Assembly (NCBI RefSeq): GCF_003991155.1 | Contig: NZ_CP031293.1 | From: Escherichia coli | Lineage (GTDB): Bacteria; Pseudomonadota; Gammaproteobacteria; Enterobacterales; Enterobacteriaceae | Strand: one strand, 5' to 3' | DNA: 64,000 nt | In this document: in pieces, positions 1-64,000 of the stretch | Layout: the number at the start of each line of letters is the position of its first letter | How positions within the stretch are numbered: the first letter of the stretch is position 1 | Made by a program: the position numbers and the translations under genes | Notes under the pieces: generated by a model | The model's input: the letters and a program-made list of their open reading frames with translations, nothing else | The model's database searches: none | Told to the model about the DNA's origin: nothing

Positions 1-360
<360 letters not shown>

Positions 361-1713
361 TTAATGTGCTTTTTTAAGCTCTGCGATGCAGTCGGCAAAA
401 TTTGGCAACCATTTCTCGTGCGCCAGAATCATCTCGCGTGCCAGCAGCTCAGCATCGCGATCGGAATGCACCAACGGACTAAGGTTTAGGGCCAGTAACA
501 CATCGTTAAACTCTCCGCTAAGTGCGGCGTTGCTGGCAGCAATCTCGAAGCCTTTAATGGTGTGAATCAGCCCCATCACTTTATCATCGAAATGCGTAAT
601 GCGCGGATGTGGCGTCGCGCCATCGCGCCCCAGCGTACAGGTCATTTCTACCGCCCAGTCTGCCGGAATATTATCAATATGCCCATGATGCGGGATATTA
701 ACGTAATGTTCAGCTTGCTTGTCGTTGTAGATAGCGTTGATCACTTCGCACGCTGCATCAGAGTAATAAGCCCCACCGCGCTGTTCCAGTTCTTTCGGCT
801 TAACTTTCAACTCCGGGTTTTTATATAGCTCAAAAAGTTGTTTCTCGACTTTCTGTACTACCTGCGCTCGTGCGCCGCCTTTGTAGTATTCGCCCATTTC
901 AATAGCCAGCATCTCTTTTTGCTTGAAGTAATAAAGCAAATAAGAACACGGCAACAGATTCAGAGAACGAATTAAGCCTTCGCTAAATGGCAGATCGAAA
1001 ATATTTTTAACGCCAGATGCTTTTAACTGCCCGGATGCCACACCATCAAGCAATTCGGCAAAGCGTGATTTGCCATTTACCAGCACATCTTTAATGAACA
1101 CCATATGGTTGAGGCCGAACAGATCGATAGATAAATCATCGCTGTCTTTCAGCATCAGAACATCGCGAATAAACATCTTCATGCCTATCGGAATATTACA
1201 CACGCCGATAAAGCGTTTAAATCCGGTATGACGATAAACGGCTTCAGTGACCATTCCCGCCGGGTTAGTGAAGTTAATCACCCATGCATTCGGACAAAGT
1301 TCTTCGACATCTTTTACGATGTCAAAAATCACCGGAATGGTACGCAGACCTTTAAACAGACCGCCCGCGCCGTTAGTTTCCTGACCAAGATAACCATGAC
1401 TTAATGGAATACGTTCATCCAGTTCGCGCGCCGGTAATTGGCCTACGCGCAGTTGGGTAGTAACGAAATCAGCATCTTTCAATGCTTCGCGGCGATCCAG
1501 CGTTTTATAAAGCTTCATCGGGACGCCAGCGTTATCAATCATCCGTTGGCAGAGATCAAAAATAATATCCAGTTTCTCTTTACCATCTTCGACATCCACC
1601 AGCCATAATTCGCTGACCGGCAATTCGTGATAACGCTTAATAAATCCTTCCAGTAACTCCGGGGTATAGCTGCTCCCGCCACCAATAGTGACGACTTTTA
1701 ATTTCTGGCTCAT
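361..1713 (-). CDS. chbF: 6-phospho-beta-glucosidase (GH4 family, NAD/Mn-dependent)
   Basis: 450-aa ORF, N-terminal KVVTIGGGSSYTPEL Rossmann motif typical of GH4; matches ChbF. Confidence 0.95.
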   Translation of the reverse strand: MSQKLKVVTIGGGSSYTPELLEGFIKRYHELPVSELWLVDVEDGKEKLDIIFDLCQRMIDNAGVPMKLYKTLDRREALKDADFVTTQLRVGQLPARELDERIPLSHGYLGQETNGAGGLFKGLRTIPVIFDIVKDVEELCPNAWVINFTNPAGMVTEAVYRHTGFKRFIGVCNIPIGMKMFIRDVLMLKDSDDLSIDLFGLNHMVFIKDVLVNGKSRFAELLDGVASGQLKASGVKNIFDLPFSEGLIRSLNLLPCSYLLYYFKQKEMLAIEMGEYYKGGARAQVVQKVEKQLFELYKNPELKVKPKELEQRGGAYYSDAACEVINAIYNDKQAEHYVNIPHHGHIDNIPADWAVEMTCTLGRDGATPHPRITHFDDKVMGLIHTIKGFEIAASNAALSGEFNDVLLALNLSPLVHSDRDAELLAREMILAHEKWLPNFADCIAELKKAH

Positions 1714-2140
1714 AATTTCTCCCTTCAGTACAGAATACTGATATCTGGCATATCTGCCCCCCCGGACATAAATAATCCAGCAACAGGACAGATATGTGAA
1801 TTGTCAGGTATAACGACTTACTGATTAAATTCAGTCAATTTCTTACGATAGCTCTTAGGCGTAAAGGACGTTAATTTCTTAAACGTTTTAATAAACAAAC
1901 TCGGGCTACTATAACCGGCCTCAAACGCAATATCCGTCACTGAATAGTTGGTCATTTCCAGTTGTTTTTTGGCAAAATTAATACGGATTTCATTAATAAT
2001 CTGCATTGGCGTTTTGCCATAATATCGTTGAGTCGCTCGCGTCAAATATTCCTGTGATTTGGCTGACAACGTCACCATATTCTCCAGCGCCGATTCACTA
2101 AACTGCTCTTTATCATGCATCTTTTCTACCGTACTTTTCA

Positions 2141-2149
2141 GCCACTGCG
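2141..2149. repeat. IS1 target-site duplication, left copy (GCCACTGCG)
   Basis: Identical 9-mer directly abuts both IS1 ends. Confidence 0.85.
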
Positions 2150-2204
2150 GGTGATGCTGCCAACTTACTGATTTAGTGTATGATGGTGTTTTTGAGGTGC
2201 TCCA

Positions 2205-2480
2205 GTGGCTTCTGTTTCTATCAGCTGTCCCTCCTGTTCAGCTACTGACGGAGTGGTGCGTAACGGCAAAAGCACCGCCGGACATCAGCGCTATCTCTGC
2301 TCTCATTGCCGTAAAACATGGCAACTGCAGTTCACTTACACCGCTTCTCAACCCGGTACGCACCAGAAAATCATTGATATGGCCATGAATGGCGTTGGAT
2401 GCCGGGCAACCGCCCGCATTATGGGCGTTGGCCTCAACACGATTTTCCGCCATTTAAAAAACTCAGGCCGCAGTCGGTAA
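2205..2480 (+). CDS. insA: IS1 InsA (transposition inhibitor / N-terminal part of InsAB' transposase)
   Basis: 91-aa [43 protein letters not shown]..., zinc-finger Cys pairs. Confidence 0.9.
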
Positions 2481-2902
2481 CCTCGCGCATACAGCCGGGC
2501 AGTGACGTCATCGTCTGCGCGGAAATGGACGAACAGTGGGGATACGTCGGGGCTAAATCGCGCCAGCGCTGGCTGTTTTACGCGTATGACAGGCTCCGGA
2601 AGACGGTTGTTGCGCACGTATTCGGTGAACGCACTATGGCGACGCTGGGGCGTCTTATGAGCCTGCTGTCACCCTTTGACGTGGTGATATGGATGACGGA
2701 TGGCTGGCCGCTGTATGAATCCCGCCTGAAGGGAAAGCTGCACGTAATCAGCAAGCGATATACGCAGCGAATTGAGCGGCATAACCTGAATCTGAGGCAG
2801 CACCTGGCACGGCTGGGACGGAAGTCGCTGTCGTTTTCAAAATCGGTGGAGCTGCATGACAAAGTCATCGGGCATTATCTGAACATAAAACACTATCAAT
2901 AA
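2399..2902 (+). CDS. insB: IS1 InsB reading frame (expressed as InsAB' fusion by -1 frameshift)
   Basis: 167-aa ORF in -1 frame relative to insA; coordinates are the open frame as given in the ORF track. Confidence 0.85.
2452..2461 (+). other. IS1 programmed -1 ribosomal frameshift motif (TTTAAAAAAC)
   Basis: A6C slippery run near the end of insA where the insB frame overlaps in -1. Confidence 0.7.
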
Positions 2903-2917
2903 GTTGGAGTCATTACC

Positions 2918-2926
2918 GCCACTGCG
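2918..2926. repeat. IS1 target-site duplication, right copy (GCCACTGCG)
   Basis: Identical to 2141..2149. Confidence 0.85.
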
Positions 2927-3444
2927 GTACATCATCAATCACCTGTTCTTCGCGGTAATGACGTAAACGGTTAATGACATAAAAAGTAACCATCTCAACA
3001 AACTCTTCCAGCCCTGTTTCGCGGAAATTCAATGAAGAAATCACTGTTTCCACATAGGTGAGAAAAGCGTTATTGGTCCGGTATACCTGCGAAGCTACAA
3101 AGCAATAAGGCAACAACGGCAGGTAATGCTGCTCAAAAAAGCGTTTACTGATCCCAACGTTCAATATGCGCGTGGCACCAAACTCATAAAAACTTTGATG
3201 GTGCGAACCTAACGGAATAAAAACAAAATCGCCCCGTTCCAGTAACACGCGCTTACCGTTAATCTCCTGGAAATAACGCCCGGTTAATACCAGAGTAAAT
3301 TCATAATAGTCGTGCTGATGCAGTCCGCTGATACTCTCAGTTTTGTTATAGATAAACACATGGAAATTTTTGCCATTAAACAACTGCTGTTCTCGGGCGG
3401 TGGCAATTTCCGGCGCGTTAATCACTGGCTGCATCATCGACTCC

Positions 3445-3795
3445 TTATGCCTTCAGTTTTTCATGAAGCTCAATTAATTCAGTAATCAGTTCACGCGCAA
3501 GCATGGACGTCATTAAATGATCCTGAGCGTGGACCAGCACCAGACTCACTTTCATCTTACCTTCGCCCGCATCGCCTTCAATCAGTTTCGTCTGTACCAG
3601 ATGCGCTTCATTCAATGCCATCCGTGACTGATCCATCATGGCTTTTGCTGCGGCAAAATCGCCCTGCTTCGCCTGTTTCAGTGCCGCATACGCCAGGCTG
3701 CGCGCTTGTCCGGAGTTGATGATAAGCCCCATCACCACTTCTTCCAGCTCTTCAGCTTCTGTTTGCGTATCGGGAATGTTATCGAGATCCATCAT
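3445..3795 (-). CDS. chbA: PTS chitobiose-specific EIIA component
   Basis: 116-aa ORF, lactose/cellobiose-family IIA; position between chbR and chbC. Confidence 0.9.
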
Positions 3796-3845
3796 ACATC
3801 GTTCCTCTCTTTTCTTACCGGCACGATTACCCGTACCGGCATCGA

Positions 3846-5204
3846 TTAAAATTTCAGGGCGTTAGCGATATCTTCTTCGCTCTCTTCTTTATCAATCGCG
3901 TTTTGTGCTTTGTTAGCGACCACAACAAAGGGCAGATAAATTAACGTTGCGATACCAAGGTTGAAGAGTGCAACCAGCAATGCGGCGACGCTACCGTTGG
4001 TGTTAAAGAAGGCTCCCAGACCGGTTGGCATGGTCCACGGTGCAATATTGGTCACCGGAGGAATAATGCCCATGTAGTACGCTGCCAGGGTGATTGCCGC
4101 CAGAATCGGTTGTACCAGTACAAACGGGATAAACATCACCGGGTTCATGATAATTGGCAGACCAAACAGAATCGGTTCGTTAATCTGGAAGATGCCGGAC
4201 GGCAGCGCCAGTTTTGCCACCTGACGATAATCAGCACGGCGAGAGGCGATAAAGATAGCCAGGATCAGACCTAAAGTCGCACCACTGCCCCCAAGGAAAA
4301 TAAAGGAGTCCAGCATCGGCTTGGCCCAGATATGGAAGGTCTTACCGGCTGCCAGCGCCGCTTCGACGGAACCATATTGCTGATAGGTCGCGATATTTTC
4401 CAGCGCCCACGGCGTCATAATGCCGTTGTCCAGTGCGGTCAGCGCCAGCGCACCATGAATACCGAAGAACCAGAGCAGTGGAACAAAGATCACATAGGCC
4501 CAGCCCACCACGCTACCCAACGATGCCAGTGGGGTTGAGATGGTATCCATAATGATCTGATGGAAGTTGGTGCCCCAGGTATTCAACGCCCAGGCAATAA
4601 TCCCCATCACGGAAAGAATAATAAAGCCGGGAATTAAAGCCGAGAAGGAACGCGATACTGAAGCAGGTACGCTATCGGGCAATTTAATGACCCAATTGCG
4701 GCGGACAATAAAGGTAAACATTTCTGCCACCACCAGGCCAATAATAATCCCGGAGATGATATTCGCCCCACCTAACCAGTTTGCGCCAACCGCATAGGCC
4801 TCACCGACACTATATGGGGTGACGGTCATAAATGCTGCAACGGATAACAACCCAGCCGCCAGCGCATCGACTTTACGCTCTTCTGCCAGCGCCATGCCAA
4901 TAAAGAACGGTGCCATTAAAGACATTATCCCTAATGTTCCGTTATATACGTTGCCGCCAATACCTTTCAGACCATTAAGTGTTTCAATGGTTGAGGCATC
5001 CAGGCGAATACCTAAGGAATAAAAAAACGACCCCTCCCCAAAGCTTAGAAAAACGTTGTTAATTAATACAAACATGGCCCCCGCAAGGGTTAACGGCATT
5101 AAGCGAATAAAGCCATTTTTGATTGCATTAACGTGTGGCTGCTTTCCTATTTTAACTGCAAAAGGGAGGAGTACCTTTTCAAGCGATGCAATAACATTAC
5201 TCAT
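3846..5204 (-). CDS. chbC: PTS chitobiose-specific EIIC permease
   Basis: 452-aa polytopic membrane protein, PTS EIIC lactose/cellobiose family. Confidence 0.9.
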
Positions 5205-5287
5205 AGAAAAATACCCTTAAAAACCGCAATTTAAATATTGCGGTATTGATTTATGAAATAACTCTTTGACGGGAAAATTTAAAAAAA

Positions 5288-5608
5288 TTAATTTGCTGCG
5301 GCTTTTTTAATCGCTGCAACCGCAGCCTTAAGCACGCCTAAACCATCGACTTTGCCATAAAGCAACGAGTCAATTACTTCAACCGGTTTGTTGGGTAACA
5401 AACGCTGGATTTCGGGCAACATATAAGCAATCTGCGGCCCTAATAACACGACATCGGCATTCTGACCTTTTTCACCAGCCAGTGTTTCCGGAAATGCTTC
5501 AATAATGACCGGAACTTCATATTTTTCTGCCTGTGCGCGCATTTTTGATACCAGTAAAGAGGTAGACATGCCCGCAGAACAAAACAGATAAATGTGTTTC
5601 TTTTCCAT
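5288..5608 (-). CDS. chbB: PTS chitobiose-specific EIIB component
   Basis: Start placed at internal Met ([20 protein letters not shown]...), phospho-Cys motif CSAGMSTS; ORF-track start 5647 is an upstream in-frame extension. Confidence 0.85.
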
Positions 5609-5790
5609 AAAACTGCCCTCATCGACGATTATCTGTAAGCCAGACACTCCGCAAGCCTTAACCTGCTTCCATGCTCTGGGTAACTTGCGAAACCAACATG
5701 ACTTTTTTTGTGGCTGAAAGGAGTATACGGTATAGACCTGAGCAATAGTATTTCTTTGACCTTATAAATTGTCTCTCCTTGACCTGCGGT

Positions 5791-5806
5791 TATGACCCTC
5801 TTCACA
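5791..5806 (-). promoter_or_regulatory. candidate CRP site in chb promoter region (TGTGAAGAGGGTCATA on minus strand)
   Basis: Matches TGTGA-N6-TCACA with one mismatch; the chb operon is known to be CRP-dependent; exact site not verified. Confidence 0.35.
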
Positions 5807-5848
5807 TTTCGGGCAAATAATTCGCGAAGATAATTAAGAACTCAGGCC

Positions 5849-5876
5849 AAAAAAAACCGGCGCAATGGCCGGTTTC
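5849..5876 (-). terminator. rho-independent terminator downstream of osmE (bidirectional hairpin ACCGGC-GCAATG-GCCGGT with flanking A/T runs)
   Basis: GC-rich stem followed by U-run on the minus-strand transcript. Confidence 0.6.
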
Positions 5877-5906
5877 CGTTGTAACTCAAGCTTTCAGGCG
5901 AAGTGA

Positions 5907-6245
5907 TTACTTCGCAGCCTGTGGATCAGTGTCGTATTCAGCACAGGTCTGATAACCGGAGTTGATGACATGTCCGGTATCATCTAACGCGACAAAGTAG
6001 GTTTCTGCTTTACCATCACGTTGACCCAGGATGTAGGTCTGGCAAGTACCACGAGCATGGATCATGCTCACTTCAGACGAAGGTTTACCCGCAATTTGTG
6101 CAACCTGCGCCCGGCTCATGCCTTTTTTGACGTCTTTCACCACAGGCTGTACAAACTGGTCTTTGGTACGATCATAAGCCGTACAACCCGCCAGCATGGT
6201 TAATACCGCCGCTGCACTCAGAATTCCTGCCATATTCTTGTTCAT
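5907..6245 (-). CDS. osmE: osmotically inducible lipoprotein OsmE
   Basis: 112-aa ORF with signal peptide and lipobox (LAGC). Confidence 0.9.
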
Positions 6246-6446
6246 ATTCCGTCCTCTTGTTTATCAGCGTGTTAGATAAGCCTGGAATACATTGGGCGCT
6301 TTTTCAAGCCCGTGAACGAAACGGCTCCGCTTTCAGAGGATTCCTGTATGACGTTTTAACCACCATTCAGCCCGCTGTCGCTTGTCGTTTCAGTAGCAAC
6401 GGGTTAGCTTTAAGGAAGTTTTGTCTTTTCTGTCTGGAGGGGTTCA

Positions 6447-7274
6447 ATGACATTGCAACAACAAATAATAAAGGCGCTGGGCGCAAAACCGCAGATTAAT
6501 GCTGAAGAGGAAATTCGTCGTAGTGTCGATTTTCTGAAAAGCTACCTGCAAACTTATCCGTTCATTAAATCACTGGTGCTAGGGATCAGCGGCGGTCAGG
6601 ACTCCACGCTTGCCGGTAAGCTGTGCCAGATGGCGATTAATGAGCTGCGCCAGGAAACCGGCAACGAATCACTGCAATTTATTGCCGTACGCCTGCCCTA
6701 TGGTGTTCAGGCCGACGAACAAGATTGCCAGGATGCCATTGCCTTTATTCAACCGGATCGCGTATTAACCGTTAATGTCAAGGGCGCGGTATTGGCCAGC
6801 GAACAGGCGCTGCGCGAAGCGGGTATTGAATTAAGTGATTTTGTCCGTGGCAATGAAAAAGCGCGTGAGCGGATGAAAGCACAATATAGCATTGCGGGTA
6901 TGACCAGCGGTGTCGTGGTGGGCACCGATCATGCAGCAGAAGCCATTACCGGATTCTTCACTAAATATGGTGACGGCGGTACAGACATTAATCCACTGTA
7001 TCGTCTCAACAAACGTCAGGGTAAACAGTTACTGGCAGCATTAGGTTGCCCGGAACACCTTTATAAGAAAGCGCCAACTGCCGATCTGGAAGATGATCGC
7101 CCTTCTCTGCCAGATGAAGTGGCACTCGGCGTGACCTATGACAATATCGACGACTATCTGGAAGGGAAAAACCTACCTGAACAGGTCGCCAGAACAATAG
7201 AGAACTGGTATCTGAAAACCGAACATAAACGCCGTCCGCCAATTACCGTTTTCGATGATTTCTGGAAGAAGTAA
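6447..7274 (+). CDS. nadE: NH3-dependent NAD+ synthetase
   Basis: 275-aa ORF with SGGQDS PP-loop ATP pyrophosphatase motif. Confidence 0.95.
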
Positions 7275-7310
7275 TAATTTGCACATATTGGTTTGTGCGA
7301 AAAAGAGTAC

Positions 7311-7353
7311 TTTGTTCACGCCGGATGCGGCGTGAACGCCTTATTCGACCTAC
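7311..7353. repeat. REP-type extragenic palindrome (GTTCACGCCGGATGCGGCGTGAACGCCTTATTCGACCTAC)
   Basis: Resembles the E. coli REP consensus GCCGGATGCGGCGTGAACGCCTTATCCGGCCTAC. Confidence 0.6.
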
Positions 7354-7472
7354 AAAACTATGCAAATTCAATATATTGCATGAGTCGAATAGGACTGACA
7401 GGCGTAGCACGTCTCACGGTGTAACCTTTGTCATCGCCCCGCCTCTTTTTTAATCGCTCCCCGCCTGTTACA

Positions 7473-7488
7473 CTGGATAGATAACCAG
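7473..7488 (+). promoter_or_regulatory. candidate LexA (SOS) box CTGGATAGATAACCAG upstream of cho
   Basis: CTG-N10-CAG with AT-rich centre, 16 bp upstream of the cho GTG start; cho is a known SOS gene. Confidence 0.5.
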
Positions 7489-7503
7489 CACTCGGAGTCA
7501 ACA

Positions 7504-9004
<1,501 letters not shown>

Positions 9005-9042
9005 TTAGTGGCGATCAGGCTTTTTTTGCATCTGTTTGAGAA

Positions 9043-9117
9043 CAAAAAAGAAAACCGCCGATCCTGTCCACCGCATTACTGCAAGGTAGTGGACAAGACC
9101 GGCGGTCTTAAGTTTTT
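9043..9117 (-). terminator. spy terminator: long imperfect hairpin (9054..9106) flanked by an A-run and a T-run, bidirectional
   Basis: Arms ACCGCCGATCCTGTCCAC / GTGGACAAGACCGGCGGT pair at 16 of 18 positions; U-run on both strands. Confidence 0.55.
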
Positions 9118-9128
9118 TGGCTGAAAGA

Positions 9129-9614
9129 TTATTCAGCAGTTGCAGGCATTTTACCTTTTGCCGCTGGACGTTCTGTCAGACGCTTCTCAAAATTAGCATT
9201 AAATTGCTTTTTCTGTTCCGGCGTCAGGATGTTGTAAATCTTGTTCTGGGTTTCCATGTGCGCCAGCATGTTAGCTTTGCGCTGTTCTTCCATTTTTGCG
9301 ATCTGCGCTTCAGCTTTTGCTTTATCGAAGGTATCGCTGGCAATGATGTCATGCATTGCGCGGCGTTCTTCCAGCGGCGGACGTTTCATCTGGTCACGCT
9401 GGCCTTTCATGATTTCGCGGATCTGCTGTTTCTGCGCGTCGGTCAGGTTCAGGTCTTTGAACATCATGTCCTGATGCGGACCGAACTTGCCTTTGTGGTG
9501 CATCATCGGCTTCGCGTCAGCCGGTGCTGCGGTAGTGGTGTCTGCGGCATGGGCCAGGTTAGCCGCGCCAAGAGCCAGGGTAGAGGCAACAAACAGTGCA
9601 GTTAATTTACGCAT
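9129..9614 (-). CDS. spy: periplasmic ATP-independent chaperone Spy
   Basis: 161-aa ORF with signal peptide and LTDAQKQQIREIM motif (CpxP/Spy family). Confidence 0.95.
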   Translation of the reverse strand: MRKLTALFVASTLALGAANLAHAADTTTAAPADAKPMMHHKGKFGPHQDMMFKDLNLTDAQKQQIREIMKGQRDQMKRPPLEERRAMHDIIASDTFDKAKAEAQIAKMEEQRKANMLAHMETQNKIYNILTPEQKKQFNANFEKRLTERPAAKGKMPATAE

Positions 9615-9752
9615 ATTCTATATCCTTCCTTTCAGTTATTTATTACGGCTTTCTTAAGTAGCGTGCCGTGTTGACGAGATTAACTTTACTGACTTTAGCG
9701 TCAATTAATCAGAGCAACGGTAAAACAATGAAAGTGTAAAAAACACTTTTGC

Positions 9753-9770
9753 GCCAATTATGGAGAAAAA
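9753..9770 (-). promoter_or_regulatory. BaeR box upstream of spy (TTTTTCTCCATAATTGGC on spy strand)
   Basis: Exact match to the BaeR consensus TTTTTCTCCATDATTGGC as I recall it, about 140 bp upstream of the spy start. Confidence 0.55.
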
Positions 9771-9916
9771 AAGAAAATTTGATGGAGAGTAATGAGAAAA
9801 TATTACAACACGATGATTTTGCAGAGATTATGAAGAACTATACCGGATGACTGGTGATAAATAAAGCAAATAACCAGGATTAATCTGTATTAATTTATAA
9901 GAAAGTAACTTAATAC

Positions 9917-9938
9917 CCGCAGAATGATTTCTGCGGGT
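9917..9938 (-). terminator. hairpin (CCCGCAGAA-TGAT-TTCTGCGGG) immediately downstream of astE; possible ast operon terminator
   Basis: Perfect 9-bp stem; U-tract on the minus transcript is weak. Confidence 0.4.
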
Positions 9939-9943
9939 AAGTA

Positions 9944-16007
<6,064 letters not shown>

Positions 16008-16043
16008 TTAATAATAAGTAATGTTTGCGCTGTAAATGTAGAT

Positions 16044-16059
16044 TGCAGGGTTCGTGCCA
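16044..16059 (-). promoter_or_regulatory. sigma54 (-24/-12) promoter candidate for astC: TGGCACGAACCCTGCA
   Basis: GG-N10-GC spacing, one mismatch to TGGCAC-N5-TTGCA; about 70 nt upstream of astC; ast operon is known to be NtrC/sigma54 controlled. Confidence 0.55.
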
Positions 16060-16416
16060 GCCAGTGATAAAAGTGCATAAACGGCGGAGGCTAACTGAAA
16101 ATCAAGGAGTTATAACCACATCATATGCATTTAAAGTGCATATAAAGTGAATACGTTTGCGATGTGGGTGAATAAAAAGAATAAAAAACGCAATGTTATG
16201 CAGAAGTAAAATATAATTCTGGAATTGTGATCATTGACGAAATTTACTGGAAATTACTGCGCCATTCTGACGCAGCGCGCACCAAAAGCGGGCATTTTTT
16301 GCGCCATCGTTGACATCATTAACAACCATCGATCAAATCACTTAACAACAGGCGGTAAGCAAAGCGAAATTCTGCTACCATCCACGCACTCTTTATCTGA
16401 ATAAATGGCAGCGACT

Positions 16417-17223
16417 ATGAAATTTGTCTCTTTTAATATCAACGGCCTGCGCGCCAGACCTCACCAGCTTGAAGCCATCGTCGAAAAGCACCAGCCGGAT
16501 GTGATTGGCCTGCAGGAGACAAAAGTTCATGACGATATGTTTCCACTCGAAGAGGTGGCGAAGCTCGGCTACAACGTGTTTTATCACGGGCAGAAAGGCC
16601 ATTACGGCGTGGCATTGTTGACCAAAGAGACGCCGATTGCTGTGCGTCGCGGCTTCCCTGACGACGGCGAAGAGGCACAACGGCGAATTATTATGGCGGA
16701 AATCCCCTCGCCGCTGGGTAATGTCACCGTGATCAACGGTTACTTCCCACAGGGCGAAAGTCGCGACCATCCGATTAAATTCCCGGCGAAAGCGCAGTTT
16801 TATCAGAACCTGCAAAACTATCTCGAAACCGAACTTAAGCGTGAAAATCCGGTGCTGATTATGGGCGATATGAATATCAGTCCTGGCGACCTGGATATTG
16901 GCATTGGCGAAGAGAACCGTAAGCGCTGGCTGCGTACCGGAAAATGTTCTTTCCTTCCGGAGGAACGCGAATGGATGGAGAGACTGATGAGCTGGGGGTT
17001 GGTCGATACCTTCCGCCATGCGAATCCGCAAACAGCAGATCGTTTCTCATGGTTTGATTACCGCTCAAAAGGTTTTGACGATAACCGTGGTCTGCGCATC
17101 GACCTGCTGCTCGCCAGCCAACCGCTGGCAGAATGTTGCGTAGAAACCGGCATCGACTATGAAATCCGCAGCATGGAAAAACCGTCCGATCACGCGCCTG
17201 TGTGGGCGACCTTCCGCCGCTAA
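16417..17223 (+). CDS. xthA: exodeoxyribonuclease III (AP endonuclease)
   Basis: Start at internal Met ([13 protein letters not shown]...) giving 268 aa. Confidence 0.95.
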
Positions 17224-17389
17224 TTTAGCTGCTCTCCTGGCACAAACGGAGTCAGGAGAATTAACCTTGAGAAAAATCAACAAACTGTCAGTAATGATTT
17301 GTTGCCTGCCGTCCTTTGTTATACCGTCACAGCGTTTTTAGTTGTCTGACCACTTCTCTATTATCAAGTTTGATATAGGAAACTCCACG

Positions 17390-18100
17390 ATGAACGCTGA
17401 GCGTAAATTTCTTTTTGCCTGTCTTATTTTTGCGCTGGTCATTTACGCTATCCACGCTTTCGGTTTATTCGAGCTGCTCACCGATTTACCTCACTTACAG
17501 ACACTCATTCGCCAGAGCGGATTGTTCGGTTATAGCCTCTATATTCTGTTATTCATCATTGCCACCCTCTTTCTGTTGCCAGGAAGCATACTGGTGATCG
17601 CTGGAGGGATAGTTTTTGGCCCGCTCTTAGGGACACTACTATCATTAATTGCCGCCACGCTGGCCTCCTCGTGCTCATTCCTGCTGGCGCGCTGGCTGGG
17701 ACGTGATTTACTGCTGAAATACGTTGGTCATAGCCATACCTTTCAGTCCATTGAAAAAGGCATTGCGCGTAACGGTATTGATTTTCTTATTCTGACCCGC
17801 TTAATCCCGTTGTTTCCTTACAATATTCAAAATTACGCTTACGGATTAACCACAATCGCCTTCTGGCCTTATACCCTTATTTCGGCACTCACGACCCTGC
17901 CCGGTATTGTTATTTATACCGTGATGGCAAGCGATCTCGCCAATGAAGGCATTACGCTGCGCTTTATTTTACAACTCTGTCTGGCGGGCCTGGCGCTGTT
18001 TATTCTCGTCCAGCTCGCAAAACTCTACGCTCGACACAAACATGTGGATCTGTCTGCTTCTCGCCGCAGCCCACTTTCTCACCCAAAAAATGAAGGATAG
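17390..18100 (+). CDS. ydjX: DedA/TVP38-family inner membrane protein
   Basis: Start at MNAERKFLFACL..., 236 aa, multi-TM. Confidence 0.8.
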   Translation: MNAERKFLFACLIFALVIYAIHAFGLFELLTDLPHLQTLIRQSGLFGYSLYILLFIIATLFLLPGSILVIAGGIVFGPLLGTLLSLIAATLASSCSFLLARWLGRDLLLKYVGHSHTFQSIEKGIARNGIDFLILTRLIPLFPYNIQNYAYGLTTIAFWPYTLISALTTLPGIVIYTVMASDLANEGITLRFILQLCLAGLALFILVQLAKLYARHKHVDLSASRRSPLSHPKNEG

Positions 18101-18104
18101 AACA

Positions 18105-18782
18105 ATGTTGCAACATTATTCAGTGTCATGGAAAAAAGGACTGACTGCACTCTGCTTACTGGCTGTTGCTGGGCTTAGCGGCTGCGATCAAAAAGAGAAT
18201 GCGGCGGCAAAAGTGGAATACGACGAACTTTCGAACAGCCAACCGCTGCGTGTCGATGCTAATAACCATACGGTAACCATGCTGGTGCAAATTAATGGTC
18301 GTTTCCTCACCGACGACACTCGTCACGGTATTGTGTTTAAAGATGGCTCCAACGGACATAAATCGCTGTTTATGGGTTATGCGACCCCGAAAGCATTTTA
18401 TGAAGCCCTGAAAGAGGCAGGTGGTACGCCGGGCGAAAACATGACGATGGATAATAAAGAAACGACTCATGTCACAGGCAGCAAACTGGATATTTCGGTC
18501 AACTGGCAAGGGGCGGCAAAAGCGTATTCCTTCGATGAAGTGATTGTTGACAGTAATGGCAAGAAACTGGACATGCGCTTTGGCGGTAATTTAACGGCAG
18601 CAGAAGAGAAGAAAACGGGTTGCCTGGTGTGTCTGGATAGCTGCCCGGTCGGCATCGTCAGCAATGCAACATACACTTATGGTGCGGTGGAAAAACGCGG
18701 CGAAGTGAAATTCAAAGGCAATGCCTCAGTTCTCCCGGCGGATAACACGCTGGCAACGGTTACCTTTAAAATCACCGAATAA
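18105..18782 (+). CDS. ydjY: putative lipoprotein YdjY
   Basis: Start at MLQHYSVSWKK...; lipobox LSGC; C-terminal CLVCLDSCP cysteine cluster; 225 aa. Confidence 0.8.
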   Translation: MLQHYSVSWKKGLTALCLLAVAGLSGCDQKENAAAKVEYDELSNSQPLRVDANNHTVTMLVQINGRFLTDDTRHGIVFKDGSNGHKSLFMGYATPKAFYEALKEAGGTPGENMTMDNKETTHVTGSKLDISVNWQGAAKAYSFDEVIVDSNGKKLDMRFGGNLTAAEEKKTGCLVCLDSCPVGIVSNATYTYGAVEKRGEVKFKGNASVLPADNTLATVTFKITE

Positions 18783-18796
18783 AGCCAGGATAAAGG

Positions 18797-19504
18797 ATGA
18801 TGAAGATGCAATCGCGAAAAATCTGGTACTACCGTATAACCCTCATCATCCTGTTGTTCGCTATGCTGCTGGCATGGGCGCTGCTTCCCGGCGTCCATGA
18901 GTTTATCAATCGCAGCGTTGCGGCGTTTGCCGCCGTGGACCAACAGGGTATAGAACGCTTTATTCAGTCTTACGGCGCACTGGCGGCAGTTGTCTCGTTC
19001 TTGTTGATGATTTTACAGGCCATTGCTGCACCGCTACCTGCGTTTTTGATCACCTTTGCCAATGCGTCGCTGTTTGGCGCGTTCTGGGGGGGATTGCTGT
19101 CGTGGACCAGTTCGATGGCCGGCGCGGCGCTGTGCTTTTTTATCGCCAGAGTGATGGGCCGCGAAGTGGTGGAAAAATTAACCGGCAAAACCGTACTTGA
19201 CAGTATGGACGGCTTTTTCACTCGCTACGGCAAACACACCATCCTGGTATGTCGGTTATTGCCTTTTGTGCCTTTTGATCCCGTAAGCTATGCTGCCGGT
19301 TTGACTTCAATACGTTTTCGCTCGTTTTTTATCGCCACCGGGCTTGGTCAGTTACCGGCGACTATTGTTTATTCTTGGGCGGGCAGCATGTTAACAGGCG
19401 GTACCTTCTGGTTTGTCACCGGACTGTTTATTCTGTTTGCCCTGACCGTGGTGATTTTTATGGCGAAGAAAATATGGCTTGAGCGCCAGAAGAGGAATGC
19501 CTGA
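18797..19504 (+). CDS. ydjZ: DedA/TVP38-family inner membrane protein
   Basis: 235-aa multi-TM ORF, paralogous to ydjX. Confidence 0.8.
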   Translation: MMKMQSRKIWYYRITLIILLFAMLLAWALLPGVHEFINRSVAAFAAVDQQGIERFIQSYGALAAVVSFLLMILQAIAAPLPAFLITFANASLFGAFWGGLLSWTSSMAGAALCFFIARVMGREVVEKLTGKTVLDSMDGFFTRYGKHTILVCRLLPFVPFDPVSYAAGLTSIRFRSFFIATGLGQLPATIVYSWAGSMLTGGTFWFVTGLFILFALTVVIFMAKKIWLERQKRNA

Positions 19505-20052
19505 TGGGTTTACCGCCGCTTAGCAAAATTCCTTTCATTTTACGTCCGCAGGCGTGGCTGCATCGTCGCCATTACGGCGAGGTGCTAAGCCCGATTCGCT
19601 GGTGGGGGCGGATCCCGTTTATCTTTTATCTGGTGTCGATGTTTGTCGGCTGGCTGGAGCGCAAACGCTCACCGCTCGATCCGGTAGTGCGATCGCTTGT
19701 CAGCGCGCGCATTGCGCAAATGTGCCTGTGTGAGTTTTGCGTGGATATCACCAGTATGAAAGTCGCCGAGCGTACCGGCAGCACCGATAAACTGCTGGCA
19801 GTGGCTGACTGGCGGCAAAGCCCGCTCTTTAGCGATGAAGAACGGCTGGCGCTGGAGTACGCCGAAGCCGCAAGCGTCACACCGCCAACGGTCGATGATG
19901 CCCTGCGTACCCGACTGGCTACCCATTTTGACGCTCAGGCACTCACCGAACTGACGGCATTGATCGGCCTGCAAAACCTGTCAGCCCGTTTTAATTCTGC
20001 CATGGACATTCCCGCTCAGGGGCTGTGCCGTATTCCTGACAAACGTTCTTAA
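19504..20052 (+). CDS. ynjA: carboxymuconolactone decarboxylase (AhpD-like) family protein
   Basis: 182-aa ORF; ATGA overlap with ydjZ stop. Confidence 0.8.
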   Translation: MGLPPLSKIPFILRPQAWLHRRHYGEVLSPIRWWGRIPFIFYLVSMFVGWLERKRSPLDPVVRSLVSARIAQMCLCEFCVDITSMKVAERTGSTDKLLAVADWRQSPLFSDEERLALEYAEAASVTPPTVDDALRTRLATHFDAQALTELTALIGLQNLSARFNSAMDIPAQGLCRIPDKRS

Positions 20053-20061
20053 GGAGAGATG

Positions 20062-21228
20062 ATGCGCCATTGTGTATGGTTGCTGGGATTGTTATCGCTG
20101 TTTTCTTTGGCAACACATGCCAGTGACTGGCAGGAAATTAAAAATGAGGCCAAAGGGCAAACCGTCTGGTTTAACGCCTGGGGCGGCGATACCGCAATTA
20201 ACCGCTATCTCGACTGGGTTAGCGGCGAGATGAAAACCCATTACGCTATAAACCTGAAGATTGTTCGTCTCGCGGATGCCGCAGACGCGGTGAAGCGCAT
20301 TCAGACCGAAGCTGCTGCCGGGCGCAAAACAGGCGGTTCGGTGGATCTGCTCTGGGTGAACGGCGAAAACTTCCGCACCTTAAAAGAGGCTAATTTACTG
20401 CAAACTGACTGGGCGGAGACCCTGCCCAACTGGCGCTATGTCGACACACAGCTGCCGGTGCGGGAAGATTTTTCAGTGCCTACAGAAGGGGCAGAATCAC
20501 CCTGGGGCGGCGCGCAATTGACGTTTATCGCCCGCCGCGATGTTACGCCACAGCCACCACAAACGCCGCAAGCCTTACTGGAGTTTGCTAAAGCCAATCC
20601 CGGCACGGTTACCTATCCGCGCCCACCGGACTTTACCGGCACGGCGTTTCTTGAACAGTTGCTGATTATGCTGACGCCCGATCCCGCAGCATTAAAAGAA
20701 GCGCCGGACGATGCAACTTTCGCCCGTGTCACTGCTCCCTTGTGGCAATATCTTGATGCGCTACATCCGTATTTGTGGCGCGAAGGAAAGGATTTCCCGC
20801 CTTCGCCCGCGCGGATGGATGCTCTGCTGAAAGCCGGCACATTGCGCCTGTCGCTGACCTTTAACCCCGCGCATGCGCAGCAAAAAATCGCCAGCGGCGA
20901 TTTACCCGCCAGCAGTTACAGTTTTGGCTTTCGCGAGGGGATGATTGGCAACGTGCATTTCGTCACCATTCCTGCCAACGCGAATGCCAGTGCTGCGGCG
21001 AAGGTAGTTGCCAATTTCCTGCTCTCACCCGATGCGCAACTGCGTAAAGCAGATCCCACTGTCTGGGGCGATCCTTCTGTTCTCGATCCGCAAAAACTGC
21101 CTGACGGGCAGCGCGAAACATTGCAATCGAGAATGCCGCAGGATCTGCCGCCGGTACTGGCTGAACCGCACGCAGGTTGGGTAAATGCGCTGGAACAAGA
21201 ATGGCTACACCGTTACGGTACGCATTAA
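20062..21228 (+). CDS. ynjB: ABC transporter periplasmic substrate-binding protein
   Basis: Signal peptide then soluble domain; start at second Met giving 388 aa. Confidence 0.8.
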   Translation: MRHCVWLLGLLSLFSLATHASDWQEIKNEAKGQTVWFNAWGGDTAINRYLDWVSGEMKTHYAINLKIVRLADAADAVKRIQTEAAAGRKTGGSVDLLWVNGENFRTLKEANLLQTDWAETLPNWRYVDTQLPVREDFSVPTEGAESPWGGAQLTFIARRDVTPQPPQTPQALLEFAKANPGTVTYPRPPDFTGTAFLEQLLIMLTPDPAALKEAPDDATFARVTAPLWQYLDALHPYLWREGKDFPPSPARMDALLKAGTLRLSLTFNPAHAQQKIASGDLPASSYSFGFREGMIGNVHFVTIPANANASAAAKVVANFLLSPDAQLRKADPTVWGDPSVLDPQKLPDGQRETLQSRMPQDLPPVLAEPHAGWVNALEQEWLHRYGTH

Positions 21229-22736
21229 TCTTTTTGCTGTGGGCGATGGTGGCGGTGATTTATGCACCGCTGATCCCGGCAACTCTCACGCTGATATCGC
21301 CTGCTTTATCGTTGACACACTGGCAGGCGTTATTTGCCGATCCACAGTTACCGCAGGCATTACTGGCAACGCTGGTGTCGACAACCATCGCGGCGGTCGG
21401 GGCGTTGTTGATTGCCCTGCTGGTGATTGTGGCGCTGTGGCCTGGGCCGAAATGGCAGCGTATGTGCGCCCGTCTGCCGTGGCTGCTCGCCATTCCCCAT
21501 GTGGCTTTTGCCACCAGCACCCTTCTGCTCTTTGCTGACGGAGGGCTGCTTTATGACTATTTCCCATATTTCACTCCGCCAATGGACAAATTGGGTATTG
21601 GGCTGGGCTTCACGCTGGCGGTGAAAGAAAGCGCATTTCTATTGTGGATCTTAGCGGCAGTATTGAGCGAAAAACGGCTGTTGCAGCAACTCATTGTGCT
21701 GGATTCGCTGGGCTACAGCCGCTGGCAATGCCTGAACTGGCTGCTGTTGCCCTCCGTCGCGCCTGCGCTGGCAATGGCGATGCTGGCGATTGTGGCCTGG
21801 TCGCTGTCGGTCGTGGATGTGGCGATTATTCTTGGGCCAGGTAATCCCCCGACGCTGGCAGTAATTAGCTGGCAGTGGTTAACTCAGGGCGACGCCGATC
21901 AACAAACGAAAGGCGCACTCGCCAGCCTGCTGCTGATGCTGTTACTCGCCGCCTACGTTTTGCTGGACTATCTGCTATGGCGTGGCTGGCGGCGTACTAT
22001 TCCCCGCGTAGATGGCGTTCGTAAGCCTGCCACGCCTTTATTGCCAGGCAATACGCTGGCGAGTTTTTTACCCTTAACCGGTGTGCTGTGTGTGGTTCTG
22101 CTGGCGATCCTCGCGGATCAGTCGACGATCAATAGTGAAGCGCTCATCAACAGCCTGACAATGGGGCCGGTGGCGACATTCATCGCTTTGCTCCTGTTAC
22201 TGCTGTGGCTGGAATGGGGGCCACAGCGTCGCCAATTGTGGCTATGGTTGCCTATTTTATTACCCGCTCTGCCGCTGGTGGCGGGCCAGTACACGCTGGC
22301 GCTATGGCTGAACCTGGATGGAAGCTGGACGGCGGTGGTCTGGGGGCATCTGCTGTGGGTAATGCCGTGGATGCTGTTTATCCTGCAACCCGCCTGGCAG
22401 CGCATTGATTCACGGTTAATTTTGATTGCGCAAACACTGGGCTGGTCGCGGGCCAAAATCTTCTTTTACGTAAAATGCCCACTCATGTTGCGCCCTGCGT
22501 TGATTGCCTTCGCGGTGGGATTTTCAGTCAGTATTGCGCAGTATATGCCGACGCTGTGGCTGGGCGCGGGGCGTTTTCCGACGCTCACCACTGAAGCGGT
22601 GGCATTAAGCAGCGGCGGCAGCAACGGCATTCTCGCCGCCCAGGCTTTATGGCAACTACTGTTGCCGCTTATTATTTTTGCCCTGACCGCGTTAGTCGCA
22701 AAATGGGTAGGTTATGTCAGACAAGGACTCCGCTAA
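21201..22736 (+). CDS. ynjC: ABC transporter permease (duplicated transmembrane domains)
   Basis: Very hydrophobic 511-aa product; start at MATPLRYALIFLL overlapping ynjB 3' end. Confidence 0.75.
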   Translation: MATPLRYALIFLLWAMVAVIYAPLIPATLTLISPALSLTHWQALFADPQLPQALLATLVSTTIAAVGALLIALLVIVALWPGPKWQRMCARLPWLLAIPHVAFATSTLLLFADGGLLYDYFPYFTPPMDKLGIGLGFTLAVKESAFLLWILAAVLSEKRLLQQLIVLDSLGYSRWQCLNWLLLPSVAPALAMAMLAIVAWSLSVVDVAIILGPGNPPTLAVISWQWLTQGDADQQTKGALASLLLMLLLAAYVLLDYLLWRGWRRTIPRVDGVRKPATPLLPGNTLASFLPLTGVLCVVLLAILADQSTINSEALINSLTMGPVATFIALLLLLLWLEWGPQRRQLWLWLPILLPALPLVAGQYTLALWLNLDGSWTAVVWGHLLWVMPWMLFILQPAWQRIDSRLILIAQTLGWSRAKIFFYVKCPLMLRPALIAFAVGFSVSIAQYMPTLWLGAGRFPTLTTEAVALSSGGSNGILAAQALWQLLLPLIIFALTALVAKWVGYVRQGLR

Positions 22737-23389
22737 TGCTCTGCGTGAAAAATGTTTCGCTACGTTTACCAGAAAGCCGCTTGCTGACAAACGTTAACTT
22801 TACGGTGGATAAAGGTGACATTGTCACGTTAATGGGGCCGTCTGGCTGTGGAAAATCTACACTGTTTTCATGGATGATTGGTGCGCTGGCCGGACAGTTT
22901 TCTTGTACAGGTGAGCTATGGCTCAATGAGCAACGGATTGACATGCTACCCACCGCACAGCGTCAGATTGGCATTCTTTTCCAGGATGCACTGTTATTTG
23001 ACCAATTCAGCGTCGGGCAAAATTTACTGCTGGCTCTGCCAGCGGCACTCAAAGGTGTTGCAAGGCGCGATGCGGTAAATGATGCGCTGGAGCGTGCGGG
23101 GCTTGGCGGTATGTTCCATCAGGATCCTGCCACTTTGTCTGGCGGTCAGCGAGCGCGCGTTGCTCTAGTACGCGCCCTTCTCGCTCAGCCAAAAGCGTTG
23201 CTACTGGATGAGCCATTCAGCCGTCTTGATGTAGCTCTGCGCGATAATTTTCGCCAGTGGGTGTTCAGCGAAGTTCGCGCCCAGGCGATCCCAGTCGTTC
23301 AGGTAACGCACGATCTCCAGGATGTTCCTGCTGATAGCCCCGTTCTGGATATGGCGCAGTGGTCAGAAAATTACAACAAACTGCGATAA
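22736..23389 (+). CDS. ynjD: ABC transporter ATP-binding protein
   Basis: Walker A GPSGCGKST, signature LSGGQRARV, Walker B LLLDEPF; start at MLCVKNVSLRL (217 aa), 1-nt overlap with ynjC stop. Confidence 0.85.
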   Translation: MLCVKNVSLRLPESRLLTNVNFTVDKGDIVTLMGPSGCGKSTLFSWMIGALAGQFSCTGELWLNEQRIDMLPTAQRQIGILFQDALLFDQFSVGQNLLLALPAALKGVARRDAVNDALERAGLGGMFHQDPATLSGGQRARVALVRALLAQPKALLLDEPFSRLDVALRDNFRQWVFSEVRAQAIPVVQVTHDLQDVPADSPVLDMAQWSENYNKLR

Positions 23390-23455
23390 CGCAAAGTTTT
23401 TCTCAATGCGTCAGTTCAGAATGGCGCTCTCAAAAATACAATGTCGGGATTTTCG

Positions 23456-24763
23456 ATGAAACGTGTTTCTCAAATGACCGCGCTGGCAATGGCTTTAGGG
23501 CTGGCTTGCGCTTCTTCGTGGGCCGCTGAACTGGCGAAGCCTCTTACACTTGACCAGCTTCAACAACAAAATGGCAAAGCGATTGATACTCGCCCCAGCG
23601 CGTTTTATAACGGCTGGCCACAAACCTTAAATGGCCCTTCCGGTCATGAACCTGCCGCCTTAAACCTCTCTGCTAGCTGGCTCGACAAAATGAGCACCGA
23701 ACAGCTCAACGAGTGGATCAAGCAACATAACCTGAAAGCCGATGCCCCGGTGGCGCTGTACGGTAATGACAAAGATGTCGATGCCGTCAAAACGCGTCTG
23801 CAAAAAGCAGGTTTTACGCATATCTCCATCCTGAGTGACGCGCTAAGCGAACCTTCCCGTCTGCAAAAACTGCCGCACTTTGAGCAGCTGGTTTATCCGC
23901 AATGGCTGCATGACCTGCAACAAGGTAAAGAGGTTACGGCGAAACCTGCCGGTGACTGGAAAGTCATTGAAGCGGCCTGGGGCGCTCCTAAGCTTTACCT
24001 TATCAGCCATATTCCCGGCGCTGACTACATCGACACCAACGAAGTGGAAAGCGAACCGCTGTGGAACAAAGTTTCTGATGAACAACTGAAAGCGATGCTG
24101 GCAAAACACGGCATTCGCCATGACACCACGGTCATTCTGTACGGGCGTGACGTATACGCTGCAGCGCGTGTGGCGCAAATTATGCTTTATGCCGGCGTGA
24201 AAGATGTGCGCCTGCTGGACGGAGGCTGGCAAACCTGGTCCGACGCGGGTCTGCCCGTTGAGCGCGGTACGCCACCGAAAGTGAAAGCGGAACCGGATTT
24301 CGGCGTGAAGATCCCGGCACAACCGCAACTGATGCTTGATATGGAACAAGCGCGTGGACTGCTGCATCGCCAGGATGCATCGCTGGTGAGTATTCGTTCG
24401 TGGCCGGAGTTTATCGGTACGACCAGTGGTTACAGCTATATTAAACCAAAAGGTGAAATAGCCGGAGCACGTTGGGGACACGCTGGTAGCGACTCGACGC
24501 ATATGGAAGATTTCCATAACCCGGATGGCACCATGCGTAGCGCCGATGATATTACCGCTATGTGGAAAGCATGGAATATCAAGCCAGATCAGCAAGTTTC
24601 ATTCTACTGCGGCACCGGCTGGCGCGCGTCCGAAACCTTTATGTACGCACGCGCAATGGGCTGGAATAACGTCTCCGTTTACGACGGCGGCTGGTACGAA
24701 TGGAGCAGCGATCCAAAAAATCCGGTAGCAACCGGTGAACGCGGCCCGGACAGCAGCAAATAA
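23456..24763 (+). CDS. ynjE: thiosulfate sulfurtransferase (multi-rhodanese-domain, periplasmic)
   Basis: Start at MKRVSQMTALAMALG (signal peptide), 435 aa. Confidence 0.85.
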   Translation: MKRVSQMTALAMALGLACASSWAAELAKPLTLDQLQQQNGKAIDTRPSAFYNGWPQTLNGPSGHEPAALNLSASWLDKMSTEQLNEWIKQHNLKADAPVALYGNDKDVDAVKTRLQKAGFTHISILSDALSEPSRLQKLPHFEQLVYPQWLHDLQQGKEVTAKPAGDWKVIEAAWGAPKLYLISHIPGADYIDTNEVESEPLWNKVSDEQLKAMLAKHGIRHDTTVILYGRDVYAAARVAQIMLYAGVKDVRLLDGGWQTWSDAGLPVERGTPPKVKAEPDFGVKIPAQPQLMLDMEQARGLLHRQDASLVSIRSWPEFIGTTSGYSYIKPKGEIAGARWGHAGSDSTHMEDFHNPDGTMRSADDITAMWKAWNIKPDQQVSFYCGTGWRASETFMYARAMGWNNVSVYDGGWYEWSSDPKNPVATGERGPDSSK

Positions 24764-24771
24764 CATTGCAA

Positions 24772-25398
24772 TTACTGACGCTGGAGCGACTTCAGCGTCA
24801 GATACCCACTCCACACCCGCGTAAAGGTCGTCATCCAGCACAACGCACCAAATACCCACGCAAACCACGGAAAACAGGCCGGAAAGAGGCAACTCAGAAC
24901 AAACAGCAAAATCGTCTCGCTGCCTTCGGTTAACCCGCCCAGATAATAAAACGATTTATGCGCATAACCAGGATTATCAATCTGATGTTTCGCCGCCAGC
25001 GCAGCAAAAGCGAGAAAACTGCTGCCCGTGCCGATAAACGCAAACAGCAGCCAGCCGCCTGCCAGCGCATTTTGCTCCGGTGCAGCAAGAATAAAACCAA
25101 ACGGCACCAGCGCGTAAAAGAGAAAATCGAGAGAAATATCGAGAAAGCCGCCCGCGTCGGTAAGCCCTCTGCGCCGCGCCAGCGCACCGTCCAGACCATC
25201 AAGCAGCCTGTTCAACAAAATGGCGACTAGCGCCGCCAGATACCAGCCCAGCGCCAGAAAAGGCAGTGCCAGCACGCCGATGGCAAATCCCACTAATGTT
25301 AAACCATCTGGCGTAATGCCCGGTTTATCAAGAACCCGCACGCACTGATGCAACAACGGTTTAATCCGGGGATGAAGATGGCGGTCTAGCACAGGCAC
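24772..25398 (-). CDS. ynjF: CDP-alcohol phosphatidyltransferase family membrane protein
   Basis: DG-x2-AR-x8-G-x3-D-x3-D-like motif (LDGLDGALARRRGLTDAGG); exact start uncertain (ATG 25398 or GTG 25392). Confidence 0.8.
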   Translation of the reverse strand: MPVLDRHLHPRIKPLLHQCVRVLDKPGITPDGLTLVGFAIGVLALPFLALGWYLAALVAILLNRLLDGLDGALARRRGLTDAGGFLDISLDFLFYALVPFGFILAAPEQNALAGGWLLFAFIGTGSSFLAFAALAAKHQIDNPGYAHKSFYYLGGLTEGSETILLFVLSCLFPACFPWFAWVFGALCWMTTFTRVWSGYLTLKSLQRQ

Positions 25399-25478
25399 TC
25401 CTTAAATATAAAGCCTTTCTGATTGAGCAACAGTGCGGATATTATGGCATTTTTCGCTTATCTGCCCGTGTGTAATTT

Positions 25479-25886
25479 ATGAAAATGATTGAAGTTGTTG
25501 CCGCCATCATCGAACGTGATGGCAAAATTTTACTCGCGCAACGCCCCGCCCATAGCGATCAGGCGGGATTATGGGAGTTTGCCGGTGGTAAAGTCGAGCC
25601 GGATGAAAACCAGCGGCAGGCGCTGGTGCGTGAGTTACGCGAAGAACTGGGCATCGAAGCAGCTGTGGGTGAATATGTTGCCAGCCATCAGCGAGAAGTT
25701 TCGGGGCGGATTATCCATCTTCATGCCTGGCACGTACCCGACTTCCACGGGACGTTACAGGCACATGAACATCAGGCGCTGGTCTGGTGCTCACCTGAAG
25801 AGGCGCTGCAATATCCGCTGGCCCCTGCTGACATTCCACTATTAGAGGCATTTATGGCTTTACGCGCCGCCAGACCAGCGGATTAG
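25479..25886 (+). CDS. nudG: Nudix CTP/dCTP pyrophosphohydrolase
   Basis: 135-aa ORF with Nudix box GGKVEPDENQRQALVRELREELGI. Confidence 0.9.
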   Translation: MKMIEVVAAIIERDGKILLAQRPAHSDQAGLWEFAGGKVEPDENQRQALVRELREELGIEAAVGEYVASHQREVSGRIIHLHAWHVPDFHGTLQAHEHQALVWCSPEEALQYPLAPADIPLLEAFMALRAARPAD

Positions 25887-26124
25887 TGCTAAGGGTTTTG
25901 TCATCACGCTGGCATTGCAGCAGTATTCCCTCGGCTTTAATTACCGCTCCTTCAGAATAATTTTTATCCTGATAAACGCAGCACTGAGTACAGGGCTGCG
26001 CTGACTGCCCGCCTGAACTGAACACTTCTGGCGGTACGTTTACCTCCACGTCCGGATGATAATGCGGGTTAGCCAGTGCAATTAATGGAAATGCTAATAC
26101 TACGGCGAACAATGCTCGACTCAC
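25852..26124 (-). CDS. ynjH: DUF1496 secreted protein
   Basis: 90-aa ORF with signal peptide; 3' end overlaps nudG 3' end. Confidence 0.75.
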   Translation of the reverse strand: MSRALFAVVLAFPLIALANPHYHPDVEVNVPPEVFSSGGQSAQPCTQCCVYQDKNYSEGAVIKAEGILLQCQRDDKTLSTNPLVWRRVKP

Positions 26125-26359
26125 AGGGAACTCCTTAACGTTATTGTCTCTGCTACTAATAACGGTAGCCGGGCGGCATAACTTTAGCGTCTGAGTTATC
26201 GCATTTGGTTATGAGATTACTCTCGTTATTAATTTGCTTTCCTGGGTCATTTTTTTCTTGCTTACCGTCACATTCTTGATGGTATAGTCGAAAACTGCAA
26301 AAGCACATGACATAAACAACATAAGCACAATCGTATTAATATATAAGGGTTTTATATCT

Positions 26360-27703
26360 ATGGATCAGACATATTCTCTGGAGTCATTCCTCAACCATGT
26401 CCAAAAGCGCGACCCGAATCAAACCGAGTTCGCGCAAGCCGTTCGTGAAGTAATGACCACACTCTGGCCTTTTCTTGAACAAAATCCAAAATATCGCCAG
26501 ATGTCATTACTGGAGCGTCTGGTTGAACCGGAGCGCGTGATCCAGTTTCGCGTGGTATGGGTTGATGATCGCAACCAGGTACAGGTCAACCGTGCATGGC
26601 GTGTGCAGTTCAGCTCTGCCATCGGCCCGTACAAAGGCGGTATGCGCTTCCATCCGTCAGTTAACCTTTCCATTCTCAAATTCCTCGGCTTCGAACAAAC
26701 CTTCAAAAATGCCCTGACTACTCTGCCGATGGGCGGTGGTAAAGGCGGCAGCGATTTCGATCCGAAAGGAAAAAGCGAAGGTGAAGTGATGCGTTTTTGC
26801 CAGGCGCTGATGACTGAACTGTATCGCCACCTGGGCGCGGATACCGACGTTCCGGCAGGTGATATCGGGGTTGGTGGTCGTGAAGTCGGCTTTATGGCGG
26901 GGATGATGAAAAAGCTCTCCAACAATACCGCCTGCGTCTTCACCGGTAAGGGCCTTTCATTTGGCGGCAGTCTTATTCGCCCGGAAGCTACCGGCTACGG
27001 TCTGGTTTATTTCACAGAAGCAATGCTAAAACGCCACGGTATGGGTTTTGAAGGAATGCGCGTTTCCGTTTCTGGCTCCGGCAACGTCGCCCAGTACGCT
27101 ATCGAAAAAGCGATGGAATTTGGTGCTCGTGTGATCACTGCGTCAGACTCCAGTGGCACTGTAGTTGATGAAAGCGGATTCACGAAAGAGAAACTGGCGC
27201 GTCTTATCGAAATCAAAGCCAGCCGCGATGGTCGAGTGGCAGATTACGCCAAAGAATTTGGTCTGGTCTATCTCGAAGGCCAACAGCCGTGGTCTGTACC
27301 GGTTGATATCGCCCTGCCTTGCGCCACCCAGAACGAACTGGATGTTGACGCCGCGCATCAGCTTATCGCCAATGGCGTTAAAGCCGTCGCCGAAGGGGCA
27401 AATATGCCGACCACCATCGAAGCGACTGAACTGTTCCAGCAGGCAGGCGTACTGTTTGCACCGGGTAAAGCGGCTAATGCTGGCGGTGTAGCAACATCGG
27501 GCCTGGAAATGGCGCAAAACGCTGCGCGCCTGGGCTGGAAAGCCGAGAAAGTTGACGCACGTTTGCATCACATCATGCTGGATATCCACCATGCCTGTGT
27601 TGAGCATGGTGGTGAAGGTGAGCAAACCAACTACGTACAGGGCGCGAATATTGCCGGTTTTGTGAAGGTTGCCGATGCGATGTTAAGCCAGGGCGTGATT
27701 TAA
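26360..27703 (+). CDS. gdhA: NADP-specific glutamate dehydrogenase
   Basis: 447-aa ORF; GGGKGG active-site region, Glu/Leu/Phe/Val dehydrogenase family. Confidence 0.95.
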   Translation: MDQTYSLESFLNHVQKRDPNQTEFAQAVREVMTTLWPFLEQNPKYRQMSLLERLVEPERVIQFRVVWVDDRNQVQVNRAWRVQFSSAIGPYKGGMRFHPSVNLSILKFLGFEQTFKNALTTLPMGGGKGGSDFDPKGKSEGEVMRFCQALMTELYRHLGADTDVPAGDIGVGGREVGFMAGMMKKLSNNTACVFTGKGLSFGGSLIRPEATGYGLVYFTEAMLKRHGMGFEGMRVSVSGSGNVAQYAIEKAMEFGARVITASDSSGTVVDESGFTKEKLARLIEIKASRDGRVADYAKEFGLVYLEGQQPWSVPVDIALPCATQNELDVDAAHQLIANGVKAVAEGANMPTTIEATELFQQAGVLFAPGKAANAGGVATSGLEMAQNAARLGWKAEKVDARLHHIMLDIHHACVEHGGEGEQTNYVQGANIAGFVKVADAMLSQGVI

Positions 27704-27710
27704 GACAATT

Positions 27711-27744
27711 GTGCCGGATACAGCGCAAACGCCTTATCCGGCCA
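27711..27744. repeat. REP-like palindrome downstream of gdhA (GTGCCGGATACAGCGCAAACGCCTTATCCGGCCA)
   Basis: Inverted GCCGGAT...ATCCGGC arms as in REP elements. Confidence 0.55.
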
Positions 27745-27779
27745 TAAAAATCTTCAGTATCAGATGGTTGAAAGAACCT

Positions 27780-29735
27780 TTATATTATCACTCCATTGCC
27801 CGCCTCTTCTGATGGCGGGCTTTTTTTCGGCGCTCTCTTGCGTGTCGAATCCTTTTTCTTCCCTTCTCCACCGCCGGGAACCATTATTCCCCGAAACTGC
27901 CTTACCGACGTGCGCTTTGCCTGATCAATCAACTGGTACAATGTCCCCACCAGCGGCTGCATAAAGTCCTGATAGCGACACTGCTTTTCGCTGATTTGCG
28001 TCAGCACCGATTCCCAGTGCGCGGTCATGTCCGGTCGCGTCGCCATCTCTGGCAGCGAATGGAATAGCGCTTTTCCGGCGTCGGTGGAGTGGATATAGCG
28101 CCCTTTTTTGGTCAGGAAACCACGCTTGAACAACAGTTCAATAATCCCGGCACGGGTTGCTTCTGTCCCCAGACCATCGGTCGCACGAAGGATCTTTTTC
28201 AGATCTTTGTCCTGCACAAAGCGTGCGATCCCGGTCATCGCCGAAAGCAGTGTTGCATCGGTAAAATGGCGCGGCGGCTGGGTTTGCCGCTCTACCACTT
28301 CACCTTTTTCGCACAACAATTCATCGCCTTTCGCCACCACAGGCAGCGGCGTGCCGTCGTTTTCTTCATCGCGTTCTTTGCTGCCTAACAGCGTGCGCCA
28401 GCCTGCTTCAGCAAGAAAACGGGCTTTAGCGACAAATTTGCCTTTGGCAATGTCCAGTTCGATAACACACTTGCGGAACACCGCATCCGGGCAGAACTGC
28501 ATCAAGTACTGACGGGCAATCAGGTTATAGACCTTCGCTTCGTTCTCCGTCAGGTTGATCGCAGAACTCCGTGCGGTCGGAATGATGGCGTGGTGCGCAT
28601 CGACCTTTTTGTCATCCCAACAGCGGTTGCGTATATCTGGATCTACCACTGGCTGCGGCAACAGATCCGGTGCATGAACGCTGATGGCATTCATCACTGC
28701 GTGGCGTCCGGCAAAATGTTCTTCTGGCAAATAGCGGCAATCGGAACGCGGATAAGTGATTAGCTTGTGCGTTTCGTACAGCTTCTGGCAGATATCAAGC
28801 ACGTTCTGCGCGCTCAGACCAAAACGTTTAGCCGCTTCAATCTGCAACGCCGAAAGCGAAAAAGGAAGCGGCGCGGATTCTGATTCCCGTTTATCGTTAT
28901 AGCTGGTGACAATAGCTGGTTGACCACTAATGCGGTTAACCACATGCTCCGCCAGTGGACGATGTAACAAGCGCCCTTCTTCATCCTGGTACGGTTCACA
29001 CGCTTCGCTCGGTTGCCAGATAGCGGTAAACCGCTCATCGGCAGGTGTCACGATATGTGCTTTGACTTCAAAGAAATCTTTCGCCACGAAGTTTTCAATC
29101 TCTTCGTCGCGGCGCACCACCAGTCCGAGTACGGGCGTCTGCACGCGTCCCACGGAAAGTACGCCCTGATAACCGGCATTGCGACCGAGAATGGTGTAAG
29201 CGCGGGTCATATTGATGCCGTACAGCCAGTCAGCTCGGGCTCGCGCCAGTGCAGAAACGCACAGCGGTACAAACTCGCTATTGGAGCGAAGACGATCGAT
29301 CGCCCGCTCAACCGCCTGCGGGTTCAGGTCGTTTATCAAACAACGCTGTACCTGCTGGCGCTTTTCCGGTGCCAGTTGCAGGTAGTCCAGCACTTCATCC
29401 ACCAGCAGTTGCCCTTCGCGATCCGGGTCTCCGGCGTGAACGATTTCGCTGGCTTCATGCAGGAAGCGTTTGATGACATTAAGTTGTTTAGTCACGGAGG
29501 GTCGGGGCTGTAATTGCCACTTTTCCGGGACAATTGGCAAATCCGCAAGATTCCAGCGCGCATAGCGGCTGTCGTAGGCGTCTGGCTGCGCCTGCTCAAG
29601 CAGGTGACCGATACACCAGGTCACCACCTGACCATTACCGCACTCGATAAAGCCATCGCCTTTCCGGTGCGGTTTAGGCAGGACATCAGCAATGGCGCGC
29701 GCCAGACTCGGTTTTTCGGCAATAAACAACCGCAT
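27780..29735 (-). CDS. topB: DNA topoisomerase III
   Basis: Start at [23 protein letters not shown]...; Lys-rich C-terminal tail; 651 aa by my count. Confidence 0.9.
27798..27827 (+). terminator. intrinsic terminator-like hairpin GCCCGCC-TCTTCTGAT-GGCGGGC plus T7 run, positioned as gdhA terminator and lying inside the last codons of topB on the other strand
   Basis: 7-bp GC-rich stem followed directly by TTTTTTT. Confidence 0.6.
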
Positions 29736-29739
29736 TGAA

Positions 29740-30783
29740 TTAACGGATCTCAACCATGGCACGACCGCCGCGCGCTGGCACCAGTTCGCCAATCGCCGTC
29801 AGTTCAATGCCAAACTCGGCGGCTGTAGCTTTGACCTCATTTTCTGCTTCCGGCATGACCGCCAGCAGCAAACCGCCAGAAGTTTGCGGATCGCACAGCA
29901 GATCGCGCACTTCACGCGGCATTTCACCCATCAGATGACCGTAGCTGGCAAAGTTACGTTCGGTGCCGCCAGGCACTGCGCCCAACTTAATGTACTCTTC
30001 AACCCCAGGCAATTTCGGGATCGCGTCATAGTCGACGCGCGCCTGCACACCTGCGCCCTGACACATTTCGCTTAAATGCCCCAGCAAACCAAAACCCGTA
30101 ACGTCGGTCATCGCTTTTACGCCTTCGATGTTGGCAAAGGACGCGCCTGCGATGTTCATCCGGCACATCACTTCCGTCGCCAGTCCCTGATGTTCTGGTT
30201 TAAGCAGTGATTTTTTCTCAGCCGTGGTAAGAACGCCAATCCCCAGCGGCTTCGTCAGGAACAGTTTGCATCCGGCTTGTGCGGTACTGTTTTTCTTCAC
30301 CCGCTCGGTCGGTACGATCCCCGTTACCGCCAGACCAAAAATCGGCTCCGGCGCATCGATGGAGTGACCGCCAGCCAGCGCAATACCCGCCTGACGGCAT
30401 GCATAGCGTCCACCTTCGGTCACTTCGCGGGCAATTTCCGGGGAAAGTTTGTTAATCGGCCAGCCGAGGATCGCAATCGCCATAATTGGTTTGCCGCCCA
30501 TTGCGAAGATATCGCTGATGGCGTTAGTCGCCGCAATGCGGCCAAAATCGAAAGGATTATCAACGATCGGCATAAAGAAGTCGGTGGTACTGATAACGCT
30601 GGTGCCATTGCCCAGATCGTATACCGCCGCATCGTCGCGGGTTTCATTACCCACAAGCAAATTCGGATCAACAAACTTCGCCTGCTCACTGTGCAGGATG
30701 GTTTCCAACACTTTTGGGGAAATTTTACAGCCGCAACCAGCGCCGTGGCTGTATTGGGTCAAACGAATCGAGTTCTCGCTCAT
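29740..30783 (-). CDS. selD: selenide, water dikinase (selenophosphate synthetase)
   Basis: Start at [21 protein letters not shown]..., 347 aa; 4-bp gap to topB start. Confidence 0.95.
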
Positions 30784-30899
30784 GGACATCTCCTGTCAAT
30801 GCAATCCGGGTATGGTAACCCTCATTCCATGAAGTGATAAGTGAGAGTGTCTGAATTCCTGCTCCTTTGCTCACAATCCAGACAGTTTCGCGACAATTA

Positions 30900-31451
30900 T
30901 CAGAAATAAGTCACAAACGGCGTCGGGTCCGGGACGTTTATCGACGTAGATGCTTTCAACTGCGGCGTACCGAGGTAGAGAAAACCGACAATTTTATCCT
31001 GCTCACGGCAACCGAATGCTTCACGCACTACCGGACTTTCAGTTAATGCACCACTGCGCCAGATGCCGCCAAACCCCTGGGCAACTGCTGCCATTTGCAT
31101 CGCCATGACCGCGCATCCCGCAGACATTTCCTGTTCCCAGCGCGGGACTTTATGATTTTCTTCGCATTTCGCCACCACCGTTATGATGAGCGGTGCGCGG
31201 AACGGCGCATTACGCGCTTTGTCGATGGCTTTGTTATCACTACCGGCAGCAATCGCCCCCTGCTCCAGTACAGCGCTGAAACGCTCGCGCCCTTCCCCTT
31301 CAATCACAAAGAAATGCCACGGTTGCATGGACTTATGGTCCGGCGCACGCATACCCGCACGCAGGATGTTTTGCAGTTGTTCACCCGTTGGCGCGGGTTC
31401 AGCCATGCGGGAGGCGCTACGGCGATTGATCAATAGTTCGAGTGCATCCAT
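30900..31451 (-). CDS. ydjA: nitroreductase-family protein
   Basis: 183-aa ORF. Confidence 0.85.
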
Positions 31452-31611
31452 TTGATTAACTCCTGTCGTGATATTTATTCACAAAATTAACACGAGAGTG
31501 GATTTTGTTACAGCCCAGTCCGCAATTCCTGCTGACAAGTGCCGGTTGGGTCATTACGATAACCACATCTATTGCGCCTGAAAAAGGTGTGACCTTAAGT
31601 TGGGAGAATAC

Positions 31612-33468
31612 ATGCGAACCCTTTGGCGATTTATTGCCGGATTTTTTAAATGGACGTGGCGTCTGCTGAATTTCGTCCGTGAAATGGTACTTAACCTGTT
31701 CTTTATTTTTCTCGTGCTGGTTGGTGTGGGGATCTGGATGCAGGTCAGTGGTGGTGATTCGAAAGAAACGGCCAGTCGTGGCGCACTGCTGCTGGACATT
31801 TCTGGTGTGATCGTCGATAAACCCGACAGTTCTCAGCGGTTTAGTAAATTAAGCCGCCAGCTGCTTGGTGCCAGTTCCGATCGTCTGCAGGAAAACTCAC
31901 TGTTTGATATCGTCAACACCATTCGCCAGGCGAAGGACGACCGCAATATCACCGGTATCGTGATGGATCTGAAAAACTTTGCAGGCGGCGACCAGCCGTC
32001 TATGCAGTACATCGGCAAAGCTCTGAAAGAGTTTCGTGACAGCGGGAAACCGGTTTATGCCGTTGGCGAGAACTACAGCCAGGGGCAATATTATCTCGCC
32101 AGTTTCGCCAATAAAATTTGGCTGTCTCCGCAAGGCGTGGTGGATCTGCACGGCTTTGCCACCAACGGTCTGTACTACAAATCGTTGCTGGATAAGCTGA
32201 AAGTTTCCACCCATGTGTTCCGCGTGGGTACGTATAAATCTGCCGTTGAACCGTTTATTCGTGATGATATGTCGCCGGCAGCCCGCGAAGCTGACAGCCG
32301 CTGGATTGGTGAGCTGTGGCAAAACTATCTGAATACTGTTGCCGCTAACCGGCAGATCCCTGCTCAGCAGGTATTCCCTGGCGCGCAAGGGTTGCTTGAG
32401 GGTTTAACCAAAACCGGTGGCGATACCGCGAAATATGCGCTGGAAAACAAGCTGGTCGATGCACTGGCATCGAGTGCCGAAATCGAAAAAGCTCTGACCA
32501 AAGAGTTCGGCTGGAGTAAGACTGATAAAAATTATCGCGCCATCAGTTATTACGATTACGCATTGAAAACGCCGGCAGATACCGGTGACAGCATCGGAGT
32601 CGTCTTCGCTAATGGCGCAATTATGGATGGCGAGGAAACTCAGGGGAATGTTGGCGGTGATACCACTGCGGCACAAATCCGCGACGCTCGCCTTGACCCG
32701 AAAGTGAAAGCGATTGTCCTGCGTGTTAATAGCCCAGGCGGCAGCGTTACCGCGTCTGAAGTGATTCGCGCTGAACTGGCAGCAGCCCGGGCAGCGGGTA
32801 AGCCTGTGGTTGTATCGATGGGCGGTATGGCGGCATCTGGTGGTTACTGGATTTCCACACCAGCTAATTACATTGTGGCTAACCCCAGCACCCTGACCGG
32901 TTCTATCGGTATCTTCGGCGTGATCACCACCGTAGAAAATAGTCTGGATTCGATTGGTGTTCATACTGATGGTGTCTCAACTTCACCGCTGGCGGATGTT
33001 TCTATCACCAGGGCACTGCCGCCGGAAGCGCAGCAGATGATGCAGTTAAGCATTGAGAATGGCTATAAACGCTTTATCACGCTGGTTGCTGATGCGCGTC
33101 ATTCAACGCCGGAGCAGATTGATAAAATCGCCCAGGGCCACGTCTGGACCGGTCAGGATGCAAAAGCTAACGGGCTGGTCGATAGTCTCGGGGATTTCGA
33201 TGATGCGGTCGCCAAAGCAGCAGAGCTGGCAAAAGTGAAACAGTGGCATCTGGAATACTACGTTGATGAACCGACCTTCTTCGACAAAGTGATGGACAAC
33301 ATGTCTGGTTCTGTCCGCGCAATGTTGCCAGATGCGTTCCAGGCCATGTTACCTGCACCGCTGGCCTCGGTAGCCTCTACCGTTAAAAGTGAAAGCGACA
33401 AGCTGGCCGCGTTTAACGACCCACAAAACCGTTATGCGTTTTGCCTGACCTGCGCCAACGTGCGTTAA
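31612..33468 (+). CDS. sppA: signal peptide peptidase A (protease IV)
   Basis: Start at [14 protein letters not shown]..., 618 aa, tandem S49 peptidase domains. Confidence 0.9.
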
Positions 33469-33480
33469 GTCATGTACTAA

Positions 33481-33512
33481 GTGGCCGACAGATCGTCGGC
33501 CACATTTTTTTT
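33481..33512 (+). terminator. rho-independent terminator after sppA (GTGGCCGAC-AGAT-CGTCGGCCAC plus T8)
   Basis: Perfect 9-bp stem plus U-run. Confidence 0.8.
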
Positions 33513-33633
33513 ACCTCGACGAATCCTCTTCCCGCTGTCTCGCCCCATATTTCCTTATCCGCATAGTATCAGGTGCGCTCCCCCTGCCTCACGTATATAC
33601 TTTTGCTCTTTCGATATCATTCATATCAATATC

Positions 33634-34650
33634 ATGCAAAAGAAATCAATTTACGTCGCCTACACGGGCGGGACCATCGGGATGCAGCGTTCCGAGCAGG
33701 GTTATATTCCGGTGTCAGGTCATCTACAACGCCAACTGGCGCTGATGCCGGAATTCCATCGCCCGGAGATGCCAGATTTCACCATTCATGAATATACGCC
33801 ATTGATGGATTCTTCTGATATGACGCCAGAAGACTGGCAGCATATTGCTGAAGATATTAAAGCGCACTATGACGACTATGATGGTTTTGTCATTCTGCAC
33901 GGTACAGACACGATGGCGTATACCGCCTCTGCACTGTCGTTCATGCTCGAGAATCTCGGTAAACCGGTCATTGTGACAGGGTCACAAATCCCGCTAGCTG
34001 AGTTACGCTCTGACGGACAAATTAATCTGCTGAATGCGTTGTACGTTGCGGCGAATTATCCTATCAACGAAGTAACTCTCTTTTTTAATAATCGACTTTA
34101 TCGTGGCAACCGTACCACCAAAGCCCATGCCGATGGTTTTGATGCGTTTGCCTCTCCAAACCTTCCTCCGTTACTGGAAGCAGGTATCCATATTCGTCGT
34201 TTGAATACACCACCCGCCCCGCACGGTGAAGGGGAATTGATCGTTCATCCAATCACCCCACAACCGATTGGCGTAGTGACGATTTATCCAGGGATTTCTG
34301 CTGACGTCGTGCGCAATTTTCTGCGCCAACCGGTGAAAGCATTGATTCTGCGCTCATATGGCGTGGGTAATGCGCCACAAAACAAAGCCTTCCTGCAAGA
34401 ATTACAAGAAGCCAGCGATCGCGGTATTGTGGTAGTCAACCTGACACAATGTATGTCCGGTAAAGTGAATATGGGTGGTTATGCCACCGGTAACGCCCTC
34501 GCCCATGCCGGCGTTATTGGCGGTGCAGATATGACTGTAGAAGCCACACTAACCAAACTGCATTACCTGCTTAGCCAGGAACTGGATACTGAAACCATTC
34601 GCAAGGCCATGAGCCAAAACCTGCGCGGCGAACTGACGCCGGATGATTAA
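33634..34650 (+). CDS. ansA: cytoplasmic L-asparaginase I
   Basis: Start at MQKKSIYVAYTGGTIGMQRS (asparaginase TGGTIG motif), 338 aa. Confidence 0.9.
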   Translation: MQKKSIYVAYTGGTIGMQRSEQGYIPVSGHLQRQLALMPEFHRPEMPDFTIHEYTPLMDSSDMTPEDWQHIAEDIKAHYDDYDGFVILHGTDTMAYTASALSFMLENLGKPVIVTGSQIPLAELRSDGQINLLNALYVAANYPINEVTLFFNNRLYRGNRTTKAHADGFDAFASPNLPPLLEAGIHIRRLNTPPAPHGEGELIVHPITPQPIGVVTIYPGISADVVRNFLRQPVKALILRSYGVGNAPQNKAFLQELQEASDRGIVVVNLTQCMSGKVNMGGYATGNALAHAGVIGGADMTVEATLTKLHYLLSQELDTETIRKAMSQNLRGELTPDD

Positions 34651-34660
34651 GGAGACTGCA

Positions 34661-35302
34661 ATGCCCCCTCGCGCCCTGTTACTGGTCGATTTACAAAATG
34701 ATTTCTGTGCTGGTGGCGCGCTCGCCGTGCCGGAAGGTGACAGTACGGTGGATGTCGCTAACCGCCTGATTGACTGGTGCCAGTCGCGCGGTGAAGCGGT
34801 TATCGCCAGTCAGGACTGGCACCCGGCGAATCACGGCAGTTTTGCCAGTCAGCACGGTGTAGAGCCTTATACGCCGGGCCAACTCGACGGTTTGCCACAA
34901 ACCTTCTGGCCAGATCACTGTGTGCAGAACAGTGAAGGCGCACAATTACATCCGTTACTGAACCAAAAAGCGATCGCAGCGGTGTTCCATAAAGGCGAAA
35001 ATCCTTTAGTTGACAGTTACAGTGCCTTTTTTGATAACGGCCGTCGGCAGAAAACTGCGCTCGATGACTGGTTGCGCGCTCATGTAATCAATGAATTGAT
35101 CGTTATGGGTCTGGCTACTGACTATTGCGTGAAGTTTACCGTGCTGGACGCGTTACAGTTAGGCTATAAGGTGAACGTGATTACCGATGGTTGTCGTGGC
35201 GTAAATATCCAGCCACAGGACAGTGCGCACGCGTTTATGGAGATGTCAGCAGCTGGGGCAACGCTATATACGCTGGCAGACTGGGAAGAAACGCAGGAGT
35301 AA
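34661..35302 (+). CDS. pncA: nicotinamidase / pyrazinamidase
   Basis: Start at MPPRALLLVDLQNDFCAGG, isochorismatase family, 213 aa. Confidence 0.9.
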   Translation: MPPRALLLVDLQNDFCAGGALAVPEGDSTVDVANRLIDWCQSRGEAVIASQDWHPANHGSFASQHGVEPYTPGQLDGLPQTFWPDHCVQNSEGAQLHPLLNQKAIAAVFHKGENPLVDSYSAFFDNGRRQKTALDDWLRAHVINELIVMGLATDYCVKFTVLDALQLGYKVNVITDGCRGVNIQPQDSAHAFMEMSAAGATLYTLADWEETQE

Positions 35303-35311
35303 TTTTACGCT

Positions 35312-35342
35312 GGCCTACAATTCTGTACTGCCATTGTAGGCC
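35312..35342. repeat. palindrome GGCCTACAAT-N11-ATTGTAGGCC between convergent pncA and ydjE; likely shared terminator / REP-like element
   Basis: Perfect 10-bp inverted repeat. Confidence 0.5.
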
Positions 35343-35394
35343 AAATAAAACACGTCAGTGGTACATCTGGCAATTGATGCCATCAACGAAAGAT

Positions 35395-36753
35395 TTAATT
35401 CACCTCAGAAATCTCTTCCAGCGACACCTTCCGCGTTTCGATGCCAAAAATGGAGAGAACCAGCGCACAGAGCACTAACATGACACCAAGCACCATAAAC
35501 ACCGTGATTGACCCATAATGCGTTAATAGTGCCGCAACGCCATAGGGCGTGAAGACTGCGACGATCCGTCCGACGGCATTAACGAAACCCGAACCACGCA
35601 GGCGTAAATGCGTTGGCCAAAGTTCCGGGATATAAACCGCCGACGCGAAGCACACATACATGTATAAAAAGAAGATCATCACCAGGCCATAGATTAAAAT
35701 CGCCCACTCTGTAGTCTGAATTGAATAGATATAGCCTAACACAGCAATAATAATAAGTAAGGCAGAGCCAAATAATCGACGAGGAAAATGATCAATAATT
35801 AATGCCGCAATAAATATCCCTACCGGAGCGCCAATCATAATAACAGCGGTCATTAATATTGATTTATCAACATCAATGCCGGAGTTAACAAATATGGTCG
35901 GTATCCATACGGTGATGGTATAAAGCGAAATGTTCATTGCAATTAAAACAGTAATCGCGACTAATGTACGTCGTAACATTTCCCCTTTAAACAGGAGCCA
36001 GAAGGTACCCTTGATTACCTTAACCTTGCTGTTGCTCTGGTTCAAAGTAAGCGGGGGTAAACGAATACTCTTCTCTCTTTCAATTTGCTGCTCTACTTCA
36101 CGAAGTTGGCTTTCTGCACCTGCGATTTGCCCTTTCCCCGCCAACCATCGAGGCGACTCAATAAAGTATTTACCTGAGAGAAACCAGGCTAACAGTATGC
36201 CAATACCACCCAGCAGAAACATTATCCGCCAACTAAAAAAAGCGATAACCACCACGCCTATCGCCGCAGACAACATGGGCGACCAGTTACCGACAAATGA
36301 GAGCCGCGCGGACCATTTTCCACGCACCGTCGCGGGGATAAACTCCGTAAATGAGGCATAGCCAACCATAATCAGCGCCCCCATTCCTGTTCCCATCAGG
36401 AAGCGAAAGAAGATGAGCCAGTACATATCAGGGACAAAAGCGGCCCCTGTTGCCGCAATACCGACGATGAGAAGATTTATGCGAAACGCCCTGCGCCGCC
36501 CAAAGTAGTCACCAATAAACCCACCGGTAAGAGAGCCGATGAAATAACCAAACATTAATGCCGAGGTAAAGGCGGCATTGAGGAGATTATTTGACCATCC
36601 ATTGCTTACCAGCTTTGCTAAAACAACATTGCCTGAATAACTCAAAAAACCCGTTAATAACAGACTAAAGCTTATAATACCAAATATACGATAATGAAAC
36701 CGGGCCAAAGGCAAGCGGTCCAGTCTTGCGCCAATTTGATCATATTGTTCCAT
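35395..36753 (-). CDS. ydjE: MFS transporter
   Basis: 452-aa, about 12 TM helices, sugar-porter-like GR[RK] motifs. Confidence 0.8.
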   Translation of the reverse strand: MEQYDQIGARLDRLPLARFHYRIFGIISFSLLLTGFLSYSGNVVLAKLVSNGWSNNLLNAAFTSALMFGYFIGSLTGGFIGDYFGRRRAFRINLLIVGIAATGAAFVPDMYWLIFFRFLMGTGMGALIMVGYASFTEFIPATVRGKWSARLSFVGNWSPMLSAAIGVVVIAFFSWRIMFLLGGIGILLAWFLSGKYFIESPRWLAGKGQIAGAESQLREVEQQIEREKSIRLPPLTLNQSNSKVKVIKGTFWLLFKGEMLRRTLVAITVLIAMNISLYTITVWIPTIFVNSGIDVDKSILMTAVIMIGAPVGIFIAALIIDHFPRRLFGSALLIIIAVLGYIYSIQTTEWAILIYGLVMIFFLYMYVCFASAVYIPELWPTHLRLRGSGFVNAVGRIVAVFTPYGVAALLTHYGSITVFMVLGVMLVLCALVLSIFGIETRKVSLEEISEVN

Positions 36754-36869
36754 TAGGTGCCTCGGATTTGCTAAAAAGGTAGCAATTGCGGCAAATTCAC
36801 TTGCCGCATCTTTATCATCATTTTATTTCCAGGCGCAGGAACAAATAATATTGACAACGTGTGCTTAAA

Positions 36870-37628
36870 TTACCACACCAGCTGGATATTATTGTCTTTG
36901 CAAAATGCTATCCACTCTGCACCCGGTGATTTATCAGTTATTATGTAATTAATATGACTAAAGTCAGCTAACTGGACAAAAGCTTTGCGATCAAACTTAG
37001 AGTGATCAACCAATAACGCAACTTCTGTCGCCTGACGGATCATTGTCTTTTTGATTTCAGCTTCCGCTTCGTTAGAGTCCAGCGCGCCGCTGTTAATATC
37101 AAGACCTTTACAACTCATTACCATGATATCGACATGGTAGCGGCTGATGATCTCTTTAGTAATTCTTCCTTGCAGGGAAAGTGTATTTTTGTTTAGTTCC
37201 CCCCCCGTTGAAACGACTTTAATTTCTGACTGAGCCAGAACATGAATCGCTTCCGCCGAGTTGGTTAGCAACGTCAGGTCACTACGGTCCTGTAACAATT
37301 TGAGCAATTCCATTACGGTACTACTGGAATCGGCTGCCATGGTGGTTTTATTGTCGATAAAGGGTAGTGCCTTGCGTGCAATAAGCTGCTTCTCTTCATA
37401 AAACGATGAAGCGCGCTTATAAAAATGGATATTCTCCGTCAACATCGCTGTATTTAAAACAGCACCACCATAGGTTCTGGTCAAAAAGCCTTCATCTTCC
37501 AGCTTCTCAAGATCGCGGCGAATGGTTTCTTCGGTTACCTGAAAAATCCCACTCAAATTTGAGACTGTCACCTTTTTATCGTTGGCAACCATTTGCTTAA
37601 TTGCCTGAATCCTGTCTTTTGCCGCCAC
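36870..37628 (-). CDS. ydjF: DeoR-family transcriptional regulator
   Basis: 252-aa ORF, N-terminal HTH plus DeoR C-terminal sugar-phosphate sensor domain. Confidence 0.8.
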   Translation of the reverse strand: MAAKDRIQAIKQMVANDKKVTVSNLSGIFQVTEETIRRDLEKLEDEGFLTRTYGGAVLNTAMLTENIHFYKRASSFYEEKQLIARKALPFIDNKTTMAADSSSTVMELLKLLQDRSDLTLLTNSAEAIHVLAQSEIKVVSTGGELNKNTLSLQGRITKEIISRYHVDIMVMSCKGLDINSGALDSNEAEAEIKKTMIRQATEVALLVDHSKFDRKAFVQLADFSHINYIITDKSPGAEWIAFCKDNNIQLVW

Positions 37629-37764
37629 GATTACACCCCTGTATCTTTTTACATCACATTAGCGCGATTATCGCATAACCGATGTTTACTTTCAAAATAA
37701 CCTGTTTGAATCACAGATTTTCATCACAGTTTTCACAGAAACAGAGGTGAATCGTGTTGAGTAT

Positions 37765-38745
37765 TTAACGCTCCAGGGCCTCTGCCATTTCCCTCATCAA
37801 TGTTGCGTCTGCATCCGATAAGTTGATATTCAATGCCGCGACATTTTCGCGTACCTGTTCCGGTGCAGTAGCCCCACTAAGAATGGAGATTAAATCACTC
37901 TGTTTTAATATCCACGCCAGTGCCAGAGTGGGAATTGTGCACTGATAACGAGCACAGAGTGGCTGCCACTGTTCAAGCATATCAATCACTTTCAGCATGT
38001 TTTCACGCTGGAACCAGACTTTATTTGCCCGAGCGCCACCCGGAACGTAATCACGAGTGATGGTACCGGTCAACAATCCCTGCTCTAGCGGGGAATAAAC
38101 CTGTACCACAATGCCATTATCACGACATAGCGGCAGCAGTTCGCTTTCCAATGCCCGGTCGAGGATACTGTATTTCGCCTGAATAATATCCAGTTCACCA
38201 TATTGCAGATACTCGCGGATATGGTCAGCATCGACGTTAGCAGCGCCTATAGCGCGAATTTTTCCTTCGGCCTTTAACTCATTGAGCACTGCGACAGTTT
38301 CAGCTATCGGCGTAAAAAATGGCGGCACCGACTGCCAGTGCGTCATGTAGATATCGATGTAATCAATACCCAGACGTTGCAAGCTGGCTTCTACCTCTTC
38401 GCGGATAGATTCCGGGGAAAGGTTTTTATACAACTGCCGATCGCCAACTTTGTTGAATAAACTCCCTTTTCGTTCCCAGACAATGCCGCATTTGGTTTCT
38501 ACTACAACCTGTTCACGGGGCAGTTTTTTTAACGCCTGACCGACGATAACTTCACTATTGCCAAAGTTATATCCTGGCGCAGTATCAATCAGATTAATGC
38601 CACAACGATGGGCTTCAAGAATCGTATCAATACATATTTGCCGATCGAGATCGCCATTCCATGCAGGACCGCCGCCAATGGCCCATGTCCCCAACCCCAT
38701 TCGCGAAAGCGTAATATCCGTTGTGCCTAAAGGTATCTTTTTCAT
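37765..38745 (-). CDS. ydjG: aldo-keto reductase
   Basis: 326-aa AKR-family ORF. Confidence 0.8.
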   Translation of the reverse strand: MKKIPLGTTDITLSRMGLGTWAIGGGPAWNGDLDRQICIDTILEAHRCGINLIDTAPGYNFGNSEVIVGQALKKLPREQVVVETKCGIVWERKGSLFNKVGDRQLYKNLSPESIREEVEASLQRLGIDYIDIYMTHWQSVPPFFTPIAETVAVLNELKAEGKIRAIGAANVDADHIREYLQYGELDIIQAKYSILDRALESELLPLCRDNGIVVQVYSPLEQGLLTGTITRDYVPGGARANKVWFQRENMLKVIDMLEQWQPLCARYQCTIPTLALAWILKQSDLISILSGATAPEQVRENVAALNINLSDADATLMREMAEALER

Positions 38746-38754
38746 TTGCCTTCA

Positions 38755-39702
38755 TTATCCTTCGTATTCTTCCAGCAATTGTTCGACCAGCTTTCTGTTT
38801 TTTACGCCGGTGGTGGCACCGACGCTTAGAACCGAGATAGCCGCCGTTGCATTGGCAAAGCGTGCGCATTCACGCAGATTTTTGCCTTCTAACAGTGCCG
38901 CAATAAAACCTGAAGCAAAGTTATCGCCCGCGCCAATGGTGTCGATGGCGGTTATTCCTGCGACCGCCGGCACCTTCATCGTCATGTCACCACGCTTGAT
39001 AAAGCAGCCGTCTTTACCCGTTTTAATCACCACCGTTTTTACGCCGCACGCAAGAAAGCAGTCAGCAATTTCATCCAGTGTCTCTTTCCCGGTGAGTAAT
39101 TTTGCCTCGGCAAAATTAGGAAACAGATAATCGACATAACTCAATGCTTCGCAAATATCATCCAGCGTTTCATTCAACCGCGGTTTGATCATATCGGCAC
39201 AGATAATCATCTGCCGGGCTTTAGCTTGCGTAAAAATTTCTGTTAGCGCTTTACCATCCAATAGTGGACTGTTGAAAATACTGGCCAGTGATAATAATTT
39301 CGCCTGGGAAAACCGCGCAAAATCAACATCGTCAATATTCAATTTCCACAGACTGCCGTTACGGTTTGTGACAAACGTCCGCTCGCCATCCTCCGTCACC
39401 AGTCCAACGTTAATAGAGGTATCTATGTTGACGTCCTGCTTCAGGCTTTGAATATCAATATTCTCTTTGCGGCAATGGTCGAGAATAAATTGCCCGGCGG
39501 CATCTTTACCAATACGACTCATTAATGCTGTGCGATGGCCCAGACGAGAAATAATTGTTGCTTCATTTATTGCATCACCCCCGGTGGTCATTGCGATTCT
39601 TTCAAGAGGATAAGAATCCACATCAAAGATATTTTTACTGACCGGTTGCAATGGAATATCAACAATAGCGGCACCTATACAAATAACGTCGAGATTATCC
39701 AT
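38755..39702 (-). CDS. ydjH: PfkB/ribokinase-family sugar kinase
   Basis: Start at MDNLDVICIGAAIVD; GAGDNF motif near C-terminus; 315 aa. Confidence 0.8.
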   Translation of the reverse strand: MDNLDVICIGAAIVDIPLQPVSKNIFDVDSYPLERIAMTTGGDAINEATIISRLGHRTALMSRIGKDAAGQFILDHCRKENIDIQSLKQDVNIDTSINVGLVTEDGERTFVTNRNGSLWKLNIDDVDFARFSQAKLLSLASIFNSPLLDGKALTEIFTQAKARQMIICADMIKPRLNETLDDICEALSYVDYLFPNFAEAKLLTGKETLDEIADCFLACGVKTVVIKTGKDGCFIKRGDMTMKVPAVAGITAIDTIGAGDNFASGFIAALLEGKNLRECARFANATAAISVLSVGATTGVKNRKLVEQLLEEYEG

Positions 39703-39706
39703 ATCA

Positions 39707-40543
39707 TTATTCCGCTTTGCCATCAGAACCGAACAGTTTAATTTTTTCCAATGCCCGTTCTTTTACAGCTTTACGTACTTCACGTTCTAAATGCAGGAAA
39801 GGCTGATCCTGGTTTTCTTTCACTGCTACCATTGCGGCCTGACAGAGCTCCGTATGAATGTTGATTTTCGCAATACCCAACGAAATTGCAGTTTTAATGT
39901 CGGCATCACTGATCCCCGATGCGCCGTGCAAAACCAGCGGAACAGAAACAGCATCGCGTACGCCTTTGACGACCTCAAAGTTCAATTGTGGCTCTGACGT
40001 ATAAACCCCATGCTGGTTGCCGATGGCGACAGCCAATGAGTCACAGCCCGTACGTTCAACAAATTCAGCCGCCTGGTCAGGATCGGTATAGTGATAGCCC
40101 GCCAGCGCTTCCTCATAAACGGTTTCATTACCGACATGCCCTAATTCCGCCTCTACCGGAATACCCAGCGGATGGAAGAAATCAACAGCCTCTTTGGTTA
40201 AACGAATATTTTCTTCGAAATCAAATGCGGAAGCATCACGCATTAATGAATTCATACCATGAGTCCAGGCGTTATGAATAATTTCCATACTCCGACCATG
40301 ATCCCAATGAGTTATTACCGGCACCGTTGCTTTTTTTGCCATTGATACCATCATGTGAGAGAAATCTTCAAATGAGGTGTTCCCGACAAAACCTGTACCA
40401 AAAGAAATAATAACCGGTGATTTCGCTTCTTCGGCTGCGTCGATAACGCCCATCAACATTTCTGCATTCCATACGTTAAAATGGGCAATTGCATAATGTT
40501 TATTTGTGGCATCGTTTTCCCAATATCTGATATCTGCGAGCAT
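39707..40543 (-). CDS. ydjI: class II (metal-dependent) aldolase, FBA/tagatose-bisphosphate aldolase-like
   Basis: 278-aa ORF. Confidence 0.8.
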   Translation of the reverse strand: MLADIRYWENDATNKHYAIAHFNVWNAEMLMGVIDAAEEAKSPVIISFGTGFVGNTSFEDFSHMMVSMAKKATVPVITHWDHGRSMEIIHNAWTHGMNSLMRDASAFDFEENIRLTKEAVDFFHPLGIPVEAELGHVGNETVYEEALAGYHYTDPDQAAEFVERTGCDSLAVAIGNQHGVYTSEPQLNFEVVKGVRDAVSVPLVLHGASGISDADIKTAISLGIAKINIHTELCQAAMVAVKENQDQPFLHLEREVRKAVKERALEKIKLFGSDGKAE

Positions 40544-40563
40544 ATTCTGTTCTCCCGTATTAA

Positions 40564-41607
40564 TTAATCGCTAATTTTAATAACGCCTTTAATAATGTCG
40601 CGTTTGTTGTTAACCGACTCTTCAAATGCCTGTTGTACATCCTGATAATCGTAAATATGTGTCACCATCGATTTCACATCTAATCGCCCTGAGGAAATAG
40701 CTTCAATCGTGACCGGATAACGATTGGCATAGCGGAATACTGTCTGGATAGTGACTTCGCGATTGATTTTGAGGAAATTGATTGCCGAATCGCCCGGTAC
40801 AGTACCAACAATCATAATTTTACCGCCGCGCATTACCAGATAAGGTGCCTGTTTAACGGTGACCGCAGAACCCGCTGTTTCGAAAACAATATCTGCGCCC
40901 ATTTCTTCGGTAAATTGCTGACAGCGTGCAATAGTGTCTTCTTTTGCGCCGTTAATAACCACTGTCGCGCCGAGCTGTTCCGCCATTGTCAGACGTTTTT
41001 CCAGCACATCAACGACGGCAATATCCGTAGCTCCCAGGCATTTGCACGCTTGCAACGTCATCAAACCAATACAACCCGCTCCCAGAATAATTATCTTCTT
41101 ACCCGGTTTAACATCTGCCAGCATCGCGGCATGCATCCCGACTGCGGCAGGCTCCACCAGCGCCCCTTCCATCGTGTCCATATTGTCGGGCAGTTTGTAA
41201 GTAAAGCTCTCCGGATGACACAGATAGTGCGTTAATGCGCCGCGGTAGTTAGGTTGTGTCGCCATAAAATCAACGTCCGGGCAGATGTTATATTTGCCTT
41301 CCAGACAGTAACGACAGTGACCGCAAGGAACGCCAGGTTCGATATTTACCCGATCCCCCGCTTTAAATTTGCGCACACGGCTTCCCACAGCCACAACCGT
41401 CCCGGCGCATTCATGACCCAGGCCAATTTCTTGATTTGGGTCTTTAGGCGGAATAAACGGGCCTGATTCGAAACCATGTACATCTGAACCACAAATACCG
41501 ACATATTCCACTTTAATCAAAACTTCATCTTCTTTAGGCACAGGTATTTCTGCTGAAATAATTTTCATTGTGCCCGGCACCTGCAATATTGCTTTTGAAT
41601 TTTTCAT
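40564..41607 (-). CDS. ydjJ: Zn-dependent alcohol/polyol dehydrogenase (MDR family)
   Basis: 347-aa ORF; GHECAG zinc motif and GAGCIG Rossmann motif. Confidence 0.8.
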   Translation of the reverse strand: MKNSKAILQVPGTMKIISAEIPVPKEDEVLIKVEYVGICGSDVHGFESGPFIPPKDPNQEIGLGHECAGTVVAVGSRVRKFKAGDRVNIEPGVPCGHCRYCLEGKYNICPDVDFMATQPNYRGALTHYLCHPESFTYKLPDNMDTMEGALVEPAAVGMHAAMLADVKPGKKIIILGAGCIGLMTLQACKCLGATDIAVVDVLEKRLTMAEQLGATVVINGAKEDTIARCQQFTEEMGADIVFETAGSAVTVKQAPYLVMRGGKIMIVGTVPGDSAINFLKINREVTIQTVFRYANRYPVTIEAISSGRLDVKSMVTHIYDYQDVQQAFEESVNNKRDIIKGVIKISD

Positions 41608-41623
41608 TTTGAATCCACCAGTA

Positions 41624-43003
41624 TTATTTATTGACTACTGCATCAATACTTAAACTTTCAACGGAGACACCTTTCGTTTCAATTCCAATGGTGGTGATAG
41701 CAATTGCGACAATAATTGAAACAGCCCCCAGAAGAATAAAGACTCCCGTTACGCCATAACTACTGAGCAGCACTGCAACGGCATAAGGTGCGGCAATACC
41801 ACTGATTCGCCCTACCGCATTCGCCAGACCGGAGCCACGTAATTTGGCCTCTGTCGGCCAGATTTCAGGGACATACACTGCCGAGGCATAGCAAACGTAC
41901 ATATAGACGAAAGTAATCAGGAAGAAACCAATCAGCGTTATGAGCAACATACTGGTTTGCAGTGAATAGATATATCCGAGCACCGCAATCAGGATTAATA
42001 GCCCCACACCCATTGTTTTACGCGGAATTTTATCCATCACCAGCATGGCAATAAATATACCAAATGGCGCACCAAACATACTCATGGTATTTAAAACAAT
42101 CGAGTCTTTTAAATTAATCCCCTGGGTCATGAATATTGTTGGCAACCAGTTAATTAGTGTGTACTGCACAACGTTCATGGCAATCAGCACACAAGAACCT
42201 AATATCACGCGTTTCAGTAATACTCCTGTCAGTAAGGCTGAATACGGCACCGCTTGTGGCGCTTTACCGTCATCAGCAATAACCACGGGCGGCAAAGGTT
42301 TTCCCGTCTGGCGTATGACGCCTTCTTCTATACTCCGCATGACTTTCTCGGCTTCCTGATACCGTCCGCGCGATTCCAGCCAGCGCGGGGATTCAGGAAA
42401 GTAGCGCCAGGCCAGCGCCGTAGCGATAAGCGACAATATTGCAGGGATAAGCAGTTGTACTCGCCAGTTCCACTCTGCACTAATCAGCGGCGTGAGTCCC
42501 ATCGCAATCAATGAACAGAGCGGATATGACCAGTTGCCAATAAAAGAAACCCGACTGGACCACGTTCCGCGATTTCTACCGGGCATATATTCGGTGAAAC
42601 CAGCAAACAGCGTCACCAGTAAAGCTCCCAGCCCAACGCCCATCACAAAACGGCAGGCAATAAGGAAATCCATATTCGGTGAAAAAGCACCGACCACCAT
42701 CGAGGCAATATGAATGGCCTCATAGAGGATGAACGCATTTCTGCGACCGGTTTTGTCACCGATGATGCCGCCAACCAGCGCACCGAGAAACATTCCGGCG
42801 GTCGTGATTGCTGAGAATGTGGCAGTGGTGGAATTATCTGTCCAGCCCAACGCTTTCAGCTGCGCGAGGATCAAGCCACCAACGGCATTACTCCAGCAGA
42901 CAAGCAAGCCAAACGCGACGATAGCAAACATTGACGAATGCCAGCGGCAATCCGGTAAGCGATCCAGCCGAGCACCACAATGCGGTTTTGTTATCTGTTC
43001 CAT
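41624..43003 (-). CDS. ydjK: MFS transporter
   Basis: 459-aa polytopic membrane protein, paralogous to ydjE. Confidence 0.8.
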   Translation of the reverse strand: MEQITKPHCGARLDRLPDCRWHSSMFAIVAFGLLVCWSNAVGGLILAQLKALGWTDNSTTATFSAITTAGMFLGALVGGIIGDKTGRRNAFILYEAIHIASMVVGAFSPNMDFLIACRFVMGVGLGALLVTLFAGFTEYMPGRNRGTWSSRVSFIGNWSYPLCSLIAMGLTPLISAEWNWRVQLLIPAILSLIATALAWRYFPESPRWLESRGRYQEAEKVMRSIEEGVIRQTGKPLPPVVIADDGKAPQAVPYSALLTGVLLKRVILGSCVLIAMNVVQYTLINWLPTIFMTQGINLKDSIVLNTMSMFGAPFGIFIAMLVMDKIPRKTMGVGLLILIAVLGYIYSLQTSMLLITLIGFFLITFVYMYVCYASAVYVPEIWPTEAKLRGSGLANAVGRISGIAAPYAVAVLLSSYGVTGVFILLGAVSIIVAIAITTIGIETKGVSVESLSIDAVVNK

Positions 43004-43029
43004 GCGATAACGCTCCTTCAGGAGAGTAG

Positions 43030-44106
43030 TTATTCATCAAAGTCGTAAGTCATGATCACTTTGATTGCGGTTTTATCGACCATCGCATCAAACCCTTCGC
43101 GCCATTGCGACAGGCCGATACGATGCGTGATCATCGGTTTGACTTTGATAGCGCCGCTGGCTAATAGCCTGATAGCGTTACGCCATGAGGTGGAGTCATA
43201 GGCCATATGCCCAATGATGCTTTTGTTCCAGGCGGTAATGTCATTAATCGAGAAATCAAGAGGTTTGAAGCCCATTCCAACGCGTACCACTTCCCCATTC
43301 GGGCGGAGCATTTCGATGGCTTGTTTCAATGCGATATTGGCACCGGAGCATTCAATCACCAGTCCCAGATTGTCTTTGCCACAAATTTGCTGGCAGCGCG
43401 CCACCACATCTTCGGTAGAACCATTTACTACTGCCGTCGCACCCAGTTCTTTTGCAACCGGGAAGCGGACCGCCACATCTTCTTGTAGACCAACGACGAC
43501 GATATTTACCGCCCCCATAATCCGCGCCATTTGTACGGAGAACAGCCCGAGTGGGCCAGTACCGATGACGACCACATCCTGACCAGGGAGGAATTTCGAT
43601 TGCTGCGCTATGGATTTGTAGGCATTACAGATAGGGTCAAGTACGGCTGCGTCCTCATAATCAACACCATCAGGGATTTCCCACAACGCATGACGATGAA
43701 TTTTGAGAATTTCACCAGGAACCAGACAATATTTGGAAAAACCACCGCCCCAGGTATTGTTATCCAGACCAAGGTTTACTTTTTCTGTACAACACAGAAA
43801 ATCACCTTGTTCACAGGCCGGACAAACGCCGCAGACGTGACCGCTGTTATCTGACACGACGCGTTGCCCCACTTTCCAGTCTTTGACTTTTTCACCAACC
43901 TGCGCAATACAACCTGCGAACTCATGGCCGCGGATAGAGTTAAACTCATCAGAACCGCTATCGACATTGTAGTGCTTCATGTCTGCGCCGCAGATTGCCG
44001 CGGCTTTAATTTCAATCACGACATCTTCCGGGCCACAAATGGGTTGTGGCACATCGATCATCTTGTAGCCGCCAAAGGCTTTGCCAAACCGAGCCAGTGC
44101 TTTCAT
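43030..44106 (-). CDS. ydjL: Zn-dependent alcohol/polyol dehydrogenase (MDR family)
   Basis: 358-aa ORF; GHEFAG zinc motif. Confidence 0.8.
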   Translation of the reverse strand: MKALARFGKAFGGYKMIDVPQPICGPEDVVIEIKAAAICGADMKHYNVDSGSDEFNSIRGHEFAGCIAQVGEKVKDWKVGQRVVSDNSGHVCGVCPACEQGDFLCCTEKVNLGLDNNTWGGGFSKYCLVPGEILKIHRHALWEIPDGVDYEDAAVLDPICNAYKSIAQQSKFLPGQDVVVIGTGPLGLFSVQMARIMGAVNIVVVGLQEDVAVRFPVAKELGATAVVNGSTEDVVARCQQICGKDNLGLVIECSGANIALKQAIEMLRPNGEVVRVGMGFKPLDFSINDITAWNKSIIGHMAYDSTSWRNAIRLLASGAIKVKPMITHRIGLSQWREGFDAMVDKTAIKVIMTYDFDE

Positions 44107-44475
44107 TGCGTCATCCTCTGTATTTTGTTTTGCTTAGATGGTCATCATACTTACCCACATGATTTTTGAGGTCAACATTAAATCTGTAAAACACAGATAA
44201 TGATCTGCGTTTTACAACTCAGATCACAATTACGCAGAAAATGGCTGGATCTGTTACAGGTTGATGGAAGGCGGAACGCAAAATGAGCAAATTTGAGAGG
44301 GATTACCGGCCAAATAGGTCTGAGACTTAAGTTCAGGAGAAGTCATTCAGGCGTGAACGCGACTGCAAGAGACCGGACTGGGGCTTTGCCTGGTCGTGAC
44401 GAGATAATTGAGATGAGTCGTGGGGTTATTGTTGGCTATCCCCTTTATAACCGCGGCAAAAAGGGGACAAACCAC

Positions 44476-44748
44476 TTACTTAAACATGGCAATTGGCTTT
44501 GCTGAGATACCAAAATCTTCTTTTAACTGTTGTTTGCTCTTCATGACCATCTGACCATTTGTGTCAATTGTCATATGCTGTGCTTCGGTATTATGGCGGG
44601 CTTGCCACAGCATCACCAGTTGCAGGCAGTTCTCTTTTTGTTCCTCGGTCAACGTAACGCCATCAGGCCATTTCCCCAGTTCAACGGCTGTCGACAAACG
44701 CTGGTATACCTCAGGCGTCATGCTGTTGATAATGTCATCAAGATTCAT
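44476..44748 (-). CDS. yeaC: DUF1315 protein
   Basis: Start at MNLDDIINSMTPEVYQRL, 90 aa. Confidence 0.75.
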   Translation of the reverse strand: MNLDDIINSMTPEVYQRLSTAVELGKWPDGVTLTEEQKENCLQLVMLWQARHNTEAQHMTIDTNGQMVMKSKQQLKEDFGISAKPIAMFK

Positions 44749-44789
44749 AATTTTTCCGCTCCTGTGGAATAAGTTGCTGAATCGTTTTT

Positions 44790-45203
44790 TCAACCGTTGA
44801 TTTCTTCGCCGTTTTCGCCATCGGTAAAGCGTAAAGAGGCTGAGTTAACACAATAACGTTCACCCGTTGGCTGCGGCCCGTCGGGGAAGACATGCCCCAG
44901 ATGGGCATCACAGTTACCGCAACGAATTTCTATGCGCTGCATCCCATGTGACAAGTCTTTGATATAACGAATGGATTCTTCACTCACCGGTTCGTAGAAA
45001 CTGGGCCAGCCACAGCCGGAATCATACTTGGTTTGGGAATGAAACAGCGGGGCATCGCAGATCAAACAGTGATATACGCCGTCACGCTTGTTATGCAGTA
45101 AACGACCCGTAAATGGCGGCTCTGTCCCATGATTCTGCGTCACGTAGAACTGCATCTCGGACAAATTTTTTTTCAGTTCTTCTGCCGAAGGTTTATTAGC
45201 CAT
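44790..45203 (-). CDS. msrB: peptide methionine-(R)-sulfoxide reductase
   Basis: Start at [14 protein letters not shown]; zinc CxxC pairs and catalytic RYCVNSASL; 137 aa. Confidence 0.9.
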
Positions 45204-45532
45204 TTGCTCACATCTCACTTTAATCGTGCTCACATTACGTGACTGATTCTAACAAAACATTAACACCAACTGGCAAAATTTTGTCCTAAACTTGATCTCG
45301 ACGAAATGGCTGCACCTAAATCGTGATGAAAATCACATTTTTATCGTAATTGCCCTTTAAAATTCGGGACGCCGACCCCATGTGGTCTCAAGCCCAAAGG
45401 AAGAGTGAGGCGAGTCAGTCGCGTAATGCTTAGGCACAGGATTGATTTGTCGCAATGATTGACACGATTCCGCTTGACGCTGCGTAAGGTTTTTGTAATT
45501 TTACAGGCAACCTTTTATTCACTAACAAATAG

Positions 45533-46540
<1,008 letters not shown>

Positions 46541-46561
46541 GTTGAGATGACACTGTGATCT

Positions 46562-46592
46562 AAAAAGAGCGACTTCGGTCGCTCTTTTTTTT
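46562..46592 (+). terminator. rho-independent terminator after gapA (AAAGAGCGAC-TTCG-GTCGCTCTTT plus T-run)
   Basis: 10-bp stem with tetraloop and T8. Confidence 0.85.
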
Positions 46593-46623
46593 ACCTGATA
46601 AAATGAAGTTAAAGGACTGCGTC

Positions 46624-47508
46624 ATGATTAAGAAAATTTTTGCCCTTCCGGTCATCGAACAAATCTCCCCTGTCCTCTCCCGTCGTAAACTGGATGAACT
46701 GGACCTCATTGTGGTCGATCATCCCCAGGTAAAAGCCTCTTTTGCATTACAGGGCGCACACCTTCTCTCATGGAAACCTGCGGGTGAAGAAGAAGTTCTG
46801 TGGTTGAGCAATAACACACCGTTCAAAAATGGCGTCGCTATTCGCGGTGGCGTACCGGTTTGCTGGCCGTGGTTTGGTCCGGCTGCACAACAAGGTCTGC
46901 CTGCGCACGGTTTTGCCCGCAACCTGCCGTGGACGCTGAAATCACATCGTGAAGATGCTGATGGCGTAGCGCTGACTTTTGAATTGACACAAAGCGAAGA
47001 GACGAAAAAATTCTGGCCACACGACTTTACGCTATTAGCGCATTTCCGCGTGGGTAAAGCCTGTGAAATCGATCTTGAAGCACACGGCGAATTTGAAACC
47101 ACCTCTGCCCTGCATACCTACTTTAACGTGGGTGATATCACTAAGGTAAGCGTCAGTGGACTGGGCGATCGCTTCATTGATAAAGTGAATGACGCGAAAG
47201 AAGATGTACTGACCGACGGTATTCAGACCTTCCCTGACCGTACCGATCGCGTGTATCTGAATCCGCAAGATTGCAGCGTAATTAATGACGAAGCGCTGAA
47301 TCGTATTATCGCCGTAGGCCACCAGCATCATCTGAACGTTGTAGGCTGGAACCCAGGACCGGCGCTTTCAGTTAGCATGGGCGATATGCCGGATGATGGC
47401 TACAAGACCTTTGTTTGTGTAGAAACAGCTTACGCCTCAGAAACGCAAAAAGTCACCAAAGAGAAACCTGCACATCTGGCGCAATCCATTCGCGTTGCGA
47501 AACGTTAA
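46624..47508 (+). CDS. yeaD: glucose-6-phosphate 1-epimerase (aldose 1-epimerase family)
   Basis: Start at MIKKIFALPVIEQ, 294 aa. Confidence 0.85.
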   Translation: MIKKIFALPVIEQISPVLSRRKLDELDLIVVDHPQVKASFALQGAHLLSWKPAGEEEVLWLSNNTPFKNGVAIRGGVPVCWPWFGPAAQQGLPAHGFARNLPWTLKSHREDADGVALTFELTQSEETKKFWPHDFTLLAHFRVGKACEIDLEAHGEFETTSALHTYFNVGDITKVSVSGLGDRFIDKVNDAKEDVLTDGIQTFPDRTDRVYLNPQDCSVINDEALNRIIAVGHQHHLNVVGWNPGPALSVSMGDMPDDGYKTFVCVETAYASETQKVTKEKPAHLAQSIRVAKR

Positions 47509-47522
47509 TTTGCGTTAATGTT

Positions 47523-47546
47523 GTGTGCCGGGTGCGATGCATCCGG
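47523..47546. repeat. REP-like palindrome (GTGCCGG-GTGCGATGCA-TCCGGCAC)
   Basis: Inverted repeat between yeaD and yeaE. Confidence 0.45.
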
Positions 47547-47558
47547 CACGTATCAACA

Positions 47559-48413
47559 TCACACCATATCCAGCGCAGTTTTTCCTTTTGGTGCCGGATA
47601 TGCCTTATCCAGCATAGCTAATTCCGCTGATGAAAGTTCGACCTCAAGCACAGCCGCATTTTGTTGGACATGGGCAATCGTGGCCGCTTTTGGAATCGCC
47701 ATCACACCCTGATGACTGATCACCCACGCCAACAATACTTGTGCCGCGCTGATATTGTGAGCATGTGCAATTTCGTTGACTACCGCGTTTTTTAACAGCC
47801 CATTGCGCAACCGCCCGGCCTGGGCTAACGGACTGTAAGCCATCACCGGCATCTGCTGTTTCTGGCACCAGGGAAGTAGATCGTACTCAATCCCTCGTGA
47901 ACCGAGATGGTAAAGCACCTGATTAGTGGCACACTGATTCCCCCCCGGCAGCTGCCAGAGTTCCTGCATATCGGCATAATCAAGGTTAGAAACGCCCCAG
48001 CGGCGGATTTTTCCCTGGGCGATCAATTTTTCCATCGCTGCGACAGTCTCTTCAAAAGCGAAACTGCCAGACCAGTGTAATAAGTAGAGATCGAGATAAT
48101 CAGTATTGAGACGGCGTAAACTGGCTTCGCATGCATTTATCGCTTTTTGCCCGCCAGCATTCCACGGATAAACTTTAGAGACGAGAAAGACGTTCTCACG
48201 CAGGCCGGTTAATGCTTCCCCAACCACCATTTCGGCACCGCCATCGGCATACATTTCGGCGGTATCAATGAGGGTTAAACCGAGTTCAATGCCCGCGCGT
48301 AGTGCAGCAACTTCTGTTTTACGCTGACTGGCATCTTCGCCCATATACCATGTTCCCTGCCCTATGGCTGGCAGTGAGACATCGCCACTAAATTGAATCA
48401 TTTTTTGTTGCAT
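47559..48413 (-). CDS. yeaE: aldo-keto reductase
   Basis: Start at MQQKMIQFSGDVSLPAIGQGTW, 284 aa. Confidence 0.85.
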   Translation of the reverse strand: MQQKMIQFSGDVSLPAIGQGTWYMGEDASQRKTEVAALRAGIELGLTLIDTAEMYADGGAEMVVGEALTGLRENVFLVSKVYPWNAGGQKAINACEASLRRLNTDYLDLYLLHWSGSFAFEETVAAMEKLIAQGKIRRWGVSNLDYADMQELWQLPGGNQCATNQVLYHLGSRGIEYDLLPWCQKQQMPVMAYSPLAQAGRLRNGLLKNAVVNEIAHAHNISAAQVLLAWVISHQGVMAIPKAATIAHVQQNAAVLEVELSSAELAMLDKAYPAPKGKTALDMV

Positions 48414-48446
48414 TGTTTCCTCCCAGGTATTGCACCACCGTAATGC

Positions 48447-48472
48447 AAAACAGGGCATGACGCCCTGTTTTT
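48447..48472 (-). terminator. bidirectional hairpin terminator after mipA (AAAACAGGGC-ATGAC-GCCCTGTTTT)
   Basis: Stem flanked by A-run and T-run. Confidence 0.7.
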
Positions 48473-48502
48473 ATGCACAAAATGCCCTGGAAAGATGCAT
48501 TA

Positions 48503-49249
48503 TCAGAATTTGTAGGTGATCCCGGTAGAAATCAGGCCAGTCCAGGATTTATCCACCATTGGGCTGTCAGTAACTTCATCAGACAGACGGGTGTAGCGCG
48601 CGGTACCGTAAACACTCCAGTCGCCGAGGAAGTTGTAGCTGGCGCTCAGCTCCAGGTAAGGGCTCCAGCTGTCGTTCGGGTTATAGCCACGCAGACCGCT
48701 GCGAGCGGACTCTTTGCGCGATACGCCATAATAGTATTCGTTCTGGTTTTCGCTGTTCCACTGCACACCAATACCCGGAGTCACGGTCAGGCCGCCGTTG
48801 GTGTAACGATACAACCAGGCCATATCCCAGACAATGCCGTTGCTGTTATCCAGGGTATCGCCAGCCAGGGTGGTACGCAGGTAACCGTACTGGGTAAAGT
48901 GAGCATAAGACAGACCAGCCATCATGGTGCTCTTACGGTCATCCAGGTGACGCATTTGGTGATCGCCACTGTCTTTAGCTTTGAAGTAAAGCGGCGACCA
49001 GTAAGCGGTAATTGAAAGTTTGTCCGTTGCGTCATTCCACAGGTAGTAACCACCACCTAAGCCACGGAACCAGAAGTTATCGCCTTCATAGTTGATTACC
49101 GGTACTGGGTAAACATCGGTATCGTAATCTTTATATGGGTGTTCAACGACACCTACGCCTGCGCCCAGGGAAAATTTACCTTCAGCGTGCGCTACGCCTG
49201 CAGACGTTGCGATAAGCACTCCAAGTGCCAGAAGTTTGAGTTTGGTCAC
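48503..49249 (-). CDS. mipA: MltA-interacting outer membrane protein
   Basis: 248-aa ORF with signal peptide and C-terminal aromatic residue (TYKF), OmpV/MipA family. Confidence 0.9.
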   Translation of the reverse strand: MTKLKLLALGVLIATSAGVAHAEGKFSLGAGVGVVEHPYKDYDTDVYPVPVINYEGDNFWFRGLGGGYYLWNDATDKLSITAYWSPLYFKAKDSGDHQMRHLDDRKSTMMAGLSYAHFTQYGYLRTTLAGDTLDNSNGIVWDMAWLYRYTNGGLTVTPGIGVQWNSENQNEYYYGVSRKESARSGLRGYNPNDSWSPYLELSASYNFLGDWSVYGTARYTRLSDEVTDSPMVDKSWTGLISTGITYKF

Positions 49250-49565
49250 AATTAATCATTCCTTAAACAAATGTTTAGCGGGCGACAAAGTTTACCCGTC
49301 AATACATCGAAACCCAACCTTTTTACGTTTTCATTTTTTAAAGTAACTGTTTAATTTTCCTGACGCAGATGACACCACGCTTACAGCCAAATGAATTTAG
49401 CGTTACCGGCGACCCTATTGTTTACATTAATTATGCAAAATTTATGGATGAGTTGTTGATATGCCATTGAAATTAAGAAAGCCGTGCAGGCAAGTTTTCC
49501 ATTTGCCATCTACGCTTAATTTTGAAGGTGTATCACCGGGCACGTTGTTCTCATCGTCAATAAAA

Positions 49566-49581
49566 TGGCATGAGAGTTGCT
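49566..49581 (+). promoter_or_regulatory. sigma54 (-24/-12) promoter candidate for yeaG: TGGCATGAGAGTTGCT
   Basis: GG-N10-GC spacing; about 100 nt upstream of yeaG, a known nitrogen-starvation (NtrC) gene. Confidence 0.5.
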
Positions 49582-49684
49582 GTGTTTTAGCAAGAGACGT
49601 CGTTCAGTTTACCTCTTCCGGGAGCCTCTACTATTCATATGAACGGCTCTTAACCTGTGCTAAAAAACGAAAGGACGGCATACC

Positions 49685-51619
49685 ATGAATATATTCGATC
49701 ACTATCGCCAGCGATATGAAGCTGCCAAGGACGAAGAGTTCACACTGCAGGAGTTTCTTACCACTTGTCGGCAAGATCGCAGTGCTTATGCCAACGCGGC
49801 TGAGCGGCTATTGATGGCTATTGGTGAGCCTGTCATGGTCGATACAGCCCAGGAACCCAGACTTTCTCGACTCTTTTCTAACCGGGTCATTGCACGTTAT
49901 CCGGCGTTTGAAGAGTTTTACGGCATGGAAGACGCGATTGAACAGATTGTCTCTTATCTGAAACACGCGGCTCAGGGGCTGGAAGAGAAGAAACAAATCC
50001 TGTATCTGCTGGGGCCTGTGGGTGGGGGTAAATCATCGCTTGCTGAGCGACTGAAATCATTAATGCAGCTCGTACCGATTTATGTATTGAGCGCCAACGG
50101 TGAGCGTAGCCCGGTCAACGATCATCCGTTCTGTCTTTTCAATCCGCAGGAAGATGCGCAGATTCTGGAAAAAGAGTATGGCATTCCTCGCCGTTATCTC
50201 GGCACCATCATGTCGCCGTGGGCGGCAAAACGCCTGCATGAATTTGGTGGCGATATTACTAAGTTCCGGGTGGTAAAGGTCTGGCCGTCAATTCTGCAAC
50301 AAATTGCTATCGCCAAAACGGAACCTGGCGATGAGAACAACCAGGACATCTCAGCGCTGGTAGGGAAAGTCGATATCCGTAAACTCGAACACTACGCGCA
50401 GAACGATCCAGACGCCTACGGATATTCTGGTGCACTGTGCCGCGCCAACCAGGGGATCATGGAGTTTGTCGAGATGTTTAAAGCACCGATAAAAGTGCTG
50501 CATCCCTTGTTAACCGCCACCCAGGAAGGTAACTACAACGGGACGGAAGGTATCTCCGCCCTGCCGTTCAACGGGATTATCCTCGCCCACTCGAACGAAT
50601 CCGAATGGGTCACTTTCCGTAATAACAAAAACAACGAAGCCTTCCTCGACCGTGTTTACATCGTGAAGGTGCCGTATTGCTTGCGCATTTCCGAAGAGAT
50701 CAAAATCTACGAGAAATTGCTTAATCACAGTGAATTGACTCACGCCCCCTGCGCCCCTGGCACGCTGGAAACACTGTCACGTTTTTCCATTCTTTCGCGC
50801 CTGAAAGAGCCAGAAAACTCCAGCATTTATTCAAAGATGCGGGTTTATGATGGCGAAAGTCTGAAAGACACCGATCCCAAAGCCAAGTCGTATCAGGAAT
50901 ATCGTGACTACGCCGGTGTCGATGAAGGGATGAACGGTCTGTCGACGCGTTTTGCGTTTAAGATCCTCTCCCGCGTGTTCAACTTCGATCATGTAGAAGT
51001 GGCGGCAAACCCGGTCCATCTGTTCTACGTCCTGGAACAGCAGATCGAGCGCGAGCAGTTCCCACAAGAGCAGGCAGAACGCTATCTGGAGTTCCTGAAA
51101 GGTTATCTGATCCCGAAATATGCCGAGTTTATCGGCAAAGAGATCCAGACGGCCTACCTTGAATCCTATTCCGAATATGGGCAAAACATTTTCGACCGTT
51201 ATGTTACCTACGCGGATTTCTGGATTCAGGATCAGGAGTATCGCGATCCGGATACCGGGCAGTTGTTTGACCGCGAGTCTCTTAACGCCGAGCTGGAGAA
51301 AATCGAGAAACCGGCGGGGATCAGTAATCCAAAAGATTTCCGCAACGAGATTGTTAACTTCGTACTGCGCGCCAGAGCGAATAACAGCGGACGCAATCCG
51401 AACTGGACCAGCTATGAAAAACTGCGCACGGTTATTGAGAAGAAAATGTTCTCCAATACCGAGGAGCTGTTGCCGGTTATCTCGTTTAACGCCAAAACGT
51501 CAACCGACGAGCAGAAGAAACACGACGACTTTGTCGACCGTATGATGGAAAAAGGCTACACCCGTAAACAGGTGCGTTTACTGTGCGAATGGTATTTGCG
51601 CGTACGTAAATCGTCTTAA
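49685..51619 (+). CDS. yeaG: PrkA-family serine protein kinase
   Basis: 644-aa ORF with P-loop GPVGGGKSS. Confidence 0.9.
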   Translation: MNIFDHYRQRYEAAKDEEFTLQEFLTTCRQDRSAYANAAERLLMAIGEPVMVDTAQEPRLSRLFSNRVIARYPAFEEFYGMEDAIEQIVSYLKHAAQGLEEKKQILYLLGPVGGGKSSLAERLKSLMQLVPIYVLSANGERSPVNDHPFCLFNPQEDAQILEKEYGIPRRYLGTIMSPWAAKRLHEFGGDITKFRVVKVWPSILQQIAIAKTEPGDENNQDISALVGKVDIRKLEHYAQNDPDAYGYSGALCRANQGIMEFVEMFKAPIKVLHPLLTATQEGNYNGTEGISALPFNGIILAHSNESEWVTFRNNKNNEAFLDRVYIVKVPYCLRISEEIKIYEKLLNHSELTHAPCAPGTLETLSRFSILSRLKEPENSSIYSKMRVYDGESLKDTDPKAKSYQEYRDYAGVDEGMNGLSTRFAFKILSRVFNFDHVEVAANPVHLFYVLEQQIEREQFPQEQAERYLEFLKGYLIPKYAEFIGKEIQTAYLESYSEYGQNIFDRYVTYADFWIQDQEYRDPDTGQLFDRESLNAELEKIEKPAGISNPKDFRNEIVNFVLRARANNSGRNPNWTSYEKLRTVIEKKMFSNTEELLPVISFNAKTSTDEQKKHDDFVDRMMEKGYTRKQVRLLCEWYLRVRKSS

Positions 51620-51719
51620 CAACCCTGGCCCGGTACACATGCTACCGGGCCTACAACGACAGCGAACCGTGGGCCAGAGAAATGGCAACACAGGCGTAGC
51701 ATACCGTTGGCAAATGTAG

Positions 51720-53015
<1,296 letters not shown>

Positions 53016-53018
53016 AAC

Positions 53019-53050
53019 TGTCAGCCGGGTCATTATCGCCTGGCTGATTT
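53019..53050 (+). terminator. terminator after yeaH (CAGCCGG...CCTGGCTG hairpin plus ATTTTT)
   Basis: Hairpin plus T-run. Confidence 0.6.
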
Positions 53051-53161
53051 TTAGCTCACTGTAAATTATCTCATTTATTACATACATTAGCTTACAATCG
53101 CTTTAAATATGACAGCATAACCTTTACACAATTTAGTTCCAGAAAACAATCATTCGGAAAA

Positions 53162-54637
53162 ATGATTCGGTCAACACGTATTTCCCTGGGGTTATTCTTT
53201 AATTATTTTTTATCGTCAACGAAAATTGATCCTGGTCAAAACTATATATCTCTGCCATCAATAAAATCCAGCACTCACATTGCTCTCCTTTTTATGGCTT
53301 CTATGGGTACACAAAAATTAAAAGCTCAAGGCTTTTTAGTTTTCAGCTTATTGCTGACGTTAATTTTATTTTGCATTACTACTTTATATAACGAAAACAC
53401 GAATGTAAAACTCATCCCACAGATGAATTACCTGATGGTTGTTGTGGCTTTGTTTTTCCTTAACGCCGTCATTTTTCTTTTCATGTTAATGAAGTATTTC
53501 ACTAACAAACAAATTTTACCAACACTCATTTTAAGCCTTGCATTTTTAAGTGGCCTTATCTATTTAGTTGAAACCATTGTAATTATCCATAAACCAATCA
53601 ACGGCAGTACACTGATCCAGACAAAGTCGAATGATGTTTCTATTTTCTATATTTTCCGCCAACTCAGTTTCATTTGTTTAACCTCGCTGGCGCTCTTTTG
53701 TTATGGGAAAGACAACATCCTTGACAACAATAAGAAAAAAACTGGCATTCTGTTGCTGGCGCTGATTCCTTTTTTAGTTTTTCCCCTTCTGGCACACAAT
53801 CTGAGTAGTTATAACGCTGACTATTCTTTGTATGTCGTCGATTACTGTCCGGACAACCATACTGCGACCTGGGGAATCAACTATACAAAAATATTGGTTT
53901 GTTTGTGGGCATTTTTACTGTTCTTTATTATCATGCGTACACGATTAGCCAGCGAACTATGGCCGTTAATAGCATTATTATGTCTGGCATCGCTATGCTG
54001 CAACTTACTTCTACTGACTCTGGATGAGTATAATTACACCATCTGGTATATCAGTCGCGGGATTGAAGTTTCCAGTAAACTGTTTGTTGTGTCTTTTCTG
54101 ATTTATAACATTTTTCAGGAACTGCAACTCTCCAGCAAACTGGCAGTTCATGATGTGCTGACCAATATTTATAATCGGCGCTACTTTTTCAACAGCGTAG
54201 AGTCATTATTGTCGCGACCTGTTGTTAAGGACTTTTGTGTCATGCTGGTTGATATTAATCAGTTCAAACGCATCAATGCCCAATGGGGACATCGTGTGGG
54301 TGATAAAGTGCTGGTATCAATTGTCGATATTATCCAGCAAAGCATCCGCCCCGATGATATTTTAGCGCGACTGGAGGGTGAGGTGTTTGGCTTGCTATTT
54401 ACCGAACTCAATAGTGCCCAGGCAAAAATCATTGCGGAACGTATGCGTAAAAATGTCGAACTCCTGACCGGCTTTAGTAACAGATATGATGTTCCTGAAC
54501 AAATGACCATCAGTATTGGCACGGTTTTTTCAACGGGTGACACGCATAATATCTCGCTTGTCATGACGGAAGCAGATAAAGCCTTACGCGAAGCGAAAAG
54601 CGAGGGGGGCAACAAAGTGATTATTCATCATATTTAA
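53162..54637 (+). CDS. yeaI: membrane-anchored GGDEF-domain protein with degenerate active-site motif
   Basis: 491-aa ORF; N-terminal multi-TM region; GGDEF domain with RLEGEVF in place of RxGGDEF. Confidence 0.85.
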   Translation: MIRSTRISLGLFFNYFLSSTKIDPGQNYISLPSIKSSTHIALLFMASMGTQKLKAQGFLVFSLLLTLILFCITTLYNENTNVKLIPQMNYLMVVVALFFLNAVIFLFMLMKYFTNKQILPTLILSLAFLSGLIYLVETIVIIHKPINGSTLIQTKSNDVSIFYIFRQLSFICLTSLALFCYGKDNILDNNKKKTGILLLALIPFLVFPLLAHNLSSYNADYSLYVVDYCPDNHTATWGINYTKILVCLWAFLLFFIIMRTRLASELWPLIALLCLASLCCNLLLLTLDEYNYTIWYISRGIEVSSKLFVVSFLIYNIFQELQLSSKLAVHDVLTNIYNRRYFFNSVESLLSRPVVKDFCVMLVDINQFKRINAQWGHRVGDKVLVSIVDIIQQSIRPDDILARLEGEVFGLLFTELNSAQAKIIAERMRKNVELLTGFSNRYDVPEQMTISIGTVFSTGDTHNISLVMTEADKALREAKSEGGNKVIIHHI

Positions 54638-54817
54638 GTGCAAAAATATTCAGAGCCATGCTTTTTGCGTGGCTTTTGCATACAATTTATTACTATTACC
54701 CCTAAATTTCCCCTCCCCAGCGGCGCAGAGATGAGTATAATTAGCGCCCCTGTGCCAGGCCGCAATCGAACTTTATCTGGTTTTCTCGTTTCACTAACCG
54801 AAGGAGTGCCATTTATC

Positions 54818-56308
54818 ATGAAATTGCACCATAGAATGCTCCGGCATTTTATCGCCGCAAGTGTCATTGTGCTGACATCTTCCTTCCTTATTTTTGAACT
54901 TGTCGCCAGTGACAGAGCAATGAGTGCCTATCTGCGCTATATCGTGCAGAGAGCAGACTCCTCCTTTCTTTATGATAAGTATCAGAATCAGAGTATTGCC
55001 GCGCATGTGATGCGCGCTCTCGCTGCTGAGCAGTCGGAAGTGTCGCCAGAACAGCGGCGAGCCATCTGCGAGGCTTTTGAGTCTGCCAATAATACCCATG
55101 GCTTAAACCTGACTGCCCATAAATACCCTGGCTTACGCGGCACACTACAAACCGCATCCACTGACTGCGACACAATTGTGGAAGCTGCTGCACTATTACC
55201 CGCTTTTGATCAGGCAGTGGAAGGCAACCGCCACCAGGATGATTACGGTTCAGGTCTTGGGATGGCCGAAGAGAAATTTCACTATTATCTCGATCTCAAT
55301 GACCGCTATGTCTATTTTTATGAGCCGGTTAATGTTGAGTACTTTGCGATGAATAACTGGTCCTTCCTGCAGTCAGGAAGTATTGGCATCGATCGCAAAG
55401 ATATTGAAAAGGTATTTACCGGGCGTACCGTATTATCGAGCATTTACCAGGATCAGCGTACTAAACAGAACGTGATGAGTTTGCTGACGCCGGTATATGT
55501 CGCAGGGCAGCTAAAAGGGATTGTGCTGCTGGATATTAACAAAAACAATCTGCGGAATATCTTTTACACTCATGACCGCCCTCTCCTCTGGCGTTTTCTC
55601 AATGTCACGCTAACTGATACAGATTCGGGGCGCGACATTATCATCAACCAGAGCGAAGATAATCTGTTCCAGTATGTCAGTTACGTCCATGACTTACCGG
55701 GCGGCATTCGTGTCTCGTTATCCATTGATATTCTTTACTTTATCACGTCTTCGTGGAAAAGCGTTCTGTTCTGGATTTTGACGGCGTTAATTTTGCTGAA
55801 TATGGTGCGGATGCACTTCCGTTTATACCAAAATGTGTCGCGAGAAAATATTAGTGATGCGATGACTGGACTGTATAATCGCAAAATTTTAACCCCTGAA
55901 CTGGAGCAGCGGTTGCAGAAACTGGTGCAATCCGGTTCTTCGGTGATGTTTATTGCAATTGACATGGACAAGTTAAAGCAAATAAATGACACCCTTGGTC
56001 ATCAGGAGGGGGATTTAGCGATTACGTTATTAGCTCAGGCGATTAAACAATCGATTCGTAAAAGTGATTATGCCATCCGACTCGGTGGCGATGAATTCTG
56101 CATCATTCTTGTCGATTCGACGCCGCAAATTGCAGCACAACTGCCTGAACGTATCGAAAAACGTCTACAACATATCGCGCCGCAGAAAGAGATCGGCTTC
56201 TCTTCCGGTATTTACGCGATGAAAGAAAACGATACGTTACATGATGCGTATAAAGCTTCCGATGAGCGTTTATATGTCAATAAGCAGAACAAAAACAGCC
56301 GTTCATGA
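54818..56308 (+). CDS. yeaJ: diguanylate cyclase (periplasmic sensor domain plus GGDEF)
   Basis: Start at MKLHHRMLRHFIAASVIVL; canonical RLGGDEF; 496 aa. Confidence 0.85.
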   Translation: MKLHHRMLRHFIAASVIVLTSSFLIFELVASDRAMSAYLRYIVQRADSSFLYDKYQNQSIAAHVMRALAAEQSEVSPEQRRAICEAFESANNTHGLNLTAHKYPGLRGTLQTASTDCDTIVEAAALLPAFDQAVEGNRHQDDYGSGLGMAEEKFHYYLDLNDRYVYFYEPVNVEYFAMNNWSFLQSGSIGIDRKDIEKVFTGRTVLSSIYQDQRTKQNVMSLLTPVYVAGQLKGIVLLDINKNNLRNIFYTHDRPLLWRFLNVTLTDTDSGRDIIINQSEDNLFQYVSYVHDLPGGIRVSLSIDILYFITSSWKSVLFWILTALILLNMVRMHFRLYQNVSRENISDAMTGLYNRKILTPELEQRLQKLVQSGSSVMFIAIDMDKLKQINDTLGHQEGDLAITLLAQAIKQSIRKSDYAIRLGGDEFCIILVDSTPQIAAQLPERIEKRLQHIAPQKEIGFSSGIYAMKENDTLHDAYKASDERLYVNKQNKNSRS

Positions 56309-56350
56309 TAACCTTCTGTGGTTGTTTGCTTGTAATCTCAGGAGCATGAA

Positions 56351-56854
56351 ATGACTGAAATGGCTAAAGGAAGCGTGACGCATCAGCGGTTAATCGCTTT
56401 ATTATCGCAAGAAGGTGCTGACTTCCGCGTCGTTACCCATGAAGCGGTAGGTAAATGTGAAGCGGTGTCAGAAATTCGTGGCACCGCTTTAGGCCAGGGG
56501 GCTAAGGCACTGGTATGTAAAGTCAAAGGCAATGGCGTAAATCAACATGTTCTGGCGATCCTCGCTGCCGATCAACAGGCCGATCTGAGCCAACTCGCCA
56601 GCCATATAGGCGGATTACGCGCTTCGTTGGCCAGTCCGGCGGAAGTCGATGAACTCACAGGCTGTGTCTTCGGCGCGATCCCCCCTTTCAGCTTCCATCC
56701 AAAACTCAAACTGGTTGCCGACCCCCTACTCTTCGAACGATTTGATGAAATCGCCTTCAATGCAGGCATGCTGGATAAATCCGTTATTTTGAAAACCGCG
56801 GATTATTTGCGCATTGCGCAACCAGAACTGGTCAATTTCCGCCGCACTGCGTAA
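56351..56854 (+). CDS. yeaK: YbaK/ProX-type aminoacyl-tRNA deacylase-domain protein
   Basis: 167-aa ORF. Confidence 0.8.
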   Translation: MTEMAKGSVTHQRLIALLSQEGADFRVVTHEAVGKCEAVSEIRGTALGQGAKALVCKVKGNGVNQHVLAILAADQQADLSQLASHIGGLRASLASPAEVDELTGCVFGAIPPFSFHPKLKLVADPLLFERFDEIAFNAGMLDKSVILKTADYLRIAQPELVNFRRTA

Positions 56855-56959
56855 CTAGCCTGTCCGTTCGATAAGAAGAACGGACAAAACCAGCACAACA
56901 GCAATGGCAAAAAACGATGACGTGATAATCAGTGTCTCGACGAACATTTGATCGTTCAT
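56855..56959 (-). CDS. yoaI: small hydrophobic protein (34 aa) [34 protein letters not shown]
   Basis: Not in the ORF track (under 60 aa); single predicted TM helix; matches the small protein I remember as yoaI. Confidence 0.6.
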
Positions 56960-57128
56960 AGTATGCCCCCGGGAGATAGCTGTTTTCACGTTATTGTTAG
57001 CGTGCGCAAATGGCAGTTTGATGACAGTTCGCCTGATTTTTTATGCAAAAAACGTAAAGATTTTCTACTTCCTTCCTGCAGCAAGCGTAAAGTAAGCAGG
57101 CTTATTATTTTTTGGCAAGGAAACCACG

Positions 57129-57575
57129 ATGTTTGATGTCACTTTGCTGATCCTGCTCGGGTTAGCTGCGCTGGGCTTTATCAGTCATAACACCACTGTC
57201 GCCGTTTCAATTCTGGTGTTGATTATTGTCCGCGTCACACCGTTAAGCACCTTTTTTCCGTGGATTGAAAAACAGGGGCTAAGTATCGGGATAATCATTC
57301 TGACGATTGGTGTTATGGCCCCCATCGCCAGCGGGACGCTACCGCCCTCAACCCTGATTCACTCGTTTCTGAACTGGAAATCGCTGGTGGCAATTGCAGT
57401 CGGCGTTATTGTCTCCTGGCTGGGAGGGCGCGGCGTGACGTTAATGGGCAGCCAGCCGCAACTGGTCGCCGGGTTGCTGGTGGGCACTGTTTTAGGCGTG
57501 GCGCTGTTTCGCGGCGTACCGGTTGGCCCGCTTATTGCCGCGGGTCTGGTTTCGCTGATTGTGGGGAAACAGTAG
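57129..57575 (+). CDS. yeaL: UPF0756/DUF441 inner membrane protein
   Basis: 148-aa hydrophobic ORF. Confidence 0.8.
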
Positions 57576-58353
57576 TTAATCCCGCAATATATCGGCCTGG
57601 CGTTTGCCCCAGGCCTTTCTTAAACATAGTAATAAAGGCCGTTGTTGAATCATACCCCAGCGTATGAGCAACTTTCTGTACAGTATCGCCTTTCACTAAT
57701 CCCTGAAGCGCCATAATCAGCTGTAACTGCTGACGCCACTGGCGAAAACTCAAGCCCGTCTCTTTCACTATCAGCCGGGCAAGATTGCGTTCACTCATCG
57801 CAAAAAAGCCAGCCCATTGCCCCAATGAGCCCCACTCGACGGGCTCTTTCGCCATCATCTCCACCATCGCGCGGATTTTAGGATGAGAAGAAACGGGTAG
57901 GTGCAGCTGTTGTTGTGGCTGCTGAGGGAGTTCATCAAACAGGACCTGAATTAATCTGCGGGTCATCGGCTCAGCACGCTGAGTCGTCGTCCTGTTTGCC
58001 AGGGTTAAAATTAATTCCCGGCATAAGGGCGATATTTTCAATGTGCAACAGGTTGTCGGCATTGTCACTGCGCTGGGTTCGATAAACAGAAAACAGAGTT
58101 CAGCGTTAGCTGTCACTTGATTGCTATGTTCCACCCCTCCCGGTATCCAAACCGCATATTGTGGCGGCACCATCCACAAAGCATTTTCCACCGTACAGGT
58201 AATTGCACCATGTAGCGCCAGTATCAGCTGTCCTTTGCGGTGCTGATGTACAGGACTGGTTAACTCATCCGTTCCGGCGTGAATACAAAATGCGACCGCG
58301 GCTTCATGGTGTCGGTCGGGTTCATAGCCATTGAGATTCAACCTGTGCATCAT
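57532..58353 (-). CDS. yeaM: AraC-family transcriptional regulator (cupin plus HTH)
   Basis: 273-aa ORF; 3' end overlaps yeaL 3' end. Confidence 0.8.
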
Positions 58354-58449
58354 TTTGTCCGAATTTAGCGATAATTTGTCATTTTAGCTTGATTCAACAT
58401 AACAATAAAAACGGTAAGGTACAGCCTCGTTTGTAACAATGAGAAGCAT

Positions 58450-59631
58450 ATGACCTGTTCAACTTCATTAAGCGGCAAAAACAGGATTGTCCTTATCGCT
58501 GGTATTCTGATGATTGCCACAACATTACGCGTCACCTTTACCGGCGCAGCACCGTTACTGGATACGATTCGTTCCGCTTACTCGCTGACGACGGCGCAAA
58601 CCGGCTTATTGACCACCCTGCCATTATTAGCCTTTGCGCTAATCTCACCGCTGGCCGCCCCGGTGGCGCGACGTTTTGGTATGGAACGTAGCCTGTTTGC
58701 CGCGTTACTTTTGATCTGTGCAGGTATCGCAATTCGCTCTCTCCCTTCGCCTTACTTATTATTTGGCGGTACAGCGGTCATTGGCGGTGGGATTGCATTA
58801 GGTAATGTCTTACTGCCAGGATTAATTAAACGCGATTTCCCTCATTCCGTCGCCAGACTTACCGGCGCATATTCCCTGACAATGGGAGCTGCAGCGGCAC
58901 TGGGATCGGCGATGGTAGTGCCGCTGGCTTTGAACGGTTTTGGCTGGCAAGGCGCGTTGCTCATGCTGATGTCTTTTCCTCTGCTGGCTCTTTTTTTATG
59001 GCTGCCACAGTGGCGAAGTCAACAACATGCAAATTTGAGTACCTCACGCGCCTTACATACTCGGGGTATCTGGCGTTCGCCGCTTGCCTGGCAGGTAACA
59101 TTGTTTCTTGGGATCAACTCACTCGTCTATTACGTGATTATTGGCTGGCTTCCGGCGATCCTCATCAGTCACGGCTATAGCGAAGCACAGGCGGGTTCAC
59201 TGCATGGTTTGCTGCAACTAGCCACAGCAGCTCCCGGTTTGCTGATCCCACTTTTCTTACATCATGTGAAAGATCAGCGTGGTATTGCAGCGTTCGTTGC
59301 CTTGATGTGCGCAGTGGGCGCGGTTGGGCTCTGCTTTATGCCAGCGCACGCGATCACCTGGACTCTGCTTTTCGGTTTTGGTTCCGGCGCAACAATGATA
59401 CTGGGGTTGACGTTCATTGGTCTTCGGGCAAGTTCTGCGCATCAGGCGGCGGCACTCTCGGGGATGGCACAATCCGTCGGGTATTTGCTGGCAGCCTGTG
59501 GGCCGCCGCTGATGGGTAAAATACACGATGCTAACGGTGACTGGTCCATACCACTGATGGGTGTTGCCATACTTTCACTACTGATGGCGATTTTCGGACT
59601 TTGCGCCGGGAGAGACAAAGAAATTCGCTAA
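58450..59631 (+). CDS. yeaN: MFS transporter (cyanate-transporter-like family)
   Basis: 393-aa polytopic ORF. Confidence 0.8.
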   Translation: MTCSTSLSGKNRIVLIAGILMIATTLRVTFTGAAPLLDTIRSAYSLTTAQTGLLTTLPLLAFALISPLAAPVARRFGMERSLFAALLLICAGIAIRSLPSPYLLFGGTAVIGGGIALGNVLLPGLIKRDFPHSVARLTGAYSLTMGAAAALGSAMVVPLALNGFGWQGALLMLMSFPLLALFLWLPQWRSQQHANLSTSRALHTRGIWRSPLAWQVTLFLGINSLVYYVIIGWLPAILISHGYSEAQAGSLHGLLQLATAAPGLLIPLFLHHVKDQRGIAAFVALMCAVGAVGLCFMPAHAITWTLLFGFGSGATMILGLTFIGLRASSAHQAAALSGMAQSVGYLLAACGPPLMGKIHDANGDWSIPLMGVAILSLLMAIFGLCAGRDKEIR

Positions 59632-59685
59632 TATCCGGTGCTATAGTGACGTGACAAATCATGCGTGAAAGGGAGAACAAACACG

Positions 59686-60033
59686 ATGAATATTCAGTGC
59701 AAACGCGTTTATGATCCGGCTGAACAGAGCGATGGTTATCGCGTACTGGTCGACCGCCTCTGGCCGCGCGGTATCAAAAAAACCGATTTAGCCCTTGATG
59801 AGTGGGATAAAGAAATCACGCCGTCAACGGAACTGCGCAAAGCCTTTCACGGCGAAGTCGTCGATTTTGCAACCTTTCGCGAGCAATATCTTGCAGAACT
59901 GGCGCAACACGAGCAAGAAGGAAAGCGGCTGGCGAACATCGCCAAAAAACAGCCGCTGACCCTGCTCTACTCAGCAAAAAACACCACGCAGAACCATGCG
60001 CTGGTACTGGCAGACTGGCTACGTAGCTTGTGA
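59686..60033 (+). CDS. yeaO: DUF488 protein
   Basis: Start at MNIQCKRVYD, 115 aa. Confidence 0.75.
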   Translation: MNIQCKRVYDPAEQSDGYRVLVDRLWPRGIKKTDLALDEWDKEITPSTELRKAFHGEVVDFATFREQYLAELAQHEQEGKRLANIAKKQPLTLLYSAKNTTQNHALVLADWLRSL

Positions 60034-60054
60034 TTTTAGTACGCCATCCGGCGG

Positions 60055-60309
60055 TTATTTTTCACCAGCCGGATGGTCCCGTCGCCACAATGCCCATTCA
60101 TCAATCGTTTCACCGCCCGGTAATTTGCAATTGTTGCTGACCCCTTGCGCTGTCTGCACAGGAATGAGCGTCCCGCCCTTCTGCTGGCAATAGACCGACG
60201 CCGGATTTGCCATACCAATCTGTGGCGGTTTAGGTGCTTCTGGCTGAGAAGGGGTTGAACAACCAGCCAGGACCAGCAAGCAAGGCAGAACAAAACTGAT
60301 AATTTTCAT
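60055..60309 (-). CDS. yoaF: DUF333 lipoprotein
   Basis: 84-aa ORF with lipobox LAGC. Confidence 0.75.
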   Translation of the reverse strand: MKIISFVLPCLLVLAGCSTPSQPEAPKPPQIGMANPASVYCQQKGGTLIPVQTAQGVSNNCKLPGGETIDEWALWRRDHPAGEK

Positions 60310-60491
60310 TTATTGATCTCACATATTTATCCAGACTTAGAGTATCGCGGTATCGTTTTGTTTTGCAGCACTATTTTTATTACATTCACTCAAAACATAT
60401 TACGCCTTGTTTCATCTTTGTTGATGATGTTTTATCATGCCTGCAAAGATTAAATAATCAGCATTTACCCGCCGTATCCTGGAGTTGTTTC

Positions 60492-61517
60492 GTGTCAGAT
60501 CAGATTATCGCCCGCGTCTCGCAATCCCTTGCCAAAGAACAGTCACTGGAAAGTCTGGTTCGACAGCTTCTGGAGATGCTGGAAATGGTCACTGATATGG
60601 AATCAACCTACCTGACCAAAGTGGATGTCGAAGCGCGCCTGCAGCATATAATGTTTGCCCGTAACAGCCAGAAAATGCACATCCCGGAGAATTTTACCGT
60701 CTCGTGGGATTACTCGTTATGCAAACGCGCCATTGATGAAAACTGCTTTTTCAGCGATGAAGTCCCCGACCGTTGGGGCGACTGTATTGCGGCACGCAAT
60801 CTTGGCATCACCACATTTCTGAGCACGCCAATTCACTTACCGGATGGATCATTCTATGGCACGCTTTGCGCCGCCAGCAGTGAGAAGCGCCAGTGGAGTG
60901 AACGCGCGGAACAGGTTTTGCAGTTATTCGCCGGACTGATTGCACAATATATTCAAAAAGAGGCACTGGTTGAACAGCTGCGCGAAGCTAATGCTGCGCT
61001 GATTGCGCAATCGTATACCGACTCGTTAACCGGGCTACCGAATCGGCGGGCGATTTTTGAAAATCTGACGACGCTGTTTTCTCTCGCCCGGCATCTTAAC
61101 CATAAGATAATGATCGCGTTTATCGACCTGGATAACTTCAAATTAATCAACGATCGTTTTGGTCATAATAGTGGCGATCTGTTTCTCATTCAGGTTGGCG
61201 AGCGCCTTAATACGCTCCAGCAAAATGGCGAAGTTATTGGTCGTCTCGGCGGTGATGAGTTTTTGGTTGTTTCACTGAACAACGAGAATGCGGATATTTC
61301 GTCGCTGCGAGAACGTATTCAACAACAAATACGCGGAGAATATCACTTAGCTGATGTTGATTTGTATTATCCTGGTGCCAGTCTTGGCATAGTAGAAGTC
61401 GATCCTGAAACGACCGATGCAGACAGTGCCCTGCATGCTGCCGATATCGCGATGTATCAGGAGAAAAAACACAAACAGAAAACACCTTTTGTCGCGCATC
61501 CAGCGCTACATTCCTGA
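60492..61517 (+). CDS. yeaP: diguanylate cyclase (GAF-like N-terminal domain plus GGDEF)
   Basis: GTG start (MSDQIIARVSQ...), canonical RLGGDEF, 341 aa. Confidence 0.85.
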   Translation: MSDQIIARVSQSLAKEQSLESLVRQLLEMLEMVTDMESTYLTKVDVEARLQHIMFARNSQKMHIPENFTVSWDYSLCKRAIDENCFFSDEVPDRWGDCIAARNLGITTFLSTPIHLPDGSFYGTLCAASSEKRQWSERAEQVLQLFAGLIAQYIQKEALVEQLREANAALIAQSYTDSLTGLPNRRAIFENLTTLFSLARHLNHKIMIAFIDLDNFKLINDRFGHNSGDLFLIQVGERLNTLQQNGEVIGRLGGDEFLVVSLNNENADISSLRERIQQQIRGEYHLADVDLYYPGASLGIVEVDPETTDADSALHAADIAMYQEKKHKQKTPFVAHPALHS

Positions 61518-61549
61518 GGCGTATTCACATCCTTTTGATTGGTGATAAC

Positions 61550-61648
61550 ATGCGAATCGGTATTATTTTTCCGGTTGTAATCTTTATTACAGCGGTCGTA
61601 TTTTTAGCATGGTTTTTTATTGGCGGCTATGCTGCCCCGGGAGCATAA
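61550..61648 (+). CDS. yoaK: small membrane protein (32 aa) MRIGIIFPVVIFITAVVFLAWFFIGGYAAPGA
   Basis: Not in ORF track; single TM helix; directly downstream of yeaP. Confidence 0.55.
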   Translation: MRIGIIFPVVIFITAVVFLAWFFIGGYAAPGA

Positions 61649-61650
61649 AG

Positions 61651-61725
61651 ATGAAAAAAACAACGATTATTATGATGGGTGTGGCGATTATTGTCGTACT
61701 CGGCACTGAGCTGGGATGGTGGTAA
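61651..61725 (+). CDS. yoaJ: small membrane protein (24 aa) MKKTTIIMMGVAIIVVLGTELGWW
   Basis: Not in ORF track; starts 3 nt after yoaK stop. Confidence 0.55.
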   Translation: MKKTTIIMMGVAIIVVLGTELGWW

Positions 61726-61745
61726 CGTCACATCTAGAAAATAGC

Positions 61746-61775
61746 AAAGGCTGCCTGTGTGCAGCCTTTGTGCAA
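61746..61775. terminator. bidirectional hairpin (AAAGGCTGC-CTGTGT-GCAGCCTTT) between yoaJ and yeaQ
   Basis: Perfect 9-bp stem; flanking A/T-rich runs are modest. Confidence 0.5.
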
Positions 61776-61783
61776 TTTACGCG

Positions 61784-62032
61784 TTAACTTTTAATCTTTC
61801 TGTAGATAAACAGCACGACAATCGCGCCAATAACGGCAACCACGAAGCTGCCAAAATTGAAGCCATCGACTTTACCAAAGCCAAACAGCGTGCTGATCCA
61901 TCCGCCGACTACGGCACCGACTATCCCCAGCAGGATAGTCATAAAGAATCCACCACCATCTTTACCTGGCATGATCCACTTCGCCAGAATACCGGCAATA
62001 AGCCCAAAAATAATCCATGACAGAATGCCCAT
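61784..62032 (-). CDS. yeaQ: GlsB/YeaQ/YmgE-family transglycosylase-associated membrane protein
   Basis: 82-aa Gly-rich hydrophobic ORF. Confidence 0.8.
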   Translation of the reverse strand: MGILSWIIFGLIAGILAKWIMPGKDGGGFFMTILLGIVGAVVGGWISTLFGFGKVDGFNFGSFVVAVIGAIVVLFIYRKIKS

Positions 62033-62179
62033 TGTTTCCTCACTTATCTGTTTTGCATTAGCGGGTTAGTCGCTGATAAAAAGCATAGCACAACATCGGG
62101 AGGGCAAGATTTGTGACGAGCATCACGGAGGAATTTTTTGCGATGGCGCAGAAATTGCGCCATCAACGATCAGTGATAA

Positions 62180-62362
62180 TTACCAACCACAAACATCATG
62201 TTCGTTTTCCGTGTCATAAGAACGCACGGTATTCACCAGATCTTTTATCACTTCAGCCGCCACTTCTGGTACCAGCAAAGTCATCGGCGTCTCTGTTTCA
62301 TAATCGACAGAAACGCCATTGCTGTTATTGGTGACGGTCACGGTATACGTTGCTTTGCCCAT
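62180..62362 (-). CDS. yoaG: DUF1869 protein
   Basis: 60-aa ORF immediately downstream of yeaR. Confidence 0.7.
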   Translation of the reverse strand: MGKATYTVTVTNNSNGVSVDYETETPMTLLVPEVAAEVIKDLVNTVRSYDTENEHDVCGW

Positions 62363-62365
62363 GAT

Positions 62366-62725
62366 TCATTTCCCGTTATGAATGACTTTCCGTTGTTGCG
62401 CGCCTTCCATCAGGACTTCAGGAGCAACGAAGAAGTCAATGTTGAAATAAGTGTCGTCAGTCATGGCTTCAATGTTGTGCCACTTTTCTGGAGGGAACAC
62501 CGCAAACTGCCCCGCTTCGATAAGGATCACTTGATCAGGCTCTGCACTGTGTTCATCAGCGTAGCCGAGATATTTGACCGCCCCATGCATAACGGAAAGG
62601 CGTGGGTAAACCCCCGGGCGCGTTCCTTTATCAAGATGACGTTCGAATATTCCGGCAGGCGCAGTTTGTTTATTCCAGAAAGGCGTTGAGCGCGTATGAA
62701 TATAATTCTGTGGGATTTGCAGCAT
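62366..62725 (-). CDS. yeaR: DUF1971 (cupin-like) protein
   Basis: 119-aa ORF. Confidence 0.8.
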   Translation of the reverse strand: MLQIPQNYIHTRSTPFWNKQTAPAGIFERHLDKGTRPGVYPRLSVMHGAVKYLGYADEHSAEPDQVILIEAGQFAVFPPEKWHNIEAMTDDTYFNIDFFVAPEVLMEGAQQRKVIHNGK

Positions 62726-62791
62726 CCTTTTCCCTCCTTCGGTGAATGCGCTGAAAACGGTTTATTCCAGCCGTTTCAGGGTACGCCTGAT

Positions 62792-62814
62792 AATTTGCAT
62801 TTTAAATACCATTT
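62792..62814 (-). promoter_or_regulatory. NsrR-type palindrome upstream of yeaR (AATTTGCATTTTAAATACCATTT on + strand)
   Basis: Resembles the NsrR consensus AANATGCATTTnAAATGCATnTT; yeaR-yoaG is known to be NO/nitrate responsive. Confidence 0.4.
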
Positions 62815-62897
62815 ATTGGTTACTTTTTAGCACCATATCAGAGAAGAATCAGGGAGGATTACAGATGGGAAGCCCGCGACAACGCGGGCTGAAAGCA

Positions 62898-63605
<708 letters not shown>

Positions 63606-63662
63606 TTAGAAAGGAGAAAATCAGGTTTTAACCTGATATCAACCCGATAATTGAATCATTAA

Positions 63663-64000
63663 TCAGGCATGCTCCAGTGAAAAATTCGGGTAGTGCTCGG
63701 CAAAATACTGGCGTAAAAATTCTACCGTTATCCGCACTTTCGCTGACGTCGCCAGCCTTGAAACATAAACGGCCCAGACGTTCGCTGGCTGGTAATATTC
63801 CGGTAGCACTTGTACTAAATGACCACTGGCAATGTTTTCGCTAACATCCCACCAGGAGCGCAGAGCAATCCCCTGTCCATCGAGACACCACTGATGGACA
63901 ATTTCTCCATGATTAGACGACAGTGGGCCGGTGACTTTAATCGCATGGTGGCCTTCTTTATTGCGTAAGTGCCAGACACCAAAAGGATGATCGCGCTCTT
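63663..64000 (-). CDS. dmlR: LysR-family transcriptional regulator, C-terminal part (gene continues past window end)
   Basis: Minus-strand frame ends ...HYPNFSLEHA-stop at 63663; LysR substrate-binding domain; start is outside the window. Confidence 0.7.
   Translation of the reverse strand, partial: ERDHPFGVWHLRNKEGHHAIKVTGPLSSNHGEIVHQWCLDGQGIALRSWWDVSENIASGHLVQVLPEYYQPANVWAVYVSRLATSAKVRITVEFLRQYFAEHYPNFSLEHA

Follow-up and report, generated by a model that had tools for sequence, protein, structure and literature searches.

An IS1 insertion with a 9-bp target duplication interrupts chbR, the regulator gene of the chitobiose operon, in an Escherichia coli lineage

A complete IS1 element flanked by a perfect 9-bp target duplication interrupts chbR within the chbBCARFG operon, and the resulting allele is, as far as its sequence predicts, most likely null and probably polar. 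As a knockout of an accessory regulator by IS1 it is ordinary and already annotated, and many other E. coli strains show the same kind. The evidence comes from reconstruction of the interrupted gene, from the anatomy of the element and from the same and other chbR::IS1 alleles in complete E. coli genomes.

RESULTS

A complete IS1 splits chbR between chbA and chbF

The window, i.e. the whole 64,000-nucleotide stretch of E. coli DNA that was analysed, carries genes in the order chbG'-chbF-chbR-chbA-chbC-chbB-osmE-nadE-cho-ves-spy-ast...-dmlR, and chbR occupies the position of a ChbR gene, namely between chbA and chbF inside chbBCARFG (Table 1). Deletion of 2150..2926 fused the minus-strand segments 1818..2149 and 2927..3437 into an 843-bp ORF of 280 aa, and the reconstructed protein scored 585 bits against the ChbR equivalog NF007633 (cut-off 264), aligned over residues 1-280 of 280 and differed from K-12 ChbR (b1735) solely by A197T. 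The initial annotation had claimed that the flanking minus-strand ORFs are one reading frame after excision, and with a single full-length ORF restored this claim withstood the check that had been set to refute it. As the DNA stands, no single polypeptide joins the sensor to the two-HTH DNA-binding domain, the frame being split after codon 173: the upstream fragment ends in ...D-D-V-P-Q-W, followed by an Arg and then by a stop codon from the right end of IS1, which agrees with the break after about residue 173 noted earlier. Judged from its sequence, chbR in its present form is a pseudogene.

Table 1. Features at and around the insertion, in window coordinates
Feature	Coordinates	Strand	Remarks
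chbG (chitooligosaccharide deacetylase), 5′ part	1..348	-	Cut by the window edge; downstream of the insertion
chbF (6-phospho-beta-glucosidase), intact	361..1713	-	Downstream of the insertion, polarity-exposed
chbR 3′ fragment	1818..2149	-	Codons about 171-280, both HTH motifs; only in-frame start ATG 2120 (M181), giving 100 aa
Target-site duplication, left copy, 9 bp, GCCACTGCG	2141..2149		Abuts the IS1 left end
Complete IS1 (IS1B-like)	2150..2917	+	768 bp; orientation opposite to chbR; NF033558 matches and PGAP name
IS1 left terminal inverted repeat (IRL), GGTGATGCTGCCAACTTACTGAT	2150..2172	+	First 23 bases of the element
insA, 91 aa	2205..2480	+	ORF; NF033558 model positions 1-81; zinc-binding domain IS1/IS1595 NF050000
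insB' reading frame	2399..2902	+	NF033558 model positions 76-199
A6C programmed -1 frameshift motif, AAAAAAC	2456..2462	+	Read from the sequence; within the insA/insB' overlap 2399-2480
IS1 right terminal inverted repeat (IRR), GGTAATGACTCCAACTTATTGAT read on the minus strand	2895..2917	-	Last 23 bases, reverse complement
chbR 5′ fragment	2913..3437	-	ChbR 1-173 (cupin / AraC-type sensor domain) plus Arg; stop supplied by IRR
Target-site duplication, right copy, 9 bp, GCCACTGCG	2918..2926		Abuts the IS1 right end
chbA, chbC, chbB (PTS components), intact	3445..5608	-	Proteins identical to K-12
ChiX-complementary 12-mer CCCGUCAAAGAG, sRNA decoy site, intact	5262..5273	-	chbB-chbC intergenic; compared with K-12 chiX

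The element was described at the outset as a complete 768-bp IS1 with both terminal repeats, insA, insB and an A6C motif, and each of these features was located and the transposase models were matched. Its 23-bp terminal inverted repeats are imperfect, with IRL and IRR of the IS1 at 2150..2917 matching at 18 of 23 positions. Against the NCBIfam model NF033558 ('IS1 family transposase'), InsA aligned with E = 1.8e-25 and InsB' with E = 6.4e-42, and the InsAB' transposase made via the -1 frameshift (2205..2902) has coordinates equal to those of the joined CDS of PGAP, WP_095033700.1, which is named 'IS1-like element IS1B family transposase' and annotated with a programmed frameshift. A length of ~768 bp, repeats of ~23 bp, overlapping insA/insB', the A6C motif and the 9-bp duplication are thus all those of an IS1. 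Every sequence feature of the element is intact.

The target-site duplication of IS1 is usually 9 bp and occasionally 8 bp. Here the 64-kb window contains just two occurrences of GCCACTGCG, both perfect copies, one at each IS1 end, and a specified 9-mer would recur at a specified position by chance with a probability of ~4e-6. The homologous position of K-12 holds a single empty copy of GCCACTGCG and no insertion. The identical 9-bp repeats said to flank the element are therefore present as described, at 2141-2149 and 2918-2926.

The break maps near the start of the DNA-binding domain

Pfam placed Cupin_2 at residues 28-81 and AraC_binding at 38-81 of ChbR, HTH_AraC at 190-223 and 234-273, and HTH_18 at 202-273, so that at Pfam resolution the break after W173 lies between domains and upstream of both HTH motifs. 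A single-sequence AlphaFold2 model, meant for the domain boundary, was unusable (mean pLDDT 44.5), and the boundary was instead taken from HMM alignments and crystallised constructs. SoxS 4-107 aligned with ChbR 164-275, RamA 4-106 with 164-274, Rob 4-104 with 166-274 and AraC 181-288 with 163-278, while the crystallised domain-only constructs 3lsg, 3oou, 3oio and 6swi put the domain start near ChbR 167-170. By these alignments the AraC/MarA-type DNA-binding domain starts at about ChbR 164-170 and is longer than the Pfam HTH matches; because of this start, the break falls a few residues inside its first helix. The earlier placement of the break between the sensor and DNA-binding domains thus holds with respect to the two HTHs, which are both downstream, and needs shifting with respect to the domain boundary itself.

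Chitobiose induction of the chb operon is predicted to be lost

ChbR is described in PMC3551598 and PMC4098024, which each refer to Plumbridge & Pellegrini 2004, as the chitobiose-dependent activator of chbBCARFG, and as a dual regulator which represses the operon together with NagC in the absence of the sugar and is needed for activation by chitobiose. The induced chb mRNA is in addition a decoy that titrates the small RNA ChiX and so relieves chiP (PMC4098024).

In the mechanism proposed here, IS1 would have transposed into chbR in the orientation opposite to the operon, generating the usual 9-bp target duplication, and would have left an upstream piece with the sensor/dimerisation domain only and a downstream piece lacking a promoter, a ribosome-binding site and the first helix. 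Because neither fragment can both sense sugar and bind DNA, the allele should be null and induction lost, i.e. functional ChbR would not be made and the chb operon would no longer be chitobiose-inducible. Transcription of chb would have to cross 768 bp of untranslated IS1, and chbF and chbG would probably be under-expressed via polarity. Without induced chb mRNA, ChiX would not be titrated, and the chitoporin gene chiP would stay silenced. The expected net phenotype would be no growth on chitobiose. IS1 insertions are classically polar on distal operon genes, and it is by this analogy that polarity on chbF and chbG is considered probable. ChbR is a repressor too, and in the null allele the basal level of chbBCA, limited by NagC, might therefore increase somewhat, instead of the operon being plainly silenced.

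The initial annotation had likewise expected ChbR-dependent induction of chbBCARFG to be lost, in agreement with the published role of ChbR (PMC3551598, PMC4098024); polarity on chbF/chbG and the ChiX-decoy role of the chb mRNA are additions to that reading. The regulatory and growth phenotypes we infer from published K-12 work, the DNA structure and the gene identities being read from the window itself. Taken as a whole, the IS1 knockout explanation, with its null chbR, lost induction, polarity on chbFG, silenced chiP and absence of growth on chitobiose, is held with high confidence.

Several features of the surrounding operon were recorded beside the insertion. The chbB-chbC spacer is 83 nt in this lineage versus 84 nt in K-12 (window about 5281-5287), where AAAATAAA is replaced by AAAAAAA directly after the chbB stop, ~10 nt from the unchanged ChiX pairing site. 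Differences from K-12 are far denser in chbG/chbF, with 52 of 83 located before position 1600 and six amino-acid changes in ChbF, than from chbR through chbB, where each protein departs from its K-12 counterpart by at most one residue; this density pattern points to a recombination boundary close to where chbF adjoins chbR. A promoter-like match, TTCACA-N17-GATTAT (1800->1772, minus strand), is present in the chbR-chbF spacer upstream of chbF and might give some ChbR-independent transcription of chbFG; in the promoter scan, such matches around 1800->1772 were no more frequent than in shuffled sequence. An Rfam scan of the whole 64-kb window returned no family at the gathering score.

IS1 insertions recur in chbR with no meaningful excess over a control operon

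Among 5,426 complete E. coli genomes, about 30 have an IS1 within chbR, and mapping of the junctions distinguished 13 or more insertion sites. The element occurs in either orientation, and at least 17 of the insertions are independent. Counted from the stop-codon end of the 843-bp gene, the site in the window (GCCACTGCG, 324-332) is occupied only in this lineage. The other natural chbR::IS1 alleles likewise interrupt the gene by IS1 and differ from it in the insertion site, being found at 29-37, 167-175, 191-199, 301-309, 428-436, 500-508, 603-611, 634-642, 651-659, 757-765, 761-769 and 769-776.

Two of these sites were used repeatedly. At CGGATTTCA (chbR 167-175, window about 1984-1992), at least four independent events in both orientations were recognised, namely in PCP06101, 210221272, 09A22CPO026/strain 410 (with an 8-bp duplication) and H1 (in the reverse orientation), and they carry different IS1 variants (1-26 differences), different flanking alleles and different chromosomal backgrounds. 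At CATCTTTTC (chbR 301-309, window about 2118-2126), which lies 23 bp from the site in the window, at least three independent events were counted on three chromosomal backgrounds, with IS1 variants 98.7%, 97.3% and 93.6% identical to that of the window and all in the orientation opposite to it. Reuse of the window's own site in the opposite orientation had been considered, on account of single-piece matches to a synthetic query with IS1 reversed, for cM2a, L6-21, CAVP888, 50EVAW and QDFD216, and was rejected after inspection of cM2a, CAVP888 and 50EVAW, whose insertions are 23 bp away at CATCTTTTC. An apparent orientation bias was rejected as well: the first search gave 19 genomes with IS1 in or adjoining chbR, all in the window's orientation, which was an artefact of strand-wise joining of the matched pieces, and the query with IS1 reversed yielded 17 more genomes, a similar number.

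Rearrangements associated with IS1 were also observed at the locus. TO6 has an IS1-associated deletion in which the stretch from chbR position 191 into chbF is lost, its right junction being common to the 65COLEC insertion; in ES4 there are two copies of IS1 and a truncated chbF, beyond which ydjM and tcyP are found in place of chbG and katE; and in the MEI strains chbR is apparently joined to chbB by an IS1-associated deletion. Elsewhere in the operon, chbC and chbF are also split by IS1, in clonal groups.

The GC content of chbR is 41.4% versus 49.7% for the window, and IS1 is reported to prefer A/T-rich targets (PMC9330008, citing Zerbib 1985). Whether chb is a hot locus for IS1 was judged with a query made of the IS-free region (5,123 bp, window 1-5900) plus IS1 in both orientations, and with an equally long, GC-matched control, the ydjE-ydjJ sugar operon (window 36000-41122). 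IS1 was found in or within about 3.8 kb of chb in 117 of 5,426 complete E. coli genomes and in or near the control in 95 of 5,426, these counts being of genomes and not of phylogenetically independent events. This is no meaningful excess, and chb as an IS1 hot locus was therefore rejected. Erosion of AT-rich accessory sugar operons by IS1 looks general.

These data bear on a rival account of why the allele persists, in which selection favoured the loss of function, since silenced chitobiose uptake or release from ChbR-mediated regulation would benefit this lineage in its host-associated niche; the account concerns persistence and is compatible with the knockout mechanism. It draws on the 17 or more independent chbR insertions, on the finding of the allele in three countries and two host species, and on a published survey of 60,472 E. 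coli in which chbR is listed with the sugar-metabolism regulators whose GLASS-P score is negative, which denotes an excess of deleterious polymorphisms (PMC10401003). The nearly equal control count, however, shows no locus-specific excess; that a few sites are hit again and again is more in keeping with the target preference of IS1 than with selection, and the intact state of the remaining operon points to a recent event. We thus regard selection as possible but unlikely. Considerably less probable is the wider proposal that chbR is a recurrent selected off-switch in host-associated E. coli or, less likely within it, that the orphan HTH fragment is active. If the off-switch reading were true, the hot spots CGGATTTCA and CATCTTTTC and their neighbours would supply loss-of-function alleles at a high rate, and these alleles would lock the chb operon, and via ChiX the chitoporin, off. 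As matters stand, the repeated chbR insertions together with the excess of deleterious polymorphisms are mildly interesting for regulator loss in E. coli, with the control showing no locus specificity.

The downstream HTH fragment is very unlikely to be an active regulator

In AraC, RhaS and XylS, the C-terminal domain on its own is capable of activating transcription. The initial annotation had accordingly raised a free HTH fragment, made from ATG 2120 or from IS1 read-out, and the rival explanation built on it is that M181-Q280 is expressed from a hybrid or outward IS1 promoter and acts as a ligand-independent activator or repressor at the chb promoter. The ORF 1818..2120 is indeed open, starts with ATG and keeps both Pfam HTH motifs, and the left end of IS1 carries an outward TTGGCA, a -35-like hexamer (2163->2158, minus strand). 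Fusion promoters of IS1 are documented (PMC9330008, citing Prentki 1986), and weak read-out is conceivable.

Against this, the promoter scan found no sigma-70-like promoter on the minus strand between 2120 and 2917, a consensus scan being liable to miss weak promoters. The best hybrid candidate, TTGGCA-N17-TGAAAA, matches the -10 hexamer at three of six positions and lacks the key A2 and T6. ATG 2120 is the only in-frame start after the last IS1 stop, and the Shine-Dalgarno ahead of it is weak (GGTAGAAAAG); the 100-aa fragment thus has, by the scan and by this Shine-Dalgarno, neither a promoter nor a good ribosome-binding site of its own. Its start at residue 181 is 11-17 residues inside the canonical DNA-binding domain, so the first helix is missing, and as a stand-alone AraC/MarA-type domain it falls short of the complete ~100-108 aa form that includes this helix. 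The fragment claim was not upheld by these results, and an active fragment is very unlikely; the null allele of the IS1 knockout explanation is preferred.

The same allele is present in three other complete genomes

The identical chbR::IS1 allele was found in three RefSeq complete genomes, EC0585 (NZ_CP195049; human, China), CUVET16-465 (NZ_CP150994; cat, Thailand) and CREC-544 (NZ_CP024826; human, Korea), which were independently assembled and have junctions 100% identical over 1,620 bp. They share with the window the insertion point, orientation, duplication and IS1 sequence, and nothing differs at the insertion itself. A comparison with EC0585 over 9.4 kb showed no difference from the window, and one with CUVET16-465 over the full 64 kb showed differences at only three places. 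The PGAP annotation of all three genomes treats chbR as a pseudogene in two partial CDSs and names a transposase of the IS1B family. The allele is thus real, clonal in one lineage and already recorded in RefSeq; a literature search for chbR together with IS1 found nothing relevant. An assembly artefact at the IS1 junctions (a collapsed repeat or misjoin), the other condition under which the initial reading would have failed, has a negligible probability, for although IS elements commonly cause misassembly in short-read drafts, a perfect 9-bp direct repeat sits exactly at both element ends and the junctions are identical in three separately sequenced complete genomes.

Private changes in chb were observed in two of these genomes. 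In CREC-544, a C5->C4 change in the run at window 4292-4296 frameshifts chbC and could be a sequencing error, and CUVET16-465 has G45C in ChbB (window 5476). Such changes might mark the onset of decay once the regulator was lost, the few cases amounting to an anecdote. The lineage of EC0585, CUVET16-465 and CREC-544 has only two chromosomal IS1-matching places, versus a median of 11 per genome, so that the chbR insertion accounts for one of the very few IS1 copies on its chromosome. A plasmid may have supplied the donor copy.

DISCUSSION

The insertion has little importance beyond strain annotation; it is a clean case, probably of recent date, of an accessory sugar regulon decaying through an IS. 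For the lineage of EC0585, CUVET16-465 and CREC-544 it predicts a chitobiose-nonusing phenotype, which bears on metabolic modelling and on phenotype prediction for clinical and veterinary isolates.

Compared with known systems, the insertion resembles the classical IS1 mutations of gal and lac, in which likewise a 768-bp element with a 9-bp duplication disrupts an operon gene; polarity would be expected here by analogy with them, and only the target gene differs. The cel/chb operon itself is known from insertions of another kind. Those that activate cellobiose use are located in nagC or ahead of the chb promoter, and are combined with point mutations that give ChbR a gain of function. Parker & Hall (1990) and Kachroo et al. 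(2007) reportedly described how IS elements activate the cryptic cel/chb operon and so permit use of cellobiose, and a general statement that insertion sequences activate this cryptic operon is given in PMC4488073. The operon is the same as in the window, and so is the mutagen, namely insertion sequences including IS1. Unlike the cellobiose-activating insertions, the IS1 of the window lies inside chbR and destroys the gene, and because of this, activation of cellobiose use is not expected in the lineage.

What the first reader, a model, noticed from the sequence alone, without database searches (positions are those of the whole stretch)
5609..5906. chb promoter region retains a CRP-like site although the regulator gene chbR is disrupted
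Seen directly: a TGTGA-N6-TCATA element (5791..5806) and direct-repeat-rich sequence upstream of chbB look intact. If ChbR is inactive (see the IS1 finding), expression would depend on whether NagC repression still holds. This is the typical setting in which Cel+/Chb+ suppressor mutations arise.
Basis: inference. Interest (0 to 1): 0.25.

Follow-up and report, generated by a model that had tools for sequence, protein, structure and literature searches.

The report
Known chb promoter, recent chbR::IS1
This is the ordinary, well-studied control region of the E. coli chitobiose operon; its CRP site is intact only because an IS1 element broke the activator gene chbR very recently, so the operon is probably just switched off.

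Summary
TGTGAAGAGGGTCATA sits at 5791-5806 on the minus strand, in the osmE-chbB intergenic region. It is identical to the site in K-12. TGTGA-N6-TCA lies at a fixed distance from the -10 box in 74 of 80 species with a chbB orthologue. Around it lies the whole known chbB promoter layout: two NagC operators 115 bp apart, two ChbR direct repeats (15/19 identical), a TATACT -10 and no usable -35.

chbR is split after codon 173 by a complete 768-bp IS1 with a 9-bp target duplication. This separates the cupin domain from the AraC-type DNA-binding domain.

That the site is retained carries no information. With IS1 removed in silico, 6,523 bp of the locus are 100% identical to a strain with intact chbR. 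Only 3 of 5,426 complete genomes carry this allele.

The most likely outcome is an operon that chitobiose cannot induce. The activator is lost, IS1 is probably polar on chbF/chbG, and the ChiX decoy is no longer induced.

The Cel+ comparison is not supported. Those mutants arise from IS insertions in the promoter region or from chbR point mutations.

IS1 insertions near chb (52 genomes) are no more frequent than at a matched control locus (73).

Already known; low interest.

The parts
5846..5875 (-). osmE intrinsic terminator: hairpin AAACCGGC-CATTGC-GCCGGTTT followed by a T-run
   Evidence: Inverted repeat I4 at 5854-5861 / 5868-5875. The RNA fold shows the hairpin. The consensus terminator scan did not report it.
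5816..5838 (-). Upstream NagC operator CTTAATTATCTTCGCGAATTATT, centre 5827
   Evidence: TT and AA at positions +/-5,6 and C at -11, the criteria given in PMC4288165. TT-N9-AA is kept in 65 of 75 species loci and forms a conserved block in alignment A2.
5791..5806 (-). CRP (CAP) site core TGTGAAGAGGGTCATA; the 22-mer is 5788-5809
   Evidence: Identical in K-12. Kept at a fixed distance from the -10 in 74 of 80 species. The centre is 82.5-84.5 bp upstream of the inferred start.
5767..5785 (-). ChbR direct repeat 1, AGGTCAAGGAGAGACAATT
   Evidence: Almost every position of the block is invariant in the 19-genus alignment. Kept at a fixed distance from the -10 (55 bp in 69 loci, 56 bp in one). 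15/19 identical to repeat 2.
5744..5762 (-). ChbR direct repeat 2, AGGTCAAAGAAATACTATT, overlapping the -35 position
   Evidence: The -35 candidates ACTATT, TACTAT, ATACTA and AATACT are all poor matches to TTGACA. Partly conserved across genera (GAAaTAc / GAATTATC).
5722..5727 (-). -10 hexamer TATACT; transcription start inferred near 5715
   Evidence: CGTATACT is invariant in 19 genera. The start site is inferred from the -10 position and was not measured.
5701..5723 (-). Downstream NagC operator CTCCTTTCAGCCACAAAAAAAGT, centre 5712, covering the inferred start
   Evidence: TT-N9-AA with C at -11. It lies 115 bp from the upstream operator, matching the spacing I recall from the Plumbridge & Pellegrini 2004 abstract. 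Kept in only 30 of 75 species loci.
5609..5715 (-). chbB 5' untranslated leader (about 107 nt) with Shine-Dalgarno GAGGG at 5616-5620
   Evidence: Conserved in Escherichia, Citrobacter and Salmonella. A hairpin is predicted, with weak covariation.
5288..5608 (-). chbB (PTS IIB), intact
5262..5273 (-). ChiX decoy site CCCGTCAAAGAG in the chbB-chbC spacer
   Evidence: Perfect complement of CTCTTTGACGGG in K-12 ChiX/sroB (RF00368). The decoy role is described in PMC4098024.
3445..5204 (-). chbC (3846-5204) and chbA (3445-3795), both intact
2913..3437 (-). chbR 5' fragment: residues 1-173 plus Arg, then a stop inside IS1; carries the cupin / AraC ligand-binding domain only
   Evidence: Cupin_2 1e-08, AraC_binding 6.3e-05. 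PGAP marks the same fragment in CREC-544 as an incomplete pseudogene.
2150..2917 (+). IS1 (IS1B-type), 768 bp, transposase on the plus strand; 9-bp duplication GCCACTGCG at 2141-2149 and 2918-2926
1818..2149 (-). chbR 3' fragment. The ORF 1818-2120 (100 aa, from Met181) holds the complete AraC-type HTH domain but has no identified promoter.
   Evidence: HTH_18 4e-21. No minus-strand promoter-like site at the IS1 edge.
361..1713 (-). chbF (celF), intact, downstream of IS1

Best explanation
5609-5906 is the standard E. coli osmE-chbB intergenic region. It holds the osmE terminator and the chbB promoter. Reading towards chbB, the promoter carries a NagC operator, the CRP site, two ChbR direct repeats (the second over the -35 position), a TATACT -10, and a second NagC operator over the start site.

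Normally NagC and ligand-free ChbR repress. Chitobiose-activated ChbR together with cAMP-CRP activates once GlcNAc-6-P has removed NagC.

In this strain a recent IS1 insertion after codon 173 separates the ChbR sensor domain from its DNA-binding domain. The cis elements are untouched but the required activator is gone.

The expected result is an operon that chitobiose cannot induce, with at most weak basal transcription from a promoter lacking a -35. chbF and chbG are further cut off by IS1 polarity. The ChiX decoy in the chbB-chbC spacer is not induced, so chitoporin de-repression should also fail.

The CRP site is therefore a working-order site with no partner, kept only because no time has passed.

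Shown: sequence anatomy, conservation, the gene split, and how recent the insertion is. Inferred: the start site, actual protein binding, and the expression phenotype.
For: - **CRP site.** Motif at 5791-5806, unique in the window, identical in K-12.
- **Conservation.** The CRP half-sites, ChbR repeat 1 and the -10 keep fixed spacing in 74 of 80 species.
- **NagC operators.** Both meet the TT/AA +/-5,6 rule of PMC4288165 and lie 115 bp apart.
- **ChbR repeats.** 15/19 identical; 2 of 2000 shuffles reach this.
- **No -35.** All candidate hexamers are poor.
- **IS1.** Complete, with a 9-bp duplication.
- **Gene split.** The N-terminal fragment has only the cupin domain and the C-terminal fragment only the HTH domain.
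- **Annotation.** PGAP marks both fragments as pseudogenes in CREC-544.
- **Recency.** The healed locus is 100% identical over 6,523 bp to a chbR-intact strain. The exact junction occurs in 3 of 5,426 genomes.
- **Literature.** ChbR is a dual repressor-activator and is needed for induction; NagC and CAP co-regulate (PMC3551598, PMC4098024, PMC13267602). chbB is among the target genes of CRP-mediated feed-forward loops tabulated in PMC6121374.
- **ChiX decoy.** Its complementarity to ChiX was verified.
Against: - No expression data exist for this strain.
- The primary paper (Plumbridge & Pellegrini 2004) is not held. The footprinted positions, the 115-bp spacing and the chbR-null phenotype rest on my memory of its abstract and on secondary reviews.
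- The start site is inferred. The CRP centre (-82.5 to -84.5) therefore cannot be placed on a helical face with certainty.
- The downstream NagC operator is kept in only 30 of 75 species.
- IS1 polarity on chbF/chbG is general knowledge, not tested here. A promoter-like site upstream of chbF (1800-1772) could give some independent expression.
- nagC lies outside the window and was not examined.
Confidence: 0.83

Rival explanations
1. With ChbR gone its repressor function is lost, so the operon is controlled by NagC and CRP alone. It becomes expressed whenever NagC is relieved by GlcNAc or a nagC mutation. This would be a step towards Cel+/Chb+ suppressors.
For: ChbR does contribute to repression without inducer (PMC3551598). 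The CRP site and the -10 are intact. With a constitutive promoter, a chbR deletion gave the best growth on cellobiose (bioRxiv 10.1101/086900).
Against: - ChbR is the required activator.
- The promoter has no usable -35, and CRP sits about 83 bp upstream. By analogy with the ara, rha and mel promoters, CRP at that distance acts only as a co-activator (inference).
- Reported Cel+ routes are insertions in the regulatory region or chbR point mutations, not chbR nulls (PMC13267602).
- The result needed the native promoter to be replaced.
- IS1 lies between chbA and chbF. The phospho-beta-glucosidase needed for growth is therefore downstream of a probably polar insertion.
Confidence: 0.1
2. A split regulator. 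The 100-aa ORF (1818-2120, Met181-Gln280) is expressed as a free AraC-type DNA-binding domain. It binds the ChbR repeats and, with CRP, activates the operon without any sugar signal. Isolated C-terminal domains of some AraC-family proteins can do this.
For: The insertion falls in the interdomain linker. The downstream ORF holds the complete HTH domain (HTH_18 4e-21). A second IS1 site at chbR nt 535-543 (codons 179-181), also in the linker region, was hit by three different IS1 variants.
Against: - No promoter-like site reads out of the IS1 end towards the ORF.
- The ribosome-binding site is weak (GGTAG, read).
- Other IS1 sites in chbR lie at codons 62-65, 112-115 and 223-226, and the last of these destroys the HTH domain. 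There is no consistent selection for a domain split.
- IS1 density around chb is no higher than at a control locus (52 against 73 genomes).
- chbF and chbG would still sit downstream of IS1.
Confidence: 0.03
3. The TGTGA-N6-TCATA match is a chance motif with no function.
For: A single match in 64 kb is only modestly unlikely: 8 of 100 shuffles gave at least one.
Against: It is kept at a fixed distance from the -10 in 74 of 80 species across many genera, while the neighbouring spacer bases vary. It lies in the promoter that the literature says CAP regulates. chbB appears in a published table of CRP feed-forward-loop target genes.
Confidence: 0.02

Closest known systems
E. coli K-12 chbBCARFG promoter (chbBp), regulated by NagC, ChbR and CAP (Plumbridge & Pellegrini 2004)
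   Same: Same locus and same layout. The CRP core, both NagC operators, ChbR repeat 2 and the -10 are base-for-base identical to K-12.
   Different: There are six SNPs in the 298 bp. Three lie beside the osmE terminator, one between the CRP site and repeat 1, one inside repeat 1 (G at 5773, where K-12 has A and other genera have G), and one in the leader. The trans-acting activator gene is broken by IS1.
Cel+ activating mutations of the cryptic cel/chb operon (Parker & Hall 1990; Kachroo et al. 2007, as summarised in PMC13267602)
   Same: Both involve an insertion sequence at the chb locus.
   Different: Cel+ insertions lie upstream of the transcription start and weaken NagC and ChbR binding, or chbR carries gain-of-function point mutations. 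Here IS1 is inside chbR, the promoter is wild type, and the allele is a loss of function.
CRP as co-activator with AraC-family regulators (araBAD, rhaBAD, melAB)
   Same: A distal CRP site sits next to tandem repeats for an AraC-family activator, and the proximal repeat overlaps a weak -35.
   Different: chbBp also has two NagC operators that bracket the whole region. The dependence of CRP on ChbR is inferred from these promoters and was not tested here.
IS1 gene disruptions in dispensable E. coli loci
   Same: A 768-bp element with a 9-bp duplication in an AT-rich target (chbR is 41% GC). The same sites are hit repeatedly.
   Different: Nothing distinctive. The matched ydjF control region carries IS1 in 73 genomes, against 52 for chb.

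Membership tests
CRP (CAP) binding site | 16-bp core matching TGTGA-N6-TCACA with a strong half-site | tested here: met
   TGTGAAGAGGGTCATA has one mismatch. The left half with its flank, AAATGTGA, is perfect.
CRP (CAP) binding site | Conserved in orthologous promoters at a fixed position | tested here: met
   74 of 80 species loci, at a fixed distance from GTATACT (78 bp in 73 loci, 79 bp in one).
CRP (CAP) binding site | Centre on the activating face (near -61.5, -71.5, -82.5 or -92.5) | tested here: inconclusive
   The centre is at -82.5 to -84.5, depending on a start site inferred from the -10 and not measured.
CRP (CAP) binding site | cAMP-CRP binds, and expression depends on crp | not testable with these tools
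   Secondary literature says CAP regulates chb. The primary paper is not held.
NagC operator | Quasi-palindrome with TT at -6,-5 and AA at +5,+6 (PMC4288165) | tested here: met
   Both 5838-5816 and 5723-5701 meet it.
NagC operator | C or G at positions +/-11 in high-affinity sites | tested here: inconclusive
   Both sites have C at -11 but T at +11. The paper notes that these positions need not be palindromic.
NagC operator | Paired operators that allow cooperative repression | tested here: met
   The centres 5827 and 5712 are 115 bp apart (read). The match to the published spacing rests on my memory of the abstract.
Functional ChbR (AraC/XylS family regulator) | One polypeptide with an N-terminal cupin/ligand domain and a C-terminal double HTH domain | tested here: not met
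   The domains lie on separate fragments, split by IS1 after codon 173. Healed in silico, the gene equals the intact 280-aa protein of strain 2016C-3878.
IS1 | 768 bp, terminal inverted repeats, insA/insB transposase, 9-bp target duplication | tested here: met
   Annotated as IS1B with a programmed frameshift in identical strains.
Cel+ activating allele of chb | Insertion in the regulatory region upstream of the start, or a chbR point mutation that changes inducer recognition | tested here: not met
   The promoter region is 100% identical to a wild-type strain. chbR carries a disrupting insertion, not a substitution.

The most novel reading that the evidence does not exclude
IS1 cut ChbR exactly in its interdomain linker. 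The free 100-aa DNA-binding domain (ORF 1818-2120) could be expressed and act with CRP as a signal-independent activator, making chbBCA constitutive rather than silent. A weaker variant is that repeated natural inactivation of chb is adaptive, for example through the phage N4 resistance that a 2025 preprint reports for chbR, chbC and chbF knockouts.
Probability: 0.04. Interest if true: 0.4.

Novelty: already known. Interest (0 to 1): 0.08.

Why it matters
It matters little. The cis elements are the textbook chbB promoter, and the IS1 allele is a recent, rare loss of function of the kind common in dispensable E. coli loci.

The practical value is for annotation. This strain, like CREC-544, CUVET16-465 and EC0585, should be predicted unable to induce chitobiose use, and probably unable to de-repress the ChiP chitoporin through the ChiX decoy.

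The cross-genus footprint also gives a sequence-only map of the NagC, CRP and ChbR sites that agrees with the published model.

Tried and rejected
- **Primary literature.** Plumbridge & Pellegrini 2004, Verma & Mahadevan 2012 and Parker & Hall 1990 are not held. A full-text search for the site sequence found nothing.
- **Promoter and terminator scan.** It found no minus-strand chbB promoter, consistent with the missing -35. It also missed the obvious osmE terminator.
- **Rfam.** No family matched in the whole window.
- **Selection on a domain split.** I tested whether IS1 insertions in chbR cluster in the linker. They do not. Sites lie at chbR nt 185-193, 336-344, 512-520, 535-543 and 669-677.
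- **IS1 enrichment at chb.** Rejected. 19 + 33 = 52 genomes carry IS1 near chb, against 50 + 23 = 73 for the GC-matched ydjF region.
- **Structured leader RNA.** A hairpin is predicted, but only 2 of 18 pairs show compensatory change, so this is not convincing.
- **Apparent identical site.** The opposite-orientation search seemed to show IS1 at the same position in other strains. Mapping showed that site is 23 bp away, at nt 535-543.

Full report
**Where we are**

The window is E. coli chromosome. Running leftwards on the minus strand are osmE (5907-6245), chbB (5288-5608), chbC (3846-5204) and chbA (3445-3795). Then comes a 174-codon chbR fragment (2913-3437), an insertion, a 100-codon ORF (1818-2120), and chbF (361-1713). 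The finding's coordinates 5609-5906 are exactly the osmE-chbB intergenic region.

**Checking the observation**

On the chb strand the sequence TGTGAAGAGGGTCATA occupies 5806-5791.
- It is the only TGTGA-N6-TCATA in the window. About 0.09 are expected, and 8 of 100 shuffles gave at least one.
- It is one mismatch from the CRP core.

On motif statistics alone this is weak evidence. Conservation is what settles it.

I fetched the chbB upstream region from 80 species. In 74 of them TGTGA-N6-TCA lies at a fixed distance upstream of an invariant GTATACT (78 bp in 73 loci, 79 bp in one). The block GTCAA..AGA.ACAATT is likewise fixed (55 bp in 69 loci, 56 bp in one). Only Kosakonia and five Aeromonas loci lack the CRP pattern. 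In the 19-genus alignment the bases between these blocks vary freely.

**Anatomy of the region, read towards chbB**

| Element | Coordinates | Evidence |
|---|---|---|
| osmE terminator hairpin and T-run | 5875-5846 | |
| NagC operator 1, CTTAATTATCTTCGCGAATTATT, centre 5827 | 5838-5816 | |
| CRP site | 5806-5791 | |
| ChbR repeat 1 | 5785-5767 | |
| ChbR repeat 2 | 5762-5744 | |
| -10 TATACT | 5727-5722 | |
| NagC operator 2, CTCCTTTCAGCCACAAAAAAAGT, centre 5712 | 5723-5701 | |
| Leader of about 107 nt, with Shine-Dalgarno GAGGG at 5620-5616 | 5715-5609 | |

- The two ChbR repeats share 15 of 19 bases at 23-bp spacing. Only 2 of 2000 shuffles reach that.
- The possible -35 hexamers (ACTATT, TACTAT, ATACTA, AATACT) are all poor.
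- Both NagC operators meet the one rule stated in an accessible paper: TT and AA at positions +/-5,6, with C at -11 (PMC4288165).
- Operator 1 is kept in 65 of 75 species loci and operator 2 in 30 of 75.
- The operator centres are 115 bp apart.

This agrees with what I recall of the Plumbridge & Pellegrini 2004 abstract: two NagC sites 115 bp apart, the start inside the downstream one, and ChbR binding two 19-bp direct repeats between them. That paper is not held, so this agreement rests on memory, not on a check.

The start site (about 5715) is inferred from the -10. It puts the CRP centre at -82.5 to -84.5.

**Comparison with K-12**

The 298 bp differ from MG1655 at six positions.
- Three lie beside the osmE terminator.
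- One lies between the CRP site and repeat 1.
- One lies inside repeat 1 (G at 5773).
- One lies in the leader.

At the repeat-1 position the window carries the base shared by the other genera, and K-12 is the odd one out. The CRP core is unchanged.

**The regulator gene**

A complete 768-bp IS1 occupies 2150-2917, with its transposase on the plus strand. It is flanked by the 9-bp duplication GCCACTGCG. It sits after chbR codon 173.
- The upstream fragment (173 residues, then Arg and a stop) matches only the Cupin_2 and AraC_binding families.
- The downstream ORF from Met181 matches only HTH_18 and HTH_AraC.
- PGAP marks both pieces as incomplete pseudogenes in strain CREC-544, which has the same allele.

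So the sensor and the DNA-binding domain are physically separated, and no intact ChbR can be made.

**Why 'retained although disrupted' carries no information**

With IS1 and one copy of the duplication removed in silico, window 1-7300 aligns to strain 2016C-3878 over 6,523 bp with no mismatch and no gap. The healed chbR equals that strain's intact gene. Relatives identical over 25 kb of the window (30000-54999), such as MRY15-117, LWY24 and 1517k, have no IS1 in chbR. The exact junction occurs in 3 of 5,426 complete genomes. The insertion is therefore very recent, and an unchanged promoter is what one expects.

**Likely consequence**

Accessible reviews agree on the following.
- NagC and ligand-free ChbR repress.
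- Induction needs a chitobiose signal through ChbR and a GlcNAc-6-P signal through NagC.
- CAP also takes part (PMC3551598; PMC4098024; PMC13267602).
- chbB appears in a published table of target genes in CRP-mediated feed-forward loops (PMC6121374).

The activator is missing, the -35 is absent, and the CRP site is about 83 bp upstream. I therefore infer, by analogy with araBAD, rhaBAD and melAB, that CRP alone gives at most weak transcription. IS1 is classically polar, so chbF and chbG are probably further reduced. A promoter-like site at 1800-1772 leaves some doubt about that.

The chbB-chbC spacer carries CCCGTCAAAGAG at 5273-5262. This is the exact complement of CTCTTTGACGGG in ChiX, which I located in K-12 as Rfam sroB. 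This decoy is made from the chbB promoter. Loss of induction should therefore also block ChiX titration and ChiP de-repression (mechanism from PMC4098024; its application to this strain is inference).

**The Cel+ comparison**

The review read here says Cel+ arises in two ways: by insertions upstream of the start that weaken NagC and ChbR binding, or by chbR mutations that let ChbR respond to cellobiose. Neither applies. The promoter is wild type and chbR is null. One preprint found a chbR deletion to be best for cellobiose growth, but only after the native promoter had been replaced by a constitutive one.

**Following the IS1 lead**

IS1 lies near chbR in 19 genomes in the window's orientation and in 33 in the other orientation. 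Mapping eleven of these alleles gave five sites in chbR.

| chbR nt | Strains |
|---|---|
| 185-193 | AHB18 |
| 336-344 | H32 |
| 512-520 | this allele |
| 535-543 | cM2a and L6-21 (IS1A), CAVP888, 50EVAW and QDFD216 (IS1X2) |
| 669-677 | PCP06101, 09A22CPO026, H1 |

Other genomes carry IS1 in chbC or chbF.

Two sites were hit by three different IS1 variants each, which points to target hot spots. The sites do not cluster in the linker, and one destroys the HTH domain, so there is no sign of selection for a split protein.

As a control I built the same chimeric query around ydjF, a regulator in a dispensable sugar cluster with similar GC content. It returned 50 + 23 = 73 genomes, against 52 for chb. 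IS1 is not enriched at chb.

**Verdict**

The thing itself is the known chbB promoter next to a recent, ordinary IS1 knockout of its activator. It is already known and of low interest.

Noticed in passing
window 2141-2149 / 2918-2926; loci L083, L085, L086, L089, L091-L096: chbR has recurrent IS1 target sites. chbR nt 535-543 was hit by IS1A, IS1X2 and a third variant. Nt 669-677 was hit by three variants in both orientations. These look like independent events at identical 9-bp targets. Overall IS1 density is no higher than at a matched control locus.
   Followed up: yes
window 5773 (minus-strand G; K-12 has A): Inside ChbR repeat 1 the window carries GAGAGACAATTT, the base shared by the other 17 sequences in the 19-genus alignment. 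K-12 MG1655 alone has GAGAAACAATTT. The laboratory reference may have the slightly deviant ChbR site.
   Followed up: partly
window 5262-5273 (minus strand): The ChiX decoy CCCGTCAAAGAG in the chbB-chbC spacer is intact and exactly complementary to K-12 ChiX. It depends on the chbB promoter, so the chbR knockout should also prevent chitoporin (chiP) de-repression.
   Followed up: partly
window 5633-5683 (minus strand), chbB leader: The leader of about 107 nt is strongly conserved in Escherichia, Citrobacter and Salmonella and folds into a hairpin. Only 2 of 18 pairs show compensatory change. Other genera have different leaders of 69-139 nt.
   Followed up: partly
locus L090 6647-8004 (strain CREC-544): CREC-544 shares the chbR::IS1 allele and is also annotated with a frameshifted chbC. 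chbC is intact in the window. This is either further decay or an assembly error.
   Followed up: no
window 1772-1800 (minus strand): A promoter-like site, TTCACA-17-GATTAT, lies in the chbR-chbF spacer. It could give chbF/chbG some expression independent of the chbB promoter and of IS1 polarity.
   Followed up: no
window 5846-5875: The consensus terminator scan reported nothing here, although the osmE hairpin with eight T's is plain in the sequence and in the RNA fold. This is a false negative of that scan.
   Followed up: yes
chb operon generally (literature): A 2025 preprint (10.1101/2025.09.29.679331) reports that chbR, chbC and chbF knockouts in K-12 resist phage N4, confirmed by complementation. 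This is a possible selective reason for natural loss of chb, and it has not been tested in wild strains.
   Followed up: no
window 35395-44106: The ydjE-ydjL sugar cluster, used here as a control, carries IS1 within about 1.4 kb of ydjF in 73 of 5,426 genomes. It is another frequent IS1 target region.
   Followed up: partly

Follow-up and report, generated by a model that had tools for sequence, protein, structure and literature searches.

The spacer between nadE and cho in this Escherichia coli genome contains a REP-like palindrome, an inner palindrome nested within an outer inverted repeat, and a LexA-type box, and it raises the question of what the palindromes are and whether they serve either gene. 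In the window (the whole 64,000-nt stretch that was analysed, to which all coordinates refer), nadE (NH3-dependent NAD+ synthetase, 6447–7274, ending TAATAA) is followed on the same strand by cho (ydjQ, 7504–8391, 295 aa, GTG start at 7504–7506); both were located in the ORF list and their identities were taken from the RefSeq annotation of a 100% identical strain and of K-12, whose RefSeq table (NC_000913.3) has CDS features only across 50 kb around the locus. The features described below are given on the plus strand, except the LexA operator, for which no strand is assigned. The spacer is 229 bp long in E. coli, compared to ~90–165 bp in Salmonella, Citrobacter, Kosakonia, and Enterobacter. 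By sequence reading and repeat computation we found every motif listed by an earlier sequence-only reading of this DNA where that reading had placed it. We conclude that the spacer is very probably a composite of a decayed BIME-1 (7299–7435) in the nadE 3′ UTR and the LexA operator of cho (7471–7490). Both elements are ordinary and previously described, and there is nothing new at the locus; the nested palindromes belong to the normal make-up of a repeat family known for a long time, the LexA box has already been published, and the locus carries little weight for discovery.

The repeat downstream of nadE

BIME-1 elements of E. coli are also called RIP (repetitive IHF-binding palindromic element) or RIB (reiterative IHF BIME), IHF being a DNA-bending protein, and were reportedly described by Gilson et al. 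in 1991 and by Boccard and Prentki and Oppenheim et al. in 1993. The early descriptions are summarised in PMC3333891, according to which in a BIME-1 a long L linker, well conserved and frequently with an IHF site, lies between a z1 and a y REP. On sequence criteria, we assign the REP, the outer inverted repeat, and the inner palindrome of the nadE–cho spacer to one such element. BLAST matches to paralogous copies cover positions 199–335 of the query, which are 7299–7435 of the window, and the element is colinear, over ~137 nt from end to end, with a consensus of 85 copies from Escherichia and Pseudocitrobacter. Failure of the 137-nt stretch to align with other Y-L-Z1 elements would have refuted the assignment; it does align. 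Like canonical BIME-1, the element is extragenic (it begins 25 nt past the nadE stop), lies at the 3′ end of a transcription unit, belongs to a multi-copy family, and has its parts in the same order (A flank, Y REP, L linker with the IHF core, inverted Z1 REP, and B flank).

Alignment to the family consensus places the A motif, the left flank, at 7299–7319 (GAAAAAGAGTACTTTGTTCAC; consensus, GACAAAGTGCGCTTTGTTCAT). The Y-type REP (palindromic unit) that follows at 7320–7353, ending in CTAC, differs from the Y-REP consensus GCCGGATGCGGCGTGAACGCCTTATCCGGCCTAC at 2 of 34 positions, a match for which the chance expectation is 0; the first palindrome, which had been called REP-like, is therefore a genuine Y-type REP. 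Its match to the Rfam model naRNA4 (REP325) is weak and on the minus strand (26.9 bits; gathering score, 59.5), and its 3′ arm is altered, reading ATTCGAC instead of the canonical ATCCGGC. GTTCAC of the A flank pairs with GTGAAC in the Y REP to give a perfect 10-bp hairpin at 7314–7337, whose arms are the palindrome GTTCACGCCG/CGGCGTGAAC (7314–7323/7328–7337). The L linker (7354–7388) is identified by a match to the Rfam model RF02751, discussed below, and by an exact 20-mer, TGCAAATTCAATATATTGCA, at 7361–7380, which comprises the inner palindrome TGCAA-N10-TTGCA, would occur by chance 0.01 times in the 64-kb window, and is identical in 90+ repeat copies, among them canonical ones such as that between katE and chbG of K-12 (L093:21165–21300). 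Consensus alignment and the orthologous loci identify 7389–7417 as an eroded, inverted Z1 REP (ATAGGACTGACAGGCGTAGCACGTCTCAC; consensus, GTAGGCCTGATAAGCGTAGCGCATCAGGC), colinear with the consensus and identical to it at 20 of 29 positions, compared with 23 of 29 in K-12. The B motif, the right flank, was likewise placed by consensus alignment, at 7418–7435 (GGTGTAACCTTTGTCATC; consensus, AATTTTGCGTTTGTCATC). A small hairpin just 3′ of the nadE stop (GCACA-N8-TGTGC, 7281–7298), which RNA folding predicts, falls outside the repeat and is locus-specific; strain wlxctx60 and Escherichia sp. E1V33 have different sequence in its place. We also considered a second, inverted L-like remnant at 7276–7292 (repeats D1 and I1; 73–76% identity), and dropped it because no Rfam or HMM match backs it.

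The family is widespread. In >85 copies the 20-mer has a Y REP on one side and an inverted Z1 REP on the other, and the outer flanks are also the same; these copies come from E. coli, E. albertii, E. whittamii, other Escherichia, and Pseudocitrobacter. As the copies behind the consensus were collected by exact match to the 20-mer, its conservation among them is circular; the evidence that does not depend on this choice consists of the outer flanks common to the 85-copy consensus (CTTTGTTCA(C/T) on the left and TTTGTCATC on the right), the BLAST count of the 61-nt core (a median of 26 places per E. coli genome, which is an undercount), the Rfam model, and 18 variant copies that an HMM search turned up.

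The nested palindromes follow from this anatomy. The inner one (ATGCAA at 7360–7365, a 10-nt spacer, and TTGCAT at 7376–7381) makes up, as judged from the alignments, the conserved L-linker core. The outer one, TTATTCGAC at 7341–7349 and GTCGAATAG at 7384–7392, is exactly complementary across 8 nt (TATTCGAC/GTCGAATA) and as RNA would form 10 pairs (7340–7349 with 7384–7393, one of them G·U). In it, the Y REP supplies one side with its 3′ arm, and the other side consists of the L-linker end and the opening bases of the eroded Z1 REP, a register that departs from that of canonical BIME-1 in that the Y arm pairs with the linker end and ATAGG; within the composite explanation, we hold with high confidence that the outer repeat descends from two REP arms facing each other over the linker. 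Folding of the family consensus gives the same nested topology as the window copy. Both repeats had been reported correctly for this strain by the sequence-only reading, which could attach them to no feature it could name; they are explained, with the REP, as parts of a BIME-1. Its further suggestion of a protein-binding site or RNA structure was broadly right, but as a property of a multi-copy family and not of a locus-specific regulator of nadE or cho. As a rule for reading such DNA, a REP followed by a TGCAA-N10-TTGCA palindrome is to be taken as a single BIME-1 unit.

IHF binding at the L linker is a property of the family (PMC3333891), and by that analogy 7366–7378 (ATTCAATATATTG), preceded by an A-rich CAAAAC at 7353–7358, is the putative IHF site of this copy. 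The core was found by pattern matching and agrees with 8 of the 9 specified positions of WATCAANNNNTTR. The IHF consensus by itself does no better than chance in the window (78 sites, 64 expected), and the assignment is therefore based on the role of the L linker as the part of BIME-1 that binds IHF. Of 13 variant L cores, 12 retain TCAA-N4-TTG.

LexA operator and probable promoter of cho

The operator consensus of gamma-proteobacterial LexA is TACTG(TA)5CAGTA. The SOS box of cho, CACTGGATAGATAACCAGCA at 7471–7490, has the core CTGGATAGATAACCAG (CTG-N10-CAG, 7473–7488), which had been called a LexA operator from sequence inspection. The weight-matrix scoring proposed at the time as a check bears this out: with a matrix built from 17 other published boxes (training range, 13.5–28.2 bits), 7471–7490 scores 19.3 bits and ranks first of 63,981 positions in the window, the next best reaching 11.4. 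The CTG-N10-CAG pattern alone is unspecific, with 29 sites in the window against 12.65 expected, an excess over shuffles that probably reflects the common codons CTG and CAG. A heterology-type index derived from the same 17 sites is 7.9 for the cho box, compared with 0.3–9.4 in the training set, making it a middling box; in both half-sites its fourth position is G instead of T, which is also the case in ruvA. The box lies just 5′ of the gene for a DNA-damage-induced repair nuclease. The box was described as directly abutting the cho start. It is close to the start but does not strictly abut it, because 15 nt (7489–7503) that include the Shine-Dalgarno sequence GGAG (7494–7497, 6 nt before the GTG and invariant in the orthologue alignment) separate its core from the GTG.

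We identify 7471–7490, on the combined grounds of matrix score, publication, and conservation, as the published LexA operator of cho. Its sequence is identical to the K-12 ydjQ/cho box in Table 4 of PMC3009722, where cho is UV-induced, and in Table 1 of PMC6590174 it stands under ‘known SOS box’, with reference to Fernandez De Henestrosa et al. 2000. In Salmonella, ydjQ has one box with a heterology index of 6.69 and is induced 3.33-fold by nalidixic acid (PMC8072944 Table 1). The position of the box is kept in Salmonella, Citrobacter, Kosakonia, Enterobacter, and sister Escherichia species (five genera with Escherichia); at six other loci the best LexA site, scoring 15.3–21.9 bits, is at the same distance from the start codon. 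CTG, CAG, GGAG, GTG, and the −10 positions TA.ACT are invariant in the orthologue alignment, and the 43-nt operator segment of K-12 is found unchanged in 4704 of 5426 E. coli genomes. A literature search for LexA ChIP at cho or nadE returned nothing relevant.

The box overlaps a conserved TGnTAYACT motif, which we take as a putative extended −10, TGTTACACT (7466–7474; TG at 7466–7467 and hexamer TACACT at 7469–7474). Six of 7 orthologues have TGyTAyACT, in which G, T, A, A, C, and T are invariant, and this conservation suggests that the operator overlaps the −10 of the cho promoter; a simple −35/−10 scan of 7200–7600 gave no canonical sigma-70 promoter. A LexA dimer on 7471–7490 would cover the probable extended −10 and the start site, predicted at about 7481, in which case cho would be transcribed only after RecA-stimulated self-cleavage of LexA. 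Further upstream, a T6 run (7446–7451, within CTCTTTTTTAATC) occupies alignment columns that are invariant among genera, and probably represents an ancestral nadE terminator's U-tract, the upstream portion of the cho promoter, or both.

Decay of the repeat and its possible roles

The main departure of this copy from canonical BIME-1 is the erosion of its Z1 REP, where GTAG has become ATAG. The Z1 hairpin is not formed, the stem GCCTGAT/ATCAGGC having become GACTGAC/GTCTCAC, and the Y stem is weakened by one C·A mismatch and one G·T pair; the predicted folds of the window copy use other pairings than the REP hairpins. We class the copy as a decayed BIME-1 because its two REP units can no longer both form their own hairpins, and REP-type functions may accordingly be reduced in it. 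An intact Z1 (GTAGGCCTGATAAG.GTAGCGCATCAGGC) is present at the orthologous loci of E. whittamii (L061) and Escherichia sp. E1V33 (L041), which together with the colinear identity shows that 7389–7417 descends from a Z1 REP, and the eroded form is found in all sampled E. coli. The L linker is absent from the nadE–cho spacer of the Salmonella, Citrobacter, Kosakonia, and Enterobacter loci examined. Within E. coli, the BIME segments are identical to K-12 in 3536 and 3304 of the 5426 genomes, compared to 4704 for the operator segment, and this greater polymorphism is consistent with weak or no selection on the repeat.

As double-stranded DNA, the repeat would be expected, by analogy with the family, to be bound and bent by IHF; if transcribed, it could form stable 3′ hairpins that protect nadE mRNA from 3′ exonucleases and reduce read-through into cho. 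REPs between genes of the same direction have been found to act as stabilisers of the upstream mRNA and as partial Rho-dependent terminators (bioRxiv 10.64898/2026.03.23.713779; PMC6061677). The model that we borrow for nadE–cho is this dual role as proposed for REP325/naRNA4 (bioRxiv 10.64898/2026.03.23.713779), a BIME-2-type Y-l-Z2 array at yjdM–yjdN that likewise places a REP-family element between two genes of the same direction; in REP325, however, six units with Z2 REPs are arranged in tandem and joined by short linkers, whereas nadE–cho has a single Y-L-Z1 unit with a long IHF linker.

We consider it unlikely that the decayed BIME-1 has been co-opted as a cis-regulatory module, acting as a terminator or insulator that keeps constitutive nadE transcription from bypassing LexA, and/or as an IHF bend, ~100 bp upstream of the cho promoter, that tunes cho. 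Its placement between a housekeeping gene and an SOS promoter of the same orientation would suit such a role. So would the lack of a canonical intrinsic terminator in E. coli: a scan of 7200–7600 found none, and no hairpin adjoins the T6 run, which is preceded by unpaired CATCGCCCCGCCTC, whereas the Enterobacter hormaechei orthologue has at the equivalent place a hairpin of −21.4 kcal/mol directly before the T run, that is, an intrinsic terminator. In each of the five genera examined there are REP-type hairpins after nadE, the full 189-nt 3′ region has a good predicted fold (z = −4.05), and same-direction REPs are linked to upstream-biased expression, with REP325 a partial Rho-dependent terminator (bioRxiv 10.64898/2026.03.23.713779). 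Against co-option stand the decay of Z1 and the higher variability of the BIME segments among strains than of the operator, and less canonical REPs give weaker effects (bioRxiv 10.64898/2026.03.23.713779). None of the three stems shows covariation, the observed values in 10 orthologues being equal to the shuffled means, a result that argues neither for nor against structure because the ten sequences are too similar. Less probable again is that the eroded element would be a working insulator against leakage of constitutive nadE transcription past LexA, with IHF bending acting additionally on the SOS promoter. The nadE–cho pair is a clean natural case for studying whether a REP element in decay can go on insulating a tightly repressed SOS gene from a housekeeping gene that precedes it.

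Small-RNA and dedicated-operator readings

A different origin for the nested palindromes would be a discrete small or structured RNA of the Rfam ES036/CssrF type with its own function, which we regard as very improbable. The 43-nt model RF02751 (ES036) does align to 7354–7396, including the TGCAA/TTGCA hairpin, at 36.2 bits; the orthologue in K-12 scores 42.9 bits, above the gathering score of 37.6, and a 61-nt stretch folds better than its shuffles (z = −4.29). The window copy, however, is 1.4 bits under that threshold, and the model matches every canonical BIME-1 linker tested, at 44–59 bits, and so models a repeat of ~26 or more copies per genome and not one gene. RF02751 is in effect the L linker of BIME-1 plus GTAGGCCU, and a match to it therefore means a BIME-1 copy rather than an expressed sRNA gene, which is also how matches to this model elsewhere are to be read. 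A simple scan found no flanking promoter or terminator, the orthologues are without covariation as noted above, and in the 13 variant L cores the changes in the arms are one-sided and never compensated, even as TCAA-N4-TTG is retained in 12 of them. A literature search on ES036/CssrF returned nothing relevant.

That a dedicated dimeric transcription factor controls nadE or cho with ATGCAA-N10-TTGCAT as its operator, as an intergenic 6-bp inverted repeat with a 10-bp AT-rich spacer might suggest, is scarcely credible: the sixth pair (A7360–T7381) is confined to this haplotype among 10 orthologues, nine of which have G by 7382 to give TTGCAG, BIME-1 copies at unrelated loci all have the 5-bp palindrome, the site is on the 3′ side of nadE and ~100 bp 5′ of the cho promoter, and it is missing from the spacers of Salmonella, Citrobacter, Kosakonia, and Enterobacter, which retain the LexA box. 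Conservation across strains, on which the earlier reading had made its palindromes depend, holds for the five pairs of TGCAA/TTGCA but not for the sixth.

We note, regarding the outer stem of the BIME-1, that its re-registered form arose by two lineage-specific G-to-A changes, at 7348 and 7389, each of which turned a G·T pair into an A·T pair. The pattern fits palindrome-templated mutation (‘quasipalindrome correction’) in a decaying repeat.

A single BIME-1 between nadE and cho

The 229-bp spacer between nadE (6447-7274, plus strand in the ORF list) and cho (ydjQ; 7504-8391, plus strand, GTG start) is 100% identical to that of strain FDAARGOS_497, about 95% identical to that of K-12, and found in 5,423 of 5,426 complete E. 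coli genomes. The window, a piece of the chromosome, also carries osmE (minus strand), ves and spy; cho, ending at 8391, converges on minus-strand ves (whose stop codon occupies plus-strand coordinates 8351-8353) with a 41-bp overlap (8351-8391), likewise present in the K-12 annotation.

The REP palindrome that the sequence-only reading placed in this spacer is there, as the perfect 10-bp palindrome GTTCACGCCG/CGGCGTGAAC (7314-7337); the nested palindromes, which it could not assign to any feature it could name, form with the REP a single element, a BIME-1. The original papers reportedly called such elements RIB and RIP. At 7320-7353, 2 of 34 positions depart from the Y-type REP consensus; the inner palindrome is the L-linker core; BLAST matches to the paralogous copies cover 7299-7435 of the window, and over this interval the window is colinear with a consensus derived from 85 copies. 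The 20-mer TGCAAATTCAATATATTGCA (7361-7380; chance expectation in the window 0.01) was located in 84 DNA stretches in a search that covered each species by one genome. Five unrelated chance matches aside, all are Escherichia, Pseudocitrobacter or tiny contigs, the last probably contaminants, and every non-chance copy shares the surroundings ...CAAAGTGCGCTTTGTTCATGCCGGATGCGGCGTGAACGCCTTATCCGGCCTAC-AAAATCA-20-mer-GAAACCTT-GTAGGCCTGATAAGCGTAGCGCATCAGGC-AATTTTGCGTTTGTCATCAGTCT. The median number of places matching the 61-nt core in an E. coli genome is 26, itself an undercount, and a canonical K-12 copy lies about 6 kb away in the katE/chbG interval (21165-21300 of the K-12 stretch L093). We class the element as BIME-1 because its architecture is that of the published definition: inversely oriented y and z1 REPs with a long, well conserved L linker between them, frequently carrying an IHF site (PMC3333891).

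The outer inverted repeat was correctly located, but its two 9-mers pair at only 8 positions plus one T.G. It descends from the head-to-head REP arms, which in the family consensus pair CTTATCCGGCCTAC with GTAGGCCTGATAAG around the L linker. Window and consensus are predicted to fold with the same nested topology, including the alternative hairpin GTTCA(U/C)GCCGG...CGGCGUGAAC; in the RNA fold the outer register is shifted here, the mutated Y arm CTTATTCGAC pairing with GTCGAATAGG, which runs from the linker end into the beginning of the Z1 remnant. TATTCGAC (7342-7349) is the exact complement of GTCGAATA (7384-7391). Within the outer stem (7340-7349/7384-7393), two derived G-to-A changes in E. 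coli (7348 and 7389, relative to E. whittamii and Escherichia sp. E1V33) each turn a G.T pair into A.T, which could reflect palindrome-templated mutation or chance (n = 2); the stem is broken again in strains EC12 (T7344C) and wlxctx60 (canonical Y arm).

Two short contigs, L011 (Desulfosporosinus sp. OT, 262 bp) and L068 (Methylobacterium frigidaeris, 261 bp), hold a complete E. coli-type BIME-1, most likely E. coli contamination of these unrelated-genus assemblies. BIME-1 is said to occur in single copy (PMC3333891), whereas we observed tandem Y-L-Z arrays in the stretches L078 (2650-3550; 7 copies, 107-bp spacing), L084 (1-960), L085 (230-1020) and L080 (Escherichia sp. MOD1-EC7003; 13900-14680), the periods of the other arrays being about 115 bp and about 162 bp.

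Decay and distribution of the repeat

In E. whittamii and Escherichia sp. E1V33 the orthologous spacer contains an intact Z1, GTAGGCCTGATAAG(T/C)GTAGCGCATCAGGC. All eight E. coli sampled have the eroded form ATAGGCCTGACAGGCGTAGCACGTCAGAC, with additional changes in the window strain, whose remnant retains 20 of 29 consensus positions. The osmE-nadE-cho order also holds in Salmonella, C. freundii, Kosakonia and Enterobacter hormaechei, whose spacers, about 90-165 bp long, lack the L linker. At this site the L-containing BIME-1 is thus confined to the Escherichia lineage, and in E. coli it is eroding. The identity, limits, decay and phylogenetic distribution of the element are results of the present analysis. 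REP-type hairpins lie 3' of nadE in the same four non-Escherichia loci (L094 1408-1500, L095 1370-1500, L096 1336-1500, L097 1413-1500).

Like-for-like 43-nt queries of the K-12 haplotype against 5426 E. coli genomes found identity in 3536/5426 for the linker segment, 3304/5426 for the Z1/B segment and 4704/5426 for the operator segment. A different segment of about 45 nt (AACAGTGCGGCCTCCCCGCCTGAGATTGTCGACACC...) separates the nadE stop from the repeat in both wlxctx60 (L087, 362-445) and Escherichia sp. E1V33 (L041, 58-130), in a region corresponding to window 7275-7340; the Y 3' arm of wlxctx60 is canonical, and its spacer is a recombinant haplotype segregating in E. coli.

Putative IHF site, RNA structure and possible roles

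The inner palindrome ATGCAA-N10-TTGCAT lies at 7360-7381 as described, but orthologue comparison makes its sixth pair private to the window haplotype. The sequence-only reading had left the choice between a protein-binding site and RNA structure. We collected 18 further copies with a profile HMM rather than an exact pattern, which gave 13 distinct L cores: TCAA-N4-TTG is unbroken in 12 of 13, and palindrome-arm substitutions are one-sided and in no case compensated, breaking a pair in 7 of 13 variants. Covariation beyond shuffles was absent from three stems across 10 orthologues. The evidence, from a small sample, leans towards constraint on a double-stranded IHF site rather than on a hairpin. 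IHF binding to L linkers is documented (PMC3333891); because the consensus match here (ATTCAATATATTG, 8/9 positions) does not stand out from chance in the window, it is family membership that suggests that IHF would bind 7360-7385.

Between same-direction genes, REP elements stabilise the transcript from its 3' end and bring about partial Rho-dependent termination (bioRxiv 10.64898/2026.03.23.713779; PMC6061677), and the 189-nt 3' region has a predicted fold z of -4.05. By analogy, the transcribed repeat may shield nadE mRNA and curb read-through into cho. Co-option of the repeat as an insulator or IHF-bend element is unlikely, a role weakened by its decayed and polymorphic state.

Rfam family RF02751, 'ES036 (CssrF) sRNA', scores 36.2 bits against 7354-7396 (gathering score 37.6), 42.9 against the K-12 orthologue and 44-59 against canonical BIME-1 copies. 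It matches every L linker tested (among them L065 5389-5431, L037 6735-6777, L066 2551-2593, E. whittamii L061 3411-3453 and L001 3366-3408), and is in effect a model of the linker, in practice annotating a repeat with dozens of copies per genome and not one sRNA gene. Since the motif is common to dozens of unrelated loci, lacks transcription signals of its own and is missing from the nadE-cho spacer of other genera, where the LexA box is retained, a discrete sRNA is very improbable here and a dedicated transcription-factor operator more improbable still.

The LexA operator and putative promoter of cho

The LexA-type box CTGGATAGATAACCAG sits at 7473-7488, 15 nt from the cho GTG at 7504, and matrix scoring bears out its identity as an operator. 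Against a matrix of 17 other LexA boxes (PMC3009722 Table 4; training range 13.5-28.2 bits), CACTGGATAGATAACCAGCA (7471-7490) scores 19.3 bits, within the training range and first of 63,981 positions (runner-up 11.4), a value attained anywhere in 1 of 50 shuffled windows. The best site in each of six other loci (Salmonella, C. freundii, Kosakonia, Enterobacter hormaechei, E. whittamii and Escherichia sp. E1V33) scores 15.3-21.9 bits at an identical offset from the start codon. CACTGGATAGATAACCAGCA is exactly the cho motif in the list of UV-induced genes (PMC3009722 Table 4), cho (ydjQ) is entered as a 'known SOS box' (PMC6590174), and Salmonella ydjQ, with one box of heterology index 6.69, is induced 3.33-fold by nalidixic acid (PMC8072944 Table 1). 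That LexA controls cho and that DNA damage induces it is taken from the literature; the present analysis established what the box is, that it stands out statistically and that it is conserved. The finding is genuine but ordinary, and already known: both BIME-1 and LexA boxes are long-described classes, and the cho box is published.

An alignment of seven orthologous cho upstream regions has as invariants CTG, CAG, the Shine-Dalgarno GGAG, GTG, a TA.ACT hexamer with its preceding G, and an upstream CTTTTT.AA.C; TGyTAyACT occurs in 6/7. A simple scan of the spacer region returned no promoter. We suggest that TGTTACACT (7466-7474) is an extended -10 promoter, its hexamer sharing 4 nt with the left operator half; with cho transcription predicted to start near 7481, bound LexA would occlude the start and so block this putative promoter. 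The T-run within this invariant upstream motif (7446-7451) has no adjoining hairpin in E. coli; in Enterobacter hormaechei a strong hairpin followed by T6 forms a canonical intrinsic terminator (-21.4 kcal/mol).

The runner-up matrix site, GACTGGTGATAAATAAAGCA (9849-9868, upstream of spy), is probably due to chance, since it lacks the CAG half-site and its 11.4 bits fall under all 17 training boxes. CTG-N10-CAG by itself is unspecific: the window has 29 sites against 12.65 expected from dinucleotide shuffles, none of which reached 29, and the excess is probably an effect of codon usage, CTG and CAG being very common codons, rather than a set of LexA sites.

Follow-up and report, generated by a model that had tools for sequence, protein, structure and literature searches.

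The stretch of Escherichia coli DNA analyzed here (64,000 nucleotides, referred to as the window) carries an unusually long imperfect hairpin between ves and spy, with a run of A on one side and a run of T on the other. Such an element raises the question of which transcripts it acts upon, and of whether it does more than end them. It was originally predicted that the hairpin is larger than a typical intrinsic terminator, that it may stop transcription in both directions, and that it could also be a processed RNA structure in the spy 3' UTR. We conclude, with a probability of about 0.93, that the hairpin ends the spy transcription unit as a Rho-independent terminator, that it belongs to the minus strand, and that it is catalogued as ECK120029600.

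The hairpin and its gene neighborhood

The genes that surround the hairpin are the following.

7504-8391, plus strand: cho (open reading frame list and RefSeq annotation of the identical locus)
8351-8926, minus strand: ves, the co-directional downstream gene, with its start 123 nt from the mapped spy 3' end (RefSeq annotation)
9129-9614, minus strand: spy, coding for the periplasmic chaperone Spy of 161 aa, with a TAA stop codon at 9129-9131 (open reading frame list and RefSeq annotation of the identical E. coli locus)
9944-10912, minus strand: astE (open reading frame list and RefSeq annotation of the identical locus)

The hairpin begins 20 nt past the spy stop codon and ends 123 nt ahead of the ves start. 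The site predicted for it, between ves and spy, was right in that the hairpin is intergenic; however, both genes lie on the minus strand, and the hairpin is found directly 3' of spy and not between convergent genes. A convergent arrangement does exist further along, where cho (plus strand) and ves (minus strand) overlap by 41 bp at 8351-8391, leaving no room for a terminator between them. Since this overlap has no terminator, each of the two transcripts must run antisense into the other gene. On the minus strand upstream of ves, at about 8990-9020, a block reading CTAA(C/G)GTAAATC...TGCCGATAAC is common to Escherichia, Citrobacter and some Enterobacter. This conserved block is probably the ves promoter or 5' UTR, and the single GTAAA within it we take to be half of a CpxR box.

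Reading of the sequence and a repeat finder both confirmed the long imperfect hairpin with its A-run and T-run flanks, and placed the inverted repeat at 9043-9118, with 18-nt arms matched at 16 of 18 positions and a 17-nt loop. On the plus strand the arms lie at 9054-9071 (ACCGCCGATCCTGTCCAC) and 9089-9106 (GTGGACAAGACCGGCGGT) around a loop at 9072-9088, the flanks being an A-rich run at 9044-9054 and a T6 run at 9113-9118; with the A/T flanks included, the arms extend to 28 nt with 79% complementarity (9044-9071 and 9089-9116). The minus-strand RNA folds at -44.7 kcal/mol, whereas 200 dinucleotide shuffles gave -20.2 +/- 3.1 (z = -7.8), none of them as good. The hairpin also ranked first for fold stability among 25,570 windows of 75 nt, taken from both strands of the 64-kb window (mean -16.6, standard deviation 5.5), and the pattern ACCGCCG-N30-60-CGGCGGT occurs once in the same 64 kb, against 0 occurrences expected. 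The spy hairpin is statistically outstanding, far beyond chance.

Structure of the spy-sense RNA

When folded as spy-sense RNA, the element is a nearly perfect hairpin of 22 + 3 bp. The two mismatches of the plus strand (A.C) become G.U wobbles, and what appeared as a 17-nt loop resolves into a 5-nt internal loop and a GCA/UGC mini-stem with a GUAA tetraloop. The stem ends in CCGGCGG, and is then followed directly by UUUUCUUUUUUG. The parts of the spy 3' UTR, in the order in which they are transcribed, are listed below.

9110-9128, minus strand: 3'-UTR spacer of 19 nt, UCUUUCAGCCAAAAAACUU, which includes an A6 run at 9113-9118 (T6 on the plus strand); from the sequence
9088-9109, minus strand: 5' arm of the stem, AAGACCGCCGGUCUUGUCCACU, of which the basal AAGACCGCCG is almost invariant across genera; from the fold, the alignment and pair counts
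9073-9087, minus strand: apical part, with the internal loop ACCUU on the 5' side (9083-9087) and GCA/UGC with the GUAA tetraloop (9073-9082); from the fold
9051-9072, minus strand: 3' arm of the stem, GGUGGACAGGAUCGGCGGUUUU; from the fold and pair counts
9044-9054, minus strand: U-tract, UUUUCUUUUUU, of which the first four U also pair with AAGA at the base of the stem; the K-12 allele reads UUUUCUUUUCU; from the sequence and allele alignment
9049, minus strand: putative RNA 3' end ...GGCGGUUUUCU; from Term-seq of K-12, coordinate 1825060(-), by transfer to the window

The transcribed strand thus carries what characterizes an intrinsic terminator, namely a stable G+C-rich stem followed by a U-tract, shortly past the stop codon. 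By the d'Aubenton-Carafa tail score, in our own implementation, the U-tail of the spy-sense strand reached 5.0. A consensus terminator scan that accepts loops of 3-8 nt only did not report the minus-strand site, because the 17-nt apical region exceeds this limit.

In these respects the hairpin resembles typical E. coli intrinsic terminators, such as the thrL attenuator (ECK120033737) and the terminator of astE, which are also Rho-independent and in which a G+C-rich stem abuts a U-tract past the stop codon. It differs from them in dimensions. The spy stem of 22 + 3 bp with an internal loop stands against stems of roughly 7-11 bp with loops of 3-5 nt in typical terminators. The spy hairpin folds at about -42 to -45 kcal/mol, the remaining natural parts in the published list at -25 to -28 (PMC6723963 Table 1). 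The prediction that the hairpin is larger than a typical intrinsic terminator was borne out by the published part as well, which measures 90 nt, as compared with 35-60 nt for the other listed natural E. coli terminators.

Identity with a characterized terminator

The spy hairpin is already known, as a catalogued and experimentally characterized terminator, and is not a new RNA element. The K-12 allele (NC_000913.3) is letter for letter the published 90-nt part ECK120029600 (PMC6723963 Table 1; PMC7843447), which elsewhere carries the label "ECK120029600-spy-term" (PMC9764417), and which other papers have named "the spy terminator" and used to insulate promoters. The identifier is of the RegulonDB style, and the part has found use in genetic circuits and vectors. 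The allele of the window matches ECK120029600 at 88 of 90 positions, with both differences in the distal U-tract. The two are the same element at the same locus, identical in the stem, the apical part and the first nine positions of the tail (UUUUCUUUU), and they differ by two substitutions in the distal tail (window UUUUCUUUUUUGUU, K-12 UUUUCUUUUCUCUU) that lie downstream of the mapped release site. The window allele would be expected to behave like the K-12 allele.

The behavior of the K-12 allele has been measured in several settings. A fluorescent reporter gave a termination strength of 374 (Chen et al. 2013, as cited in PMC5731345 Table 1), and RNA-seq of the part inside a circuit gave 380 +/- 98 (PMC5731345 Table 1). 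In another study it was the strongest of 34 terminators tested, with a termination efficiency of >99.5% in E. coli, Synechocystis PCC 6803 and Synechococcus UTEX 2973 (PMC7843447).

A mapped RNA end is also available at the native locus. The original prediction had named Term-seq at the spy 3' end as a check on termination, and a termination signal does map there: Adams et al. (2021) recorded a 3' end with high read scores at MG1655 1825060(-) (PMC7815308 supplementary files 1 and 3), and coordinate transfer, together with the listed flanking sequence, brings this K-12 end, ...GGCGGUUUUCU, to position 9049 of the window. The end was entered three times in supplementary file 1, covering three growth conditions (PMC7815308), and it has a Rho score of 0.95 with the Rho call "No" (PMC7815308 supplements). 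In the same study 1825060(-) was labeled "orphan", lying 123 nt upstream of ves, and was placed among candidate 5'-UTR regulatory ends (PMC7815308). Since it sits 80 nt past the spy stop codon, this label is an annotation artefact, and the end belongs to the spy terminator.

Within the species the element is close to universal. Of 5,426 complete E. coli genomes, 5,422 have the 141-nt region, which is single-copy, with a median of one place per genome (5,424 genomes). Over this 141-nt query, about 439 of 5,424 genomes reached an identity of 99% or more with the window, whereas most of the genomes carry K-12-like or other alleles. Among five sampled E. coli alleles the hairpin varied only by one C-to-U substitution, through which a C-G pair becomes U.G. 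Apart from the two positions in the distal U-tract, the window differs from K-12 at three more positions further downstream. An IS1A element was observed in strain 30EVA2 (L006, 745-1500) in the distal U-tract of the spy terminator, at about window position 9045/9046 and a few nt past the 3' end; there the hairpin is intact, and ves lies about 0.8 kb away from it.

Proposed mechanism

The spy gene is massively induced via the Bae and Cpx systems. Termination of its transcript would proceed as follows. RNA polymerase would transcribe spy, then the 19-nt 3'-UTR spacer, and then the whole hairpin, from the 5' arm over the GUAA mini-hairpin at the apex to the 3' arm. The apical mini-hairpin probably nucleates folding, upon which the 22-bp stem would zip as far as its G+C-rich base (CCGCCGG/CCGGCGG), which abuts the UUUUCU... 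tract. The zipping of the stem would pull the weak rU:dA hybrid apart, and the transcript would be released at ...GGCGGUUUUCU. Termination that is near complete (>99.5% as published) would insulate the co-directional ves from a spy promoter that is massively inducible. In addition, a 3' hairpin of such stability should shield the spy mRNA from 3' exonucleases.

Conservation across the Enterobacteriaceae

A scan with the Spy protein, using one genome per species, yielded 80 spy loci, 79 of them usable, from genera including Escherichia, Citrobacter, Salmonella, Enterobacter, Klebsiella, Raoultella, Kosakonia, Phytobacter, Cedecea, Buttiauxella and others. All 79 carry AAGACCGCCGG...CCGGCGGUUUU(U), located 15-93 nt past the stop codon, with folds of -28 to -51 kcal/mol. 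Among 21 aligned stem pairs, 98.7% of cells pair, and in eight of the pairs both partners have changed (71 cells); the observed values for pairing and covariation were not reached in any of 500 column shuffles, and no slid register came close. The tract that follows is kept as well: in 78 of the 79 orthologues, T fills 7-9 of the 10 positions that follow GGCGG. For 64 of the 79 the fold predicts a mini-helix of 3-5 bp at the apex, past the 5'-side internal loop, although its sequence differs.

The strand on which this conservation acts can be told from the pairs themselves. According to the per-pair table, G.U accounts for 217 of 1,659 stem cells (13%), each of which is an A.C mismatch on the other strand, and the sense fold is the more stable one in 75 of 79 loci, with a mean of -39.5 kcal/mol against -31.7 for the antisense fold. 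Therefore, selection acts on the spy-sense RNA. The hairpin can also be assigned to one of the two genes that it separates: ves lies downstream of spy in 61 of the 79 loci, and as the hairpin is kept in all 18 others, it belongs to spy.

As a conservation control we used the terminator of astE, located 330 bp upstream. In the window (9905-9943, minus strand) this terminator reads ACCCGCAGAA-ATCA-TTCTGCGGGT, with a poor U-tail that scored 2.2. The mean major-allele frequencies and the invariant positions were as follows.

Stem base of the spy hairpin, 22 columns: 0.973, with 14 invariant
spy codon position 1: 0.930, with 66 of 157 invariant
spy codon position 2: 0.945, with 91 of 157 invariant
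spy four-fold degenerate sites: 0.707, with 1 of 16 invariant
Flanks of the hairpin: 0.54
Loop of the hairpin: 0.59
astE terminator, stop codon and 80 nt, in 70 of the same genomes: 0.58, with 0 of 77 invariant

The base of the spy stem, that is the basal 9-11 bp, is thus conserved above positions 1 and 2 of the spy codons. The astE terminator is an ordinary hairpin of 7-11 bp whose sequence is replaced from genus to genus; it changes entirely between genera, whereas the alignment of the 79 loci leaves the spy hairpin with 18 invariant columns. Termination alone offers no obvious account of such extreme sequence conservation at the stem base. The simplest explanation would be that selection acts very strongly on this hairpin, as the exceptionally efficient terminator and 3' stabilizer of an enormously induced gene.

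The spacer between the stop codon and the hairpin varies among the 79 loci in both sequence and length (15-93 nt), and several lineages carry extra sequence around the terminator. In the Citrobacter freundii complex (L014-L017, L020, L021, L029-L031, L037, L038 and L083) an additional hairpin of about 35-45 nt, for example ATTCACGCTGTGTC...GACAGCGTGAA, precedes the conserved terminator within a spacer of 61-74 nt, as compared with 15-21 nt in other genera. Different inserts, of 85 and 93 nt, lie ahead of the spy terminator in C. amalonaticus S646 (L023) and Intestinirhabdus alba (L050). On the other side of the hairpin, in Enterobacter sichuanensis (L061, 2066-2170), the spy terminator is separated from ves by a conserved insert of about 95 nt. 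Similar inserts were found in Enterobacter, Kosakonia, Phytobacter, Franconibacter and Superficieibacter, and are absent from E. coli. The insert contains a promoter-like TTGCCT-N16-TATTCT and an ORF of 10 codons (ATGACGTTAGTAAATTTATTGACGTTGCGCTAA), and a search of this Enterobacter-type insert against Rfam gave no match.

Termination in the reverse direction

Bidirectional intrinsic terminators between convergent genes have been described from SEnd-seq, and the spy site resembles them in that its palindromic stem follows an A-run and precedes a U-run. If the E. coli hairpin worked in both directions, it would also stop plus-strand transcripts, for example cho read-through running antisense via ves, by means of the reverse hairpin and the T6 run at 9113-9118. 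We consider this unlikely. The plus-strand RNA does still fold well, at -34 kcal/mol (z = -4.2) as against -44.7 for the spy-sense RNA, and the T6 run follows it; but its stem contains two A.C mismatches, and the U-run starts 7 nt past the solid stem (UCUUAAGUUUUUU), displaced by CUUAAG, which lowers the tail score to 2.2 as compared with 5.0 on the spy-sense strand. The consensus scan did pick out a small 6-bp sub-hairpin on the plus strand, AAGACCGGCGGTCTT followed by AAGTTTTTTG, that fits the terminator consensus and might offer a weak alternative; we have not taken it as evidence of plus-strand function.

The gene order can be read both ways. Since no terminator lies between the convergent cho and ves, plus-strand polymerases could reach the spy hairpin; nonetheless, spy and ves are co-directional, and such polymerases could arrive only by read-through from cho, 650 nt away. 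In the Term-seq tables there is no plus-strand 3' end at 1825122-1825130, although plus-strand transcription may be too low to score. The A-run upstream of the hairpin (a T-run on the plus strand) is shared by 19 of the 79 loci, in Escherichia and part of the Citrobacter freundii complex, but is missing from the other 60, and the antisense fold is the weaker one in 75 of the 79. The proposed role as a bidirectional terminator is therefore not upheld, given the co-directional genes, the reverse mismatches, the displaced U-run, the lack of a listed plus-strand 3' end and an A-run confined to 19 of 79 loci. It is in these same features that the spy site departs from the bidirectional terminators known between convergent genes.

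A functional 3'-UTR RNA

It is also conceivable, though improbable, that a released or processed 3' fragment, consisting of the hairpin and a short U tail, has a function beyond termination, whether as a 3'-UTR-derived regulator, as a sponge, or as a site for ProQ, Hfq or RNase III that sets the stability of the spy mRNA. ProQ prefers terminator hairpins, and for RNase III a stem of at least 22 bp is long enough. The architecture is conserved, too, as 64 of 79 loci combine the long stem with an internal loop on the 5' side and a capped mini-stem. The basal 9-11 bp are held above the Spy codons while the neighboring astE terminator turns over. Nevertheless, strong selection for a very efficient terminator, together with a deep fitness valley at the basal G-C pairs, could alone explain this conservation. 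Nor is there a conserved single-stranded seed, as major-allele frequencies in the spacer and loop columns lie at about 0.54-0.59. An interrupted tail as short as the mapped UUUUCU is a poor one for Hfq, judging from the poly-U tails of sRNAs. The score of the Term-seq end at 1825060(-), on the other hand, is high even without deliberate envelope stress (PMC7815308), which speaks for such a fragment.

A precedent is offered by cpxP, the paralogue of spy, which yields an annotated 3'-UTR sRNA, CpxQ. Like the spy hairpin, CpxQ comes from the 3' end of an envelope-stress gene and ends in an intrinsic terminator. The 5' region of CpxQ has been described as a conserved seed. In the E. coli K-12 sequence CpxQ consists of a largely unstructured 5' region of about 30 nt, a small stem-loop, an 8-bp terminator and U8, whereas in the spy 3' UTR a 25-bp hairpin is followed by an interrupted U tail, and no single-stranded region is conserved. 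Homology between the two was considered and rejected, as they show no meaningful sequence similarity.

Database and literature searches were negative within their scope. An Rfam search of 8300-9900 by E-value threshold gave a best value of 0.66, with irrelevant eukaryotic families only, and a search of four orthologous loci at the gathering threshold returned no relevant family. A full-text literature search found no paper naming a spy 3'-UTR RNA, and nothing relevant on links to RNase III or ProQ. With a spacer of 15-93 nt that is not conserved, no Rfam match, no likeness to CpxQ and no report in the literature, the idea of a processed 3'-UTR RNA is not supported, although the 3' end of spy may leave a passive, decay-resistant hairpin fragment.

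One part of this idea bears on the stem base in particular. The near-invariant base, AAGACCGCCG paired with CGGCGGUUU, which at least 79 Enterobacteriaceae species share, might double as a sequence-specific recognition site, for a ProQ-like 3'-end binder or for a double-strand nuclease that tunes the stability of spy mRNA in envelope stress, or else the stable 3' fragment might have a role of its own. Such a second role seems to us a long shot.

The least credible explanation, to which we give next to no weight, is that the hairpin works at the DNA level, as a palindrome of the repeated extragenic kind, as a cruciform, or as the palindromic target of a protein. In favor of this, the inverted repeat is long, near-perfect and intergenic, and in one strain IS1 was inserted right beside it. 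The element is, however, single-copy in the E. coli genomes (median 1) as in the 64-kb window (one occurrence), it always lies right after spy with a U-tract, and the 13% of stem cells that are G.U pair in spy-sense RNA only and would be A.C in a DNA cruciform or on the other strand, an asymmetry by which this explanation is effectively refuted. A REP/BIME-like repeat family was likewise rejected, the element being single-copy.

Conclusions

The main result of this analysis is to re-identify the hairpin as a catalogued and heavily used terminator and to correct the orientation of the genes around it, the cross-genus conservation adding a small comparative footnote. The spy terminator is the strongest natural E. 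coli terminator in common use, and it is also exceptionally conserved in both sequence and architecture. The conserved long stem and capped tip suggest that these are selected features, which could inform terminator design, and the conservation of the stem base raises the question of a second, sequence-specific function.

Follow-up and report, generated by a model that had tools for sequence, protein, structure and literature searches.

A BaeR box upstream of spy in Escherichia coli: consensus match, conservation and promoter context

The 18-mer TTTTTCTCCATAATTGGC, read on the minus strand from position 9770 to 9753 in the astE-spy intergenic region of Escherichia coli, is very probably the known BaeR operator of the spy promoter, and neither the site nor its regulation is new. 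It lies 139 bp upstream of the spy start codon and belongs to the three sites on which the published BaeR consensus was founded. The stretch of DNA analysed, here referred to as the window, is 64 kb long; the two features that define the locus are as follows.

Positions 9753..9770, minus strand: BaeR box TTTTTCTCCATAATTGGC, with 0 mismatches to the Nishino-type consensus and 16/18 identities to the mdtA and acrD boxes.
Positions 9129..9614, minus strand: spy coding sequence, encoding the periplasmic chaperone Spy of 161 aa (RefSeq; Pfam LTXXQ PF07813, E = 1e-23).

The box, its consensus and the regulation of spy

An earlier, sequence-only reading proposed that the reverse complement of 9753..9770 is an exact match to the BaeR consensus. 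The consensus used there is indeed the published one, TTTTTCTCCATDATTGGC, which is quoted verbatim in PMC3799227 and PMC3915751 and credited there to Nishino et al. 2005, and a pattern search of the 64-kb window with it returned 9753..9770 as the sole match with 0 mismatches. When up to 3 mismatches were allowed, one further match was found in the window, against 0.29 expected from window shuffles. This other match, GTTCTCTCCATTTTTGGC at 35443-35460 on the minus strand, has exactly 3 mismatches and is situated in the 3' part of a 452-aa open reading frame (35395..36753, minus strand), where the spy offset no longer aligns the window with K-12; being intragenic and compatible with chance, it was rejected as a BaeR site.

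The match at spy is far beyond chance, yet it is no independent test of the consensus. Compared column by column, the mdtA, acrD and spy sites have the majority sequence TTTTTCTCCAT[AGT]ATTGGC, i.e., the published consensus, in which D is the union of the three bases found at position 12. Because TTTTTCTCCATDATTGGC is the majority or union of these three sites, spy could not fail to match it perfectly, and the match adds no weight of its own; exact agreement with a three-site consensus is not evidence when one of the three is the site under test. As far as the sequences go, the real weight is in the near-identity of the 18-mers in three unlinked BaeR-regulated promoters, as the spy 18-mer is identical at 16/18 positions to the mdtA box of K-12 (TTTTTCTCCCTTATTGGC, 2153945-2153962) and likewise at 16/18 to the acrD box of K-12 (TTTTTCTCCACGATTGGC, 88 bp upstream of the ATG).

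The placement of the box upstream of spy stood up to RefSeq annotation of identical E. coli DNA and to the Pfam assignment given above. Over a 901-bp segment, identity is 100% with many E. coli chromosomes, in which RefSeq annotates spy and astE, and this segment is present in 5424/5426 complete genomes. Across this region, the window corresponds to MG1655 at a constant offset of +1,816,011, and the only intergenic differences from K-12 are at 9791 and 9798, outside the box. Both positions carry a plus-strand A instead of the K-12 G, a minority allele located between the CTCTCCA element and the distal repeat described below; identity of at least 99% over 9716-9800 was found in only 85/5406 E. 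coli genomes, and most carry the two-mismatch K-12-like form. Directly past the astE stop codon, a perfect 10-11 bp hairpin, ACCCGCAGAA-ATCA-TTCTGCGGGT (9915-9938, minus strand), is probably the terminator of the ast operon, separating astE from the spy control region.

Envelope stress (e.g., indole, zinc, copper, ethanol, or misfolded envelope proteins) activates the sensor kinase BaeS, which phosphorylates BaeR, a response regulator of the OmpR/PhoB winged-helix family. The dependence of spy on this pathway is documented in published data: under 5% ethanol, knocking out baeR shifts spy expression by -5.76 log2 and knocking out cpxR by -3.04 log2, spy has the top weight in the BaeR iModulon, and it responds 70-fold to overproduction of BaeR, 40-fold to CpxR, and 3.9-fold to RcsB. 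In Salmonella, spy requires both BaeR and CpxR, and in Klebsiella an activating mutation in baeS induces it strongly; dual control of spy by BaeR and CpxR is described in these Salmonella and Klebsiella reports and also in Bury-Mone 2009. The fall of spy in the baeR knockout, the 16/18 identity with the mdtA and acrD boxes, and conservation in 80 species all support the interpretation of the 18-mer as a BaeR box. Such regulation is in the textbooks already, and nothing new on BaeR at spy follows from the finding. Studies of the Bae and Cpx envelope-stress pathways use spy as their standard reporter, this region mediates the strong induction of the chaperone, and the exact operator bases matter to reporter and biosensor design.

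Conservation and anatomy of the control region

Conservation was assessed in spy loci from 80 Enterobacteriaceae species, with per-position frequencies taken from 57 dereplicated species and column invariance from 23 genera. In nearly all 80 species, the best match to the 18-mer is placed consistently, at about -143 to -172 relative to the ATG, and the orthologous 18-mer, anchored on the neighbouring invariant block, has 3 or fewer mismatches in 48/80. The 18-mer in its exact form occurs in Escherichia only; what is conserved across the 80 enterobacterial species, in a fixed position, is the core TTTnYCTYCAYAWTTG. Among the 57 dereplicated species, positions 3, 12, and 14 of the 18-mer are invariant, 96% or more of the species keep positions 6, 9, 10, 15, and 16, and positions 1, 5, 8, 11, 13, 17, and 18 are variable. 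The invariant or near-invariant columns in the 23 genera are T9775, C9773, T9768, C9765, C9762, A9759, T9757, T9756, and G9755. Spacing is conserved as well: the box lies 32 bp from the GTAAA block in 70/80 species, and this block lies 31 bp from TTGACG in 74/80. The stretch between TTGACG and the ATG (5' UTR length) measures 75 to 106 nt, with one exception among the 80 species. A weight matrix trained on 54 non-Escherichia orthologous sites was scored over the 128,000 positions of the 64-kb window, and the E. coli box reached 27.0 bits for the full site versus 14.9 for the next best in the 64 kb, and 22.3 bits for the 13-nt core versus 12.5 for the next best of the 128,000 positions.

Operators of the OmpR/PhoB family are about 18-22 bp long and consist of two direct repeats about one helical turn apart, which are bound by a head-to-tail dimer of the winged-helix response regulator. 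The conserved columns at spy can be parsed accordingly into the following putative units.

Positions 9756..9775, minus strand: putative full BaeR dimer site, two 9-nt half-sites 11 bp apart.
Positions 9775-9767, minus strand: putative weaker half-site, TTCTTTTTT in E. coli and TCCTTATTT in the cross-species consensus, drawn from conserved columns.
Positions 9764-9756, minus strand: putative stronger half-site, TCCATAATT, drawn from conserved columns.
Positions 9753-9745, minus strand: possible weaker third unit, CGCAAAAGT, drawn from the cross-species consensus.
Positions 9694..9714, minus strand: possible weak third copy of a 21-nt repeat, CTCTGATTAATTGACGCTAAA, of 71% identity, overlapping the -35 hexamer.
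Positions 9783..9789, minus strand: CTCTCCA, a possible additional element 22 bp (two helical turns) upstream of the CTCCA core of the box.

In the cross-species consensus, TCCTTATTT and TCCATAATT follow each other in tandem at 11-bp spacing, a layout that fits the expectation for a dimer of the OmpR/PhoB family. A repeat finder reported a 21-nt direct-repeat family with copies at 9747-9767, 9817-9837 (76%), and 9694-9714 (71%). The last of these is at weight-matrix rank 91, which is not significant for this region; it lies 53 bp (about five helical turns) from the box, at a position equal to that of the box at mdtA and acrD. The offset of CTCTCCA is fixed at 22 bp in 51/80 species, and the element is not significant by weight matrix.

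Between the box and the promoter-like elements, two features are found on the plus strand.

Positions 9720..9734, plus strand: CpxR-type box GTAAA-ACAAT-GAAAG, with canonical N5 spacing and a degenerate second half, inverted relative to spy.
Positions 9736..9740, plus strand: second perfect GTAAA pentamer, less conserved, the N11 partner of the sequence-only reading.

The plus strand of 9720-9745 reads GTAAAACAATGAAAGTGTAAAAAACA. The GTAAA repeats in this segment had been put forward as a possible CpxR site with non-canonical spacing. The CpxR-type site and the two GTAAA pentamers 11 nt apart are there, while the spacing has to be corrected: the first GTAAA (9720-9724) is kept in 80/80 species and GAAAG (9730-9734) in 78/80, whereas 9736-9740 reads GTAAA in 58/80, ATAAA in 15, and GGAAA in 3. 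The pentamer at N5 from the first GTAAA is the conserved GAAAG and not the second GTAAA, so the likely CpxR site is canonical in spacing. This block is the most conserved intergenic segment, with a mean identity of 0.94 and 1.74 bits per position. The pattern alone is non-discriminating, because GTAAA-N5-GTAAA with up to 2 mismatches has 75 matches in the window against 58 expected, and no peak is called at spy in CpxR ChIP-exo data. Judged by its conserved sequence, 9720-9734 is likely the CpxR site at spy.

The proximal promoter and the start of the transcript may be described by three further features.

Positions 9699..9704, minus strand: -35-like TTGACG of the stress-inducible proximal promoter, exact in 79/80 species and at fixed spacing to the CpxR block.
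Positions 9677..9688, minus strand: -10 region with two candidate hexamers, TAATCT (9682-9677, 16-bp spacer) or TAAAGT (9688-9683).
Positions 9645..9669, minus strand: 5' UTR stem-loop ACGGC ... GCCGT at the start of the spy mRNA, with a 15-nt loop in E. coli.

The promoter assignments rest on conservation, because a consensus promoter scan of 9000-10000 called no sigma-70-like site above threshold; in the TAAAGT candidate, T-A-A-A-n-T is invariant. The supplements of Cappable-seq and SMRT-Cappable-seq hold no transcription start site (TSS) entry in this region, and Kim et al. 2012 list no Klebsiella spy TSS and, for E. coli spy, the upstream TSS at 9829 only. Their TSSs of mdtA and acrD cannot calibrate the box-to-TSS distance, because these are distant, of low count, and from uninduced cells. 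The UTR stem is perfect, at least 5 bp long, and at the same offset in 52/80 species, with the compensatory variants ACGAC/GTCGT, GCGACA/TGTCGC, and CGGTG/CACCG, and its loop is the indel hot spot behind the 75-106 nt variation in UTR length. Because this hairpin begins at 9669, the inducible TSS would be placed at about 9670-9677; counted from there, the BaeR box would be about 80-100 bp upstream, its centre at roughly 80-90 bp, and the CpxR site roughly 50-57 bp upstream. The TTGACG hexamer (9699-9704) also forms a perfect 6-bp inverted repeat with CGTCAA (9671-9676), the arms being 22 bp apart and flanking the proximal -10 region. In 23 genera, the two arms hardly vary and do not covary, which fits a constraint at the DNA level better than one at the RNA level; the repeat could be bound by some dimeric regulator, or the -35 hexamer and the start-site region could match by coincidence.

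From this anatomy, a mechanism can be proposed. BaeR-P would bind as a head-to-tail dimer to two 9-nt half-sites of the form T-Y-C-W-Y-A-W-T-T, 11 bp apart (9775-9756). The 18-mer would take in all of the stronger half-site but the weaker one only in part; 70 bp upstream, another direct repeat of BaeR type is predicted (9836-9815). BaeR-P would then activate the sigma-70 stress promoter (TTGACG, 9704-9699) from upstream, in a class-I-like position, and CpxR-P would act from GTAAA-N5-GAAAG (9720-9734), between the BaeR box and the -35 hexamer. We infer the direct contact of BaeR with the bases of the 18-mer, the parsing into half-sites, and the TSS from the layout of the conserved elements.

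The distal repeat, in vivo binding and alternative readings

Further upstream, a BaeR-like repeat and a mapped promoter overlap.

Positions 9815..9836, minus strand: distal BaeR-like direct repeat TCTTCATAA-TC-TCTGCAAAA, containing two exact TCTNCANAA 9-mers 11 bp apart.
Positions 9829..9842, minus strand: upstream spy promoter, with the -10 hexamer TATAGT (9842-9837) and the mapped TSS A9829.
Positions 9865-9860, minus strand: TTTATT, -35-like hexamer of the upstream promoter.

The 9-mer TCTNCANAA is a BaeR consensus attributed to the spy footprinting paper of Yamamoto et al. 2008. Upstream of spy, its exact matches are the two in the distal repeat (9836-9817) and one in the box (TCTCCATAA, 9766-9758), with no others. 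Window-wide, TCTNCANAA is not significantly enriched (12 matches versus 8.3 expected), and it is notable only as a cluster of 3 matches within 79 bp on one strand. Because the sole tandem pair is the distal one, the two published BaeR consensuses probably emphasise different sites 70 bp apart, and the Yamamoto footprint may centre on the distal site, the only place where the direct repeat of TCTNCANAA occurs. The distal repeat is fixed at 70-72 bp from the proximal box in 56/80 species; with the orthologue-trained matrix, it is at rank 15 of the 128,000 positions and scores 8.2 bits on the 13-nt core.

BaeR ChIP-exo data (Choudhary et al. 2020) contain two peaks upstream of spy, 1825677-1825711 and 1825823-1825843, which correspond to 9666-9700 (peak_1) and 9812-9832 (peak_2) in the window. 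Neither overlaps the 18-mer, peak_1 being 53 bp downstream and peak_2 42 bp upstream of it; peak_1 covers the core promoter, starting at TTGACG, and peak_2 falls inside the distal repeat. None of the data sets for CpxR, KdpE, PhoB, and ZraR contains the spy peaks, whereas generic hot spots such as raiA, uxaC, and yffS recur in them; the spy peaks are therefore specific to BaeR. BaeR thus clearly occupies the spy region in vivo, and the called peaks favour the distal repeat over the 18-mer. Users of the two published consensuses should be aware that these point to sites 70 bp apart, of which the distal one is favoured by ChIP-exo. Speculatively, an occupied interior box could escape detection if exonuclease digestion halted at the outer boundaries of a large complex of BaeR, CpxR, and RNA polymerase.

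These peaks are the starting point of a different assignment, in which the distal repeat (9836-9815) is the principal in vivo BaeR operator at spy and the 18-mer is auxiliary or conditionally occupied. Peak_2, with a signal-to-noise ratio of 9.25, is the highest BaeR signal outside mdtA, and it falls in the distal repeat, while the 18-mer is without a peak; mdtA and pstS (PhoB) have one peak on the operator and one on the core promoter, so that by analogy the distal repeat would be the spy operator. This is also the only direct repeat of exact TCTNCANAA at 11 bp upstream of spy, and its offset from the box and its matrix rank, given above, speak in the same direction. On the other hand, the 18-mer is far nearer to the validated mdtA box (16/18), scores 22.3 bits against 8.2 on the 13-nt core, and is better conserved, at 1.45 bits per position versus 0.8-0.95 for the distal repeat. 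The distal peak also spans positions -3 to +18 of the mapped upstream TSS and could partly reflect a promoter complex, and exonuclease stops at the edges of a multi-protein complex could, as said, hide an occupied 18-mer. Distal primacy is considered rather unlikely on balance, and a distal and an 18-mer operator are not mutually exclusive.

The upstream TSS stems from Kim et al. 2012, who report 152 reads for a spy TSS 215 nt upstream of the ATG in uninduced cells, i.e., A9829 in the window. Hexamer positions 1, 2, and 6 (T9842, A9841, and T9837) and the TSS A9829 are invariant in 23 genera, and A9829 is inside the distal BaeR-like repeat, under peak_2; the 215-nt leader starting from it includes the BaeR box, the CpxR box, and the proximal promoter. 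Together with the RcsAB-like element described next and the response of spy to RcsB, these observations hint at a second, differently regulated spy promoter upstream. About 52 bp upstream of the 9829 TSS there is a conserved block, ACAGATTAATCCTG (9875-9888, minus strand), with an invariant GA-N4-TC (G9885, A9884, T9879, C9878). It agrees at 10/14 positions with the RcsAB-box consensus TaAGaatatTCcta (PMC4325325), and the cross-species consensus of the block at 11/14; as an RcsAB box, 9888-9875 was rejected, as 10/14 could arise by chance in this region, and a literature search found no paper linking an RcsB box to spy. A two-promoter switch may be imagined, in which distal BaeR-P occludes a basal, possibly Rcs-responsive promoter and BaeR-P at the 18-mer together with CpxR-P activates the proximal one, but this is a doubtful conjecture, and a literature search found no description of an upstream spy promoter or such a switch.

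Three other explanations of the 18-mer were weighed against its assignment as the spy operator. It might replace the -35 of a BaeR-dependent promoter of its own, with a 14-bp spacing to TACACT (9738-9733) and a TSS near 9726, while CpxR drives the TTGACG promoter. The box-to-TA-n-A-n-T spacing is equal at acrD (14 bp, TACAGT) and spy, T9738, A9737, and T9733 are largely conserved with TATACT present there in several genera, and BaeR and CpxR are described in the literature as independent regulators of spy. However, the TACACT hexamer is already accounted for by conservation of the CpxR block in which it lies, the BaeR ChIP-exo peak of promoter type is at 9666-9700 and not at about 9745-9715, no TSS is reported near 9726 (in TSS data from uninduced cells), and the acrD -10 is itself a putative assignment, so that such an arrangement seems very unlikely. 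Even less credit is given to the idea that the conserved box is bound by a different protein, or kept as part of the 215-nt leader RNA, its likeness to BaeR sites being incidental. The box is indeed inside a transcribed leader when the 9829 promoter fires, but RNAalifold predicts no pairing over the box and detects no covariation there, and an Rfam scan of 8900-10100 found no family at gathering score, its three sub-threshold matches being outside the box and at chance level. Moreover, the invariant bases at fixed spacing are as expected of a DNA site, and the 16/18 identity with two other BaeR-regulated promoters would be hard to explain otherwise. That the 18-mer is a functionless chance match is favoured by the AT-richness of the region and by nothing else; shuffles give 0.29 matches even at 3 mismatches, a 0-mismatch match is far rarer, and together with conservation at a fixed position in 80 species this leaves the notion effectively refuted.

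Comparison with known BaeR, CpxR and Pho systems

The closest counterpart of the spy operator is the box of the mdtABCD-baeSR promoter, which is identical at 16/18 positions, has the same orientation to the regulated gene, and answers to the same regulator. The mdtA box is within BaeR ChIP-exo peak_5 (2153931-2153967), and a second mdtA peak covers the core promoter (Choudhary et al. 2020). The two differ in their promoter context: the mdtA box abuts its core promoter, with the second peak (-10/TSS region) starting 10 bp downstream of the box, whereas the spy box is about 50 bp upstream of the -35 hexamer, with the CpxR site in between, and no ChIP-exo peak is called on it. The acrD box resembles the spy box at 16/18 positions as well, and both have a TA-n-A-n-T hexamer 14 bp downstream. 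It differs in being promoter-proximal, as it abuts the core promoter, and no BaeR ChIP-exo peak was found at acrD. Control of acrD by CpxR is reported to depend on BaeR, whereas CpxR and BaeR are reported to act independently at spy.

With respect to the Yamamoto-type box TCTNCANAA, the spy 18-mer contains one exact copy, but the only tandem pair is situated 70 bp upstream. The CpxR-type box at spy shares the canonical spacing and a perfect first pentamer with GTAAA-N5-GTAAA boxes (e.g., that of cpxP), and spy is CpxR-dependent, but the second pentamer, GAAAG, has 2 mismatches. Like the Pho box and OmpR operators (PhoB at pstS; OmpR at ompF and ompC), the putative BaeR site is made up of tandem direct repeats, 11 bp apart here; the Pho box has another half-site sequence and typically replaces the -35, whereas the BaeR box at spy sits further upstream.

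Follow-up and report, generated by a model that had tools for sequence, protein, structure and literature searches.

A sigma-54-type -24/-12 element upstream of astC in Escherichia coli very probably corresponds to the known NtrC-activated promoter astCp2

Results

Genes and features of the astC-xthA region

The stretch of DNA analysed here (64 kb, called the window throughout) belongs to the E. coli chromosome, and in 5424 of 5426 complete E. coli genomes a segment of 551 bp around the motif under study has its counterpart in the astC-xthA intergenic region, with 95-100% identity. When the RefSeq annotation of strain K-12 is mapped onto the window, astCADBE (9944..15971), the arginine succinyltransferase operon of arginine catabolism, is found on the minus strand, with xthA divergent on the plus strand. 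In agreement with the open reading frames, astC occupies 14751..15971, with its ATG at 15971, and is followed on the same strand by astA (13720..14754), astD (12245..13723), astB (10905..12248) and astE (9944..10912), all of them downstream of the promoter described below. Rfam revealed no RNA family between 15000 and 17500, the sole match having an E-value of 0.37 and falling far under the gathering score.

In the spacer between astC and xthA, the minus strand reads TGGCACGAACCCTGCA from 16059 to 16044, with GG at 16058-16057 and GC at 16046-16045 and 10 nt between them. Compared with the consensus TGGCAC-N5-TTGCW, the first block is matched in 6 of 6 bases and the second (cTGCA) in 4 of 5, which adds up to 10 of the 11 specified bases. 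The GG-N10-GC element of the sigma-54 type that the first-pass annotation had proposed for this position is thereby confirmed by the sequence, and its distance from astC, given there as about 70 nt, was measured as 72 nt from the 3' end of the motif to the ATG. The element is intergenic and lies on the astC strand. Judging from the geometry of the motif, transcription would start at an A at 16033 on the minus strand, 12 nt downstream of the -12 C, with a predicted leader of 62 nt. The same position is obtained with the rule used in the published sigma-54 ChIP-seq study, where the start is placed 19 bp downstream of the motif centre (1830087) and at a distance of 62 from astC. For this comparison, window positions were converted to U00096.2 with an offset of +1,814,035, which was checked with the independently published sequence of an ArcA site, and the motif centre 1830087 corresponds to position 16052 of the window. 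A mapped start incompatible with the element, which the first-pass annotation had named as a refutation, was not encountered in the literature consulted; a further start deduced near 16004, dealt with below, probably belongs to a separate promoter.

The astC element is the best sigma-54 match in the window

A search of the window with the degenerate consensus TGGCACNNNNNTTGCW, allowing one mismatch, gave 6 matches versus 3.4 expected. Since such a pattern on its own proves nothing, trained matrices and comparative positions were used instead. The sigma-54 log-odds matrix was trained on 40 further intergenic ChIP-seq sites of E. coli, each represented by its 17-mer (Bonocora et al. 2015, Table 1), and the sites of astC and yeaG, both of which lie in the window, were left out of the training. 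With this matrix, the 17-mer CTGGCACGAACCCTGCA of the astC promoter (16044..16060, minus strand) reached 17.95 bits, while the training sites had a median of 15.6 and a range of 8.9-21.5. It ranked 1st of the 127,968 window positions on both strands, which is the outcome of the RpoN matrix scan that had been suggested in the first-pass annotation. An equal or better score was obtained by chance 0.16 times per simulated 64 kb, counting both strands.

The second-best score (16.43 bits) belonged to TTGGCACGGTTTTTTCA at 54516..54532 on the plus strand, a sequence in the 3'-terminal part of cdgI (yeaI) that precedes the stop codon of this gene by about 100 nt and has dgcJ downstream of it. The third-best (16.06 bits) was that of ATGGCATGAGAGTTGCT at 49565..49581 on the plus strand, which is a second known sigma-54 promoter (ChIP-seq site OS18) and whose predicted start is 93 nt upstream of an open reading frame of 644 amino acids annotated as the protein kinase YeaG. 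The published antisense sigma-54 site OA03 (cedA) was not found within the 64-kb window. The sigma-54 motifs of astC and yeaG (16052 and 49573) are 1,212 bp closer together here than in the K-12 coordinates of the ChIP-seq paper, implying either about 1.2 kb of extra sequence between them in K-12 or a deletion in this strain.

The promoter is conserved across Enterobacteriaceae

Scanning one genome per species gave a set of 80 astC loci that represents over 20 genera of enterobacteria, including Escherichia, Citrobacter, Salmonella, Enterobacter, Klebsiella, Raoultella, Kosakonia, Cedecea, Buttiauxella and Kluyvera. All 80 loci contained TGGCA(C/T)G-N5-TGCA, with its first base 87-92 nt upstream of the ATG. 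The element occurred in 20 versions, which differed almost solely in the spacer: in the 74 sequences from outside Escherichia, conservation of the -24 and -12 bases was 90-100%, versus about 50% for the central bases of the spacer. Fixed blocks at a fixed spacing, separated by a spacer that drifts, are the pattern expected from selection on a sigma-54 promoter.

Directly upstream of the -24 element, the sequence TTTATGCACTTTT (TTTATGCAyTTTT; 16070..16083, minus strand) is almost invariant across genera, and its motif TATGCACTTT is repeated 60 bp upstream, at 16132..16141. Candidate roles for this stretch are an ARG half-site and a contact for the alpha subunit of the polymerase. Outside the core promoter, no upstream sequence is more conserved than a block of about 50 bp, AAATTTCG-N5-GATCACAATTCCAGAATTATATTTT..CTGCATAA, at 16196..16245 on the minus strand (approximately -212 to -163), which is nearly invariant and keeps a fixed distance from the promoter. 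Its GATCACA, at 16226..16232 of the window, was found at -198 to -200 in 77 of 79 loci, including 6 of the 8 loci in which xthA is not adjacent. The block fits the consensus sequences of ARG, CRP and Lrp partially at most. CRP was rejected for now, given that TCACA is the one half that fits, TTTCG in the conserved left half being unlike TGTGA. ArgR was likewise set aside, with a matrix score of only 6.6. On the plus strand, the same block contains a perfect TATAAT at 16212..16217.

Candidate sites for NtrC, ArgR and IHF upstream of the promoter

Two sequences with three mismatches each to TGCACC-N5-GGTGCA lie farther upstream, namely NtrC-like site C, TGCGTCAGAATGGCGCA, at 16258..16274 (centre about -233) and NtrC-like site B, TGCCCGCTTTTGGTGCG, at 16278..16294 (centre about -253). 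They are 20 bp apart, that is, separated by whole helical turns. A possible third and weaker site, site A (ATGTCAACGATGGCGCA, 16300..16316, centre about -275), was picked by eye and fits the consensus in its right half alone. Of the 80 orthologues, 54 had an NtrC-like site with up to 3 mismatches at -252 to -254, and 24 had one at -233/-234; the GC/TGC cores of sites B and C are invariant, and the GCA in the right half of site A is conserved. Taken singly, NtrC-like and ARG-like consensus sites were no commoner than chance when the window was compared with shuffled sequences. The published NtrC ChIP-seq interval (1830021-1830101, equivalent to 15986..16066 of the window) covers the core promoter and is about 200 bp away from the NtrC-like sites, which may reflect cross-linking through a DNA loop or a habit of peak calling. 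The intervals reported in that data set for glnK and gltI likewise coincide with the centres of sigma-54 motifs.

For ArgR, a matrix was trained on eight K-12 operators (carAB, argF, argA, argG, argR, argD, argE/C and argI), and its picks reproduced the classical boxes of these operators. In the first-pass annotation, TGAAT-containing repeats between 16100 and 16250 had been put forward as possible ArgR boxes. The repeats are indeed present on the plus strand, and on the minus strand they appear as ATTCA at 16152..16148 and within TTTATTCACC near 16170. Measured against the 18-bp imperfect palindrome WNTGAATWWWWATTCANW, one box in E. coli is within the range of the training operators (8.5-21.5): the minus-strand sequence ATTCACTTTATATGCACT at 16135..16152, centred at -110.5, whose score of 10.9 is at the low end of that range and is the third-best in the window. 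The remaining boxes score 6.6 or less and are thus under the training range, among them 16205..16222 (centre -180.5, score 6.6) and 16187..16204 (centre -162.5, score 6.5). Among the orthologues, boxes scoring at least 8.5 were found at -110 in 60 of 80, at -122 in 27 of 80 and at -162/-164 in 30 of 80. The tentative proposal of ArgR boxes is thus partly supported, by one site with an operator-like score and by weaker boxes that are seen again at corresponding positions in other genera; it does not extend to operator-like scores for the others in E. coli.

No canonical ARG pair, with a gap of 2-3 bp or 20-21 bp from centre to centre and both boxes in the training range, was found in the E. coli astC spacer, where the candidate boxes are spaced 10-11 or 18 bp apart. 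This result lowers the claim of a canonical operator and does not lower that of ArgR binding. We tentatively propose that degenerate ARG-like sites are present between about -100 and -185, unlike the 21-bp pairs of biosynthetic operators; here as for NtrC, the assignment of individual sites is deduced from sequence. The top ARG-box score of the whole window (15.2) was that of AGTGCAAAAATATTCAGA at 54637..54654, directly after the cdgI stop.

Between the ARG boxes and the promoter, AATCAAGGAGTTA at 16100..16112 on the plus strand (centre about -73) is an exact match to the IHF-type core consensus WATCAANNNNTTR. The 64-kb window has 5 such exact matches, and this one occurs at -72/-73 in 76 of the 80 orthologues. 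This putative IHF site may help activation. In the literature consulted, no statement on IHF at astC was found.

The leader contains an ArcA operator and probably a second promoter

The leader of the predicted sigma-54 transcript (15972..16032, minus strand) carries a Shine-Dalgarno sequence, GAGG, near 15978-15981. From +9 to +51 of this transcript, four 11-bp direct repeats on the plus strand (15983..16025) form an ArcA-P operator that is identical to the published sequence at 1830018-1830060. A 44-bp DNase I footprint of ArcA-P and a 10.6-fold derepression in an arcA mutant have been published for astC. This operator accounts for the fact that TTAACAT and TTATTTAC are invariant in the astC leader.

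The published footprint is numbered -22 to +22 from a start mapped by Fraley 1998. Combined with the position of the repeats, this numbering leads to a second start near 16004, about 29 nt downstream of the predicted sigma-54 start. It probably belongs to a second promoter (P1) of the sigma-S/sigma-70 type within the leader, which would explain why the sigma-54 promoter bears the name p2. By eye, TATTAT at 16016..16011 is a candidate for its -10 element; a consensus scan detected no convincing astC-directed sigma-70 promoter in the astC-xthA spacer. The mapped start and the ArgR and NtrC footprints, as we have them from citations, reportedly go back to the primary primer-extension and footprinting papers of Kiupakis & Reitzer 2002, Lu & Abdelal 1999 and Fraley 1998.

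Published occupancy and identity of the element

The sigma-54 ChIP-seq site OS17 of E. coli K-12 is CTGGCACGAACCCTGCA on the minus strand, with astC as the downstream gene and an FAT of 7 (Bonocora et al. 2015). Its peak centre (1830088) and motif centre (1830087) are 1 bp apart, its start was predicted 62 bp before astC, and it carries the flag 'C', which stands for experimentally confirmed in EcoCyc (Bonocora et al. 2015). In Salmonella LT2, the homologous site TGGCACGAATGCTGCAAT was bound by sigma-54 in ChIP-chip, and NtrC was named as the activator. NtrC ChIP-seq in nitrogen-starved cells lists astCADBE among the targets, with direct binding cited. Moreover, genomic SELEX (gSELEX) with the RpoN holoenzyme and with NtrC gave peaks at the astC-xthA spacer, astCADBE being listed as an NtrC target, and in the gSELEX paper astC is one of the few RpoN targets said to be confirmed by experiment. 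Synthetic constructs have also made use of the promoter, under the names astCp or astCp2, as a sigma-54 promoter that is weak and depends on NtrC. As for ArgR, the secondary literature on E. coli and Salmonella describes it, together with arginine, as an accessory, non-essential activator of the sigma-54-dependent ast operon.

Since the matrix scan, the comparison of 80 loci and the published ChIP-seq and ChIP-chip occupancy agree, we conclude, with a probability of roughly 95%, that the 16-base motif is astCp2, the published sigma-54 (RpoN)-dependent promoter of astCADBE, and that the model of a promoter activated by NtrC and assisted by ArgR applies to it. The nitrogen (NtrC) control that the first-pass annotation had linked to the element is likewise sustained by the sigma-54 ChIP-seq site OS17, the NtrC ChIP-seq and gSELEX data, the matrix scan and the 80 loci. 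The sigma-54 promoter of astC is already known, experimentally confirmed according to the EcoCyc flag, and belongs to textbook knowledge rather than being new.

Discussion

According to the model that we favour, RNA polymerase with sigma-54 would be parked as a closed complex on the -24 GG and the -12 GC (16058-16045). Under nitrogen limitation, NtrC-P bound to a tandem enhancer about 230-275 bp upstream would contact the polymerase through looping of the DNA, and ATP hydrolysis by NtrC would open the promoter, so that transcription would proceed from about 16033 through the 62-nt leader into astC. ArgR with arginine, sitting on the degenerate ARG boxes in the region from about -100 to -185, would play an accessory role by shaping the loop and raising the output when arginine is present, possibly assisted by an IHF-type bend at -73. 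In the leader, ArcA-P would repress the operon anaerobically, and a promoter of the sigma-S/sigma-70 type a few tens of bases downstream would serve in stationary phase. This mechanism fits the biology of the AST pathway, since the pathway releases ammonia from arginine.

Three other explanations were weighed. That the GG-N10-GC arose by chance in AT-rich intergenic DNA and that ast is expressed solely through sigma-S/sigma-70 has hardly any probability left: the one-mismatch consensus is as common as chance in the window, as the 6 matches versus 3.4 expected indicate, but the element has the top matrix score, it is invariant in 80/80 loci across genera while its spacer drifts, and it is occupied by sigma-54 in vivo in two species, so that conservation and ChIP already refute this explanation. 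We give an equally negligible probability to a genuine promoter whose activating enhancer-binding protein is not NtrC. Such a protein might be considered because the NtrC-like sites have 3 mismatches each and are unusually far upstream (-233 to -275), and because the centre of the NtrC ChIP interval lies elsewhere. However, astCADBE is listed by both NtrC ChIP-seq and gSELEX, reviews on Salmonella assign the promoter to NtrC, synthetic enhancer constructs with the astC promoter are driven by NtrC, and the positions of the NtrC-like sites are conserved.

Somewhat less remote, and still very improbable, is a sigma-54 site that acts mainly as a parked closed complex, occluding or modulating the downstream sigma-S/sigma-70-type promoter instead of being productive itself. 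The sigma-54 holoenzyme binds promoters in an inactive state, some RpoN-recognised promoters in the gSELEX study rose when RpoN or NtrC was removed, astCp2 is weak as a sigma-54 promoter, and the second start would be only about 29 nt downstream, so that the footprints of the two polymerases would overlap. Against this stand the flag of experimental confirmation, the NtrC-dependent reporter expression from the isolated astC promoter and the conserved NtrC-like enhancer upstream, and a transcript that depends on rpoN and ntrC and begins at about 16033 under nitrogen limitation has reportedly been described; besides, occlusion and promoter function are not mutually exclusive. We therefore keep the reading as astCp2, a productive promoter activated by NtrC.

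The astCp2 of K-12 (OS17) has the identical 17-mer, the same gene, the same predicted leader of 62 nt and the same astC-xthA context, and no difference from it could be detected; the strain studied here is another E. coli strain that is identical over the motif and the ArcA site. At the homologous position, the astC promoter of Salmonella Typhimurium LT2 (STM1303) carries TGGCACGAAtgCTGCA, which is bound by sigma-54 and assigned to NtrC and differs by two substitutions in the spacer; the operon order is written astCABDE in the Salmonella paper. Like astCp2, glnHp2 of E. coli is a weak NtrC-dependent sigma-54 promoter that is helped by a bending or architectural protein between enhancer and promoter. 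Nevertheless, glnHp2 needs IHF, whereas at astC the documented helper is ArgR with arginine and the upstream enhancer is far more distant (about -233 to -275). The archetypal NtrC-activated promoter glnAp2 shares with astCp2 the -24/-12 element, the tandem NtrC sites and the looping, but is far stronger. Its NtrC sites are also stronger and closer to the promoter than those at astC.

As a positive control, the locus is useful, because here a -24/-12 promoter and its regulatory logic were recognised from raw sequence. The astC comparison also illustrates the phylogenetic footprint of a genuine sigma-54 promoter, with invariant GG and GC, a constant spacing and a drifting spacer. That the control region holds architectural elements beyond NtrC, ArgR, ArcA and sigma-S, namely the IHF-type core at -73 and the block near -190 (GATCACA...CAGAATTATAT), seems to us rather doubtful. 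If this were true, and if the blocks are not footprints of ArgR, they would point to an extra bending or regulatory factor that activation requires when the NtrC enhancer is so unusually distant. The two conserved blocks left unassigned could be informative about the way in which an enhancer some 250 bp distant activates a weak promoter.
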